NCBI GenBank assembly: GCA_963778155.1
Contig: CAVZTK010000021.1
Coordinates: forward strand, 1,366,369-1,430,368
DNA: 64,000 bases
Direction of reading: 5' to 3'
From: an uncultured Chloroflexia bacterium
GTDB lineage: Bacteria; Chloroflexota; Limnocylindria; Limnocylindrales; CSP1-4
Position numbers and translations under genes: made by a program. Position 1 is the first letter of the stretch; the number at the start of each line of letters is the position of its first letter. Shown here piece by piece: positions 1-64,000 of the stretch. The notes under the pieces are model-generated. The model saw nothing but the letters and a program-made list of their open reading frames with translations, was not told where the DNA came from and did no database searches.

Positions 1-1234
1 ACGACGACATCGAGACGGTCCTCGCGGCCACCGTCGATGCTGCCGAGAAGTCCGTCGCCCGGACACCGAGCCTGCTGACGGTCCTGCGCGAGGCGGGCGT
101 CGTGGATTCGGGCGGCCAGGGCCTGTATCGACTGTTCCAGGGTGCGCTCCTGCACCTGGTCGGACGGGCACCGGCGTCGGGCGCGCGCGACAGGACGCGG
201 ACGGCCGGGCCCAAGGCCTCGGCGCTCATCGCGCACGCCGACGAGGGCTTCGGCTACGAGACGATGTTCCTCCTCCAGCCGAACGGCAGTGGCAGCCTCG
301 ATGTCGATGGCGATCCGGGACCACCTCGAGTCGATCGGCGAGTCCGTGCTCGTGGCGGGCGACGCGCGGGCGCTCAAGGTCCACGTCCACAACGAGCGGC
401 CCGACCTCGTCGTCGGCTACGGTCTGAGCCTCGGGACGATCAGCCGGATCAGCATCGAGAACCTCGACAATCAGGCACGCGACGTCCGCGAGACGCGGGC
501 CGCTGCGTTCACCGCGGACGTCGACGGCGCGTCGGAGCCACGGGCGGCCGAGGCGACGACTCGCGGCGACCGAGACGCCCACCCTCGGGGTGGTCAGCGT
601 CGTGGCCGGTGACGGCCTGGCCGCCATCTTCGAGGACTTCGGCGTCGCGGCGGTCGTGCGCGGCGGTCAGACCGCGAACCCGAGCACGGGCGAGCTGCTC
701 GCGGCCATCACCCGGGTGGAGGCGCGACAGATCATCGTCCTGCCCAACAACCCGAACGTCGTCCTGGCCGCCCGGCAGGTCGCCGCCATGGCCGATCGCC
801 CGGTCGTGGTCGTCCCGACCCGCAACGCGGCAGAGGGCTTCGCCGCGCTGCTCGCGCTCGACCCGAAGCTCGACGCCGCCGCGAACGAACGGCCGATGAC
901 AGAGGCGAGCCGGTCGATCCAGACGCTGCTGGTGACCGAAGCCGTGCGCGACGCGACCATCGGCGGACGAAAGGTCAAGCACGGCCACACCATCGCGCTC
1001 GGCCCCGACGATGGGCTGGTCGCGACGGACGGCGACCGCGAGAAGACCGTCCTGGCGGCGGTGAAGGCCCTGACGCCGGGGTTCGAGCTGTTGACCCTGT
1101 TCTACGGCGACGGTGCGGACCTCGAGGAGGCCGAGGAGATGGCCCGACGGATCGGTGCGACCGTCCCCGGTGTCGAGGTCGAGGTCCGCCACGGCGGGCA
1201 GCCGTTCTACCGGTATCTGATCTCCGCCGAGTAG
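1..1234 (+). CDS. DAK2-domain fatty acid kinase catalytic subunit (FakA/YloV-like), 5' end outside window, frameshifted near 310 and 580
   Basis: GVVDSGGQG, GYETMF, LKVHVHNE, GGQTANPST and C-terminal GGQPFYRYLISAE motifs spread over three frames; lies upstream of recG as in many monoderms. Confidence 0.9.
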
Positions 1235-1236
1235 GC

Positions 1237-3424
1237 GTGGCCAAGGCGACGAGCCCGACGACGGCACCGACCGACCCGGTCGCCCTGCTGTCGACGCCGC
1301 TGGCCGGCTCCGGCCTGGCCGCCGGCGCGCTGCTGCGTCGGTCCGGCATCAAGCTCGACTTCTACACGGTCCGCGATCTGCTCTTCCACCTGCCACGGCG
1401 CTACGACGACCTGCGCGAGATGCGCTCGCTCGGCGACCTCGTCTGGGCGGGCGACGGCGAGGTCGTGTCAGCGCGGGCACGCGTCGGCGACGTCCGCGTC
1501 GAGGCGGGCTTCCGCGGCCGGACGCAACGGACGATCGCCCGGCTCGAGGACGACACGGGCTCGATCGAGGCGACGTGGTTCGGGCGGCGGTTCATCGAGC
1601 GACGGCTCCACGTGGGCGCCGACGTCGTCGTGTCCGGCAAGATCAAGCACTTCGGGCGCAGGCTGACCCTCGACAACCCGGAGTTCCAGGTGCTCGCGGG
1701 CGAGCCGGGCGAGACCGAGCTGCTCCACGCCGGCCGGATCGTGCCCGTCTACCCGTTGACGGCCGGACTGACCGCGATCCGTCTGCGGACCGCCATCCGC
1801 GAGGCGCTCGACAAGGCCGGGTATGCGTACCCGGAGTACCTGCCGGCCGACATCTCGGCCGAGGAGGGTCTGGTGCCGATCGCCCGCGCGATCGAGGAGG
1901 CGCATTTCCCGGCGTCGTTCCCCGGGCGTGATGCGGCCCTCCGGCGCCTGGCGTTCGACGAGCTGCTCGCCCTCCAGCTGGGCATGGTCGCCCGGCGACG
2001 GCAGCGGGTGCGGGACGCGGCCGCGGAGATTCCCCTCGAGCCAGCGGCCGACCGTGTCATCCGCTCGGCGATCGTCGCCGCGATCGGGGCGCGCGTCGGC
2101 GAGCCCATCGAGCTGACGACCGACCAGGTGGTCGCCATCGATGCGATCCGTGGCGACATCGCCCGCCCGACGCCGATGCTCCGCCTTCTCCAGGGCGACG
2201 TCGGATCGGGCAAGACGGCGGTCGCGGCCTATGCGCTGGCGGCGACCGCACAGGCCGGGCTCCAGGGCGCGCTGCTGGCGCCGACCGACCTGCTGGCGCG
2301 CCAGCACCTCGAGACCGTCGGTGCGCTGCTCGACGGCGTCGGCATCGGCGTGACGCTGCTGACCGGATCGCTCAAGGCGGACGTGAAGGCCAAATCGCTC
2401 CAGGCCATCGCCTCGGGCCAGGCGCTCGTCGTGGTCGGCACGCACGCGCTGATCCAGGACGCGGTCTCGTTCGCCGATCTCGGGCTGGTCGTCATCGACG
2501 AGCAGCACCGCTTCGGTGTCGACCAGCGCGGCGCGCTCGAGGCGAAGGCGCGGCGGCCGCTCGCCGCACGTCCTGCTGATGACCGCGACGCCCATCCCGC
2601 GGACGCTGGGCCAGGTGCTGTACGCGGACCTCGACGTGTCGGACCTGCGGACGCCGCCCGCGGGCCGGGTCAAGATCCGGACGGGGGTCAAGCGGCCGGG
2701 CGACCTCGACGGGACGTGGCAGAAGGTCCGCGCCGAGGCCGCTCTTGGCCACCGGACGTTCGTCGTCGTGCCGCTCATCGAGGAAGGCGCCGACGACGGC
2801 GACGGCGCGGTCGCGGCCGAGAGCGAGGCGGTCCGGCTGGCGCGCGCTTGCTCGCTCCGCTGCGGGTCGGGATGGTCCACGGTCGGCTCAAGCCCGCGGA
2901 GCGCGACGCGGAGATGACGCGGTTCCGCGACGGCGAGCTCGACGTCCTCGTCGGGACGACCGTGGTCGAGGTCGGGGTCGACGTCCCGGCAGCGACGATG
3001 ATGGTCATCGAGGGCGCCGATCGGTTCGGGCTGGCGCAGCTCCACCAGCTCCGCGGTCGGGTCGGCCGCGGCAGCGTCGAGTCGTTCTGCGTGCTCGTCA
3101 CCGATTCGACCGACGAGGTCGCGATGGCCCGCCTGCGCGCGGTGGTCGAGTCGAACGACGGTTTCGCCCTCGCCGAGAAGGATTTCGAGCTGCGCAAGGA
3201 GGGCGACGTCCTCGGCCTCGCCCAGAGCGGCTTCCCGCGGCTGCGGATCGCCTCGCTCCAGGTCGCCGAGCATCGCGACCTCGCGGTCCGGGCGCGGGCG
3301 CACGCCGAGTCGCTCCTCGATGCCGCGGGCGTCATGGCGCCGGCCACGGCCTGCCCTGACGGCCGAGCTCGCGGAGGGCTGGCTGCGGCGCGTCGCTGCG
3401 GGCGAGCCCGCGAGCGGGGCGTGA
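1237..3424 (+). CDS. recG: ATP-dependent DNA helicase RecG (indels near 2550, 2845, 3355)
   Basis: RLLQGDVGSGKT, DEQHRFG, MTATPIPRTL (alternate frame), QLHQLRGRVGRG; likely stop TGA 3422-3424 overlaps the rsmD GTG. Confidence 0.95.
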
Positions 3425-3999
3425 CTGCGGGCGACGCCGGGCGGGTCATCGCGGGGACGGCCCGCGGTATCCGGCTCGAGGCACCCGGTCCCGGGACGAG
3501 GCCACTGTCCGACCGGGTCAAGGAGACGCTGTTCGCGATCCTCGAGCCGGACCTGCGCGGCGCCGTCGTCGCCGACCTGTTCGCGGGCTCGGGTGCGGCC
3601 GGCATCGAGGCGCTGTCGCGTGGGGCGGCGCGGGCCATCTTCGTCGAGCGCGATCGCGGCGCGGCCGCGGTGATCGCCGCCAACCTCGCCCGAACCCACC
3701 TCGGCGGGGAGCGGGCCAGGATCGTGCGCGCGGACGCGGTCGCGTGGCTCGCCGGGCCCGAGGCAGCCACGGCCGGGCCATTCGACATCGTCATCGCCGA
3801 TCCGCCGTACGCCGAGACCGCCCTGCTCCTGGCCGCGCTCGAGGCGCTCGAGCCTCGTCTTGCACCCCGTGCCCGGGTCGTCGCGAAGCATTTCTGGCGC
3901 GACGCGCCGCCGGCTCGTATCGGGCTGCTAGCATCCGAGCGCGAGCGTCGCTTCGGCGAGACGATGCTGACCTTCTATCGACGAGCGGAGGATCGATGA
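3421..3999 (+). CDS. rsmD: 16S rRNA m2G966 methyltransferase RsmD
   Basis: RVIAGTARG, TRPLSDRVKETLF, DLFAGSGAAGIEALSRGA, DPPY. Confidence 0.93.
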   Translation: MTAGDAGRVIAGTARGIRLEAPGPGTRPLSDRVKETLFAILEPDLRGAVVADLFAGSGAAGIEALSRGAARAIFVERDRGAAAVIAANLARTHLGGERARIVRADAVAWLAGPEAATAGPFDIVIADPPYAETALLLAALEALEPRLAPRARVVAKHFWRDAPPARIGLLASERERRFGETMLTFYRRAEDR

Positions 4000-4499
4000 A
4001 TACCGTCGCCGTCTACCCCGGCTCGTTCGACCCGATCACCAACGGGCACCTCGACATCGTCGCGCGCGCGCTGACGGTGTTCGACTCGGTCGTCGTCGCG
4101 GTCCTCGCCAATCCGCGCAAGACGCCCCTGTTCACGGCGGACGTGCGCATCGCGATCATCCGCGAGGCGCTCCTGGCGGAAGTCGCCGGGTCGCAGCACG
4201 ACAGGCTCGATGTCGTCGCGTTCGACGGGCTGACCGTGGACTTCGCCCGAGCCCGGCACGCCGGCGCCATCGTCCGCGGCCTGCGCGCGATCAGCGACTT
4301 CGAGACCGAGATGCAGCTGGCCCACAACAATCGCGTCCTGGCACCCGAGGTCGACACCGTCTTCTTCATGACCGCGGTCGAGCACGGCTACGTCAGCTCG
4401 AGCCTGGTCAAGGAGATCGCCGGGTTCGGTGGCGACGTGTCGGGGATGATCCCGGTGGCAGCCAGCGAGGCCCTCGCCAAGGCGCTCGGGAGACGCTGA
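3996..4499 (+). CDS. coaD: Phosphopantetheine adenylyltransferase
   Basis: AVYPGSFDPITNGHLD, RGLRAISDFE, VSSSLVKE; ATGA overlap with rsmD. Confidence 0.96.
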   Translation: MNTVAVYPGSFDPITNGHLDIVARALTVFDSVVVAVLANPRKTPLFTADVRIAIIREALLAEVAGSQHDRLDVVAFDGLTVDFARARHAGAIVRGLRAISDFETEMQLAHNNRVLAPEVDTVFFMTAVEHGYVSSSLVKEIAGFGGDVSGMIPVAASEALAKALGRR

Positions 4500-4570
4500 C
4501 CGAGGCATCCGCGTGCGATACTTGTGGTCAGCCTGCGCCACCGAGCCTCGCCAGCCTGGAGGGCACTCCG

Positions 4571-5105
4571 ATCGACATCATCTTCCTCGTCGAGCGCCTC
4601 GAATCGCTGATCGCCAACGGCAAGAAGCTGCCGCTGACGACGAACGTCGTGGTCGACCAGAACGCGGCCCTCGGCCTCATCGATGAGCTGCGCGTCGCCG
4701 TCCCCGAAGAGGTCCGCGCGGCCAAACGCATCAACGCCGAGGGCGAGCGGATCATCGAGAAGGCACAGGACGAAGCCGAGCGGATCGTCGCCCGGGCCCA
4801 GGAGCAGGCCGCCTTCCTGATCGACGAGCGTGGCCTGACCCAGTCGGCCGAGGCGCAGAGCCGGGTGATCATCGGCGACGCCCACCGACGACGCCGACGA
4901 CATCCGCAAGGGCGCCGACGAGTACGCCGTCGGCGTGCTGGTCGGTCTCGAGGCCGATGTCACCAGGACGCTCGAGAGCATCCGGAACGGGATCGACCTC
5001 CTCGACGGGCGGCGGGCGTCGCTCGACGGCACGGGCGACGGCCACGCGGACGGCGGCGAGCGTGCCATGGACGAGACGGGGGAGCCCTCCCACTCGACCC
5101 GGTGA
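4571..5105 (+). CDS. Conserved coiled-coil protein (DivIVA/ATP synthase b-like family found between coaD and yceD); apparent ATC start; indel near 4885
   Basis: IDIIFLVERLESLIANGKKLPL...IDELRVAVPEEVRAAK...GADEYA; GGAGGG at 4558-4563 precedes ATC 4571. Confidence 0.75.
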
Positions 5106-5659
5106 CCGCGAGCGGGCCGCTCGAGGCCTCCCTTGCCTGGAACGTCGCCGGCCTGCTCGACGGACGGACCCGGCGCCGAGCGCATCCTCGATGTCGCCGA
5201 CGCCCGGATCGACCTTGGCGATGACCTCCGGCTGGCCGAGTCGATCGCCGGGCGCGTCCGGTTGGTGCGGACCAACCGCGGGATCCTGGCCACCGCCGAC
5301 CTGCGGACCGCGCTCGACCTCGAGTGCAGCCGCTGCCTCCGCCAGGTGATCCTCCCCGTCGACATCCGCTTCCAGGAGGAATACCTGCCGAGCCTCGACC
5401 TCGCGACCGGGCGCCCGCTGACGACCGACGACGAGCCCGATGTCGGCCGCCTGACCGATCATCACGAGCTCGATCTCGAACCGTCGGTCCGCGACGCGAT
5501 CCTGCTGGCCGAGCCGATCGCACCGCTCTGCCGCCCGGACTGCCCCGGCCTGTGCATCGTCTGCGGGCTCCGGCTCGACGAAGGCGAGCACGACCACCCC
5601 GACGACGACATCGACCCGCGGCTCGAGGCGCTCCGCGGCTTCCGGCGGACGAGGGCTGA
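5102..5659 (+). CDS. yceD: DUF177/YceD family metal-binding protein (indels near 5165 and 5645)
   Basis: LECSRCL, PLCRPDCPGLCIVCG, IDPRLEAL motifs. Confidence 0.9.
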
Positions 5660-5661
5660 GC

Positions 5662-7194
5662 TCAGGGGAGCGGGTGCGCCCCCGGCAGCAAGACCGTCAC
5701 GTTCCCCTGGTCGACCACCACGGGCAGCTCGTCGGCGATCTCCTCGCGCGTCGTGGGGTCGAGGCCGTCGGCCGTGCCGCGAGCGAACAGTGCCGCGTTG
5801 CTGTCGTCGTACCACTCTTCCATCGCGAACTGATACCCGGGGGCGCCGAGCCGTGATCTCCCGACGGGTCCGGCGGCGAGGCGTCCACGGTCGGTCTCGT
5901 AGGAGGTCCCAGTCGGGTCGACGATCAGCTGGCAGCCATCGCGCAGGTCGCGCTTCAGGGCGGATGTCTCGATCAGCAGCTCCGGGTCGTCTGCCGAGAC
6001 GCAGCGGGCGTTGCGGATGTCGACCTCGAGGGCCGTGCGCTCGATGACGGTCCCCTGTTGGCGCGGCACGGCGAGGGCCATGGCGGCCACGACCGCGACG
6101 GCGCCGACCCGCGCCGCCATGACGAGTGGCCGTGATCGTTCGACCGCACGGATCGCCAGCGACGCGGCCGTTCCGAGCACGATGGCCGCGGCCGGAGCCA
6201 GCCACGCCGAGTAGTGCGTGAAGAAGTTCGGCGCCACGAGGAGATAGCCGGCCTCGAGTGTGACAAGCGCGCACCACATCCGTGCGGTCGGGACCCGACG
6301 GGCGACGGCCACGACCGCGAGCACGCCGATGATCGCGAGAGCGACGACCACCATCAGCGCCGGCAGGCCCTTGCCGCCGGCCAGGCTGAACCCCTCGAGC
6401 ACGTGCAGGCGCGTGACCAGGCCGATGTCGAGGCTCGGCCGGGCGAGCTGGTCGATGAGCACGTAGCGGACGAACTGCGCCGGCGCGGCCACGAAGAAGG
6501 GAACGCAGACCACCGCGAGTGCCGCCGCGGCCCCACCGAGCAGGCCGAGCGTCGCTCGCCATCGATCGCCCGAGACGCCCAGCCAACCGAGGAAGATGGC
6601 CGCGGCGACGACCGCCACCGGCACCACCGCCCACACCTGGATCGCCACGGCGGCGCCGAGGCAGGCGCCCGCGACCGCAGCGCGGCGAGCGCGGAGTGGG
6701 CCTCCCGTCAGGAGGATGACCACGGCGATGAGCAGGAGCGTGGTCTGCGGGCCGATGAGGATCGTCGTCCTTTCGGCGCGAGCCGCGGCATACCAGACCG
6801 CGTACAGGCCGCCGCTCACGAGCGCGGCGCGCCGCCCATAGCGGCCGGCCACGACCGTCACCAGGCCGGCGTTCAGTGCGCCGATCGCCATGAACGCGAG
6901 CCTGGCGGCGGCGAACCCGGTGGCGCTGTCGGTCACGCCGGCGAGCAGCGCGAACGGCGAGAGCAGCACGGCGATCCCGGGCGGATGCAGCAGCAGGAAG
7001 TCGCGATAGGGCAGGACGCCGTCGACCAGCGCCGTGGCGGCGGCGAAATAGACCCCGTCGTCGTAGCCGAGGTAGCCCTCGAGCCCACCACCCCGGATGA
7101 CCGGGACGGCACGGACGAGGAACGCGATGAGCACGATCCCGAGGACGAGCAGCCAGTCCGACCGGGTCCGCGGGACCCAGCGCTCTTCGGGCAT
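5662..7194 (-). CDS. Polytopic membrane glycosyltransferase (GT-C fold, mannosyl/arabinosyltransferase-like)
   Basis: YDDGVY acidic loop, LPYRDFLLLHPPG, many hydrophobic helices, uninterrupted ORF. Confidence 0.7.
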   Translation of the reverse strand: MPEERWVPRTRSDWLLVLGIVLIAFLVRAVPVIRGGGLEGYLGYDDGVYFAAATALVDGVLPYRDFLLLHPPGIAVLLSPFALLAGVTDSATGFAAARLAFMAIGALNAGLVTVVAGRYGRRAALVSGGLYAVWYAAARAERTTILIGPQTTLLLIAVVILLTGGPLRARRAAVAGACLGAAVAIQVWAVVPVAVVAAAIFLGWLGVSGDRWRATLGLLGGAAAALAVVCVPFFVAAPAQFVRYVLIDQLARPSLDIGLVTRLHVLEGFSLAGGKGLPALMVVVALAIIGVLAVVAVARRVPTARMWCALVTLEAGYLLVAPNFFTHYSAWLAPAAAIVLGTAASLAIRAVERSRPLVMAARVGAVAVVAAMALAVPRQQGTVIERTALEVDIRNARCVSADDPELLIETSALKRDLRDGCQLIVDPTGTSYETDRGRLAAGPVGRSRLGAPGYQFAMEEWYDDSNAALFARGTADGLDPTTREEIADELPVVVDQGNVTVLLPGAHPLP

Positions 7195-7311
7195 CGACCC
7201 ACCGACCTCCGCCTGCACCACCGTATCCCAGCCCGGCATGCGGCAGCGTGACATATTCCTCGCCAAAGGGCTTTCGAAGCGATGCCCCTGACGAGGGCGA
7301 CCGATTCGCGC

Positions 7312-7317
7312 TACACT
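7312..7317 (+). promoter_or_regulatory. Putative housekeeping-sigma -10 element (TACACT) for the rpmF-plsX operon
   Basis: TACACT about 100 nt upstream of rpmF; the same hexamer type recurs before ffh, rplS, rpsB and asd. Confidence 0.55.
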
Positions 7318-7415
7318 CCGCCGTCGGTCCGAGATCCTCCGCCCGAGGTTCCGGCACCGCCCCACTGCCAGCCAGAGCATCGCCGCGGCGATGACCCGAA
7401 GGAGCCCCCGACGTC

Positions 7416-7616
7416 ATGGGTGTACCCAAGCGACGCGTCTCGCATGCCCGCCAGGGCGAGCGCCGCGCGCACCTCGCCATCAGCCTGCCCGCACTCGAAG
7501 AGTGCTCGCACTGCCACGAGATGAAGCAGCCGCATCACGTCTGCCCGAACTGCGGCTACTACCAGGGCCGCCAGGCGGTCGAGCTGAAGCCTGCCGCCGA
7601 CGACGCCGCGCGCTGA
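7416..7616 (+). CDS. rpmF: 50S ribosomal protein L32 (Zn-ribbon, C+ form)
   Basis: MGVPKRRVSHAR, CSHC...CPNCGYY; SD GAAGGAG. Confidence 0.97.
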   Translation: MGVPKRRVSHARQGERRAHLAISLPALEECSHCHEMKQPHHVCPNCGYYQGRQAVELKPAADDAAR

Positions 7617-7632
7617 CGCGGAGTCCTCGAGC

Positions 7633-8677
7633 GTGACCGAGCCGGCGGGACCTGCCGGCACCGGCGTCCGGCTCGCCGTCGACGCCATGGGCGGTGACCA
7701 CGGTGCGGCCGAGGTCGTCCCGGGCGCCCTCGATCACGCCAGGGCGCACCCGGAGGACCGGATCATCCTCGTCGGCGACGAGGCAGTCATCCGCGGGCTC
7801 GCCGGCACGCTGCCGGCCAACGTCACGATCGTGCCCGCCAGCCAGGTGGTCGGGATGGACGAGCATCCGGCGCTGGCCCTGCGCGAGAAGAAGGACTCGT
7901 CGATCCTCGTCGCAGTCGACCTGGTCAAGCGTGGCGAGGCGGATGCGGTCGTGACCGCCGGGCACACCGGAGCGGGCATGGCGGCCGCCGTGCTCCGGCT
8001 CGGGCGCCTGCCGGGCGTGGACCGCCCGGCCCTCGCCGTCCAGATGATCACGGGCACGGGCCCCATGGTCCTCCTCGACATCGGCGCCAATCCCGATTCG
8101 ACCGGCGAGAACCTCGCCCAGTACGCGCGGATGGGCGCGATCTTCGCCGAGCGGGTGCTCGGCGTGGCGAACCCCCGGGTCGCGCTGCTGTCGATCGGCG
8201 AGGAGAAGGGCAAGGGCGACGCCCGGATCCAGCGCGCGACCGAGCTGCTCGACGCTTCGGACCTCCACTTCGAGGGCAACATCGAGGGCAAGGACCTGAC
8301 CAACCACCTGGCCGACGTGGTGGTCTGCGACGCGGTCCTCGGCAATGTCGTGATCAAGTTCTTCGAGGGCCTGTCGACGTTCATCTTCGACCTGTGGCGT
8401 GACGAGTTCGGCGGCTCTCTCCGCGGCCGGCTCGCCTACCTGCTGATGCGCCCAGGCATCGGCCGGATCCGCGGCATCTTCGACTACGAGAAGGTCGGCG
8501 GCTCGCCGCTTCTCGGCGTCCGCGGCACGGTCATCATCACCCACGGCCGGGCGCGCCGGCGGATGATCACGTTCGCCTGCGAGGTCGCGGCGACGACGGC
8601 GCGGACGGGGGTCCCGGCGCTCATCGCCGAGTCCCTGCGCGACCGTCGGCCGCGGCGCGCCAGGCGAGGCCTCGTGA
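7633..8677 (+). CDS. plsX: Phosphate acyltransferase PlsX (terminal indel near 8650)
   Basis: AVDAMGGD, GVDRPAL, LLDIGAN, GGSPLLG, ITHG. Confidence 0.95.
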
Positions 8678-8990
8678 GCGGACCGGAGCTGACCGTGGGT
8701 CGCGCGGTGATCGCCGAGCTCGTCCGGCTCGCCGCCCTCGAGGTGCCCGGCGTCGTCCGTGTCGGCCGTGGCGGCCCGCCCTGGCGCGGGCTGTTCTCGG
8801 CGGACCGGCGGTCAGGATCCGCATCCATGACGAACGCGTCCTCGTCCGGCTCTGGCTGGTGGCCCGCCCGGGCCAGCCGCTGGCGCCGCTCGCCGGCCAG
8901 GTCCGGACGACCGTCGCCGCCACCGTGGAGCGCCTGCTCGGTCTCGAGCTCGGGTCGGTGACCGTGCTGGTCGATGGCGTCGGGGCCTGA
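8674..8990 (+). CDS. Asp23/Gls24 family envelope stress protein (indel near 8800)
   Basis: VIAELVRLAALEVPGV start and [19 protein letters not shown] end; directly upstream of nusB as in Bacillota. Confidence 0.75.
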
Positions 8991-9504
8991 CCGCGTCCGC
9001 GGCCGGCGGACCGGCCGCCGGCTGGCCCTCGCGGCAGTCTTCGAAGCGGATTTCGGACAGCGCACCGCCGACGCCGTCCTCGAGCGCCATCTTGCCGAGG
9101 AGGAGCGCGATCCGAATGCCGCGGCGCTGGCCCGCGAGCTCGTCGCCGCCGAGATCGAACACCGCGACTCGATCGATGCCGAGATCACCCGCCGGGCGCC
9201 CCAGTACCCGGTCACCGGGCTCGCCCTGATGGACCGCGCGCTGCTCCGTTGCGCCATATCCGAGGTGCTACACTCGGCCACGCCGGCCCGGGTGGCCATC
9301 GCCGAGTGGGTCGAGCTGGCACGCACGTACAGTGGAGAACCGATGCGACGCCTCATGAACGGCGTCCTCGGGAACATCGCAGCGGAGCCCAGCGGCACCC
9401 GGCCGACGGCACCAGCACCCAACTCCGAGGAGGGAGTCAGTGGCAACAACGTACGAGCGCCTCAAGAAGATCGTCGTCGAGCAGCTCGGCGCCGACGAGG
9501 ATGA
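8974..9504 (+). CDS. nusB: Transcription antitermination factor NusB (true stop probably near 9440)
   Basis: [41 protein letters not shown]. Confidence 0.9.
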
Positions 9505-9676
9505 GGTCAAGCCCGAGGCGTCGTTCGTCGACGACCTGAATGCCGACTCGCTCGATCTGGTCGAGCTCATCATGAGCCTCGAGGAGGAGTTCGGGACGGA
9601 GATCTCGGACGAGGATGCGGAGAAGATCCGCACGGTCCAGGACGCCGTCGACTACATCGACGAGCGCGCGTCCTAG
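9440..9676 (+). CDS. acpP: Acyl carrier protein
   Basis: [20 protein letters not shown] phosphopantetheine site; SD GAGGAGGG. Confidence 0.97.
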
Positions 9677-9711
9677 CGCTTTCCCCGGGCGTCGGCCGGA
9701 CCTCCGGGTTG

Positions 9712-10455
9712 ATGCGTCCCGCCGAGGCCTTTGCAGCGCGGCTCGGGCTCCCGGTCCACGACCTCGATCTCCTCGAACAGGCACTCGTCCATTCGAGCTG
9801 GCAGCACGAGCACCCCGACGTCGCGCGCGGGCACAACGAGCGGCTCGAGTTCCTCGGTGATTCGGTGGTCAGCCTGGCCATCTCGGAGGCCCTCTATGCC
9901 CGCCACCCCGACGATGACGAGGGCTACCTGAGCGCCCGTCGTGCCGCCATCGTGTCGTCGACCGGGCTCGCCCGCCTGGCCGCCCGGATCGACCTCGGCG
10001 CGTACCTGATGCTCGGCGAGGGCGAGTCCCAGCGGAGCGGTCGTCGCCGGCCCCTGCTCCTGGCGTCGACCTTCGAGGCGGTCGCGGGCGCGCTCTATCT
10101 CGATCTCGGGTTCGAGATGGTCCGCGCCTGGCTGGTCGGGCTGGCGGCTCCCGAGCTCGCCGCCGCGGCCCCGATCGGCACGCTCAAGAGCCCCAAGAGC
10201 CGGCTCCAGGAGTTCACCCAGCGGACGACCGGCGACCGCCCCACGTACCACCTGGCCGACGCGAGCGGCCCCGACCACGAGAAGTCGTTCCGGATCGAGG
10301 TCTGGGTCGGCGGTGATCTGCTCGGCGTCGGCGAAGGCCCGTCCCGACGAGCGGCCGAGACCGCAGCCGCGGCCCAGGCGCTGGATCGGCTTCGAGGCGC
10401 GGCCGGTGCGGAGAGCGTGGGGAGCCGACCCGGTCCCGATGGGGTGACCGCATGA
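9712..10455 (+). CDS. rnc: Ribonuclease III
   Basis: NERLEFLGD signature, C-terminal dsRBD (PKSRLQE, GPDHEKSF). Confidence 0.96.
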   Translation: MRPAEAFAARLGLPVHDLDLLEQALVHSSWQHEHPDVARGHNERLEFLGDSVVSLAISEALYARHPDDDEGYLSARRAAIVSSTGLARLAARIDLGAYLMLGEGESQRSGRRRPLLLASTFEAVAGALYLDLGFEMVRAWLVGLAAPELAAAAPIGTLKSPKSRLQEFTQRTTGDRPTYHLADASGPDHEKSFRIEVWVGGDLLGVGEGPSRRAAETAAAAQALDRLRGAAGAESVGSRPGPDGVTA

Positions 10456-13400
10456 CCGAGCGCGCCGGCGCGAGCGAACCACGGCTCCTTGCCCTCCGTC
10501 TGCAGGGCTTCAAATCGTTCGCCGAACGGACCAGTGTCGAGTTCGGCCCGGGCATCAGCGCGGTCGTCGGGCCGAACGGGTCGGGCAAGAGCAACCTGGC
10601 GGACGCCCTCCGCTGGGCGCTCGGCGAGCAGGGCCGGGCCCTGCGGTCGCGCAAGTCGGAGGACGTCATCTGGGCAGGCTCGGAGAAGCGGGCCGCCCAA
10701 GGGATGGCCGACGTGACGCTCGTCCTCGACAACGCCGACGGCCTGCTGCCGGTGGACTTCCAGGTCCTCGAGCTCGGGCGGCGGCTGTATCGCTCCGGCG
10801 AGAACGACTACCTTCTCAACAAGAGCCGGATCCGGCTGCGCGACCTCGTCGACCTGCTCGATTCGGCACACCTGGCCGACAACGCGTTCCTGTTCATCGG
10901 CCAGGGGATGGTCGACCAGGCGCTCGCCCTGCGGCCCGAGGAACGGCGCCCGCTGTTCGAGGAGGTCGCCGGCGTCCGCCGCCATGAGCGCCGGCGTCGT
11001 CGCGCCGAGGAGCAGCTGGTCGAGTCCGAATCCAACCTGGCGCGCGTCGAGGACATCCTCGGCGAGCTCCGCCCGCAGGCCCGCCGCCTTGCCGCCCAGG
11101 CCGAACAGCAGGCGACGCGCGAGTCGACCGCGGAGGAGCTGGCCGGCGCCCTGCTCCTCGCCATGCACGCACGCTGGCACGAGACCGCCGCTCGGCTCGC
11201 GGTCGCGGCCGCGACTCGCGCGCGGGCGCGCGGCGCGGTCGATGGTGCGATGAGGGAGCTGTCCGCCGCCGAGGCCACGGTCGCCGGACTGTCCGCCGCG
11301 CGGGGCGAACGAGCCAGGATCGAACGCGAGCGCCGGGAGACGCACGACGCCGCCCGAGCCGCATCGATCTCTGCGCAGATGCGCGACGCGCGACTCACCT
11401 CCGATCTCGAGGCGCTCGAGCGCGACCGGCGGCGGTTGCTGGACGAGCGGGCGGCGGCCGAGGCCGAGCTGACCACGGGGCGGCGTGCGCTCGCAGCGCC
11501 CGTTCCCGCACGCGATCTCGACCTGGAGGCCGCGCTGGGCGAGGCCGATCGGGAGCTCGCCCATGCGCTGGCCGAGCTGGGGGCCCTGCGGAGCGCGAGT
11601 CGAGCGCACGGCGAGGAGCTCGCGGCGTTGCGACGTGCATCCGCCGCCCGCCAGGCCGAGGCCGAGACCGCGCGCCGCCGGCTGGCGGAGGTGGAGCGTC
11701 GGAGCGAGGACGCCGCCGCCGAAACAAGGTCGGCCACGGAGCGCCGGACGACTCTCGAGGCGCAGCTGACCGTGGCACGGACGGCTCTGTCCGACGCGGT
11801 CGAGGCAGAGCGTCTGGCGGCCGCCCGTCGCGAGACGGCTCGTGCGCACGCGGACGCGGCCGACGCCGAGCGCGCCGCCGCGCATGAACGGGCGGTCGCC
11901 GCCAGCGCGGCGGCCGCGGACGTCAGGGTCCGCCTCGATGGGTTGCAGGCTCGCTTGGCCGAAGAGGAAACGCGGGGTATCGCGCGGGCGGCGCGGCGGT
12001 CCGGCGGCCGGCGCGTCGATGAGGACCTGTCGATCGACCCGCCGTTGCGCGCGGCCGCCGAGGCCGCCATGGCCGGCGCGACACGCGCCTACGTCGTCCC
12101 GGCCGACGCCGTCCCCGGTCTGGCCACCGAGCGAGGCTCGCTCGTCGTGGCCGAGCGAGCCGCCGGGCCGGCGGCCGTCGACGACGTCCGCGAACGCCGC
12201 TTCCGCGAGGCGGTCGCCGCGGCCGGTGGCGGGATCCTCGACGCGGCCGTCCGCCGCGACGTGACGGGCGCTGCCCGGCGGATCCTCGCCAAGGCGGCAT
12301 GGCTGCCGGATCTGACGGCCTGTCTCGCTATCCAGGCCGCTGTGCCACCGGGCTGGGTGGCGGTGACACGCGACGGCGGTGCGATCGTGACCGAGCTCGG
12401 CGTCGTGCTGGGTGCACCCGAGTCGGTCCTCGAACGGCGGTCGGAGGCCGAGCGGCTGGCGAGCGAGACCGCGGCGGCGGAGGCGGAGGTCGCCAAGGTT
12501 CGCGGTATCGCCGTGCGGCTGGCTGGCGCCGCAAAGGAGGCTGCCGACGACCTCGAGATCGCGCGGAATGACGAGAGCCGGGCAGCGGGCGTCCGTCGCG
12601 CCGCCGAGGAGGCGGAACGGCTGGCTGCGCGGCAGCATGAGGCCGTCGTTCGCGAGAGTGCCTGGCACGACGCCCAGGCCGAACGCCTCACGGCGGACCT
12701 CGAACGAGCCCGGCTCGCGGCCGCTGCCTCGGACGTGAGCGAGCCGGGGATCGGCGTCCCCGACGTGGCGGCCACACAGGTCGACGGCGAGGCGCTGGCC
12801 GCATGGGAGACCCGCGCGACAGAGCTGCGAGCGCGACGCGACCGGCTGGCCGAGGAGTCGGGGACCCGCGAGGCCACCCGGCGCGACGCGGAGAACCGGC
12901 GGGCACGAGCAGAAGCATCGACGGTGATCGCGGAGGAACGGATGGCTCGCGCCGATCGCGATGCATCCGCCCTCGGCGAGCGCGAGCGCGCCCTCATCGC
13001 CGAGCGTGACGGGCTGCGGGCCGAGATCGCCAGCACGGCCGCCGCCGAGGCCGGGGCGCGCGAGGCCCTGCGCGAGGTGGAGGCGGCCGACGCCGAGGAC
13101 CGCGAACGCCTGACCGCAGTCGAACGCGACACGACCGCCGCCCGCGAGCGGCTTCGGGTCGCCGACACGACATTGCGTGCCGCGGACCACGCCGAGCTCG
13201 AGGCGCGGCTCGGTCTCGAGGCGCTGCACGAGGGGATCGTGGTCGAGCTCGCCGGTCTCGGCGAGCTCGGGGTCGCGGGGCTGGAAGGCGTCGCCGGCGT
13301 GCGGCCGGGGTCGGCCCGCATCGCGGCGGCGCTCGACACGCGGGCCGTCGGGACGCCGGGCGAGATGGCCTCGGCCGACGACGAGGTCGTCTCCGACGAG

Positions 13401-14162
13401 GCCGCCACGCTCGAGGTTGCGCTCGCCCTGGTAACGCCGATCTGGGCTGCTGGACCTCCCGCATCGGCGGCTCCCAGCCCTGCCCGGCTCGGTCAGCTGC
13501 GGCGGCGGTTCCACGAGCTCGGCGCCGTCAACCCGTATGCCGTGGATGAATATGCGGCGCTCAAGGAGCGGCTCGAGACGCTCGAGACCCAGGCGTCCGA
13601 CCTGCGGACCGCCATCGTCAAGACCCGCGACCTGATCGTCGAGCTCGACACGATGATCGCGGACCGCTTCCGGACGACATTCGCCGCCCTCGAGGCGGCA
13701 TTCTCGACCCGTTTCGAGCAGCTGTTCGGGGGCGGCTTCGCCAAGCTGTCGTTGACCGACCCGACGGACCTCGGTGCGACAGGCATCGAGATCGTCGCTC
13801 GACCGCCCGGCAAGAAGCCGCAGGCACTCGCGATGCTGTCGGGCGGGGAGCGGGCCCTGACCGCGGTCGCCCTCCTGTTCGCCATGCTCGAGGTCCGGCC
13901 GGTCCCGTTCTGCGTCCTCGACGAGGTCGACGCCGCGCTCGACGAGGCGAACATCGGGCGCTTCGCCGACGCCCTGCGCGGCCTCGCGCACGGGACCCAG
14001 TTCATCGTCATCACCCACAACCGTGGCACGATCGAAGCGGCCGACGCGCTCTACGGCGTGACCGTCGGCGACGACTCGGTGAGTCGCGTCATCAGTCTCC
14101 GGCTCGACGAGGCCCAGGCTCTCGCCGCACGCGATCGGGACCGAACGGCCCTGGCGGGGTAG
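10452..14162 (+). CDS. smc: Chromosome segregation ATPase SMC
   Basis: GFKSF, GPNGSGKSN Walker A, long coiled coils, LSGGE, LDEVDAALDEAN, ITHN. Confidence 0.96.
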   Translation: MTERAGASEPRLLALRLQGFKSFAERTSVEFGPGISAVVGPNGSGKSNLADALRWALGEQGRALRSRKSEDVIWAGSEKRAAQGMADVTLVLDNADGLLPVDFQVLELGRRLYRSGENDYLLNKSRIRLRDLVDLLDSAHLADNAFLFIGQGMVDQALALRPEERRPLFEEVAGVRRHERRRRRAEEQLVESESNLARVEDILGELRPQARRLAAQAEQQATRESTAEELAGALLLAMHARWHETAARLAVAAATRARARGAVDGAMRELSAAEATVAGLSAARGERARIERERRETHDAARAASISAQMRDARLTSDLEALERDRRRLLDERAAAEAELTTGRRALAAPVPARDLDLEAALGEADRELAHALAELGALRSASRAHGEELAALRRASAARQAEAETARRRLAEVERRSEDAAAETRSATERRTTLEAQLTVARTALSDAVEAERLAAARRETARAHADAADAERAAAHERAVAASAAAADVRVRLDGLQARLAEEETRGIARAARRSGGRRVDEDLSIDPPLRAAAEAAMAGATRAYVVPADAVPGLATERGSLVVAERAAGPAAVDDVRERRFREAVAAAGGGILDAAVRRDVTGAARRILAKAAWLPDLTACLAIQAAVPPGWVAVTRDGGAIVTELGVVLGAPESVLERRSEAERLASETAAAEAEVAKVRGIAVRLAGAAKEAADDLEIARNDESRAAGVRRAAEEAERLAARQHEAVVRESAWHDAQAERLTADLERARLAAAASDVSEPGIGVPDVAATQVDGEALAAWETRATELRARRDRLAEESGTREATRRDAENRRARAEASTVIAEERMARADRDASALGERERALIAERDGLRAEIASTAAAEAGAREALREVEAADAEDRERLTAVERDTTAARERLRVADTTLRAADHAELEARLGLEALHEGIVVELAGLGELGVAGLEGVAGVRPGSARIAAALDTRAVGTPGEMASADDEVVSDEAATLEVALALVTPIWAAGPPASAAPSPARLGQLRRRFHELGAVNPYAVDEYAALKERLETLETQASDLRTAIVKTRDLIVELDTMIADRFRTTFAALEAAFSTRFEQLFGGGFAKLSLTDPTDLGATGIEIVARPPGKKPQALAMLSGGERALTAVALLFAMLEVRPVPFCVLDEVDAALDEANIGRFADALRGLAHGTQFIVITHNRGTIEAADALYGVTVGDDSVSRVISLRLDEAQALAARDRDRTALAG

Positions 14163-14173
14163 GCTTCGAGCCC

Positions 14174-15398
14174 ATGCCCTTCTGGCGTCGCAACCGAGAA
14201 GCCCAAGCGCCCGAACGTGAGGTCGACGAGCCGGTCGATCCCGACTTCGTCGATCCGTCGTGGGAGCCCGATCCCGCCGACTTCGAGGACGCGGCCGGCA
14301 CGATCGACGCCCCTGAGGCGCCGGCCGACCCTGTCGCTGACTCCGCGGTCGATCCGGTCTTCCCGTTCGACACGCCGCCCGCGTCGGTCGTGACCGTCGA
14401 GATCCCAAGGCCCGTGCCACCCCCCGAACGGCCGGTGCCGGCCTGGGCCGAACCGGTGCGCGAGCCCGAGCCGGCCGCCGCACCGTCCGTCGCGTCGCCC
14501 GATGACAACGCTGCCCTCGATGCCGGCCTCGAGCGCACGCGCGGCGGCTTCATGTCGCGGCTGCGCGGCGCGCTCGTTCCGGAGGGCGCCGAGGGACCGT
14601 CATGGGACGACGTCGAGGAGACGCTCATCGCGGGCGACGTCGGCGCCGCGCTGGCCATCGAGCTCGTCGATCGCGCCCGGCGCAGCCGTGCCCCCGGTGG
14701 ACCCGAGGCGGCCATCCGCACCGAGCTGGCGGCGCTCCTCGTCGCCCGCGATCTCGTCTGGGACCCTCGTTCGTCCGTGCCCGGCGGCCCTGCCGTGCGT
14801 CCTGGTCGTCGGGGTCAACGGGACGGGCAAGACCACGACGATCGGCAAGCTCGCCAGCCGGTTCAAGGGCCAGGGCCGGTCGGTCATCCTCGCCGCAGCC
14901 GACACGTTCCGTGCGGCTGCCATCGACCAGCTCCGGATCTGGGCCGATCGAGCCGCTGTGCCGATGATCGCCCACGCCCCGGGCGCGGATCCGGGCGCGG
15001 TGGTCTACGACGCGCTCGACGCGGCGGTGGCCCGTGGCGCGGACCTCGTCATCGCCGACACGGCCGGCCGGCTGCATACCCGCTCGAACCTGATGGACGA
15101 GCTGGCCAAGGTTCGTCGCATCATCGACAAGCGGCTGCCCGGCGCCGAGCCCGAGACGATCTTCGTCCTCGACGCCACGACGGGCCAGAACGGCCTCACC
15201 CAGGCCAAGGCGTTCCATGAGGCCGTCGGGCTGACCGGCATCGTCCTGACCAAGCTCGATTCCACGGCCAAGGGCGGGATCATCTTCGCCATCGAGGATG
15301 CCCTGCACATCCCGGTCCGCTTCGTCGGGGTGGGGGAGAAGGTCGACGACCTCATCCCGTTCGACCCGGACGCATTCGTCGCAGCGCTGTTCGCCTGA
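14174..15398 (+). CDS. ftsY: SRP receptor FtsY with acidic/Pro-rich N-terminus (indel near 14795)
   Basis: [32 protein letters not shown]. Confidence 0.95.
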
Positions 15399-15419
15399 CG
15401 TCGCGGTCCCGCGATCGTC

Positions 15420-15786
15420 TCAGACGCCCGGGGGCTGCTCCATGTGGACACGACCAGGAGCTGCGGGAAGGTCAGGACGTCCAGCGCGAAGGCGACCGGG
15501 ATCGACGCGAGCAGGACCGCGCGCCCGAGGTCCGCCCAGATGAGCACAGGCCGCCGGCGCAGCCGATCGACCCAGGCGCCCGCCACGAGACCGAAGATGA
15601 GCGCCGCGACGAGCTCGGCGCCGCGCAGCAGGGCGACTTCGATGGCCCCCGACCCGAGCACCAGGATGGCCGCGAACGGCGCGCCAAGCGGGTGATCAGC
15701 GAGCCGAAGATCGAGATCGACGCCGCCGTCCAGACCCGGACGAAGGACGGGTTGCGCCAGAGGGCGGAGGCGAACGGGCTGCGCAC
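15420..15786 (-). pseudogene. Internally deleted MFS transporter (about 4 N-terminal TM helices joined to a short tail)
   Basis: LWRNPSFVRVWTAASISIFGSLITRLA and MFS motif A GAWVDRLRRRPVL, breaking off after QLLVVS near 15448. Confidence 0.75.
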
Positions 15787-15916
15787 GGGACGCGGAGCAT
15801 AGTGCCCGTCGGAGGCCTGCGGTACACTCCCGCTGCCCGGTGCGTCAGAACTCGCGCACCACCCGGGTCGGCGTTCGCTGATCCGGTCACCCCCACGACG
15901 GAGTCCCACCCGAACC

Positions 15917-17249
15917 ATGTTCGACAGCCTCAGCGACCGGTTGCGCAAGACGCTCGGCAACCTGACCGGCCGCGGCCGGATCAGCGAAGCCGACGTCGAT
16001 GCCGCCATGCGCGAGGTCCGCCTGGCCCTGCTCGAGGCGGACGTCAACTTCAAGGTCGTCAAGGATTTCGTCGCGCGCGTCCGCGAGAGGGCCATCGGCC
16101 ACGAGGTCCTCGACAGCCTGTCGGCCGGCCAGCAGGTGGTCAAGATCGTCAACGACGAGCTGGTGGCGCTGCTGTCGGCGGGCGACCGCACGTTCCACCT
16201 GTCGGGCAATCCCGCCGTGGTCGCGCATGGTCGGCCTGCAGGGCTCGGGCAAGACGACCTCGAGCGCCAAGCTCGCTCGTCACGTCGTCAAGCTCGGTCG
16301 CCGGCCCCTGCTCGTGGCCGCCGACCCGTATCGCCCGGCGGCCGCCGACCAGCTCGAGACGCTCGGCCGGACGCTCGACATCCCGGTCTACCGCGCGCCC
16401 GTCGGCACGTCGGTCGTGGACATCGTCCGCGGCGGCGTGGCCGCGGCCAAGCGCCAGGTCCGCGACGTGGTCATCCTCGACACGGCCGGCCGCCTGTCGG
16501 TCGACGAGGCCCTGATGGCCGAGATCGCCGCGGTCGACGCCGCCGTCCATCCGATCGAGACGCTCCTGGTCGTCGACGCCATGACCGGCCAGGAGGCGGT
16601 CGCGGTCGCCCAGGCGTTCGTCGCCGCGGTGCCGGTCAGCGGGCTGATCCTGACCAAGATCGACGGCGACGCCCGTGGCGGCGCCGCGCTGTCGATCTCG
16701 GCCGTCACCGGCGTCCCGGTCAAGTTCCTCGGCACCGGCGAGAAGACCGACGCCCTGGAGGTCTTCCACCCCGACCGACTGGCGGGCCGGATCCTCGGCA
16801 TGGGCGACATCATGACGCTCGTCGAGCGCGCCCAGGAGCACGTCGACCAGAAGCAGGCGGCGCAGCTCGAGGAGAAGATGCGCAAGGGCGCCTTCACCCT
16901 CGACGACATGCTCGATTCGATGCAGCAGATGCAGAAGATGGGACCGCTCGGCCAGGTCATGTCGATGATCCCCGGGATGGGCAACCTGGCGGGCGAGGCC
17001 CAGGCCGCGGTCGACCGCGGCGATCTCAAGCGGACCGAGGCGATCATCCGGGCGATGACCCGGTCCGAACGCCGCGATCCGACCGTCCTCAACAGCTCTC
17101 GCCGGCGGCGGATCGCGGCCGGCTCGGGAACGACCCTGCCGGACGTCAACCGGCTCGTGAAGCAATTCCTCGAGATGCAGAAACTGATGAAGCAGCTCTC
17201 CGGTGGCGGCAAGCGCGCGGCCCTCGGTGCGTTGACGGGCCGGCGTTGA
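15917..17249 (+). CDS. ffh: Signal recognition particle protein Ffh (indel near 16225)
   Basis: MFDSLSDRL, GLQGSGKTT, DTAGR, DGDARGGAALS, Met-rich M domain. Confidence 0.96.
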
Positions 17250-17268
17250 GCCGGCAGAGGGGACCACG

Positions 17269-19223
17269 ATGACCGACGACCTCGAACCCACCAAGGACGC
17301 GACCCCGACCCCGACCGACGCGACGGCACGGGTCGAGACGCCGGCTACGCCCACAGCGCCGACGGCACCGCTGACGCCTGCCGGTCGCGAGAACCCCGCG
17401 AACGGCGCGTACGAGCACGAGCCGGCCTGGGCGACGGTCGCGCCGGCGACCCCGGTCGTGGCGACCAGGCCGCCGCGACCGCACCGCAGCCGCTTCCGCT
17501 GGGCGATCAGCATCGCCGTCGTCGCGTTGATCATCGCCACGACGGCCGCGGTCGCGGCGGTCATCACCGGGCCGGTCGACCGACGCGGTGGTCCTCGGCT
17601 ATGTCCCGGACCAGACCGTCTCGTACACCGAGGTTCGCCTCGACCTGCCGGGTGACCAGCGCCGCGCGGTCGGCGAGTTCCTCTCGAAGTTCCCGGGCTT
17701 CGCCGACCAGTCCGCCCTCGAGAGCAAGCTCGACCAGGTCCTCGACGACCTGGTCAAGAAGGCCACTGACGGCGCGCAGACCTACACGACCGATATCAAG
17801 CCGTGGTTCGGCGGCGAGCTCGCGCTCGCGATCGGGCCGCTCCCGCCGGCCGCGTCGCTCAAGGGCGACGACGCCGCGGCGATGGGCTCGTTCCGTGGTC
17901 TGACACTGCTGTCCGTCACGGACCCGGTGGCCGCCCAGGCCTGGTTCGACGCCGCGATCGCCAAGAACGGCGCCACGACGACGAAGCAGTCGTACGACGG
18001 CGCGACGCTGACCCTGTTCGACAAGAGCGGCGGGCTCCAGCCGGCGTTCGCCATCGTCGACGGCAAGGTCGCCGTCGCGGGTGACCTCGTCTCGGTCAAG
18101 GCGGCGATCGACACGCAGGGCAGCGGCGGTTTCGCCAAGGAACCCGGTCCGAAGGCCGCGCTGGACTCGATGTCCGACGACCACGTCGGGTTCTCCTACA
18201 TCGCGCTCCATCCGTTGCTCGACTGGTCGAACGAGCTGGCCAAGTCGCTGGGCACCGCCGGCGGCGTCGATTTCGACCTCGTTGTACGACACCCTCGAGA
18301 AGGCGCTCCCGGACTGGGGCGCCTACTCGCTCCGCTTCCAGAGCGATGCCATCGTCATGGAAGCCACCAGCCCGGTGCCCGAGACGCGCGCCGGCCCGAC
18401 CGAGAACCGTCGCTCGGCGATCGCCGAGCACATCCCCGGGACGGCCCTCGTCGCGGCGATGTCGAACGACCTCGGGACCACCCTCAAGCAGACGCTCGCG
18501 CTGTACCGCGGCGACGCGTCGTTCAAGCCGATCATGGACCAGGTCGACCAGGCGCTCGGCCTGATCGGCGGCGCGGACGCCGCGTTCGGCTGGGCCGGCG
18601 ACAGCGCGGTCGTCGTCACCGCCCCGGACGGGACGCCCGAAGGCGGCGCGGTCATCGTCCCGAATGACAAGGCCGCCGCCCAGCACCTGTTCACCGCGTT
18701 GCGCTCGTTCATCGCCATCGGTGGTGCCCAGCAGGGGATCACCGTCAGCGACGAGGCCTACGACGGGAACACGATCACGGTCATCGACCTCGGCGACCTG
18801 TCCAAGCTCGAGGGGATGGCCGGAGCCGGCGGCGCGACCGGCTCGGCAACCCTGCCGGCATTGCCGACCGGCCACGTCCAGATCGCCTACGCCGTGACCG
18901 ACGACGTCGTCGTGATCGGCTCGGGCTCGGCCTTCGTCAAGGACGTCCTCGACACGACCAAGGACAGCTCGCTCGCCTCGAACGATCGCTATTCGAGCCT
19001 GGCCGACCGGGCCGGCAACGGCACCGGCTCGACGTGGGTCGACATCACCGCGATCCGCGGCCTCATCGAGAAGGCTGCCGCCGGGTCCGGAGCCGACGCG
19101 TCCGCGATCACCAAGTACCAGACCGACATCAAGCCGTTCCTCGCCCCGTTCGACGCGATGTACGCGTCGAGCTCGACCGGGAACGACCTGAACCGATCGG
19201 TCATCTACGTCACCGTCAAGTAG
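17269..19223 (+). CDS. Membrane-anchored DUF3352-like extracellular protein (indels near 17575 and 18275)
   Basis: Pro/Thr-rich N-terminus, single TM helix, [13 protein letters not shown] motif typical of DUF3352. Confidence 0.7.
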
Positions 19224-19270
19224 CGGGCCGCACCCAGCGCGCCCGACCCAGAGGAGGAAGAGCACCACTC

Positions 19271-19525
19271 ATGGCAGTCCGCATCAGGCTGACGCGCGTC
19301 GGCGCGACCAAGCAGCCGACCTATCGAGTCGTCGTCGCCGACGGCCGCAGTGCCCGCGATGGGCGCGCGATCCAGATCATCGGTCACTACAACCCGCGCT
19401 CCGAGCCGGTCGAGTTCGAGGTCGACGCCGAGGCCGCCAAGGCCTGGATCGCCAAGGGTGCCCAGCCGTCCGACACGGTCCTGCGGCTGTTCCGCAACGC
19501 GGGCATCGTGCCCGCAGCCAAGTAG
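19271..19525 (+). CDS. rpsP: 30S ribosomal protein S16
   Basis: [24 protein letters not shown]...GAQPSDTV; SD GAGGAGG. Confidence 0.97.
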
Positions 19526-19538
19526 AGGGGTCGCGACC

Positions 19539-19772
19539 ATGGCAGCCAAGGATCTGGTCGAATACGTCGCCAAGTCGCTGGTCGACGACCCGTCCGCGGT
19601 GACCGTCGAGGTCGTCGAGGAAGATGGCGCGACCGTCATCGAGCTCCACGTCGCCGAGGACGACATGGGCAAGGTGATCGGGCGCAACGGCAGCGTCGCC
19701 AAGGCGCTCCGGACCCTGCTCAAGGTGACCGCGGCGCGCGACGGCGAGCCGGTCCAGCTCGAGATCCTCTGA
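19539..19772 (+). CDS. khpA: KH-domain RNA-binding protein KhpA
   Basis: DMGKVIGRNG GxxG loop; rpsP-khpA-rimM synteny. Confidence 0.93.
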   Translation: MAAKDLVEYVAKSLVDDPSAVTVEVVEEDGATVIELHVAEDDMGKVIGRNGSVAKALRTLLKVTAARDGEPVQLEIL

Positions 19773-20404
19773 GCATCGACGAGAGGCTCGTCGTCGCCCT
19801 CGTCCGGGGCGTCCACGGCCTGCACGGAGCGATCCGGGTCGAGGTCCTGACCGATCGACCCGACGATCGCTTCGTGGCCGGCGCAGTCCTCTTCCGCGAG
19901 GGGGAAGACCGGCCGCTGACGATCGCAGCCGCCGAGGCCGTCGCCGACGGACCGGGCTGGCGGATCCGCTTCCGCGAGGTCACCAGCCGGGACGCGGCCG
20001 ACACGCTCCGCGGCGCCTATCTCGAGTCGGTCGTCCGCCCCGAGGAGGATCTCGGCCGGGGCAGCTACTACTGGCACGAGGTCATCGGCACGACCGTCCG
20101 CGGCGTGGACGGCACCGAGCTCGGCACGGTGCGGGACATCTATCGCATCGGCGAGACCGAGGTGTTCGCGGTCGAGGGCGGGCCGTTCGGCAGCTTCGAC
20201 CTGCCGGCGGTGCGGGCGTTCATCCGCATCTTCGCGCCACGCCGGGGCGAGATCGTGGTCGACGCCGAATCGCTCGACCTGCGCGCGCCGCGCTCACGAA
20301 CGCCCGACCCGGATCGTCCGAAGGCGCCCCGCCGCCGGACCCGACGGAAGGCAGGGACGCAGCCTGCCTCCGATCCGCCTCCGACGCCCGAGGCCCCCGC
20401 GTGA
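19769..20404 (+). CDS. rimM: Ribosome maturation factor RimM (apparent CTG start overlapping the khpA stop)
   Basis: VRGVHGLHGAIRV, YYWHEVIG; homology extends upstream of the ORF-track start to CTG 19769. Confidence 0.9.
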   Translation: MSIDERLVVALVRGVHGLHGAIRVEVLTDRPDDRFVAGAVLFREGEDRPLTIAAAEAVADGPGWRIRFREVTSRDAADTLRGAYLESVVRPEEDLGRGSYYWHEVIGTTVRGVDGTELGTVRDIYRIGETEVFAVEGGPFGSFDLPAVRAFIRIFAPRRGEIVVDAESLDLRAPRSRTPDPDRPKAPRRRTRRKAGTQPASDPPPTPEAPA

Positions 20405-21076
20405 CCCTCGACATCGACATCCTGACCCTCTTCCCGCGCGATGGTCGCCGGACCGCTCCAGGAGAGCATCCCGGGACGGATCCAGGAGCGCGGGCTCGCG
20501 TCCATCCGCGTCCACGACCTGCGCGACTGGGGGCTCGGTCGCCACCGCTCGGTCGACGACGCGCCGTACGGCGGGGGAGCGGGGATGATCCTGCGACCCG
20601 AGCCGGCCGCGGCCGCCATCGACGCCCTGCGGCGCCCCGACTCGACGGTCATCCTGCTCGAACCGGTCGGCGAGGTCTTCCGCCAGGCGCGGGCAGCCGA
20701 CCTCGCCACGCGATCGCATCTCATCTTCCTGTGCCCTCGCTACGAGGGCGTCGACGAGCGGATCCGGTCGCTGGTCGACCTCGAGCTGTCGATCGGCGAT
20801 TACGTCCTCACCGGCGGCGAGCTGCCGGCGCTGGTCGTCATCGATGCCGTCATCCGCCTGCTGCCGGGCGCCATCGAGGAGGCGTCGATCGCCGACGAAT
20901 CCTTCTCGGCCGGTCTGCTCGAGTACCCGCAGTACACGCGGCCCGCGGTCTTCCGCGGCATGGACGTGCCGGCGATCCTGACGTCGGGCGACCACGGCGC
21001 CGTCGAGCGCTGGCGGCGTGAGCAGGCCATCGAGCGCACACGGACGCGCCGGCCGGACCTCGTCGCCGATGACTGA
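20401..21076 (+). CDS. trmD: tRNA (m1G37) methyltransferase TrmD (indel near 20435)
   Basis: [46 protein letters not shown]. Confidence 0.96.
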
Positions 21077-21091
21077 CCTCGCCCGAGCCCG

Positions 21092-21100
21092 TGCTATACT
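21092..21100 (+). promoter_or_regulatory. Extended -10 promoter (TGCTATACT) for rplS
   Basis: TGnTATACT about 80 nt upstream of rplS. Confidence 0.6.
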
Positions 21101-21178
21101 CCGCCGCCGACGCCCGTCCGCGTCCCACCCGAACGCCCTCCGCAGCCTCGGCTGCCCAGAACAGTCAGGAACCGAACC

Positions 21179-21529
21179 GTGACCGTGCTCGACGAGATCG
21201 TCCAGGACCAGCTTCGCACCGACCTCCCCGAACTCGCCACGGGTGACACCGTGAAGGTGTCGGCCAAGGTCGTCGAGGGCAACCGCGAGCGCATCCAGGT
21301 GTTCGAAGGGACCATCATGCGGCTGCGCGGTGGCGGCATCACCCGCTCGATCACCGTCCGGCGGATCGCCTCGGGCGTGGGTGTCGAGCGCACGTTCAAG
21401 GTCAACAGCCCGCGCATCGAGAAGATCGAGGTCGTGCGCCACGGGGTCGCCCGCCGCGCCCAGCTGTACTTCCTGCGCGACCGCGTCGGCAAGGCGGCCA
21501 CTCTCCGCGAGCGGCGCACGAACGGCTGA
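21179..21529 (+). CDS. rplS: 50S ribosomal protein L19
   Basis: [32 protein letters not shown]. Confidence 0.97.
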
Positions 21530-21569
21530 TCCGGGCGCGACGCGCGCCTCGACGACGCTTCGACTGACC

Positions 21570-21602
21570 CGACCCCGCCCGACCGGCGGGGTCGTTCGAT
21601 TC
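21570..21602 (+). terminator. Putative intrinsic terminator after rplS
   Basis: 10-bp stem CGACCCCGCC/GGCGGGGTCG followed by a weak U-tract (TTCGATT). Confidence 0.55.
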
Positions 21603-21619
21603 CGGTAGGCTACGGGTCG

Positions 21620-22397
21620 ATGGCTCCGATCGTCCCGACCCTCCGCCACGAGCGCCGTCTCTGGAACGACGGCCTCGTGCGGGTCGTCGGCGTGGACGAG
21701 GTCGGTGTGGCACCGACCTGCGGCGCCGTCGTCGCGGCCGCGGTCATCATGCGACCCGGCTGCCATCGGATCCCCGGCGTCCGCGATTCCAAGACGCTCT
21801 CGGCTGCGCAGCGCGAGCGCCTGGCGCCGATCATCCGGTCGCGGGCGGTGTCGGTCGGGGTCGGCGCGGCGTCGGTCCGCGAGATCGACCAGCTCAACAT
21901 CTACCACGCCACGCATCTCGCGATGCGGCGCGCGATCGCGCACGTCGGCGGTCATGAGCACGTTCTCGTCGACGGCAACCGGATCGCGGGCTTCGAGGCG
22001 CACGTCGGGCCGTACACGCACATCGTCGACGGAGACGCGCGGGTGCTATTCGATCGCCTGCGCGTCGGTCGTCGCCAAGGTCGTCCGCGACCGGATGATG
22101 GAGCTGCTGGCCGCGCGCTACCCGGGCTATGGCTGGGAGCACAACCAGGGCTATGCGACGTTGGACCACCGGATGGCCATCCGCCGCCTGGGCCTGACGC
22201 CGTTCCATCGCCGCTCGTTCCTCGCGCTCCAGCGGACGCTCGCCGGCGACCAGCTCGAGCTCGACCTGCTGGCCGATCCGGCCGCGTCCGCCGACACCCA
22301 CGAGCTGCTGGCGCGCGAGCTGACGCCGGTCATGGCCGACGACGCGATGCTCGACGCGCTCGATCTGGCGGTGCTGGAGTCGGGCGTCGGGGTCTGA
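21620..22397 (+). CDS. rnhB: Ribonuclease HII, divergent motif I (indel near 22040)
   Basis: [48 protein letters not shown]; rplS-rnhB-yraN synteny. Confidence 0.9.
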
Positions 22398-22466
22398 ACC
22401 CGGCCGCCGAGGGCGGGCCCGGCGTCGATACGTGGCCGATAAGCGGCGCCTGCGACGATCCCTGTC

Positions 22467-22865
22467 ATGGCGGATCAGCCCGGCCGACCGGGACGGACGG
22501 CGGCGCAGCAGGCGGGTGATGCCGCCGAGACGGCGGTCGCGGACCGACTCGCGGAGGCTGGCTGGCTCGTCCTGGCCCGGAACGTCCATGTCGGTCGCCA
22601 CGAGCTCGACCTCGTGGCGGTCGACCCGGGTCCGCCGCAGGCTCTCGTCGTGATCGAGGTCCGCTGGCGAGCCGACCGAGCATTCGGACTGCCGGAGGAG
22701 ACGGTCGACCACCGCAAGCGGGCGCGGGTCCGGGCCGCCGCCTACGGCCTGCTCGATCGCGGGACGCTGCCGGACGGCGCGCCGCTCCCACGTCTGCCGC
22801 TCCGGTTCGACCTCGTCGTCGTCGAGCCGGGCGGCCGGATGCGCCACCACCGGCACGCCATGTGA
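22467..22865 (+). CDS. YraN/UPF0102 family endonuclease-fold protein
   Basis: GDAAE, ARN, ELDLVA, VIEVRWR, RFDLV. Confidence 0.9.
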
Positions 22866-22891
22866 CGCGGGACGGCCCGCGACCCGGACCG

Positions 22892-23060
22892 TGCTACACT
22901 CCCGCCCGGTCCGGGGCCCGACCCCGAGCCACCAGACAGATCCACCGCCCACGTCACACGGCGTGGAGCACACACGCGGACCGTTCCGACCGGGACGGTG
23001 CCGGCAAGGCCCAAAGCCAAGCCGGCCCCCGGCGACGAGGTCCGCGGAGGAATGAACCGA
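22892..23060 (+). ncRNA. rpsB promoter (TGCTACACT) plus structured S2-autoregulatory leader (tff/t44-like)
   Basis: CACACGCGGACC...GGTCCGCGGAGG...AACC layout; CGCGGACC 22975-22982 pairs with GGTCCGCG 23039-23046 around an inner CCGGC/GCCGG hairpin, resembling known rpsB leaders. Confidence 0.7.
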
Positions 23061-23075
23061 CAGGAGGTCGCCACC

Positions 23076-24066
23076 GTGCCGTCCGTTTCGATGCGGCAGC
23101 TGCTCGAGGCCGGAGTCCACTTCGGCCACCAGACCCGGCGCTGGAATCCCAAGATGAAGCCGTTCATCTTCGCGGAGCGCAACGGGATCCACATCATCGA
23201 CCTGGCCCAGACCGTCCAGCGCCTCGACGTCGCGCTCGACGTTCGTCACCGAGACCGTCGCCCGCGGCGACCAGGTCCTGTTCGTCGGCACCAAGAAGCA
23301 GGCCCAGGAGCCGGTCGCCCAGGAGGCCACCCGCGCCGACCAGCCGTACGTCAACAAGCGCTGGCTCGGCGGCATGCTCACCAACTTCGTGACCATCAAG
23401 AAGCGGATCGGCCTGCTCGAGCAGCTCGAGGCCCGCCAGGCCAACGGCGACTTCGAGCGGATGACCAAGAAGGAAGCCGCCAAGCTGACCGAGGAGATGG
23501 TCAAGCTCCAGCGGAACGCTCGGCGGCATGCGCAAGATGAAGCGTCTGCCCGGGCGCGATCTTCATCGTCGACCCGCACCGCGAGCGCATCGCGCGTGAC
23601 CGAGGCCAACAAGCTCGAGATCCCGGTCGTCGGCACCGGCGACACGAACGTCGACCCCGACGAGCTCGACTACATCATCCCGGCCAACGACGACGCCATC
23701 CGCGCCATCCGGCTGCTGTGCACGCTCGTCGCCGACGCCGCCATCGAAGGCGCCCGCGAGCGCTCCGCCCGCAGCTCGACCGAGCCCGACCAGATCGAGG
23801 CGATGGCGATGCCCGAGGCCGAGGACGAGGAAGTCCCCGGCGCGACCGACGAGCTCGTGGCAGCCCTCGCGGGTGGCGCGGCGCTCTCGTTCGAGCCCGA
23901 CGCCGATGACGACGACCTGCTGCCCGGCGACCGCGTCGCCCGGGCAGAGGCGGCCGTCGCCGAGCCCCCGGCCGAGGCCTCCCCGGAGGAGATCGCCGCG
24001 GAGCTCGCCCGCGAGGCGGCCGAGAAGAACGCCGACGAGCCCGGCGCGGCGACCCCGGCGAGCTAG
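23076..24066 (+). CDS. rpsB: 30S ribosomal protein S2 with acidic C-terminal extension (several indels)
   Basis: [40 protein letters not shown]; SD CAGGAGG. Confidence 0.96.
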
Positions 24067-24154
24067 ACGCGCCGGTCGCGACCGGCATCGACCACAGGAC
24101 CACATCCAGCCGGCGAGCCCGAGCGGCCGCCGCGAGACAGGAGAACGAACAGGC

Positions 24155-24752
24155 ATGGCGGACATCACGGCGGAGCTCGTCAAGGAGCTCCGCGAGCGGA
24201 CCGGCGCGGGCTTCATGGACTGCAAGCGCGCCCTGACCGAAGCGGACGGCGACATCGACAAGGCGATCGTCGCTCCTTCGCGAGAAGGGTCTCGCGGCCG
24301 CGGCCAAGAAGGCCGACCGTGAGGCCCGCGAGGGCCTCGTCTCGAGCTACATCCACACCGGCGGGCGCGTCGGCGTCCTCATCGAGGTCAACTGCGAGAC
24401 CGACTTCGTCGCCCGCACCGACGAGTTCCAGAAGCTCGTCCGCGACCTGGCCATGCAGGTCGCCGGCCTCGATCCCGCAGTACGTCGACGCGGAGCACAT
24501 CCCGGCCGACGTCCTCGAGGCGAAGCGCGCCGAGCTGCTGGCCGACGAGGCGACCCAGAAGAAGCCCGAGAACATCCGGGCGCAGATCGTGGACGGCCAG
24601 CTCAAGAAGTGGTACTCGCAGGTCTGCCTGCTCGACCAGCCGTTCCGCGACGAGGAGCGGACCGTGCGCGAGCTGATCACCGAACGGATCGCCACGATCG
24701 GCGAGAACATCCGCGTCCGCCGCTTCACCCGCTACGCGCTCGGGGAGGAGAT

Positions 24753-24756
<4 letters not shown>
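24155..24756 (+). CDS. tsf: Elongation factor Ts, short type (indels near 24275 and 24470)
   Basis: [38 protein letters not shown]. Confidence 0.95.
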
Positions 24757-26092
<1,336 letters not shown>

Positions 26093-26093
<1 letters not shown>

Positions 26094-26903
26094 TGGCCCG
26101 CTCCGCGCATCTCGCCCGACCGACCGACGCGCCGCCCGCGGCGCACGACGCGTCCGTCGACACGGAGGGCGGTCCCGGCCCGGCCGTCCCCGCCGGCGAG
26201 GCTCCGCTCCTCGCCGCCGGACGAGCTGCCGCGGCACGTCGCGATCATCATGGACGGCAACCGCCGCTGGGCCCGGCTCCGCGACCTGCCGGAGCTCGAG
26301 GGCCACGCGGCCGGCGTCGAGGCGATCCGGGCGCTCCTCCGCCACGCCGTCCGGCGCGGCGTCCCGGTGCTGACGCTGTACGCCTTCAGTCGCGAGAACT
26401 GGGCCCGCTCCGACGACGAGGTCACCGGCCTGTTCGGTCTGCTCGAGGCGGCGATCCGGAGCGAGACCGCCGAGCTCTGCGCGCAGGGCGTTCGCGTCCG
26501 CCTCCTCGGGCGGCTCGAGGAGCTGCCCGACGACACCCGCCGATCGATCGGCGAGGCGCTCGACGCAACGGCCGGCGGCGACCGGCTGCTCCTCAACATC
26601 GCGTTCAACTATGCCGGCCGGACCGAGCTCGTCGACGCGTTCCGTCGGTTGGCGGCCAGCGGCGTCAGCCCCGACGAGATCGACGAGGCCGCCATCGCGC
26701 CGCCCTGTACACGGCCGGCCTGCCCGACCCCGACCTCGTCATCCGGACCGGCGGCGAGCAGCGGCTCTCCAACTTCCTGATCTGGCAGTCGGCCTACGCC
26801 GAGTTCTACAGCTGCGACGCGCTGTGGCCCGACTTCGGACCCGACGCGTTCGACGCCGCCCTCGCTCGAGTTCGCGAGCCGCCATCGCCGGTTCGGTCGC
26901 TGA
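26093..26903 (+). CDS. uppS: Undecaprenyl/isoprenyl diphosphate synthase (indels)
   Basis: [42 protein letters not shown]. Confidence 0.95.
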
Positions 26904-26924
26904 CGGCCGAGGGTCGGGACTGAG

Positions 26925-27756
26925 ATGCGCCAACGAGCGATCAGCGCGGTCGTGCTCGTCCCGGTCCTGCTCATCGTCCTCGCCCTCGGCGGCCCGGTCC
27001 TGGCCGCGGGTGTCGCGCTGCTCGACGGTCCTCGCGGGGATCGAGGTCTTCCGTCTCCTCAAGAGCGCCGGATACGCGCCATTCGCCGCGCTCGGCTGCG
27101 TCCTGGCGCTGGCGATCGCCCTCGAGGCGGCGTTCCCGGAGCAGCTCGAGGGCAGTGGCATCCTGCTCGCCGCGATCGGCATCGTGCTGATCGGGGTCGC
27201 GGCGTTCACCAAGGTCGACCCGCGTGACGGCCTGCAGGCCTGGATGGCGACGGTGTTCGGAGCGTTCTACGTCGCGCTGCTGTCGTTCATCATCCGACTC
27301 GGCAACGCCGCGCCGGACGTCCCGGCCAATGCGCCGTTGTCCGCGCTCGGCGCGGAGCGCGGCTGGATCCTGCTGCTCATCCTCGCGGTCTGGTCGTTCG
27401 ACACCGGCGCGTACCTGACCGGCAGGAGCATCGGTCGGACCGCAGTTCCTCACCCACATCTCGCCGTCCAAGACGGTCGAGGGCGTCATCGGCGGCGTCG
27501 TCGCCTCGACCGTCGTCGTCGCGCTGATGCTCTGGGGACTCGGCCAGACCCCGTCCACGCGCCTCGTCCTCGGTCCGTTGGTCGGCGCTCGCCGCCCAGG
27601 CCGGCGACCTCGCCGAATCGATGCATCAAGCGCGCCGCCGGCGCCAAGGATTCGGGGACGCTGATCCCGGGCCACGGCGGGATCCTCGACCGGGTCGACT
27701 CATTCGTGTTCGCGGCGCCGGTCGTGACGCTGTATGTCGTCGCCGTCCTCCGCTGA
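26925..27756 (+). CDS. cdsA: Phosphatidate cytidylyltransferase (indels)
   Basis: [33 protein letters not shown]. Confidence 0.94.
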
Positions 27757-27769
27757 TCCGGGCGGGAGG

Positions 27770-28995
27770 GGGGAGCGCGCGCCGCGGCGGGTCGCCCTGC
27801 TCGGCTCGACCGGTTCGATCGGACGCCAGACGGTCGACGTCCTGGCCGCGCTCCCGGACGCGTTCCGGGTCGTGGCCCTCGCCGCCGGCGCCAACGCCAC
27901 GCTCCTCGCAGAGCAGGCGGACCGCCTCCGGCCGGCCGCCATCGCCCTCGCCGACGCCGATGACGATGGCCAGCCTCGACCTGCCGCCCGGCACGGAACG
28001 GGTCGGCGGACCGGATGCCCTCGTCGAGCTCGCCACGCGCGACGACGTCGACATCGTGGTCGTCGGAACGGGCGGCGTCGTGAGCCTCCGGCCGGTCCTC
28101 GCCGCCTTGCGCGCCGGCAAGGTCGTCGCCACGGCCAACAAGGAGACCCTGGTCGCCGGCGGTCATCTCGTGATGCCGCTCGCGCGCGGGCTGGCCGCGG
28201 GCATCGCGACGCTCGACCCCGGCGATCCGTACGCGAGCCCGCTCGCCTGGCTGCGCCCGATCGACTCGGAGCATTCGGCCATCTGGCAGTGCCTCGTCGG
28301 GGAGTCGCATGGCCGGCGTCGCCGCGCTGATCCTGACCGCATCCGGCGGCCCGTTCCTCGACGCGACAGCGGCCGAGCTCGCGGCCGTGACGCCGGCGCA
28401 GGCCCTGCGTCACCCGACCTGGACGATGGGCGCCAAGATCACGATCGACTCGGCGACGCTCGCCAACAAGGGGCTGGAGGTCATCGAGGCACACTGGCTG
28501 TACGATGTCGACTACGACGCCATCGAGGTCGTCATCCACCCGCAGAGCGTCGTCCACTCGGCCGTCCGCTTCGTGGACGGTTCGCTGAAGGCCCAGCTGG
28601 GCACGCCCGACATGAGACTTCCCATCCAGTACGCCTTGACCTATCCCGACCGCCGGCCGTCGCCGGCGACTCCGCCCGACCTGATCGCGGCGGCCCGGCT
28701 CGACTTCCGCGCCCCCGACCCGGTGCGCTTTCCCGGCCCTGCGCATCGCCCGCGAGGCAGGCCGGCTCGGGCCTCGCGCCTCAGCCGCGCTGATCGCCGC
28801 CGACGAGGTCGCGGTGCGCGCGCTTCCTCGACGGCACGCTCGAGCTTCACCGGCATCCCGGCGCCTGCTCGAGGCGGCCGTCGCGCGGTTCGGGGGAACC
28901 GACGGCCGCGGCCCCCGACGTCGAGGACCTCGTCGCAGCTCGACACCGACGTTCGCGCGGCCTTCGCGACCACCCGCTTCGGAGCACCCGCGTGA
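27770..28995 (+). CDS. dxr: 1-deoxy-D-xylulose 5-phosphate reductoisomerase (start uncertain; indels)
   Basis: [51 protein letters not shown]. Confidence 0.94.
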
Positions 28996-30087
28996 CCGCA
29001 TTCGTCCAGTCGATCATCACGATCGTCCTGTTCATCTTCATCCTCGGCGCGCTCGTGATCATCCACGAGCTCGGTCACTTCCTGACCGCCCGCGCGCTTC
29101 CGCGTCCGCGTCCTCGAGTTCGGGATCGGCTTCCCGCCCCGGGCGAAGGTCCTGCGATCGAAGGGCGAGACCCTGTACACGCTCAACTGGCTGCCGATCG
29201 GCGGCTTCGTCAAGCTCGAGGGCGAGGACGGCGCCGAGGCCGACGACCCACGGTCGTTCGCCGCCCAGCGCTACCTGACCAAGATGGCCATCCTGGTCGC
29301 CGGGCGTCGTGATGAACATCCTGCTGGCGTTCGTGATCTTCACCGGCATCGCGCTGTACGGCGACCCGACGATCGGCGCGAACATCACGACCGTGCAGCC
29401 GGGCTCACCCGCGGCCGCCGCCGGTCTCCAGCCCGGGCGACGTCATCGTCAGCGTCAACGGCAAGGTCTACAACGCGTTCGCATCGACCGGCCCGACCGG
29501 CGACCTCCAGACGATGCCCGGTCAGACCGTCGTGCTCGGGGTCAAGCATCCGGACGGGACGACGTCCGACGTGTCCGCCACGCTCAGGACGACCGAGGAG
29601 CTCCAGACCAACAAGGGCGCGCTCGGGATCGTCACCTCGGCAGCCGTCCTCCAGGACCGACATCGACCTATTCGCCGCTCGAGGCCGTCAGGATCGGCGC
29701 CGCAGCGGACAACGCGATGCCCTCGGGCTGATCGTCGGCGGTCTCGGCCAGCTCGTCGACTCGATCGTGAACCATCCGACCGAGGCGCCGCCCGTCCAGG
29801 GCCCGGTCGGCATCGCGACCCAGATCGGCGACATCTTCTGGCAGCTCGGGCCGCTCTTCACGCTGTACGTCGCGGGCATCCTGTCGGCCAACCTCGCGGT
29901 CGTCAACATCCTGCCGTTCCCGCCGCTCGACGGCGGCCGGATGCTGATCATCACCCTCAAGCGCGTGTTCGGGGCGCGGATCAGCGTCCGGGCGGAGCAG
30001 CTGACCTACATGGTCGGCTTCGTGTTCCTGTTCGCCTTCCTCATCTGGATCACCGGGTTCGACATCGTCCGCCTCGGCGGCTCGTAG
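28992..30087 (+). CDS. rseP: RseP-like M50 membrane metalloprotease with PDZ domain (indels)
   Basis: [23 protein letters not shown]. Confidence 0.92.
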
Positions 30088-30093
30088 GTCCGC

Positions 30094-31335
30094 GTGAGCT
30101 CGCCCGATTCGCTCCGGCCGCGCCGCCGGCCGACGGTCAGCGTCGACGTCGGCGGCGTCCTGGTCGGCTCGGCCCATCCGGTCGTCGTCCAGTCGATGAC
30201 CAACACCGACACCGCCGACGCCGACGCGACCGCGATCCAGGTCGCGCGTCTGGCGCACGCCGGCTCGCAGCTCGTGCGGGTGACGGTCAACAACGAGGAG
30301 GCAGCCGCGGCCGTCCCGGAGATGGTCCGCAAGGTCCGCGGGCTGGGCGTCGACGTGCCGATCATCGGCGACTTCCACTACAACGGACACAAGCTCCTCG
30401 CCGAGTACCCGGACATGGCCGCCGCGCTCGCCAAGTACCGGATCAACCCCGGCAACGTCGGCGCCAAGCGCCACGACGAGCACTTCGCCGACGATCGTCC
30501 GGATCGCCGATCGACAACGGCAAGCCGGTCCGCATCGGGGTCAACTGGGGCTCGCTCGACCAGGCGATCCTGACCGAGCTGATGGACGCCAACGCGGTCG
30601 CCGCCGAGCCGCGCGATGCCCGCGACGTGATGATCGACGCGATGCTCGAGTCGGCGATGCGCTCGGCCGAGCTGGCCGAGGCGACCGGCATGCCGCACGA
30701 CCGGATCATCCTGTCGGCCAAGGTGTCGGGCGTCCGCGACCTGGTCGACGTCTACCGGCTGCTGGCGACGCGGAGCGACTACCCGCTCCATCTCGGGCTC
30801 ACCGAGGCCGGGATGGGCGACAAGGGGATCGTCGCCTCGACCGCGGGGCTGGCCATCCTGCTCAACGAGGGGATCGGCGACACGATCCGGGTCTCGCTGA
30901 CGCCCGAGCCCGGCGCGCCGCGCGAGCGCGAGGTCGAGATCGCCCAGCAGGTGCTCCAGTCGATGGGCCTGCGCTCGTTCCTGCCGCAGGTCTCGGCCTG
31001 CCCGGGCTGCGGCCGGACGACCTCGACCTTCTTCCAGGAGATGGCCCAGCAGATCCAGGGCTACCTCAAGGAGCAGATGCCGGTCTGGCGCGAGACGCAC
31101 CCCGGGGTCGGAGGACCTGCGCGTGGCGGTCATGGGCTGCGTCGTCAACGGTCCGGGCGAGTCGAAGCACGCCGACATCGGCATCAGCCTGCCGGGCACG
31201 TTCGAGGAGCCGGTCGCGCCGGTGTTCATCGACGGCCGTCTCGATCGCACGTTGCGTGGCGACGGCCTCGTCGCCGAGTTCATCGACATCCTCGAGGGCT
31301 ACGTCGCGGAGCGCTTCCCGACACCCGCCGTTTGA
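30094..31335 (+). CDS. ispG: HMBPP synthase IspG/GcpE (indels near 30490-30510 and 31110)
   Basis: [50 protein letters not shown]. Confidence 0.95.
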
Positions 31336-31388
31336 GGCGTCCACGCTCCCGGGTGTATAGTTGCTGTCAACTGAACGGCCGCTCCGCG

Positions 31389-31415
31389 ACGTGGGTGACC
31401 CCCACGTTTCTTTTT
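31389..31415 (+). terminator. Leader terminator hairpin of the (rimP-)nusA-infB operon
   Basis: ACGTGGG/CCCACGT stem plus TTCTTTTT, downstream of -10 TATAGT (31356-31361); GTGGG..CCCAC core typical of rimP leaders. Confidence 0.75.
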
Positions 31416-31454
31416 GAGCGCCACTAGACATCTGCACAGCGAACGGAGGACATC

Positions 31455-32877
31455 GTGAGTCGAGACTTCGTCGGTGCCCTCCTCCAGCTCAACGCCGAGA
31501 AGCAGATCTCGCGGGAGCAGCTCATCGGAGCCGTCGAGGACGGCATCCAGTCCGCCTATCGGCGCGTCGCCGGTGACGAGGACATCCACGTCCGGATCGA
31601 CGCCGAGACGGGCAAGATCCGCGTGTTCCGCGCGCGCCGCGTCGTCGGCGAGATCGAGGACGAGTTCACCGAGATGACGGTCGAGCAGGCCAAGGCGTTC
31701 GATTCGGGCGCCGACGTCGGCGACCTCGTCGAGACCGAGCAGCTCGATGGTGACGTCTTCGGCCGGATCGGCGCCCAGACGGCCAAGCAGATCGTCCTCC
31801 AGCGCATCCGCGAGGTCGAGCGCGACCAGGTCTTCGACCAGTTCGCGAGCCGCGAGGGCGAGCTGATGACGGGCACCGTCAACCGGGTCGAGCCGCGGGC
31901 GATCATCCTCGACGTCGGCAAGAACGTCGAGGCGATCCTGGCGACGACCGAGCAGAGCGCCCTCGAGCACTACCGGATCGGCCAGAACGTCAAGGCATTC
32001 GTGCTCGAGGTCCGGCGCTCGACCAAGGGCCCGCAGATCTTCGTCAGCCGGACCCACAAGGGCTTCCTCAAGCGGCTGTTCGAGCTCGAGGTCCCCGAGA
32101 TCCACAGCGGGACGGTCGAGATCAAGGCCATCGCGCGCGAGGCCGGCAGCCGCTCGAAGGTCGCCGTCGCGTCGCGCCAGGAGGGCCTCGATCCGGTCGG
32201 TGCCACGGTCGGCCAGCGCGGGGCCCGCGTCCAGGCCGTCGTCGCCGAGCTGTCCGGCGAGAAGATCGACGTCATCCCGTGGAGCGACGATGCGAGCCTG
32301 TTCGTCGCCAACGCCCTGAGCCCGGCCCAGGTCATCTCCGTCGACATCGACGAGGAGCACCGCATCGCCAGCGTGACCGTCCCCGAGCGGATGCTGTCGC
32401 TCGCCATCGGCCGCGAGGGCCAGAACGCCCGGCTGGCCGCGCGGCTGACCGGCTGGCGGATCGACATCCGGAGCGACGTGTCCGTGGCCGAGGCGAAGGC
32501 CGCCGCCGACGCGGTCGCCAGCGGCCCGTCTGCCGAGGCGGAGACGGCCGCTGTGTCCGAGGTCGCCGTACCCGACGCCTCGGTCGCCGTCGATGCCCCG
32601 AAGCCCAAGCGCGTCACCAAGAAGGCGGCCGCGGCCGAGGCGACGGCAGACGTGGCCGAGGCACACGGACGCCGGAGCCGCAGCCGGAGGCCGGTCGCGG
32701 AGACCGACGCCAAGCCGAAGCGCGCGACGAAGGCGACGGCCAAGACGGCCCCGCTCGAGCCCGACGTCATCGCCACCGACGGCGTGGCAGCCGGCTCCGT
32801 CCGACGAACCAGCCGCCAAGCCGAAGCGGGTCGCCAAGAAGGCCGCCGCCGTCGCATCGGGAGAGGTGGCGTCGTAG
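31455..32877 (+). CDS. nusA: Transcription factor NusA with Ala/Lys-rich tail (indels in tail)
   Basis: FGRIGAQTAKQ, AREAGSRSKVAV, LAIGREGQNARLAARLTGWRIDI. Confidence 0.96.
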
Positions 32878-33198
32878 ACCGGCAGGCGAGGACCGGCGCT
32901 CCGCGGCACGCCCCCGATCGCACCTGCGTCGCCTGTCGGACGGTGCGCCCGAAGCGTGACTTGATGCGTATCGTGCGGACTCCGACCGGAGACATCCGGC
33001 TCGACGAGACCGGCCGGGCGGCCGGCCGTGGCGCGTACGTGTGCCGCACATCAGACTGCCTCGACAAGGCGATCACGAAGGGCGCCCTCAGCCGGGCGCT
33101 CAAGACCCCGCTCCCATCCGACCTGCGCGAGACGCTGGCAGGGAGCCTCGAACCCATGAGACATGACCATCGAAGGAGGAGCCCGTGGCCAGGAGTAG
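32873..33198 (+). CDS. ylxR: YlxR/RnpM family RNA-binding protein (start uncertain)
   Basis: [16 protein letters not shown]; position between nusA and infB. Confidence 0.88.
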
Positions 33199-35093
33199 GA
33201 GCGGCACGCGCGGCCGGCGCGGGCCCCGCAAGCCACCGCGTCGCGACGGCGCATTCAACGGCGCCGGCGTCCAGACGCTGGATCCGCGCGAGCGCGGCGC
33301 CATCGAGCTGCCCGGCACGATCACCGTGAAGGAGCTCGCCGAGCTGCTGGGCGTCAACCCGGCGGACATCATCCGCGAGCTGATCAAGAGCGGGATCTTC
33401 GCCACCATCAACCAGCTGGTCGACCGCGACACCGCGTCGCTCGTCGCCGGCGAGCTCGGCTACGAGGTCGCTGAGGCCGAGGCCGTGCACCACTCCGGCG
33501 TGCTCGACGAGACCGACGGCCAGGTCGCCGAGGCGACCAAGGAAGTGCTGTTCGAAGAGGACGATCCGACGCTGCTCCAGCCGCGCGCCCCGATCGTGAC
33601 CGTCATGGGCCACGTCGACCACGGCAAGACGAGCCTGCTCGACGCGATCCGGACGACCGAGGTGGCGGCCGGCGAGCGCGGCGGCATCACCCAGCACATC
33701 GGTGCCAGCGAGGTGGTCAAGGACGGCAAGCGCGTCGTGTTCCTCGACACGCCGGGTCACGAGGCGTTCACCGCGATGCGTGCCCGCGGCGCGCGGGTGA
33801 CCGACATCGCGGTCGTGGTCGTGGCGGCCGACGACGGCGTCATGCCCCAGACACTCGAGGCGATCAGCCACGCCAAGGCGGCCAAGGTCCCGATCATCAT
33901 CGCGCTCAACAAGATCGACAAGCCGGACGCGAATGCCGAGCGGGTCAAGACCGAGCTGACCGAGGCGGGCATCGTCGTCGAGGAGTACGGCGGCGACGTG
34001 CCGCTCGTCCCGGTCTCGGCGAAGACCCGGATCGGGCTCGACGAGCTGATCGAGATGATCCTGCTGGTCGCCGACCTGCAGGAGCTCAAGGCGAACCCGA
34101 AGCGGTCCGCCGTCGGCACGATCGTCGAGGCCAAGCTCGACAAGGGCCGCGGCCCGGTCGCGACGGCGCTGGTCCAGACCGGCACGCTCAACGTCGGGGA
34201 CATCATCGTGGTCGGTGAGACCTTCGGGCGCGTCCGCGCGCTCGAGAACGACCTCGGCAAGCGCGTCACCAAGGCCGGACCGTCGACCGCCGTCGTCATC
34301 CTCGGCCTCTCCGACGTGCCCGATGGCCGGCGACATCCTGCGCGTCGTCGGCGACGAGAAGGAAGCCCGGACCATGGTCGAGACCCGCAAGGCTGCCTCG
34401 GCGGCCAAGAGCGGGGAGGGGAGTGGCCGCGCCACCCTCGAGGACCTCTACAGCCAGATCCAGGCGGGTCAGGCCAAGGAGCTCCGGATCATCCTCAAGG
34501 CCGACGTGTCGGGCTCGCTCGGTGCGATCACCCACGCGCTCGAGCAGCTCGACCAGGACGAGATCCGGCTCAACGTCCTGCTCGAGGGCGCCGGCGACAT
34601 CACCGACAACGACATCATGCTGGCGGCCGCCTCGGACGCCATCGTCATCGGCTTCAACACCAAGATCACCGAGACCGCTCGGCGCGCCGCCGAGAGCGAA
34701 GGCGTCGACGTCAGGCTGTACGACATCATCTACAAGCTCACCGACGACGTGGATGCTGCCCTCAAGGGCCTGCTCGAGCCGGAGATCGTCGAGGTCGTCG
34801 AGGGCCGGGCGGAGGTCCGCCAGGTCATCCGCGTCGGCAAGAGCACGGTCATCGCCGGCTCGTTCGTGACCGACGGCCGGATCGTCCGCGGCGGCAACGC
34901 CCGGGTGTGGCGCAGCTCGAAGGTCATCGCGACCGACCGGATCGAGTCCCTTCGTCGCTTCCGCGACGACGTCCGCGAGGTCCAGCAGAACTACGAGTGC
35001 GGCATCGGTCTGGCCAACTTCCACGACATCGTGGAAGGCGACATCATCGAGTGCTTCACGGCCCAGACAGTCAGTCGGGCGTCAGCGAACTGA
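33185..35093 (+). CDS. infB: Translation initiation factor IF-2 (indel near 34325)
   Basis: [35 protein letters not shown]-terminal ECGIG. Confidence 0.97.
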
Positions 35094-35121
35094 CGCCCGA
35101 CATGGCCGCCACCGAGACGCC

Positions 35122-35205
35122 CGATGCGCGCGTTGCGCGGTCCGCGCGCTCGCTCACGCACCTTGGGGTGCGCTCGCTCACGTGCTCCCGCGCGCCTTCG
35201 CCTCG
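35122..35205. repeat. REP-like intergenic element
   Basis: 13-nt direct repeat GCGCTCGCTCACG at 35146-35158 and 35170-35182 around hairpin CGCACC-TTGG-GGTGCG. Confidence 0.5.
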
Positions 35206-35238
35206 GACGCCCAGGCGTCGGCAAAGCAGTTCGATGAC

Positions 35239-35778
35239 GTGAGCCAACGAACAGAGCGCGTCGACGAGCTGCTTCGGCAGGAGATCGGGGCGATCGTGAC
35301 GCGCGACGTCGCTGACCCACGCGTGGGATTCGCGACGATCACGTCGGTCGAGACGACGCCCGATCTGCGCCATGCGCGGGTCTGGGTCAGCGTCATCGGC
35401 CAGCCGGCGGAGCGTGACGCGGCCGTGGCCGCGCTCCAGCACGCGATGCCGTTCATCCGTCACGAGCTCGGCAGGACACTCCGCCTCAAACGGATCCCGG
35501 ACCTGCACGTGCACCTCGACGAGACCGCCGACCGGGGCACGCGGATCCTCCGCCTGCTCGACGAGATCGAGACCGGTGCGGTCCCGGAGGCGGACGTCCC
35601 GATCGCGGAGTCGCTGCCGACGCCGGTGGCCCGCGTCCACCAGACCGATGACCTCCCCGAGGAGCCGCCGTCGGCCGTGCGGCCACCGACGCCCTCGCGG
35701 CCGCGGTCGCGTCGGACGACGGCGAGCGGACCACACCGGCACGGCACGGGCAAGACGACCGGGCGACGGCCCCGATGA
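35239..35778 (+). CDS. rbfA: Ribosome-binding factor A
   Basis: [39 protein letters not shown]. Confidence 0.94.
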
Positions 35779-36794
35779 CGGTCGACCTGTCGCCGTACCT
35801 CGACGCGGTCCCGCAGCAGGTCGTCGATCGCCTGCGTGGCGCGCGCCGCGTGCTGGCCGTCAGCCACGAGAACCCGGACGCGGACACGGTCGGAGCGACG
35901 CTCGCCGTCGTGCGACTGGTCGAGGCCATGGGCGGCCGCGCCGACCCGGTCTGCAGCGACCCCGTCCCGCCTCTCTACGACTTCCTCGAGGGCGTCGAGC
36001 GGTTCGCGCTCGACCCCGACCCCGATGCCTCGTACGACCTGCTGGTCCTGTCCGACTGCGCGACGGTCGAGCGGGTCGGTGAGGTCGGCGCGCGGCACGC
36101 GGAGCTGTTCGATCGGCTGCCGCGGGTCATCATCGACCACCACGCCTCGAACGATGCGAGCGGCGAGGCCGACTGGATCGATCCGCTCGCGGCGGCCACC
36201 TGCGAGATGTCGACCCTGCTGGCGGTCCGCCTCGGCGTCGACCTTGCCGCGGACGGCGGGGCGCTGGCGACCGGCCTGATGGCCGGCATCGTCATGGACA
36301 CCGCGACGTTCGCCCACCCGAACGCGACCCCGCGCACGCTGGTCGTGTCGGCGGCCCTCGTCGAGGCCGGCGCGCCACTGTCGGACATCTCGCGCCGCCT
36401 CTACCGCACCAAGCCCGACGCGCAGCTGCGGCTGTTCGGGGTCGTCCTCGACCGTCTCGAGAGCGCCGACGACGGCCGTGTCGTGTGGTCGAGCATCACC
36501 GAAGCGGACCTGGCCGCGACCGGCTCCGAGCGCGCCTACTCCGAGGGGATCATCGACCTGCTGTCGCAGGCCGAGGCGGCCGAGGTGGCGATCCTGTTCA
36601 AGGAGGCGGGCCGCGCGACCCGGGTCAGCGTCCGGACCAAGCCGGGCGGCGTGGACGCGACGGTCCTGACCGGCCGGTTCGGTGGCGGCGGACATGCGCG
36701 GGCGGCCGGCGCATCGATCGACGCGCCGCTCGACGAAGCACGACCACCGGTCCTCGCCGAGGCCAACCGGCTCGTGGCGCAGCTGGCGCGCTGA
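35775..36794 (+). CDS. nrnA: DHH/DHHA1 nanoRNase / pAp phosphatase (NrnA-like)
   Basis: HENPDAD, IDHH, DTATF, GGGGHARAAG. Confidence 0.9.
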   Translation: MTVDLSPYLDAVPQQVVDRLRGARRVLAVSHENPDADTVGATLAVVRLVEAMGGRADPVCSDPVPPLYDFLEGVERFALDPDPDASYDLLVLSDCATVERVGEVGARHAELFDRLPRVIIDHHASNDASGEADWIDPLAAATCEMSTLLAVRLGVDLAADGGALATGLMAGIVMDTATFAHPNATPRTLVVSAALVEAGAPLSDISRRLYRTKPDAQLRLFGVVLDRLESADDGRVVWSSITEADLAATGSERAYSEGIIDLLSQAEAAEVAILFKEAGRATRVSVRTKPGGVDATVLTGRFGGGGHARAAGASIDAPLDEARPPVLAEANRLVAQLAR

Positions 36795-36796
36795 GC

Positions 36797-37768
36797 GTGG
36801 CGCGTTCGTCGCTCGGACCGGGTCTCGACGGCATCCTCATCATCGCCAAGTCCGCCGGCCCGACCTCGCATGACGTGGTCGCCCTGGTGCGCCGGCTCGC
36901 GGCGACCAAGCGTGTCGGCCACGGTGGCACCCTCGACCCGTTCGCGTCGGGCGTCCTGCCGGTCTTCCTCGGGCACGCCACGCGGGTCGTCGAGTACCAC
37001 CTGGGTGATCGCAAGGCGTATCGCGCGACCATCTGCTTCGGGGCCTCGTCGACGACCGACGACCTCGAGGGGGAGCTGACGCCGGCCAGCGGGCCGGCGC
37101 CGACGCGCGAGGCGGTCGAAGCGGCGCTCCCTTCACTGACCGGCCCGATCTCGCAGCGCCCGCCGGCCTACAGCGCGGTCAAGGTGGCCGGTCGCCGCGC
37201 GTACGCGATGGCGCGCGCCGGCGAGACCGTCGTGCTCGCGGAGCGTGCCGTGACGATCCACGCACTCGACCTCGTGTCGTGGGACGCGACCGATCCGGAT
37301 CGGCCGGTCGCGGTCGTCGATGTCGCCTGCTCCGCAGGCACCTACGTTCGGGCGCTGGCGCGCGACATGGGCGAGCACCTCGGGAGTGCCGCCTATCTCG
37401 GGGCGTTGACGCGGACCGCGTCCGGGCCGTTCACGCTCGACACGGCACGCACGCTCGACGCCGTCCGCGCGGCGGCCGCGGAGGACCCGTCCGGCCTGAT
37501 CCCGATGCTGCGACCGATCGACGATGGACTCGACGCCTTCCCCGTCGTGACCCTGTCGCCCGACGAGGTCGCCGCGATCGCCCGCGGCCAGTTCGTCCGT
37601 CCCACGTCCGGCCTCGGGTCCGGCCTGCCCGCACCCGCCGACCACTATCGGCTCCGAGACGAGACCGGTTCGTTGATCGCGATCGCGACCGCGACAGGCG
37701 GCAGGCTCGCTCCGGACAAGGTCTTCGTCGCTCCGACTGCGACGCCGGCCGCCGAGCCGGTCGCCTGA
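36797..37768 (+). CDS. truB: tRNA pseudouridine(55) synthase
   Basis: TSHDVV, VGHGGTLDPFASGVL, PPAYSAVK, CSAGTYVRAL. Confidence 0.96.
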   Translation: MARSSLGPGLDGILIIAKSAGPTSHDVVALVRRLAATKRVGHGGTLDPFASGVLPVFLGHATRVVEYHLGDRKAYRATICFGASSTTDDLEGELTPASGPAPTREAVEAALPSLTGPISQRPPAYSAVKVAGRRAYAMARAGETVVLAERAVTIHALDLVSWDATDPDRPVAVVDVACSAGTYVRALARDMGEHLGSAAYLGALTRTASGPFTLDTARTLDAVRAAAAEDPSGLIPMLRPIDDGLDAFPVVTLSPDEVAAIARGQFVRPTSGLGSGLPAPADHYRLRDETGSLIAIATATGGRLAPDKVFVAPTATPAAEPVA

Positions 37769-37775
37769 CACCAGG

Positions 37776-38531
37776 ATGGATGTCGTCGCGGGCGTGGACG
37801 CGCTTCGGCCCGAGCTCGGCCCGGCATTCGTGGTCGTCGGGGTGTTCGATGGCCTCCACCTCGGCCACGCCTACCTGCTCCGGCACCTGGTCAGCGAGGC
37901 AGAGGCACGCGCAGCGCGGCCCATCGTCATCACCTTCGACCATCATCCCGACGAGGTGCTTGTCGGGAAGGCGCCGCCGCTCCTGCTCGACCCGGCCGAG
38001 CGGCTCGAGCGACTCGAGGCGGCCGGCGTCGAGGTGACGGTCGTGCAGCATTTCGACGCTGCCCTCCGAGCGACGCCGTACGACGTCTTCGTCGAGCGCA
38101 TCCGCGCACGCGTCGCCGTCAGGGGCTTCCTGATGACGCCCGATGCGGCATTCGGCTTCGAGCGGCGCGGGACGCCGCCTGCCCTGGCGTCCCTGGGCGC
38201 ACGCGACGGTTTCGAGGTCGTCGTCGTCCAGCCGTTCACGATCGACGACGAGGAGGTCCGAAGCTCGACCATCCGGACCGCGATCGCGAACGGCGATCTG
38301 GCCGCGGCTGCCCGGCTGCTCGGGCGGCCGGTCACGGTCTCCGGGAATGTGGGCGATCCATCGGATGGCAGTGCGCGCGTCGCATTCGAGCTGCCGATGG
38401 CCCTCCCGCCCGATGGCGACTATCCAGCCGACGTCGATGGCGTCGCGCTGACCCTGCGGCTCGCCGGCGGCGAGGCTTCACTCATCGGTCCGATCGCGAA
38501 CCGTCGGGTCACCGTCGCGCTGTCTGCCTGA
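37776..38531 (+). CDS. ribF: RibF-type FMN adenylyltransferase with degenerate riboflavin-kinase domain
   Basis: GVFDGLHLGH, TFDHHP and SSTIR intact; the kinase GFPTAN motif is absent; only 251 aa. Confidence 0.85.
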   Translation: MDVVAGVDALRPELGPAFVVVGVFDGLHLGHAYLLRHLVSEAEARAARPIVITFDHHPDEVLVGKAPPLLLDPAERLERLEAAGVEVTVVQHFDAALRATPYDVFVERIRARVAVRGFLMTPDAAFGFERRGTPPALASLGARDGFEVVVVQPFTIDDEEVRSSTIRTAIANGDLAAAARLLGRPVTVSGNVGDPSDGSARVAFELPMALPPDGDYPADVDGVALTLRLAGGEASLIGPIANRRVTVALSA

Positions 38532-38554
38532 GACGCCTCGCGACGGGACGCCCG

Positions 38555-38791
38555 TCAGCCGCCCAGGATCTCGGGCGCCCTGTCGGCATCGTCCGCACCG
38601 GAGGCATCGGGCTCCTTGACCCGATCGGATGCCTCCCATGCCGGTTCACCGGTCCGGTGATGCCGCTCGCGCCCGGCCGCTCGACGGTCGTGCCGGGAGG
38701 CATGCTCGCCCGCAGCGTCGTGCTTGCCACCTGCCGGAGCCGTGGACGGACCCCCTCCGAAGGCGGACCTGATCCGTGACAGCAGCGACAT
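38555..38791 (-). CDS. Small hypothetical protein (78 aa)
   Basis: ATG overlaps the pduO stop (TGATG); begins [13 protein letters not shown]. Confidence 0.5.
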   Translation of the reverse strand: MSLLSRIRSAFGGGPSTAPAGGKHDAAGEHASRHDRRAAGRERHHRTGEPAWEASDRVKEPDASGADDADRAPEILGG

Positions 38792-39354
38792 CAGGCACCC
38801 GGCTCCCACAGCGGCTCGGCGACACCACGCTCGTGGTTCTCGTAGCGGGCCATCACGAACAGGGCATCGGACAGTCGATTGAGGTAGGGGAGGACGGTCG
38901 GGCCGATGTCCTCCTCGCGGGCGAGCGCGGTCGCCTGCCGCTCGGCCCGGCGGCACACCGTCCGGGCGACGTGGAGCTGGGCCGCGCCGCCCGATCCGCC
39001 CGGCAACAGGAAGTTCGTCAGCGGCCCGACGATCGCGTTCAGCTCGTCGATCAGCGTCTCGAGGTGCTCGATGTGACGCGGCTGGACCGTCGGGACCGGG
39101 TGGCGTTCCTGGCTGGTGGCCGGCGTGGCCAGGTCCGAGCCGAGGTCGAACAGCTGGTTCTGGATCGGCGGCAGCTCGGCGTCCAGCCGCCGGCACAGCC
39201 CGAGCGCCAGTGCGACGCCGATCTGCGAGTTGAGCTCGTCCACCGTCCCATACGCCTCGACCCGTCGCGAATCCTTGGGGACCCGCTGACCGCCGCCGAG
39301 ACCGGTCATGCCCTCGTCACCGGTCTTCGTGTAGATCCTGTCGAGCTTCGGCAT
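38791..39354 (-). CDS. PduO/MMAB-type cobalamin adenosyltransferase
   Basis: [36 protein letters not shown]. Confidence 0.95.
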
Positions 39355-39420
39355 CGCGTCATTGTCCCGCACGCGGCCTGGTGGTGCGGGTCTCTTGGGG
39401 CAGGGGTGTACGCTGCAGGC

Positions 39421-39651
39421 GTGGCATTCGGCAACAATCCTGGCCTCTGGGGGGAGTCCGTCCGAAAGGCTCTCAACCCTGCCGAAGAGCAGGCCGCCCG
39501 CGAGCACGCGGCAGGCGTCGAGCAGGACGTGGTCGACACGGCGGAGCTTCAGGAAGTGGAACGGTCCGGGTCGCTCGGTGCGGCGACTCCGACCCGTCCG
39601 CCGTCAGGACTCCAGGGGATCGTCGACCGGCTGTTCCGTCGCTCTCGCTAG
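39421..39651 (+). CDS. Small hypothetical protein (76 aa), probably leaderless
   Basis: GTG 6 nt after -10 TACGCT (39409-39414); ends [13 protein letters not shown]. Confidence 0.45.
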
Positions 39652-39683
39652 CCCTGGTCCGGTCGCAGACGGGATCGATCCGT

Positions 39684-39712
39684 TTGCCGCTTCGGCGCGA
39701 GCCTGCTACCAT
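39684..39712 (+). promoter_or_regulatory. Promoter for rpsO-pnp (TTGCCG-N17-TACCAT, with extended TG)
   Basis: Correctly spaced -35/-10 about 55 nt upstream of rpsO. Confidence 0.6.
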
Positions 39713-39765
39713 CCGCCGGTCATAGATGGAAGACATCACGTCACACGTCGTGTTCGGAGGAACGA

Positions 39766-40035
39766 GTGCCGCTCGCGCGGGAACAGAAGCAGGAGATCAT
39801 CACCGGGTTCGCCACCAAGGAAGGTGACACCGGATCGCCGGAAGTCCAGGTCGCGCTCCTGACGGAGCGGATCAAGGAGCTGACCGGGCATCTCAAGAGC
39901 TTCCCCAAGGATAATCATTCGCGCCGCGGCCTCCTCAAGCTCGTCGGCCAGCGCCGCCGCCTTCTCGCCTACCTGATGAAGAAGGACAGCGCGCGCTACC
40001 GGGTCGTCATCGGACGACTCGGACTCCGCCGCTAG
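39766..40035 (+). CDS. rpsO: 30S ribosomal protein S15
   Basis: [36 protein letters not shown]. Confidence 0.97.
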
Positions 40036-40156
40036 GCGTCGCAGCTCGGGGCCCCGGCACAGACCGGGGTCCTCTCGCATCCGGCGCCCAGGGCCCAGTC
40101 GGCCGACCTGCAGCAGGTCGTCGCCCTCCTCCGCGACCCAAGGAGGAACCATTCCC

Positions 40157-42739
40157 TTGTCTCACACATTCGAGACGCAATTCGGTGGTCGAACGCTGAC
40201 CGTCGAGACCGGCAAGCTCGCACGCCTCGCCGGCGGAGCCGTCACCGTCCGCTACGGCGACACCCTCGTGCTCGGCACGGCCAACCGGAGCGACCCCCGC
40301 CCCGGCCTCGACTTCTTCCCGCTGACGGTCGAGTTCGAGGAGCGGATGTACGCCGCGGGCAAGATCCCGGGTGGCTTCATCAAGCGCGAGGCGCGTGCCT
40401 CCGAGGCGGCCACGCTGGCCGCCCGGCTGACCGACCGCCCGATCCGGCCCCTCTTCCCCGAGGGCTACAAGGACGATATCCAGCTCGTCATCACGGTCCT
40501 CTCGACCGACCAGGAGAACGAGCCCGACGTCCTCGGCACGGTCGCCGCGTCGGCCGCGCTCACGATCAGCGAGATCCCGTTCGCGGGCCCGGTCGGCGCC
40601 GTCCGTATCGGCCGGATCGGCGGCGAGTTCGTCGTCAACCCGACCTACAGCCAGCTCGAGGAGTCCGAGCTCGACCTCGTCGTCTCCGGCACGCGCGACG
40701 CGATCATGATGGTCGAGGCGGGCGCCAAGCTCCTGCCCGAGGCCGTCATGGCCGAGGCCATCCTGTTCGGCCATCGCGCCCTCCAGCCGCTCATCGACAT
40801 CCAGGAGCAGCTCCGCGACGCGGTCGGCAAGGCCAAGAGCACGCCGTTCCTCGAGGCCGGCACGGGCTCTGTCCTCGACTTCGTCGACGAGGCGCTCGCC
40901 GGGAACGAGTTCGTCATCGTCGACGTCGAGACGACCGGCACCGACCCGAAGATGGCCGATCTCGTCGAGATCGCCGCGGTCAAGGTCAAGGGCGGCAAGA
41001 TCACCGATCGCTGGTCGACCCTGGTCAACCCGGGTCGCCCGATCGTCGGCAACCAGATGCACGGCATCCACGACGCCGACGTCAAGAAGGCGCCGTCGCC
41101 CGCCGAGGCCGCCAAGCAGGCGCTGGCATTCGCGGGTGACGCGAAGATCGTCGGCCACTCGGTCGGGTTCGACCTCGGCTTCATCGAGGCCGCGCTCGGC
41201 GATGGGACCCACATCGAGTCCGGTCGCTACCTCGACACCCTGACCATCGCCCGCGACGGCTATCCGGACCTCGAGAACTACAAGCTCGAGACCCTGTCGC
41301 GCTTCTTCGGCGTCGAGCTCGCGCAGGCGCATCGGGCCGGTCCCGACGCCGAGGCGACCGCCAACCTGCTGATCTGGTTCGGCAACGACCTGCCGGGCCG
41401 GGTCAAGACCCTCCGCGAAGGCCTGGCCGACGCGATCCGGGCGACCCGCAACGGCGGTGACTCGAAGGCGCTCCAGGAGGCCGCTCGCCGCGAGGCGCGT
41501 GTCAGCAAGCCTCTGTTCAACCTGGTCAACAAGAAGGTCGCCCGCCGGCTCGCCCTCGACGAGGGCATCCGGATGGACGGCCGCGGGACGACCGAGCTGC
41601 GACCGATCTCGGTCGAGGTCGGCGTGCTGCCTCGTGCCCACGGGACCGGCCTGTTCACCCGTGGCGAGACCCAGGTGCTGACGATCGCCACGCTCGGATC
41701 GTCCTCGGACGTCCAGCGCATCGACACCATCAGCCCGCAGACCGAGAAGCGCTACATCCACCATTACAACTTCCCGCCCTATTCGACGGGCGAGAACAAG
41801 CCGATGCGTGGCCCCAGCCGGCGCGACATCGGCCACGGCCACCTCGCCGAGCGGGCGCTCGTCCCGGTCCTGCCGAGCCACGAGGACTTCCCGTACGTCA
41901 TCCGGCTCGTGTCGGAGTGCATGTCGTCCAACGGCTCGACCTCGATGGCCTCGACCTGCGGCTCGACCCTCGCCCTGATGGACGCGGGCGTGCCGATCTC
42001 GGCGCCGGTCGCCGGTGCGGCGATGGGCCTCATCAGCGAGCCCGACGGCCGCTTCGTCGTCCTGACCGACATCCTCGGCAAGGAGGACTCGGTCGGCGAC
42101 ATGGACTTCAAGGTGACCGGCACGCGGGACGGCATCACCGCCCTGCAGATGGACATCAAGGTCCAGGGCATCAACGAGGCGATCATCCGCGGCGGCCTGG
42201 CCCAGGCCCTGGCGGCCCGTCTCGAGATCCTCGACAAGATGACCGCCGTGATGCCCGAGGCACGCGGCAACATGAGTGACTTCGCCCCGCGGATCACGAC
42301 CATCAAGATCAACCCGGAGAAGATCCGCGAGATCATCGGCAAGGGCGGATCGATGATCCGCAAGATCCAGGAAGAGACGTCGACCGAGATCAACGTCGAG
42401 GACGACGGCACCGTCGAGATCGCGGCCGTGTCCGGCGAGAACGCCCGGAAGGCGATCCAGTGGATCGAGAGCCTGACCCGCGAGGTCGAGGTCGGCGCGC
42501 TGTACATGGGCAAGGTCACCCGGATCATGGGCTTCGGCGCGTTCGTCGAGATCCTGCCGGGCAAGGAAGGCCTCGTCCGCATCGGCGAGCTGGCCGACTA
42601 CCACGTCCCGACCGTCGAGGACGTCGTGTCCGTCGGCGACGAGATCATGGTGGTCGTGCTCGAGGTCGACCGGCAGGGCCGCGTCAACCTCTCGCGCAAG
42701 GCCGCGATGCAGCGCCATCTGGCCAAGGATCCGGTCTGA
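40157..42739 (+). CDS. pnp: Polynucleotide phosphorylase with an inserted DEDDh exonuclease domain (860 aa)
   Basis: DFFPLTV, GKIPGGF, DRPIRPLFP, FTRGETQ, SNGSTSMAS, GDMDFKV, KH (IIGKGG) and S1 domains; insert about 40904-41380; single open frame; SD AGGAGG. Confidence 0.97.
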   Translation: MSHTFETQFGGRTLTVETGKLARLAGGAVTVRYGDTLVLGTANRSDPRPGLDFFPLTVEFEERMYAAGKIPGGFIKREARASEAATLAARLTDRPIRPLFPEGYKDDIQLVITVLSTDQENEPDVLGTVAASAALTISEIPFAGPVGAVRIGRIGGEFVVNPTYSQLEESELDLVVSGTRDAIMMVEAGAKLLPEAVMAEAILFGHRALQPLIDIQEQLRDAVGKAKSTPFLEAGTGSVLDFVDEALAGNEFVIVDVETTGTDPKMADLVEIAAVKVKGGKITDRWSTLVNPGRPIVGNQMHGIHDADVKKAPSPAEAAKQALAFAGDAKIVGHSVGFDLGFIEAALGDGTHIESGRYLDTLTIARDGYPDLENYKLETLSRFFGVELAQAHRAGPDAEATANLLIWFGNDLPGRVKTLREGLADAIRATRNGGDSKALQEAARREARVSKPLFNLVNKKVARRLALDEGIRMDGRGTTELRPISVEVGVLPRAHGTGLFTRGETQVLTIATLGSSSDVQRIDTISPQTEKRYIHHYNFPPYSTGENKPMRGPSRRDIGHGHLAERALVPVLPSHEDFPYVIRLVSECMSSNGSTSMASTCGSTLALMDAGVPISAPVAGAAMGLISEPDGRFVVLTDILGKEDSVGDMDFKVTGTRDGITALQMDIKVQGINEAIIRGGLAQALAARLEILDKMTAVMPEARGNMSDFAPRITTIKINPEKIREIIGKGGSMIRKIQEETSTEINVEDDGTVEIAAVSGENARKAIQWIESLTREVEVGALYMGKVTRIMGFGAFVEILPGKEGLVRIGELADYHVPTVEDVVSVGDEIMVVVLEVDRQGRVNLSRKAAMQRHLAKDPV

Positions 42740-42798
42740 CCCGGGTCATCACTCCGTAACTGGCACGAGCCGCCGGGCGACCGGCGGCTCGTACGTTT

Positions 42799-43293
42799 CT
42801 ACGGATCGAAGGTGAGGCGGAGTCTTTCCTCGAGGAAGCGCTCGATGCCAGGGTCGAGTCCGACGAGCGGCCCGTGAAATCGTGCCGCCGTTACATGGCC
42901 GAACACGGTGATCACCACCGGTTTGTCGCCCTCCTCGACAACGTCTGATGTCGCACTCTCGCCGCTCTGCAGGACGAACCAACCGTCCACTTGATCTGGT
43001 CCGGCCGGCACGCCCGCGGCCCGACCCTCTCGTGAAATGGGATACAAAGGCACGACGACATTCAGGTCGCTCGCGCAGGAGAAGCCCTGACCGGTCAGGC
43101 CTCCGACTGTCATCTGTCGCGGCGTCGCCATCTCCGGGCACAATGAGCTGACCCGCTCGCGACCTTCGGCGGCCGCGACGCGTTGGGTGCGAAACGCCGC
43201 CAGAACCTGGTCGACAGTGTCGTAGCCGTACGGCACACCGATCGCCACCGTCGGGTCACCACCGATCGCCGTCGAGGAGTAGCGGTCGACCAT
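42799..43293 (-). CDS. Hypothetical protein downstream of ECF sigma factor (possibly N-truncated)
   Basis: 164-aa ORF with more A/T-ending codons than its neighbours; no recognisable motif. Confidence 0.4.
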   Translation of the reverse strand: MVDRYSSTAIGGDPTVAIGVPYGYDTVDQVLAAFRTQRVAAAEGRERVSSLCPEMATPRQMTVGGLTGQGFSCASDLNVVVPLYPISREGRAAGVPAGPDQVDGWFVLQSGESATSDVVEEGDKPVVITVFGHVTAARFHGPLVGLDPGIERFLEERLRLTFDP

Positions 43294-43332
43294 CGACGGG
43301 CATTCCGGACGTCGCCGGCTGCGGCGTCCGGG

Positions 43333-43905
43333 TCACGACCGGGCGCTGCGACGAATGGAGCGGGCCTCCTCGGCTGGCGTGACGACGAACGACATCGGTC
43401 CTGAGTCGTCGACCTCGAGGTCGCGTCGCAGGCGCCCGAGGGCACGACTCAGCATCGAGCCGACGTTGCCGGGGCTCGTGCCCAGGATCGCGGCGATGGT
43501 GGCGTAGTCGAAGTCGTGGTAGTAGCGCAGGACGACCGCGGCCCGCTGGGGCGGGGCGAGCCGCTGCAGGGCTCGCTCGATGTCCACGACATCGCTCGGG
43601 TCAGCGGGAGAAGCCGGATTGACAGAGTGGTCATGGTGGACCGGATCGAGCGGCTCGGACCATCGGACGCGCCGGCGGCGGAGCCCGCTCAACGCCGTGT
43701 TCACCGCGATCCGGTGGAGCCACGCCTCGACCGGCACCTCGCCCCGGAACGACGCCTGCTGCCGGTAGGCGGCGACGAACGCGTCCTGGGTCAGGTCGGC
43801 GGCCAGCCCGCGATCCCCGCAGATCCCCAGCACCGTCCGGAAGACGGGCTGATACGTGCGTTCGTAGAGTCCCGCGAAGTCGTCGAGCTGCGCGCGGAAC
43901 GCCAT
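43333..43905 (-). CDS. ECF RNA polymerase sigma factor (sigma70 group 4)
   Basis: AADLTQDAFV, WLHRIAVN (region 2); RAAVVLRYY...IAAILG...VGSMLSRA (region 4); SD GAGGGAG. Confidence 0.92.
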   Translation of the reverse strand: MAFRAQLDDFAGLYERTYQPVFRTVLGICGDRGLAADLTQDAFVAAYRQQASFRGEVPVEAWLHRIAVNTALSGLRRRRVRWSEPLDPVHHDHSVNPASPADPSDVVDIERALQRLAPPQRAAVVLRYYHDFDYATIAAILGTSPGNVGSMLSRALGRLRRDLEVDDSGPMSFVVTPAEEARSIRRSARS

Positions 43906-44010
43906 CTCGCTCCCTCATCTGGCGTCATCGGGACGCCTGTCACACGATAAGACGCGGGACGTGATCGCTTCCTTGCATCGAGGCCGGGACCTCGGCCCGG
44001 AAATGGCCGC

Positions 44011-44019
44011 TGCTATACT
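44011..44019 (+). promoter_or_regulatory. Extended -10 promoter (TGCTATACT) for the asd operon
   Basis: TGnTATACT about 48 nt upstream of asd. Confidence 0.6.
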
Positions 44020-44066
44020 CCGACCGTGCCCGTCCGAGCGACAGAGCGAGCGGAGCCAAGCCCCTT

Positions 44067-45157
44067 ATGAACCGTCAACCCCTGACCGTTGCCGTCGTCG
44101 GAGCCACCGGCGTCGTGGGACGGACGATGATCCAGATCCTCAACGAACGGGAGTTCCCGGTCGGTGAGTTGCGGCTGCTCGCCTCCGGGCGATCGGCCGG
44201 TCGGACGGTGTCCATCGACGGTCGGACGCTCGAGATCGGCGAGGCCGTCCCCGACGCGTTCGAGGGCGTCGACATCGCGCTGTTCTCCGCCGGCGCCGAC
44301 ATCTCGCTCGATCTCGCGCCCGCGGCGGTCGCGCGCGGGCGCGACCGTCATCGACAACTCGTCGGCGTGGCGGATGGATACGGCCATCCCGCTGGTCGTG
44401 TCGCAGGTCAATCCGGACGACCTCGAGGGCCACCCGGGCATCATCGCCAACCCGAACTGTTCGACGATGCAGCTGGCGCCCGTCCTGATGGCGCTGCGAG
44501 ACACCGTCGGCATCGAGCGGGTCGTCGTCGACACGTACCAGTCCGTCTCCGGGACGGGCGCCGACGCGCTCGCGGAGCTCGAGGGCCAGATCCGCGCACA
44601 CGTCTCCGGCGAGGCGCCGATCGCCACCGTCTACCCGCATCCGATCGCCTTCAACGCGCTCCCCGAGATCGACGTCTTCCTCCCGAACGGCTACACCAAG
44701 GAGGAGTGGAAGCTCGTCAGCGAGAACCGCAAGATCCTGCACCTGCCGGACCTGCGCATCTCGTGCACGGCCGTCCGCATCCCGGTCTTCGTCAGCCACT
44801 CGGAGGCCGTCCACGTCGAGACCCGCGAGCCGATTGACGCCCGAGCGGGCACGCCGGCTGTTCGCGGCAGTCCCGGGCGTCATCGTCGAGGACGATCCGG
44901 CCGAGCATCGCTACCCGCTGGCGACCGAGGCGGCCGGCCGCGACGAGATCTTCGTCGGGCGCGTCCGTCGCGACGTGTCGGTCGCCGACGACCGCGGTCT
45001 CGCCTTCTGGGTCGTGTCGGACAACCTGCGCAAGGGCGCCGCGACGAACGCCGTCGAGCTGGCCGAGGTCCTCCGCGAGCGCGACTGGATCCGCCCCGCT
45101 GCGGCCCGCGGCGCCAGCCCGTACGTCGGGCCCGAGGCCCCCGAGGCCACGGCGTGA
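44067..45157 (+). CDS. asd: Aspartate-semialdehyde dehydrogenase (indels near 44338 and 44835)
   Basis: VVGATGVVG, DNSSAWRM, ANPNCSTMQ, TYQSVSG, DNLRKGAATNAV. Confidence 0.96.
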
Positions 45158-45882
45158 CCGACGCCGAGCGCCGTGCAGCGCTCGAGGCCATCGCCGCGGA
45201 GGTCCGGGTCTGCACGAACTGCCGGCTACACGCGACGCGGACCCGCGCCGTCCCGGGCGAGGGCGATCCCGAGACCGAGGTCGTGTTCGTCGGCGAGGGC
45301 CCGGGCTTCAACGAGGACCGACAGGGCCGGCCGTTCGTCGGTCGGGCAGGCGACCTGCTGGTCAAGCTCCTCGCGCACATCGGCTGGCGTCGCGAGGACG
45401 TGTTCATCACGAACGTCGTGAAGTGCCGGCCGCCCGACAATCGCGACCCGCAGCCCGACGAGATCGCGGCCTGCGCGCCGTACCTGCGCCGCCAGCTCGA
45501 GGTGCTCGACCCGGCGGTCGTCGTCACCCTCGGTCGGTACTCGATGGCGACGTTCATGCCGGGGGCGCGCATCTCGCAGGCGCACGGCACCGTCCGTCCG
45601 GTCGATCCGGCAACTGGCGCCGCGGACGCGCTCGTGTTCGCGATGTACCACCCGGCCGCCGCCCTCCGGACGCCTGCCATCGAGCGCGACAGCTACGCCG
45701 ACATCGCCGCGGTCCCGGCCGCCCTGCTCGACGCCCGCCGACGCCGGGAGTCCGCCCAGGCGATACCAGTCATCGAACCCGAAACCGCCGACCCGGCCCC
45801 GAGACCGAGACCGAACCCGAGCTGGCGCTCGATGCCGTCCTCGTCGACCGATGAGCCGGCCCCCCAATTGACCCTCTTCTGA
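45154..45882 (+). CDS. Family-4 uracil-DNA glycosylase (4Fe-4S)
   Basis: CTNCRL, GEGPG, PFVGRAG, NVVKCRPPDNR, YHPAAALR. Confidence 0.94.
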   Translation: MTDAERRAALEAIAAEVRVCTNCRLHATRTRAVPGEGDPETEVVFVGEGPGFNEDRQGRPFVGRAGDLLVKLLAHIGWRREDVFITNVVKCRPPDNRDPQPDEIAACAPYLRRQLEVLDPAVVVTLGRYSMATFMPGARISQAHGTVRPVDPATGAADALVFAMYHPAAALRTPAIERDSYADIAAVPAALLDARRRRESAQAIPVIEPETADPAPRPRPNPSWRSMPSSSTDEPAPQLTLF

Positions 45883-45900
45883 CCCATGCCAAGGACACCG

Positions 45901-47576
45901 ATGCCCCAGACCAACGACCAGCCGCTCCGCATCATCCCGCTCGGCGGGGTGGGGGAGATCGGCAAGAACATGTACGTCTTCGAGTACGGCGACGAGATCG
46001 TCGTCATCGACTGCGGCCTCATGTTCCCCGACGAGGAGATGTTCGGCATCGACCTCGTCATCCCCGACATCACCTACCTCAAGGAGCGCCGCGCGAACGT
46101 CAAGGCGTTCCTCATCACCCACGCCCACGAGGACCACGTCGGCGCGCCTGCCGTACGTCCTGCCCGAGTTCCCCGGCGTGCCGGTCTACGCGTCCACCCT
46201 GGCGCGTGGCCTGCTCGGCAACAAGATCAAGGAGCACAAGCTCCACAACAACCCGCTGATCGCGCTCGAACCGGGCGACGAGATCGACATCGGGGCATTC
46301 CACGTGATGCCCTTCCGGGTCGGCCACTCGATCCCCGACGCGATGGGCATCGCGCTGCGCACGCCGGTCGGCACGATCGTCCACACCGGCGACTTCAAGT
46401 TCGACCACACCCCGGTCGACGGCAAGCTGTCCGACTTCGCGATCCTCGCCCGGCTCGGCCAGGAGGGCGTCCTCTGCCTGCTGTCCGACTCGACCCGCGC
46501 CGAGAACCCGGGCTACACGCCCTCCGAGCGCACCGTCGGCGAGGCCTTCCGCGAGATCATGGAGCCGCTCGAGGGCCGGGTCATCGTGGCCACCTTCGCG
46601 AGCAACATCGCGCGGGTCCAGCAGGTCCTCGATGCCGCTGCCGACATGCATCGCAGCGTGTCGGTCATCGGGCGCTCGATGGAGCAGAACTTCCGGATCG
46701 CGACCGACCTCGGCTACCTCACGTACGACGCGTCGACGATCGTGCCGAAGGACAAGATCCGCGACCATCCCGGACCCCCGCCTCGTCATCGCCACGACCG
46801 GCGCCCAGGGCGAGCCGATGGCCGGCCTGGCGCGGATGGCCAACCGCGACCACCGCTTCGTCGAGATCCAGCCCGGCGACACGGTCATCGTCAGCGCCAG
46901 CCCGATCCCCGGCAACGAGGAATCGTCGTCCAGGACCATCGACAACCTGTTCAAGGCCGGCGCGAACGTGTACTACCACACGATCAAGCGCGCGCACGTC
47001 TCAGGCCATGCCAGCCAGGAAGAGCTCAAGCTGATGCTCGGCCTGACCAAGCCCAAGCACTTCATCCCGATGCACGGCGAGTTCCGGATGCAGGTCCAGC
47101 ACGGCAAGCCTCGCGATCGAGACCGGCGTGGCGCCGGAGAACGTGTTCATCATCGAGAACGGCACGCCGATCGAGTTCTCCGCCGACGGCAGCGCGCGCC
47201 GCGCGGCCCCCGTGTCCGCCGGCTACGTCTACGTCGACGGGCTGTCGGTCGGCGACGTCGGCGACATCGTCCTGCGCGACCGGCGGGCGCTCGCCAACGA
47301 CGGCATGTTCATGATCGTCGTCACGGTCGACAAGCAGACCGGCTCGCGTCGTCGGCCGGCCCGAGATCATCACCCGCGGCTTCGTCCACCTCAACGAGCA
47401 GGACCCGATCATGAAGGAGGCGCTCGAGCGGGTCATCGAGTCGATCGACACGCCGGGCGACCACATCAGCGAGATCGCGCTGCTCAAGACGCCAGATCAA
47501 GGACGGCGTCTCGCGCTTCCTGTACGAGCAGACGAAGCGCCGGCCGATGGTCTTCCCGGTCGTGGTCGAGGTCTGA
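45901..47576 (+). CDS. rnj: Ribonuclease J (several indels)
   Basis: [42 protein letters not shown]. Confidence 0.95.
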
Positions 47577-47577
47577 G

Positions 47578-49973
47578 ATGGCGACCCGTCGACGACGCCG
47601 GCACGCAAGGCGGCCCGCGCGTCGCGTCCCGGGCTGCAACGCTGCCGAGCACGTGGAGCTCGCGACGTCGCGCCGGAGGTCGTTCGCTCGATCATCGGGA
47701 TCGTCGCTGCTGGTGCTCGGCGCGGTGACGCTGATCGCCCTCGTCCTGCCCGGCCAGGGCGCGCTGACGGACTGGTGGCGCGACGTCGATCGCGCCGTGG
47801 TTCGGGAGCCGGGCGCTGGCTGCTGCCGTTCGTCCTCCTGCTGGCCGGCTGGTACGCTCGAGTGGGGCCCGGGAAGGCGGCCGGCGTCGGGCTGGGGGAT
47901 GCACGCCTGCTCGGGCATCGTCGATCGCCTACGTCGGGATCGTCGGCTGCGGTCGAGGTTCTCGGGCGGCCGCGATCGGGCGGCCGGATCGGCGCGCGCT
48001 CGCGAACACGTCCTCGACCGCCTGTTCGACCGACGCCGGGCGCCTTCGTGATGCTCATCGCGCTCGCGATCGTCGGGGTCCTGATCGGCTTCGACATGCC
48101 TCTCCGACAGCTGCACGCGACCGTCGTCGGGACGGCTCGCTGGGCCGGCGGCCGACGGCGCGCCGCGCGCTCGTGCGCCGCGACGCCGGCGCGACGGACG
48201 CGGACGAGGCCGACGCCGGCGGCGTCGCGGCGAGCGAGCCGACGGCACGGTCGCCAGCGCAAGGCCAAGCCAGGTCGCCGCGGTCGGGCGCCGTCGCCCG
48301 GCCAGACCGGCGCTGTGGGGCGACGACGACGCCTCGATCCCGGCCGCCGTCCCGAGCAAGGGCCAGACCTCGAACACGTTCGCCCCGTCGCGCGGCGCCG
48401 ACCGCCGCGGCCTCGGCCACGCTGCGTCGGCGCCGGCCGCGCCCCGTCCGCGACCCGTACGACGTCACCGACGCCGGCGATTCGCCGCCGACCAAGGACC
48501 GCATCGAGTACGTCCTGCCGCCGATCTCGGCTGCTCGAGGACAGCGCGGCTCCGCTCAACGCCGGCGGCGACGAGGCGGTCCACGCCGCGCAACGAGGAG
48601 ATCATCGTCAAGAAGCTGGCCGGCTTCGACATCCCGGCCCGGATCGTCGGCCGCAACGCCGGGCCCGGTCGTGACCCAGTACGAGGTCAACCCGGCGCCC
48701 GACATCAAGGTCAGCCGGATCGAGGCGCTGTCCGACGACCTGGCGATGGCCCTGGCCGCCCGCTCGCTCCGGATCGAGGCCCCGATCGCCGGCAAGAGCG
48801 CGGTCGGCATCGAGGTGCCCAACAAGGACTTCAACGTCGGTCGCCGCTGCGGCGCGATCCTCGAGGAGGTCGACTTCACGGCCTCGGAATCGAAGCTGAC
48901 GTTCGCGCTCGGACGGGACGTGGCCGGGCGTCGCGCAAGGCGGTCGACCTGGCCAAGATGCCGCACCTGCTCATCGCCGGGGCGACCGGCTCGGGCAAGA
49001 GCGTGATGGTCAACGCGCTCATCACGAGCCTGCTCGTGCAAGGCGACCCCGGACGACGTCCGGATGATCCTGATGGACCTCAAGCGGGTCGAGCTCGCGG
49101 CCTACAACGGGCTGCCGCACCTGCTCGTGCCGGTCATCACCGAGCCGGAGCGGGCCAAGGCCGCGCTCAAGTGGGCGGTCAACGAGATGGAGGCGCGCTA
49201 CCGGCGGCTGGCCGGCGCCGACGGCCCGCAACATCCGCTCGTTCAACGAGACCCGGACCGATCCCGAGGACCGGATGCCGTACATCGTGATCATCATCGA
49301 CGAGCTGGCCGACCTGATGATGCGCGAGGGCAAGAACGTCGAGGACCCGATCGTCCGGCTCGCCCAGAAGGCGCGCGCGACCGGGCATCCACATGGTCCT
49401 CGCCACGCAGCGGCCGTCGGTCAACGTCGTGACCGGCCTGATCAAGGCCAACTTCCCGAGCCGGATCGCGTTCGCGATGGCCTCGCAGATCGACTCGCCG
49501 CACGATCCTCGACGCGCCCGGCGCCGAGGACCTGATCGGCCGCGGCGACATGCTCTACCAGCCGTCGGACCTGCCGCGCCCGATGCGTCTCCAGGGCGTG
49601 TTCGTGTCCGACGGCGAGATCGGCCGTGTCGTCGACCACTGGAAGGGGCAGATCGACGACCCGCACTACGACATGCGAGATCATCGAGACCGCCGACGAG
49701 GGCACGGGTTCCGCCGACGACCTGTCCGACGAGGACGCCGACCGATTGCTGCCCGATGCCATCGACGTCATCCGGGAGTACGATCGTGCTTCAGCGTCGC
49801 TCCTCCAGCGACGTCTCAAGGTCGGCTATGCGCGGGCCGCCCGGATGATCGACCAGCTGGAGGCGCGCGGCTACATCGGGGCGTTCGACGGCTCGAACGC
49901 CCGACAGGTGCTCCGCCGGGACGAGGGCGCTGGAGCAGGCGAGCTTGACGACGGGCTCGACGGGGATGACTGA
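47578..49973 (+). CDS. ftsK: DNA translocase FtsK/SpoIIIE (heavily frameshifted)
   Basis: N-terminal TMs, [41 protein letters not shown], gamma domain [15 protein letters not shown]. Confidence 0.93.
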
Positions 49974-51350
49974 TGACGACGCGCGAGCAGCTCAAGCGGG
50001 CCGTGGGGGCGGATCGGTCCGACGCCGGGCGCGGCGTCGCCGCTGAGCCCACAGCCAGCCTTCCCGAGCGCCTGCTACGCCGCTCGAGAGCGCAAGGGCG
50101 TCGACCTCTACCGGGCCGAGCGCGACACGAAGATCCGGGCGCGCTATCTCGGCGCCCTCGAGCGTGGCGACTACAAGGAGCTGCCGGGCGCCGTCTACAC
50201 CAAGGGGTTCCTGCGCAACTACGCGCTCTACCTCGGGCTCGATCCGGACGAGGTCCTGCTGCAGTGGCGGCGCGAGCGCGGCGAGGTCAAGCGAAGCCGC
50301 GCCGGCGATCGTGGCACCCAAGCCGATCGCGGTGCCGCGCAAGGGTCTGACGTTCTCACCGAGCCTCATCGTCGTCGCCCTGCTGACGGTCGGTCATCCT
50401 CGCCTTCGGTGCCTACCTGGCGATCCAGGTGCTCCGCTTCACCAAGCCGCCGACCGTGTCGGTCACGCAACCCTCCGTCGCCGTCATCGACGTCGACGAC
50501 ACGACGACGACATACACGCTCGAGGGGACGTCGCTCCCGGGCGCCACGGTCTCGATCGCCACACCGGGCCGCGACCCGCTGCTGGTGACCGCCGGCTCGA
50601 CCGGGGCGTGGGCGGCCGACGTCGATCTCCGTCGCGGGCGCAACCAGTTCGACGTGAGTGCCCGGGACCCGGACACGGGCAAGACGTCGGAGGAGACCAT
50701 CCACCTGTTCATCACCGTGCCGTTCCTCGTCATCGAGGCGCCGACGCTGACGGTCGACCAGCCGGCCGAGGGCGCGTCGTTCGAGAACGGGGCGATCCCG
50801 GTCGGCGGGCACGCGACGAACGCCAAGTCGGTCGTCGTCAGCGCCACGTACGTCGGGCCCGCTCGGGGCCGCCTCCCGGGGCAGGCGGCGCGACCCCGGC
50901 ACCGCCCCCGACGCCACCGTCGGTCACGGTCGCCGGTCGCCGATGACGGCTCCTACAGCACGCCGTACGAGCTGACCGCCGGGCACTGGACGATCACGGT
51001 CACAGCGTCGAGCGCCCGAGGGCAAGACCGTCTCGCTGACACGCAACGTCACGGTCGCCTACAAGGGCGTCACCCTGGTCGTCACGATCAAGGGTGGCAG
51101 CCGGGCGTGGGTCAAGGTCTGGGTCGATGGCAAGATCGACCAGGGAGTCGGTGCCGCGGGGCAGGTCCTGTCGAACGGCAAGACGCTGACCTTCACGGGG
51201 CGGAGCTCGATCGAGGTCCGGACCGGGTCGTCCGGCGTGACGTCCTTCACGCTGAACGGCACCTCCCTCGGCGCGCTCGGGAAGTCGGGCGTGCCCGAGA
51301 CGTGGCTGTTCGCGCCGCCGAACCCACCGCAAAAGACGCAGCGGCGCTGA
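49973..51350 (+). CDS. RodZ-like protein (HTH, TM, Ig-like repeats, DUF4115-like C-terminus); indels
   Basis: AERDTKIRARYLGALERGDY, YTKGFLRNYALYLGLD; C-terminal AWVKVWVDG...IEVRTG; follows ftsK. Confidence 0.85.
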
Positions 51351-51402
51351 GGCGTGGCGGACGATCGGTCGGCAGAGCCGGTGGGCGCGGTCGAGACAGC
51401 CG

Positions 51403-51903
51403 ATGCACGATGACGTCGACGACCTGGTGGCGAGGGCCGCGCGCCTCGGCGAGCGTTGTCTCGCACTCGACCGCCGGGTCGCCACGGTCGAGTCGTGCAC
51501 GGGTGGCCTGGTCGCGCACCTGATCACCGAGATCCCGGGGTCGAGCAACTGGTTCGTCGGCGGCTTCGTGACGTACTCGAACGCGCTCAAGTCCGATGCC
51601 GTCGGCGTCCCGGCCGAGGTGCTCGCGTCGCACGGCGCGGTCTCCGCCCAGGTCGCGATGGCGATGGCGACCGGCGGCCGCGAGCGAACAGGCGCGGACC
51701 TCGCGGTCGCGGTGACCGGCATCGCCGGACCCGATGGCGGTACGCCGTCCAAGCCGGTCGGGCTGACCTACGTCGCGGTCGCAGACGCGGTCGGGGTCGC
51801 CGTCAAGCGCCACGTCTGGAGCGGCGACCGGAGCGCCAACAAGCGACGCAGCGCGGGCGCGGCACTGTCGCTCCTGCTCGAGCGGGTCGAGGCGTCGGCG
51901 TGA
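51403..51903 (+). CDS. CinA/PncC NMN deamidase domain protein
   Basis: VESCTGG, PGSS, VTYSN, HGAVS, VTGIAGPDGG, KPVG. Confidence 0.93.
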   Translation: MHDDVDDLVARAARLGERCLALDRRVATVESCTGGLVAHLITEIPGSSNWFVGGFVTYSNALKSDAVGVPAEVLASHGAVSAQVAMAMATGGRERTGADLAVAVTGIAGPDGGTPSKPVGLTYVAVADAVGVAVKRHVWSGDRSANKRRSAGAALSLLLERVEASA

Positions 51904-53459
51904 CCTCTGCCGCGGACCGGGTCGGGGCCGGCCTCGCGGCGTCGCGGATCGCCCGGCCGATCCGCCCCCTCGAACGGATCCACGTGGTCGGCGCCGCGGG
52001 TGCCGGGGCGAGCGCGGCGGCCCTGCTCGGCATGCGGGCGGGTGCAGTCGTCTCGGGCTGTGACCCGGCCGCCCCATCGCCCTACACGCCGGCGCTCGAG
52101 GCCCTCGGTATCGCGGTCGCGCCGCAGCACGACCCCGCCCACGTCACGCAGGCGCCGCATCCGGACCGCCTCGCCGTCACCAAGGCGCTGACCGCGATCG
52201 ACCCCGACCATCCGGAGCTGCACGCGGCCCGGGCCGCCGGGATCCCGGTCGAGCCCTGGCAGCAGGTCGTCGCGGACGCGGCGGTCGGCCGGACGCTGGT
52301 CGGCGTGGCCGGGACCCACGGCAAGAGCACGACCACCGGCTGGCTCATCCACGTCCTGATCGCGATCGGAGCGGACCCGTCGGGCTTCGTCGGGGCGCTG
52401 ATGCCGGAGGCGATCACCGGTGGCCCGCCCGCCACGGCACGGTGGGGAAGTGGCGACGCGTTCGTGGTGGAGGCCGACGAGTACGCCGGCAACTTCGATG
52501 CCTACCACCCGAGCCTGGCAGTGCTGACCAGCGCCGAGTGGGACCACCCGGACGTCTTCGCGGACGGAGCGGCCGTGGTCGCCGCCTTCGAGGCGTGGAT
52601 CCGGCGGATGCCCGTCGGCGCGACGCTGGTCGCCAATGTCGCGGAGCCGGGGGTCGAAAGCGTCCTCGACCGCCTCGTGGACTGGCCCGGGACGATCCTC
52701 GCCTACGCCCTCGTCGACCAGGCCCCGCAACGGCTCGGGAGCTACGCGCGTGCGATCGGCGAGCGGTTCGCGACCGCGCTCGGTCCCGCGACGGCGCTCC
52801 TCGGCCGGATCACCGGCAGCGATCCGGCGTCCACCACGCTCGAGCTCCACGGCCTCGACCCCCTGGCCGGGCCTGTCACGACGCGGCTGTCGACTGCCGG
52901 CCGCCACAACGCGGCCAACGCCCTCGCGGTGGCCGGCGCCGCCACCGTGCTGGGCGTGGCGCCGGACGCCGTGGGCGCCGGTCTCGCCAGCTTCGTAGGC
53001 ATCGGCCGGCGCCTCGAGCGCAAGGGCGAGGTCGCCGGTGTCGTGGTCTACGACGACTACGGCCATCACCCGACGGCGATCCGCGAGACGCTCGCGGCGG
53101 TCCGCCAGCGCGAGCCGGGCCGGCCGGTCTGGGCGGTCTACGAGCCCCTGACCTTCCATCGCACGGCAGCCATGCTCGGCGCCTTCGCAGACGCCCTGTC
53201 GGCAGCGGACGGCGTGGCCATCGCCGACATCTGGGCCGGCCGCGATCCGGACACGACGGTCGCCTCCGCTGGCGGGCTGGCGTCCGCCGTGGCCGCGCGC
53301 CGGCCGGGCCTGACGGTCCTCGCGCCGGGATCGGTCGAGGCCACCGCGGATCGCCTCGCCGAGACCGTCCGGTCGGGCGACGTCGTGCTGGTCATGGGCG
53401 GCGGCGCGAGCTACCGCATCGGGGACCGGCTGCTGGAACGACTGGAGGCACGCGGATGA
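51900..53459 (+). CDS. MurC/Mpl-family Mur ligase
   Basis: VAGTHGKSTTT, VEADE, DHPD, GRHNAAN, GRRLE, DDYGHHPT. Confidence 0.88.
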   Translation: MTSAADRVGAGLAASRIARPIRPLERIHVVGAAGAGASAAALLGMRAGAVVSGCDPAAPSPYTPALEALGIAVAPQHDPAHVTQAPHPDRLAVTKALTAIDPDHPELHAARAAGIPVEPWQQVVADAAVGRTLVGVAGTHGKSTTTGWLIHVLIAIGADPSGFVGALMPEAITGGPPATARWGSGDAFVVEADEYAGNFDAYHPSLAVLTSAEWDHPDVFADGAAVVAAFEAWIRRMPVGATLVANVAEPGVESVLDRLVDWPGTILAYALVDQAPQRLGSYARAIGERFATALGPATALLGRITGSDPASTTLELHGLDPLAGPVTTRLSTAGRHNAANALAVAGAATVLGVAPDAVGAGLASFVGIGRRLERKGEVAGVVVYDDYGHHPTAIRETLAAVRQREPGRPVWAVYEPLTFHRTAAMLGAFADALSAADGVAIADIWAGRDPDTTVASAGGLASAVAARRPGLTVLAPGSVEATADRLAETVRSGDVVLVMGGGASYRIGDRLLERLEARG

Positions 53460-53837
53460 TCGACTACGCCGCAGCGGGCGAGCTGCTCGAGCGCTACGGC
53501 ACGGCCCGGCGGACCTTCGACGGGTGACGACTGGGTGGCGCTCTTCAGCGACGATGCCGAGTACCATGTGGACCCGTTCGCCGCACCACTCGTGGGTCAC
53601 AACGCCCTGCGAGCGTGGTTGAATGAGGCGGCCGAGGCGCAACGGGACGTCGAGTTCACCGTCGAACGGCACTGGGTGTCGGGCTCGACGGTCCTCGCGG
53701 CGTGGCATGCGTCCTGGGTCGGCAAGGCCGATGGCGTGCGATCGCGGTCCGCCGGGTTCCTGACCGCGGAGATCGCGCCCGACGGCAGGATCGCCCGCTA
53801 CCGCGAGTGGTCGGTGAAGGCGCCGGCGGCGGGCTGA
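53456..53837 (+). CDS. SnoaL/NTF2-like protein (indel near 53523)
   Basis: ALFSDDAEYHVDPF, DGRIARYREW. Confidence 0.8.
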
Positions 53838-53856
53838 TGGGAGGAGAGGAGGAGCG

Positions 53857-54349
53857 GTGGCTGGAGATCAGTCGTTCGACGTCGTCAGCGACTTCGACGA
53901 GCAGGAGCTGCGGAACGCGCTCGACCAGGTCCGTCGTGAGGTCGGCACCCGGTTCGACTTCAAGGGCGTGACCGTCGACCTGACGCAGGCCAAGGACGAG
54001 ATCATCCTCGTCACCGACGACGAGTACCGCGCCGCCGCGGTCAAGGACCTGATCGAGTCGAAGGCGATCCGCCGCAGCCTGTCGCTCAAGATCTTCGACT
54101 GGGGAAAGGTGGAGGAGGCCGGCGGCAACAAGGTCCGCCAGCGGATCGGCGCTCCGTCGCGGACTGTCGGACGAGGTCGCCAAGAAGATCACCAAGCTGA
54201 TCCGGGACGAGTTCCCGAAGGTCAAGTCACAGATCCAGGGTGACGCGGTCCGCGTCTCGGGCAAGAGCCGGGACGACCTCCAGCGCGTCATCGCCCGCCT
54301 GCGCGAGCTCGACCTGGCGGTCCCGCTCCAGTTCGAGAACTACCGCTGA
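53857..54349 (+). CDS. yajQ: YajQ family nucleotide-binding protein (indel near 54150)
   Basis: [38 protein letters not shown]. Confidence 0.94.
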
Positions 54350-54394
54350 CCATCCCCATCCGGGGCCATCATCGATCGAAGGAGCGCAGTCGCC

Positions 54395-56354
54395 ATGACC
54401 GAGCTCGACACCACACCCGCGCCAGACGACGTGCCGAGCGAGGAACCGATCGCGACGCCGGAGCCGTCGCCAGAACCGATCATCGAGCCCACCGACGCGA
54501 CCGGGGCCGATACCGAGCCCGTCGCCGAGGCAGCACACGGAGTCGATCGCGACCCGACGGAGACCACGGCGCCGAACGTGAGCCGTCGGCCGAGACGGCC
54601 CCGGAACCCGGGATGACGGACCCCGGAGCGGAGCCTCCGTGGTCGCCGAACCTGCGGCCGAGGCCCCCGCCGATGTGTCCGAGCCCATCGTCGACACCGG
54701 GCCGCGCACCGTCGGCCGCTACGTCGCCGACCAGCTTCGCGCAGCCGGCGTCCGCTATGCCTTCACCGTTCCGGGCGAGTCGTTCCTCGGGCTCCTCGAC
54801 GCGCTCGAGGGCGCCGGGATCCGCGTCATCACGACCCGCCACGAGGGTGCGGCCGCGTTCATGGCAGAGGCGCACGGACAGCTCACCGGACGGCCGGCCG
54901 CGTGCCTGGCGACCCGTGCGCCGGGTGGCACGAACCTCGGCATCGGGATCCACACGGCTCGCCAGGATTCGACGCCGATGTTCGTGCTGATCGGCCAGGT
55001 CAGTCGCGACGTCACGGGTTTCGAGGCGTTCCAGGAGATCGACCAGGTCGCCACGCTCGGCGGCCTTGCCAAGTGGTCCGCGGAGCCCCGCTCGGCGGAC
55101 GAGGTGGCCGAGGCGATGTCGGAGGCAAGCCGCCAGGCGCTCGGCGGACGGCCCGGTCCTGTCGTCCTGTCGCTGCCCGAGGACTTGCTCGACGAGACGA
55201 TGCCGGACGACGTCCGTGCCGACGCCGGGCGCGCCACCACACAGCGGCCGACCGACGAGGAGATCCGCGCAGTCATCGAGCTGTTGGCCTCGGCCGAACG
55301 ACCGGTCATCCTGGCTGGCTCCGGCGTTCTCCGCGCACGGACCTCGACCGAGCTGCTTCGCTTCGCCGAGCTGCTGCAGGTCCCGATCATCGCCGGCTGG
55401 CGGCGCCCGGACGTCGTCTCCAACGACAACCCGCTGTACCTGGGCATGGCCGGCCTCGGTGCCGCCAAGACCGTCGCGCAGCGGCTCACCACGGCCGACG
55501 CATTGCTGGTCATCGGGTCACGGCTCAGCGAGCCGACGACGTTCGGCTACACGATGCCGAGAGCCGGCCTGCCGTGGGCGCATGTCGACCTGGCGCCGGG
55601 CCAGTCGCCCGGCTCGCCGGCCCCGACCATCACGGTGGCCGCGGACGCCAAGGCGTTCCTCAAGGCTGCCAACGAACGTCTGCTCGGCCGGGCCGTGCTC
55701 GACGCGGGCCGGGTCGCGACACGCCAGGCCGGCAATCGCGACGACCGCGCCGCCTGGGAGGCCGCCTCGGTCGTCGATGCCTCGCCGTGGGAGGGGCCGG
55801 GCGTCCATCCCGGCCGGACCATCGCGACGCTGCGTCGCGTCCTTGCCGACGATGCCATCCTGACCACCGACGCCGGGAACTTCGCGAGCTGGGCCGGCCG
55901 CGGATTCCGCTTCCGTCGCCCCGGCACGTTCCTCGGTCCGACCTCGGGGGCGATGGGCTACGGCCTGCCTGCCGCCATCGCCGCGGCCCTCGTCCATCGC
56001 GATCGTCCGGTCGTCGCGCTCATCGGGGACGGCGGCATGGCGATGACGATGGCCGAGCTCGAGACGGCGGTCCGCACGGGGGCGCGGGTCGTCGCCATCG
56101 TGTTCGACAACGAGCGCTACGGGACGATCCGGATGTGGCAGGAGCGCCGCGGCACCGGGGTCGGCGTGGGGACCGAGCTCGGTCCGGTCGATTTCGCCGC
56201 GATCGCGCGCGCCTGCGGGGCTCGCGGGGCGCGTGTCGAGCGGGACGACGATTTCGAGCCCGCGCTACGTGCCGCGCTCGCCGCCGACCGGACGACGGTC
56301 ATCCAGCTGGCCCTCGACCGCGCCTGGCTGTCGATCGACGACCGGCCGGCGTGA
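54395..56354 (+). CDS. Thiamine-diphosphate-dependent enzyme (acetolactate synthase-like) with acidic N-terminal extension (indel near 54600)
   Basis: VPGESFL, RHEG, FQEID, SGAMGYG, GDGG...DN TPP-binding motif. Confidence 0.9.
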
Positions 56355-56692
56355 CGCGTCCGACCTTCCATCTCGTGCCGGCCGAGGTGTGGGCCGGGTC
56401 GGACCCATCGGTCGCGTACGAGGCGGTCGGCTATGCCCGGGAAGGGTTCATCCACTGCACCGATGGGGTCGAGGCGCTCGGCGCGACCTTCGACCGCCAC
56501 TACGGATCGGACCCCAGGCCGTTCCTAGCGCTGACGATCGACCTCGACGCGCTCGAGGCCCCGTGGCGTTTCGACGTCCCGGGCTCGCCATACCCGCACA
56601 TCTACGGGCCCGTCGCGCGTCGGGCGATCACGGCGGTCCAACATGTCGATCGTGGACCCGACGGCCGGTTCGTGGGGCTCGCGCCCTCCTGA
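56351..56692 (+). CDS. DUF952 family protein
   Basis: EGFIHCT and YPHIYGP motifs. Confidence 0.88.
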   Translation: MTRPTFHLVPAEVWAGSDPSVAYEAVGYAREGFIHCTDGVEALGATFDRHYGSDPRPFLALTIDLDALEAPWRFDVPGSPYPHIYGPVARRAITAVQHVDRGPDGRFVGLAPS

Positions 56693-56717
56693 GCCGTCCT
56701 GCGCGGCCCTGAGCCGT

Positions 56718-57569
56718 TCAGGCGAGCTTGCCGCCGACCACCGAGAAGGACAACGGGATCCGTCCGCGATCCGCGGGGCGGACGTCGGCGTGGCCGCCCC
56801 ACCAGTCGATCGGATGCTCGGCCACGGCGTCGAGCCGTAGCCCGGCGCCGAGCAACGCGGTGATGACCTCGCCGAGCGTCCAGGCGCGGGCGAACTTCCA
56901 GTGCTGGTCGTCCTCGGGGATCGACAGCCGGTCGATGTACTCGGGCGCCCAGCCTTTCGAGGCCTCGGCGCCCCCGAAGTAGTCGTAGTCGGTGGCGATC
57001 CAGCGGCCGTCCTCGTCGACGTCGAACAGCCACTCGGCCGGATGGCCCTCGAACAGCACGAACCGCCCGGTCGGGGAGAGGAGCCGGGCGATGACCGCGG
57101 CCCACGCGTCGAGGTCCTGCAGCCAGATGAGCGAGCCGCGCCCGGTGTAGACGAGGTCGGCCGTGTCATCGAGCTCGGCCGGGACGTCGAGGACGTCGGA
57201 CAGGATCCAGCGCGCGGGTGCACCGGTCGCCTCCGTGAGCCGCTGCGCGAGATCGAGCATCCGCGGGCTGAAGTCGATGCCGACGACCTCGTCGGCGCCC
57301 TGGTTCCAGAGCGACAACGTGTCGCGGCCGGCCGCGCATTGCAGATGGACCGCGCGTCGGCAGCGGCCGCGGAGGTCGCCGATCAGCTGGGTCTCGACGC
57401 CGAACAGGTTGGTCCCGCCCGACCGGATCAGGGCCACCGCCTCGTCGAACCAGCCTTCGTACCGCTCGGCCGCCTCGTCCCAGGCCGCCCGGTTGGCGGC
57501 GTGCATCGAGGCGACGTCTGCGAGCTCATCCGGGGTCGCCGGCCGGACCAGCTCGCCATCACCCGCCAT
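56718..57569 (-). CDS. Class I SAM-dependent methyltransferase
   Basis: HLQCAAGRDTLS, GIDFS, DLVYTGRGSLIWL, FEGHP. Confidence 0.88.
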   Translation of the reverse strand: MAGDGELVRPATPDELADVASMHAANRAAWDEAAERYEGWFDEAVALIRSGGTNLFGVETQLIGDLRGRCRRAVHLQCAAGRDTLSLWNQGADEVVGIDFSPRMLDLAQRLTEATGAPARWILSDVLDVPAELDDTADLVYTGRGSLIWLQDLDAWAAVIARLLSPTGRFVLFEGHPAEWLFDVDEDGRWIATDYDYFGGAEASKGWAPEYIDRLSIPEDDQHWKFARAWTLGEVITALLGAGLRLDAVAEHPIDWWGGHADVRPADRGRIPLSFSVVGGKLA

Positions 57570-57584
57570 CGGGTGAGCCTAGCG

Positions 57585-58010
57585 TCAGGCGGCCACCGTT
57601 GCGGCCTTGCGCTGCAGGACGATGACCGGGATGACGCGCTCGGTCCGCGTCTCGTACTCGGCGAAGCCCGGGTGCACCGCGACATGCCCGTCATAGAGGC
57701 GCCGGCGCTCGTCGCCCGTCGCGACCATGGCCGTCGCCGCGAAGCGGTCACCATCCAGCTCGACGGTCACGTTCGGGTTCGCGACCACGTTGTGGTACCA
57801 GGCCGGGTGGCTCGGCGCGCCGCCCTTGGAGGCGACGATCACGACCCGGTCGCCGTCGAGGGTGTAGGCGAGCGGTGACTCGCGCTTCTCGCCCGTCTTC
57901 GCGCCGGTCGTCGTCAGGATGAGGACCTGGCGGCCGACGAAGTTGCCGCTGGTGGCGTGGCCACCGTGCGCCCGAAGGTCGTCGATGAGGCTCGAGTTGT
58001 AGTTGTGCAT
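57585..58010 (-). CDS. Deazaflavin (F420)-dependent nitroreductase/quinone reductase (Ddn family)
   Basis: LTTTGAKTG, ASKGGAPSHPAWYHN, YETRTERVIPV; SD AAGGAG. Confidence 0.9.
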   Translation of the reverse strand: MHNYNSSLIDDLRAHGGHATSGNFVGRQVLILTTTGAKTGEKRESPLAYTLDGDRVVIVASKGGAPSHPAWYHNVVANPNVTVELDGDRFAATAMVATGDERRRLYDGHVAVHPGFAEYETRTERVIPVIVLQRKAATVAA

Positions 58011-58059
58011 GGCTGACTCCTTGGTCGCTGGATCTGGCGGAAACGCTAGCACCGATACC

Positions 58060-58090
58060 GTTGCGTAGTCAACTAACAGGATGCTATGCT
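58060..58090 (+). promoter_or_regulatory. Pirin promoter (TTGCGT-N18-TATGCT) overlapped by palindrome GTTG-N6-CAAC
   Basis: GTTGCGTAGTCAAC at 58060-58073 in the divergent intergenic region. Confidence 0.5.
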
Positions 58091-58121
58091 GCACCGCAGA
58101 GACACAAGGAGTCCACGCCCC

Positions 58122-59126
58122 ATGCCAGCCGTCGTCGTCGAAGACATCACCGTCCTGCCGCGGATCGCCGAACCCGATCGGGCGGTCGCCCGTCAGCGTC
58201 CCGTGCGTGGGGTGACCTCCGCCCCGCACGGTTTCGAAGGTGAGGGGTTCCCGGTCCGGCGCGCGTTCGCCGGTGTCGACCTCGCGGACCTCGACCCGTT
58301 CATCCACCTCGACCAGATGGGCGAGGTGGACTACGCGCCAGGCGAGCCGAAGGGCACGCCGTGGCATCCGCATCGCGGCTTCGAGACTGTCACCTACATG
58401 ATCGACGGCGTCTTCGAGCACGCCGATTCGAACGGCGGCGGCGGGGTCATCACCAATGGCGACACCCAGTGGATGACAGCGGGTGCCGGCATCCTCCACA
58501 TCGAGAAGCCGCCGGAGTGGCTCGTGGTCAGCGGTGGGCTGTTCCACGGGCTGCAGCTGTGGGTGAACCTGCCGGCTGCCCAGAAGCTGACCGCGCCCCG
58601 CTACCAGGACCTGCGCGCCAGCCAGGTCGCGCTCGTGTCGTCGCCTGACGGCGGCGCGCTCATCCGGGTCATCGCCGGCGACGTCGCCGGCCACGCCGGC
58701 CCGGGTTCGACCTACTCGCCGATGACGATGGTCCACTCGACCATCAGCCCGGGGGCGCGGCTGAACCTGCCGTGGCGACCCGACTACAACGCGCTCGTCT
58801 ACGTGCTGGCAGGGCAGGGGACCGTCGGCGCCGAGGGCAAGCCCATCGGGACGGGCCAGCTCGCCCTGCTCGGCCAGGGGAACGCGATCACCGTCGTCGC
58901 CTCGCCGACCCAGGAGAGCCGTCATCCGAACCTGGAGGTCATCGTCCTGGGTGGTCGGCCGATCCGCGAGCCGGTGGCATGGATGGGGCCGTTCGTGATG
59001 AACACCCGCGACGAGGTCATGCAGGCGGTGGTCGACTATCAGGCCGGCCGCCTCGGCTCGATCCCGGCCGTCCACAACGCACCGACGACGATCGTGGAGG
59101 CGCGTCAGCCATCCGATGCCGGCTGA
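58122..59126 (+). CDS. Pirin family protein
   Basis: LDPFIHLD, HPHRGFETVTY, QWMTAGAGILHIE, QLWVNLP, GPFVMNT. Confidence 0.95.
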   Translation: MPAVVVEDITVLPRIAEPDRAVARQRPVRGVTSAPHGFEGEGFPVRRAFAGVDLADLDPFIHLDQMGEVDYAPGEPKGTPWHPHRGFETVTYMIDGVFEHADSNGGGGVITNGDTQWMTAGAGILHIEKPPEWLVVSGGLFHGLQLWVNLPAAQKLTAPRYQDLRASQVALVSSPDGGALIRVIAGDVAGHAGPGSTYSPMTMVHSTISPGARLNLPWRPDYNALVYVLAGQGTVGAEGKPIGTGQLALLGQGNAITVVASPTQESRHPNLEVIVLGGRPIREPVAWMGPFVMNTRDEVMQAVVDYQAGRLGSIPAVHNAPTTIVEARQPSDAG

Positions 59127-59240
59127 GGGCCGGGCAGCTCGGCGAGGCAGGCGCGCGCCCCAGATGTGACCGAACGGAAACCCTGGTCAGACTGCGGCCT
59201 CTTGCAGTGTGGGACGGCGAGACCTCACACTGCGGGAACC

Positions 59241-59312
59241 ATGATGTCGAGCTCGTGCGTGACGTGTTGCTGCCTCTGTCCCACTGCCATGCAGGGCAGG
59301 TGGTGTCGCTAG
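59241..59312 (+). CDS. Cys-rich leader peptide MMSSSCVTCCCLCPTAMQGRWCR (putative attenuator peptide)
   Basis: ATG 59241 to TAG 59310-59312; 6 Cys in 23 codons including CCC-L-C; followed by a terminator and then a sulfurtransferase gene. Confidence 0.8.
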   Translation: MMSSSCVTCCCLCPTAMQGRWCR

Positions 59313-59354
59313 GCGTGCGCTCATGATCCCGCGCACGCCCGGACCCTCACCCGA

Positions 59355-59382
59355 ACCCCTGCACCGGCAGGGGTCTTTTGTT
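59355..59382 (+). terminator. Attenuator intrinsic terminator
   Basis: ACCCCTGC-ACCG-GCAGGGGT 8-bp stem plus CTTTTGTT, about 35 nt upstream of the sulfurtransferase ATG. Confidence 0.8.
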
Positions 59383-59416
59383 ACCCGTCCGACCGCCACG
59401 ACCATGAGGACCACCG

Positions 59417-60727
59417 ATGACAACTCTCACGACCAGCGAGCTCCAGCGATCGTCTCGACGACCCGCAGCTCACGATCGTCGACATCCGCCCCCTCGCCGC
59501 CTACAACGGCTGGCGCCTGGGCGGTGAGGCGCGTGGCGGCCACATCCCGGGCGCGGTCGCGTTCCCGGCGGTGTGGCTGCACTCCGTCGACGAGCAGGAG
59601 GTCGGGCGCGCTGCTCGACGCCAAGCGGATCACCGCCGATCGCGAGATCGTCGTGTACGGCGCCGGGCCGGACGATGCCGCCGAGTTCGCGGCAGCCCTT
59701 CGGGCGCGCGGCCTCGAAGCCGTCCAGACGCTCGATGGTGGCGCCATGGCGTGGGCCGCCGACGAGACGCTGCCCCTCGAGCGTCTGCCCCGCTACGAGT
59801 CGCTCGTCCACATCCCGTGGCTCCGCGACGTGCTGGCCGGTCGCCGGCCGGAGGCGCCGCCCAACCCATCGTTCCTGCTCCTGCACGTCAACTTCGGGGT
59901 CCCCGAGGAGTACGCAGAGGGGCATATCCCCGGGGCGCACTACCTCGACACGAACTGGCTCGAGGATCCGGCCGACTGGAACCGCCGCTCGCCCGACGCG
60001 ATCGAGACGGCCCTGGCGGCACTCGGGATCACCCGCGACACCACGGTCGTGCTGTACGGCCGCGACACCGAGGGTGACGCGAACGAGAAGTGGCCGGGCC
60101 GACGGGCCGGCCAGATCGCGGCGACCAGGGCGCTCATGATCCTGCGCTACGCGGGCGTGGACGACGTCCGTCTGCTCGATGGCGGCTACGACTGGTGGGT
60201 CCAGGGCGGCAACCCGCGTCGAAACCACCGAGAACGTCCCGGTTCCGGTCGCCTCGTTCGGGGCCGCCGTCCCGGTCCGGCCCGAGGTCATCGTCGACAT
60301 CGACGAGGCCAAGGAGATCCTGGCCGACCACGAAGGGGCGGCGCTCGTCAGCGTCCGCACGTGGCGCGAGCACATCGGCAACGTCAGCGGCTACAACTAC
60401 ATCGGCCCGGCCGGACGGATCAAGGGCGACGTGTGGGGCAACTGCGGCACGGACGCCTACCACATGCAGCACTACCGGAACATCGACAACACGATGCGCG
60501 CCTACCCGGAGATCGCGGCCAACTGGGCCGAGGCCGGGATCACGCCCGACAAGTGGGTGGCCTTCTATTGCGGCACCGGCTGGCGGGCGAGCGAGACCTG
60601 GTTCTACGCCTACCTGCAGGGCTGGGAGCGGATCGCGGTCTACGACGGTGGCTGGTTCGAGTGGAGCCAGGACCCGATCAACAACCCGATCGAGATCGGC
60701 GAGCCCACCGACGAGGCGGCTGCCTGA
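59417..60727 (+). CDS. Three-domain rhodanese sulfurtransferase, YnjE-like (indels near 59450, 59605, 60215)
   Basis: GHIPGA twice, LLDGG, active-site loop FYCGTGWRASE as in YnjE, VYDGGWFEWS. Confidence 0.9.
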
Positions 60728-60918
60728 CCGCGATCTCGCGATGCGCCTGTGATGGTGTGCCGCGCGGTCGTCATCCCGGCGGCCGCCGGTCAGGCGCTAC
60801 AGTCGACCGGCTCGAAGGGGCCTCGAACATCGAGTGATCCGGTCGTTGTCTTGCAGTGACTGGAACAGCTCGTGATCGGTGGTTCCTTCGAGCGTTTCCG
60901 TTCCTGGTCCGTGCGCGA

Positions 60919-62431
60919 CTACGGGATGAGGACCTTGCTGAAGTTCGTCCCGTTGTAGCGGTTGAGGTCCACCCGACCGCTGATCCCCGGCACGACACCA
61001 TCCGAGGTGTACTGCCAGAACGTCCAGCCGTCGCCTCCCCAGTTGCCGCCCGGCACGGTGGGCCTGAGTGCCGACGTCCAGTGCGCCACCCAGAGCACGA
61101 TCGAAGCCGTTGAGCGAGAACCAGGTCGTGTCGCCCATGTAGTTCTTCCAGAAGCTCGGCGACACGTAGATCACGGCGTGGACCCCGGTCCGCTGCAGGA
61201 TCTCGCCCATGTAGGCCTGGACCCAGGCAGTCAGGGCGCCTGATGAGAGCCCGCCGCTCCGTTCGAGGTCGAGGACCGGCAGCAGGTCACCCTTGGCAGG
61301 CGCCGCGACGGCGATGAAGTGGTCGGCCTCGGCGACGGCGTCACCCGCGGTCGTGCTCGGCTGGGCGAAGTGATACGCGCCGACGTACGAGGCCGGCTGC
61401 GCGCGCCTGGGCCCGGTTCTGGGTGTACGACGGGATCGACGAAGTCGGTGCTCTCCGAGGCCTTGATGTAGGCGAACCGCTTGCCCGACGCGGCGACCTT
61501 GGTCCAGTCGATGGTGTTCTGCCAATGGCTGACGTCGATGCCCTCGGCGATCGTTGGGTGTCGGTGTGGGTGCGGCGTCGGGGTCGCCGTGGGCTTCGCG
61601 GTCGGCGTGGGCGTCGGCGTCGGTGTCGGTGACGGTGGGCGTGGGGGTCGGCTTCGCGTCGGCGTCGGGGTCGGCGTCGGCCGACGGCGTCGGGGTCGGC
61701 GTCGGGGTCGGGGTCGGCGTCGGCGCGGGCGTCGCTGGAGGCTGGGCTGCGGTCTCGACGCTCGGAGTCGTCTTGAACAGGCCGCTGGCCGCGTAGACGG
61801 ACGACACGCCGTAGAGCGAGCTGACGCTCACGCCGTTGATTGCGGTGATCCGGAACCAGCTCGCCCCGGCCACCGCCGCACCGGCGCATGTCGTGCTGGT
61901 AGCTCGACCCGGGGACGGAGGTGGCGACCGTGACGTTCGACGTCGGTCTTGATCATCGACTTGGCCGCGGTCGTCTGGGCGGGTCCGGTGCGGAGGTAGG
62001 TGCTGCAGGCGGTGTACCGCGTATACGGCGGCGCCGTCGACCGCCTTGAACAGGCCGGAGGCGGCGTACACGTAGCTCACGCCGTAGATGGACCGAACGC
62101 TCTTCCCGTTGATCGCGCTGATCCGCAGCCAGGTCGTGCCGTGCTTGGCGACGCCGGCGCACGTCGCACGCCAGCTGCCGCCGGTGACGGTCGCGGTGAC
62201 GGAGACCTTGGTGCCCTTCTTGACGATGACCCTGACGCGCGACGTCGTCGAATGGGTCGACCTGAGGTTCGCGCTGCAGAGGGCCACCTTGGTGGTGGCG
62301 GTTGCGCCGAGGACCTCGCCGGGCATCGACATCGAGCTGACGACGAAGCAGAACAGGGCAGCCATGACCGCCGCGGCGATGAGGGTGGTGCGCGAGGCGC
62401 GGGCGGCGTGACTGCTGGGCGCATGGGACAT
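60919..62431 (-). CDS. Secreted GH25 muramidase with two N-terminal Cys-containing repeats and a Pro/Thr linker (indels)
   Basis: Signal peptide; GIDVSHWQ, FAYIKASE, GAYHFA, PVLDLE, WTFWQYTS, VDLN. Confidence 0.88.
61555..61735 (-). repeat. Low-complexity (Pro-Thr)n coding repeat
   Basis: Tandem CCGACG/CCGACC hexamers on the minus strand. Confidence 0.85.
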
Positions 62432-62558
62432 GGCGGGCGAAACCTCAGTCTGGCAGGACCTAGAGGCTCGCGTAAACCCCCGTCCCGCGCTATGGCCCCA
62501 TGGGGCCAATCGTCACCGGCCCCGATGGGTCAGTGACCGTGGGACCGATGGACCCTGG

Positions 62559-63362
62559 TCAGACGGGCAGCGACGCCGGGACCTGGATGGCGAGCACGTC
62601 GAGGGTCGCCTCGCGACCGCGGACGTCGACGGTCCGACGCTCCAGCGATGTCGCGTCGAGCTCGGCACCTTCAGCTGCGGCCACGGACACGAGGAGCTCT
62701 CCGGCTTTGGCGAGTGATGCGAGCCGCGCGGTGGTATTCACCGGGTCACCGAGCGCGGTGAAGTCGGAGATCTCCTCGCTCGACCCGACGGTCCCGACGA
62801 AGGCGACACCCATGTGCACCCCGGCCCCGACCGGGATCGGGCCCTCGCTCGACGCATCCGGCCGGCCCGCCCGTTCGAGGAGGGTGCGGCCGGCGGCGAC
62901 CGCTTTCCGGGCATGGTCACGCCCGGAATAGGCCGGGATGAACAGCCCGATCGCCTCGTCGCCGACGAACTTGTCGACGACTCCGTCGTTGTCGACGATC
63001 GACTCCGCGGCCAACTTGTAGAAGGAATGCAACAGCGCGGAGAACTCGGCAGGCCTCAGCCGTTCGCCGAGGCCGGTCGAGCCACGGATGTCCGCGAACA
63101 GGAGCGAGATCTCGACCTCCGCCCCGCCGACGCCCTGTTTGGTCAGATGCTTCATGCAGTTCTTGCACAGCTGCGGGTTCCGCTCCCAGGGGCCGAACCA
63201 GTGCCCCAGGACGAGCCCGCCGACCCCCTTGAACGGCGCGTAGCACAGCTTGCAGCGGGGTGACGCCGGGAAGGCGCGGAACGTCGCCCGGAGCTTGAGC
63301 ACCGCATCGTGCTGTCCGGTCAGGATCGCGCGCCACTCGTCTTCGGGCGTCTCGTAGCCCAT
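62559..63362 (-). CDS. Class III adenylate/guanylate cyclase with N-terminal CxxC...CxxC module
   Basis: LFADIRGST, VDKFVGDEA, FTALGDPVNTTARL; RCKLC and LCKNC near the N-terminus. Confidence 0.92.
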   Translation of the reverse strand: MGYETPEDEWRAILTGQHDAVLKLRATFRAFPASPRCKLCYAPFKGVGGLVLGHWFGPWERNPQLCKNCMKHLTKQGVGGAEVEISLLFADIRGSTGLGERLRPAEFSALLHSFYKLAAESIVDNDGVVDKFVGDEAIGLFIPAYSGRDHARKAVAAGRTLLERAGRPDASSEGPIPVGAGVHMGVAFVGTVGSSEEISDFTALGDPVNTTARLASLAKAGELLVSVAAAEGAELDATSLERRTVDVRGREATLDVLAIQVPASLPV

Positions 63363-63393
63363 GTGCGGAGTGTAGGCCGTTCGCTTCGGGCGT

Positions 63394-64000
63394 CTAGGTG
63401 CCGCCCCCGGGTTCCTGCAGCGCGTACACGCGGCCCTGCCGGTGGTCGAGGTCCTCGAGCTCGGTCGTCGTTCGCACGTCATATGAGCGGAGCTCGATCA
63501 GGGCGTCGATCGGCAGGTAGCGCCGGCCGGGGTCTCCGACGAGGACGTCGATGCCGCGAGCGCGGGCCTGCTGCAGCCAGGGCAGGACCCGCTCGGCCAG
63601 GCGAGCGTCGTACCAGCAGTCGCCGGCCAGGATGACGTCGACGTCGGGTGGCGGGTCGTCGAGCACGTCACGCTCGACGACCGTCACGCGCTGACGGTTC
63701 GCTCGTGCGTTGAGCGCGACGGCCGCCACCGCGAACGCGGTCGATGTCGGCCGCCGTGACCGCCGTGGCACCGGCCTGCATCGCGGCGATGGCGCACAGT
63801 CCGGACCCCGTCGCCAGATCGAACACCCGGCGACCCCGGACAGCCTCGGGCGAATCCCGCAGGTATCGCCCGATCGCAAGGCCGCCGCCCCACGCGAAGG
63901 CCCAGTACGGCAGCGCAGTCTCAGGGTCGCCGGTCTCGATCTGCACGTCGTGCCACAGCGCGAGCGCGTCATCGGCCAGGTGGAGGCGGACCGTCTCGAG
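63394..64000 (-). CDS. Lysine-methyltransferase-like (Methyltransf_16) SAM-dependent enzyme, start beyond window; indel near 63735
   Basis: PYWAFAWGGG, DLATGSGL, ILAGDCWY, VLVGDPGR. Confidence 0.85.
   Translation of the reverse strand, partial: SRRSASTWPMTRSRCGTTCRSRPATLRLRCRTGPSRGAAALRSGDTCGIRPRLSGVAGCSIWRRGPDCAPSPRCRPVPRRSRRPTSTAFAVAAVALNARANRQRVTVVERDVLDDPPPDVDVILAGDCWYDARLAERVLPWLQQARARGIDVLVGDPGRRYLPIDALIELRSYDVRTTTELEDLDHRQGRVYALQEPGGGT

Follow-up and report, generated by a model that had tools for sequence, protein, structure and literature searches.

A candidate cysteine-codon attenuator with an intrinsic terminator upstream of a three-domain sulfurtransferase gene in Chloroflexota

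In the window, which denotes the whole 64,000-nt stretch of DNA analysed, the interval between a pirin gene and a gene for a three-domain rhodanese holds a putative promoter, a short upstream open reading frame (uORF) rich in cysteine codons, and an intrinsic terminator. These features are arranged as follows, with positions counted along the window:

59126: end of the pirin gene, upstream of the leader
59202..59207, + strand: -35 box TTGCAG, as read in the sequence, of a presumed promoter
59226..59231, + strand: -10 box CACACT of the same presumed promoter, with an 18-nt spacer from the -35 box; family consensus (C/G)A(C/G)A(A/C)T
59241..59312, + strand: leader uORF of 23 codons, MMSSSCVTCCCLCPTAMQGRWCR-stop, from ATG 59241 to TAG 59310-59312; its translation has Cys at codons 6, 9, 10, 11, 13 and 22
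59265..59279, + strand: putative sensor codons Cys9-Cys10-Cys11-Leu12-Cys13, with the conserved Cys-x-Cys part at 59271-59279
59281..59288, + strand: segment 1b (CCACTGCC), partner of segment 2 in an early hairpin or of the terminator 3' arm in an extension of the antiterminator
59290..59306, + strand: segment 2, the 5' strand of the antiterminator, comprising the TGCAGGG core (59290-59296) plus CAGGTGGTGT and encoding QGRWC
59312..59339, + strand: 9-bp hairpin (59312-59320/59331-59339), which begins in the stop codon and is nested within the antiterminator
59355..59382, + strand: intrinsic terminator, stem 59355-59362/59367-59374 plus U-rich tail, the 5' arm of which doubles as the antiterminator 3' strand
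59406..59410, + strand: Shine-Dalgarno-like GAGGA of the sulfurtransferase gene, outside the terminator
59417..60727, + strand: three-domain rhodanese, an EanB/YnjE-like sulfurtransferase (Pfam Rhodanese)

The promoter, uORF, segment 2, 9-bp hairpin and terminator reported by a first-pass annotation, which had been made from the letters alone, were all located where it had placed them, and translation bore out its 23-codon frame with six Cys, five of them in codons 6-13. A terminator scan found the element at 59355-59374 against 0.1 expected in shuffles. A strict sigma-70 scan did not find the promoter; a TTG-N20/21-xAxxxT box, located by pattern, precedes all 69 homologous leaders described below, with a spacer of 17 nt in 50 and 18 nt in 19 of them. 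The ATG lies 8-10 nt past the -10 box in 65/69 leaders, and Shine-Dalgarno-like 4-mers were found before the uORF in 0/67, compared with 64/67 before the downstream gene, so that the uORF appears to be leaderless or nearly so. Since GAGGA lies outside the terminator, translational occlusion would not be needed at this locus. Whole-region folding was only modestly unusual (z -1.99), and an Rfam 15 scan returned no family at gathering score; its best match, to SAM-IV, lay on the opposite strand and reached 20.1 of 38 bits. Cys-richness by itself was not diagnostic: at least five Cys occur in 23 of 14,359 ATG-started short ORFs of the same genome, two of the 23 being the leader ORF, and it is conservation that lifts the leader above chance. 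An operator-like TCTCAC-N4-GTGAGA, spotted by eye, showed no enrichment over control and was rejected.

Conservation was assessed at several depths. The leader is present at 25 of the 29 orthologous sulfurtransferase loci of the genus, which answers favourably the question of sORF conservation in relatives raised by the first-pass annotation. A gapped pattern recovered 65 loci from a genome collection, all of them (65/65) with the sulfurtransferase directly downstream; 60 are labelled Chloroflexota (18 of those Candidatus Limnocylindrales) and five otherwise. After duplicate removal, a set of 69 distinct leaders was retained, all directly before the same three-domain sulfurtransferase; as these homologues are mutually related, the counts given here are not independent. 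A covariance-model search of 121 family genomes, tallied with one unpublished genome (G131) included, gave 26 matches at E<=2.2e-6, all directly upstream of the sulfurtransferase and within the 28 genomes that hold the gene; none at that threshold fell in family genomes lacking it. Weaker matches (E 2.4e-5 to 0.043) occurred in 18 genomes. A wider sample of 401 genomes from the phylum contained the gene in six, three of which belong to one other family. No paralogue of the leader was detected in its own genome by motif or model (next match E 0.23), nor was a Cys uORF called within 450 nt upstream of its ten PALP-family and two cysS-family loci. The sulfurtransferase belongs to no fixed operon: among 27 neighbour proteins scanned, the commonest on the same strand downstream were Gfo/Idh oxidoreductases (5) and MFS transporters (4), and metal genes were absent. 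Judged from this sequence conservation and linkage, the leader behaves as a real, conserved cis-regulatory element.

The uORF was examined independently of its reading frame by taking as start the first ATG or GTG past the best promoter match. This frame-blind start shares the frame of the conserved tail in 67/69 leaders, the two exceptions being one base off, whereas the other two frames account for 1/67 each. Length differences between ATG and tail amount to whole codons in 67/69, and uORF length is 21-24 codons in 62/67. Leaders hold two to six Cys, with a mode of three, and the six of the window are the maximum (1/67). What is kept is a Cys-x-Cys pair (61/67), around which residues vary; in a set of 21 leaders, mostly from other genera and with six shared with the set of 69, the pair occurs in 20. 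Leader Cys codons are TGT in 179 cases and TGC in 51, as opposed to a genome background in which TGT makes up 14% of Cys codons (782 long ORFs), and the second Cys of the pair is UGU in 62/63. The six-Cys sensor of the first-pass annotation is accordingly modified: cysteine sensing fits, but the conserved sensor would be Cys-x-Cys, in leaders that typically hold three Cys, and it uses the rare UGU. Conserved, UGU-biased and presumably regulatory Cys codons stand before a sulfurtransferase gene, the product of which we infer to be linked to cysteine metabolically. Met is also enriched (63 of 1509 internal codons) and occupies the x of Cys-x-Cys in 28/61, so the signal sensed may be Cys plus Met.

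Codons on either side of the sensor are constrained in another way. QGRWC is written with nearly one codon per position, and the exceptions change the amino acid (R to K, G or W); this near lack of synonymous change in a tail that tolerates amino-acid changes suggests that it is conserved largely as RNA. The penultimate codon, which lies on segment 2, is a UGU Cys in 66/67 leaders and was lost in two of the 21 leaders mostly from other genera; it may prolong masking of segment 2 or be a by-product of pairing. A ribosome stalled at this Cys would favour termination, which runs against a Cys-stall model. Upstream, the two codons before Cys-x-Cys are of the form YRY (His, Arg, Cys) in 74-77%, and 19 of 21 extra upstream Cys fall in the two codons that pair with segment 2; the first Cys of the pair is likewise compatible with RNA pairing. 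From these sequence patterns, the His runs and some of the extra Cys appear to be explained by RNA pairing, with the second Cys of the pair outside the helix.

The RNA structures were evaluated by folding energy and by pairing across the homologues. The hairpin at 59312-59339 (-18.5 kcal/mol) is 94% paired, with 3/8 pairs changed on both sides, and the terminator stem (-15.7 kcal/mol) is 97% paired, with 4/8 pairs invariant and 6-8 T in the 9 nt past the stem in 60/67. The stop-codon hairpin and terminator taken together have 95.6% of cells paired and four pairs changed on both sides, which 5/500 shuffles match. The antiterminator core, 59290-59296 with 59357-59363, is paired in 99.5% of cells, in agreement with the forward pairing of segment 2 to CCCTGCA that had been put forward in the first-pass annotation. 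It is almost invariant and showed no compensatory change across leaders because it hardly varies; of the covarying helices sought, the hairpin and terminator supplied four two-sided pairs and the antiterminator none. Pairing of segment 1b with the terminator 3' arm holds in 87% over 68 distinct rows, again with no compensatory change. In the window, the antiterminator and terminator states are predicted at -39.0 and -37.4 kcal/mol, respectively, and exclude each other through the shared 5' arm.

Back-pairing of the codons before the sensor with segment 2 (1:2 helix) has 87% of cells paired, compared with 29-56% when slid, and 8/9 of its pairs show pairing-neutral one-sided change. The duplex energy is -11.95 versus -7.85 for shuffled sequences, with p<=0.05 in 31/61. 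The specific register proposed earlier for the window, 59270-59279 with 59291-59299, is feasible at -11.9 kcal/mol but ties with the segment 1b/segment 2 hairpin (59281-59288/59295-59303, -11.7 kcal/mol), and the homologues use another register.

For folding of the nascent RNA, the terminator 3' arm was omitted and the ribosome was taken to cover the 15 nt preceding and the 9 nt following the start of the A site. Naked nascent RNA was predicted to form the antiterminator (P>0.5) in 53/67 leaders. When the A site was placed between codons -8 and -4 relative to Q, the count was 60-64/67; it fell to 25/67 at -3 and to 0/67 from -2 to +5. In 59/61 leaders, Cys-x-Cys occupies -8/-6, within the final stretch where a ribosome would still keep off segment 2. 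When the full-length RNA was folded at equilibrium and the footprint extended to A+12, the antiterminator was obtained (P>0.5) in only 34/67 leaders at -8 and 17/67 at -6; for the window, P was 0.79-1.0 at Cys9/10, 0.14 at Cys11 and 0.01 at Cys13. Footprint folding, which had been suggested as a check, thus fits with nascent RNA and A+9 but does so only partially with full-length RNA and A+12, and in these models the outcome of the stall geometry depends on footprint size and co-transcriptional order.

Comparison with other leaders was sought within the same genome, by a scan for promoter, short ORF and terminator, and before the same gene elsewhere. Among 68 short ORFs, the scan yielded three terminator-bearing leaders: the Cys leader, a three-Lys leader before dapB-dapA, and a Met-Cys-Met leader before a Cys/Met PLP enzyme (Pfam) that we take to be metY-like. 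At the dapB loci of relatives, at least two Lys within three codons occur in 27/30, the other three being sequence-incomplete, and at the metY-like loci Met-x-Met occurs in 25/30, with x = Cys in 16. Since Lys codons precede dapB-dapA, Met codons the metY-like gene and Cys codons the sulfurtransferase, sensor codons follow the pathway, and the sister leaders constitute, at the level of sequence, a pathway-matched control that supports codon sensing. Their geometry was not confirmed by footprint folding: in the Lys leader, a ribosome on either of two Lys codons partly disrupted the predicted terminator (P 0.58-0.66), but so did one at three later positions (0.66-0.74), and the terminator of the Met leader was not opened at all. 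Before orthologous sulfurtransferases, four genes carry a second leader scaffold with Cys in 4/4 and a visible terminator in 3/4, and one from another Chloroflexota family (L171) has a 14-codon uORF that ends in Cys-x-Cys and is predicted to fold onto the ribosome-binding site. The uORF is absent at L023 and L142, and no such leader was found at L169 and L170. By their sequences, three unrelated leaders seem to place Cys codons before the sulfurtransferase gene.

The regulated gene itself reads in three frames in the window when compared with an intact 435-aa orthologue (L002), to which the pieces are 81-96% identical; the shifts lie near 59420-59450, 59600 and 60210-60250. As the frame is open in most relatives, assembly errors are the likely explanation, a pseudogene being the less likely alternative. 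The best PDB matches of the intact orthologue are 6h98/6ktv (401 bits, versus 311 bits for YnjE), entries titled "Sulfurtransferase" only, which we take to be Chlorobium limicola EanB. The YnjE-like label given in the first-pass annotation should therefore be replaced, the protein being closer to EanB-type structures. Equivalents of EanB Tyr353, Cys412, Thr414 and Arg417 are kept in the alignment to 6h98/6ktv, and variant PDB entries of the 6h98/6ktv type alter the aligned Tyr and the Thr after the Cys. The catalytic residues Tyr353, Cys412 and Arg417 are named in PMC10903977, with a spacing equal to that of the aligned orthologue. A full-length EanA/EgtD methyltransferase was found in none of 81 family genomes (which are incomplete), PF10017 giving no more than partial matches, which covered at most some 110 of 304 positions, in 9/81; ergothioneine synthesis from histidine is unlikely for this reason. 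Many EanB-like enzymes have no known function, according to PMC9516567. An enzyme induced by Cys shortage would more plausibly gather than spend sulfur. A bolder proposal, which we advance as speculative and rather unlikely, is that this orphan EanB-like enzyme is a scavenger that takes sulfur off ergothioneine or related thiones of the environment and feeds it into the persulfide/cysteine pool, within a lineage-wide set of leaderless, default-ON Cys, Lys and Met attenuators that replaces riboswitches.

Taken as a whole, the leader is probably a transcription attenuator, ribosome-mediated and near-leaderless, for which charged tRNA-Cys is the signal. RNA synthesis would start a few bases before the uORF ATG, and ribosomes would load at the 5' end. 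Ample Cys-tRNA would let a ribosome translate through Cys-x-Cys and move onto the QGRWC codons, thereby masking segment 2, leaving the terminator 5' arm free and allowing the terminator to form, with the RNA ending near 59380. With Cys-tRNA short, the ribosome would wait on UGU/UGC, the final codons at which segment 2 is still accessible. Segment 2 would then pair with the 5' arm of the terminator, enclosing the nested stop-codon hairpin, and RNA polymerase would read through into the sulfurtransferase gene. The switch would be ON by default, as untranslated RNA is predicted to adopt the antiterminator and complete translation would turn it OFF; given that naked nascent RNA folds in this manner, a start-codon mutant is predicted to show read-through rather than super-attenuation. 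The core of the switch as first sketched, namely read-through upon Cys stalling and termination upon full translation, is consistent with conservation, folding and the sister leaders, and it is still an inference; the invariant antiterminator core, the penultimate Cys on segment 2, the A+12 folding of full-length RNA and the lack of Cys uORFs at the PALP-family and cysS-family loci scanned speak against it. Contigs from RNA runs contain relatives' sequences in small shares, without strand or end information.

A uORF of this kind might act instead through its peptide: a nascent chain with Cys-x-Cys and abundant His would bind a metal, a persulfide or another ligand in the ribosome tunnel, and arrest at QGRWC-stop would mask segment 2, as in CruR, CutF or TnaC. 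Such a reading draws on the combination of Cys-x-Cys with a conserved terminal WC, on the His runs seen in numerous homologues (107 of 500 upstream codons are His) and on the example of CruR, in which copper is sensed via a CXXC motif of the uORF according to PMC9426467. We regard it as distinctly improbable, because the tail varies freely in other genera, with QGRWC intact in only 8/21, the stop codon is read through by 4-6 codons in 4/67 leaders, and the tail codons bear the mark of RNA constraint set out above. A C-terminal arrest motif conserved as amino acids, as tested after CruR, CutF and TnaC, was not found; both tail and stop position vary. Moreover, the codons at which His, Arg and Cys replace one another are of the YRY form and pair with segment 2 (87%, 8/9 pairs), a peptide ligand leaves the preference of UGU over UGC unexplained, and the 27 neighbours scanned are devoid of metal genes.

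The switch could also report ribosome initiation or pace in general, for example under oxidative or starvation stress, with the Cys codons as pairing by-products or slow codons. Any failure of translation would indeed lead to read-through, given the default fold of naked RNA (53/67), and UGY is one of the four YRY codon classes permitted by 1:2 pairing. This would leave the near-invariance of the second Cys, which lies outside the 1:2 helix, without a reason, and it sits poorly with the Cys of unrelated leaders before the same gene and with the Lys or Met of sister leaders matching their own pathways, so we deem it improbable. Least probable of all is an RNA-only switch, either a new riboswitch or a T-box-like element, with a chance ORF. 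Segment 2 is conserved at the nucleotide level and bears what we take to be a passing resemblance to a T-box motif, but no Rfam family matches at gathering score, conservation is lacking in the 5' third, where neither stem I nor an aptamer is seen, and ATG, frame and stop are kept, with whole-codon indels in 67/69. T-box identity was specifically rejected owing to the lack of a conserved 5' stem.

The principle of attenuation is textbook knowledge, and the Cys family and its sulfurtransferase target are undescribed in the literature searched. No description of this Cys leader or of attenuation in this Chloroflexota lineage was found there, most subscription journals lying outside the search. 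Comparative attenuation surveys may cover Chloroflexi. In the same literature, experimental proof was found for no transcription attenuator that combines Cys sensing with an intrinsic terminator, the proven mycobacterial cases being translational and the cysS case discussed below a prediction. Most likely, transcription passes the leader only under cysteine shortage, and the family provides about 80 natural variants. It would supply a widespread EanB/YnjE-like enzyme with a physiological trigger and, together with the Lys and Met sisters, suggests that an abundant uncultured Chloroflexota family regulates amino-acid genes via leaderless uORFs. If the scavenger reading were true, the attenuator would reveal the job of the orphan EanB-like enzyme. 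EanB and YnjE share three rhodanese domains with the regulated gene; the EanB residues are kept and the EanA partner was not found in the 81 family genomes.

In classical attenuators (trpL, hisL, leuL, thrL and pheL), a uORF with regulatory codons is coupled to mutually exclusive antiterminator and terminator. The Chloroflexota leader resembles the trpL/hisL class in that its sensor codons are predicted, for nascent RNA and A+9, to lie just outside the footprint that covers segment 2, and the features of this class that can be sought in sequence were found. Unlike the classical leaders, it has Cys codons as its putative sensor, lacks a Shine-Dalgarno sequence before the uORF and contains a nested stop-codon hairpin; it is also predicted to be ON when untranslated, and it precedes a sulfurtransferase gene instead of an operon for biosynthesis. 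Classical leader-peptide attenuators are summarised in 10.1101/834739. CruR (PMC9426467) and CutF (PMC9973294) are reported as metal-sensing uORFs, and the variable tail and codon bias disfavour their mode here.

Closer parallels are found among leaders with Cys codons. The leader ORFs of actinobacterial cys/cbs genes, for which Seliverstov et al. 2005 (PMC1262725) propose Rho-dependent termination, have the Cys-codon ORF in common with the Chloroflexota leader and, unlike it, no conserved terminator hairpins. In mycobacteria, a Cys response was shown experimentally for the leaderless poly-Cys sORF Ms5788A of the "Cys ribulon", whose operon includes the thiosulfate sulfurtransferase gene cysA2 (10.1101/834739), and such leaders are treated as translational in PMC13236596. 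This class shares Cys codons, a sulfurtransferase target and, probably, a leaderless uORF with ours; it hides a Shine-Dalgarno sequence and has consecutive Cys near the stop, in contrast to the intrinsic terminator and spaced Cys pair found here. Membership of the mycobacterial translational class was rejected, as a terminator stands between uORF and gene and the Cys codons pair with segment 2; the L171 leader does resemble the mycobacterial mode. The first-pass annotation knew of no Cys attenuator with an intrinsic terminator before a gene of this type, which holds for such a gene but not for Cys leaders at large: the nearest precedent, uORFC-8-2, which lies upstream of the Rhodobacterales cysS gene (Brewer et al. 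2021, PMC8632094), is predicted to combine two conserved Cys codons with an intrinsic terminator, and read-through on Cys-tRNA shortage was proposed. Compared by description only, both leaders have a predicted Cys uORF and a predicted intrinsic terminator; they differ in phylum and target gene, and tandem Cys with UGC dominant in uORFC-8-2 correspond to Cys-x-Cys with UGU in the Chloroflexota leader.

Besides the cysteine leader of the sulfurtransferase, the window's own genome (G000) has two further leaders, which share a common RNA scaffold:

G000:C6, 490956, forward strand: L172, a 23-codon uORF with a GTG start and Met-Cys-Met, with a terminator, upstream of a metY-like gene
G000:C19, 236478, forward strand: L173, a uORF of 26 codons close to its promoter, three of them Lys, with a terminator, upstream of dapB-dapA

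The L172 leader is a candidate methionine attenuator, Met-x-Met being found in 25 of the 30 orthologous metY-like loci compared. The L173 leader is likewise a candidate lysine attenuator, with at least two Lys codons at the corresponding place in 27 of the 30 orthologous dapB-dapA loci. The genes at both loci look frame-shifted. Within the window, the sulfurtransferase coding sequence (59417–60727) is divided among several frames. The GH25/SH3 gene (60797–62500), which is encoded on the other strand, is apparently frame-shifted too. The assembly of this genome seems rich in indel errors.

The promoter spacer of the window leader (59204–59233) is an inverted repeat: TGTGG-N12-TCACA forms part of a longer stem. 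A similar site was found 30–34 nt upstream of the ATG in 11 of the 69 distinct leaders compared. This repeat is a possible operator; it may also be partly a by-product, since the -10 box and the right-hand half of the repeat overlap. A second type, a CCTAC-N7-GTAGG-like palindrome, was located 29–30 nt upstream of the ATG in seven of the 69 leaders:

Promoters of L013, L017, L019, L079, L084, L090 and L093: CCTAC-N7-GTAGG-like palindrome

Repeats of the TTGACT/AGTCAA type were observed upstream of two further loci, L169 and L170. Both these and the CCTAC-N7-GTAGG-like palindrome may resemble operators of the Rrf2 family (IscR/CymR). Elsewhere in the window's own genome, at G000:C6:654832, a perfect palindrome related to the CCTAC-N7-GTAGG type lies upstream of a DUF4395 gene.

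Five leader matches (L051, L052, L056, L068 and L086) came from records whose titles name Verrucomicrobiia, Patescibacteria, Deltaproteobacteria or Saccharimonadales; mislabelling, misbinning or transfer may account for them. Among the sulfurtransferase loci of relatives, L023 and L142 have lost the leader: L023 retains the promoter and terminator without the uORF, and L142 has kept nothing but a promoter-like box. At L026, L027, L029 and L148, a Lys/Met-type scaffold with Cys codons stands upstream of the sulfurtransferase in place of the usual leader, which is a swap of the regulatory module before one and the same gene. At L171, from a different Chloroflexota family, the sulfurtransferase is preceded by a 14-codon uORF ending in Cys-x-Cys. 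This leader is possibly a translational version, as in mycobacterial Ms5788A: base-pairing between the uORF codons and the ribosome-binding site is predicted, and no terminator was seen.
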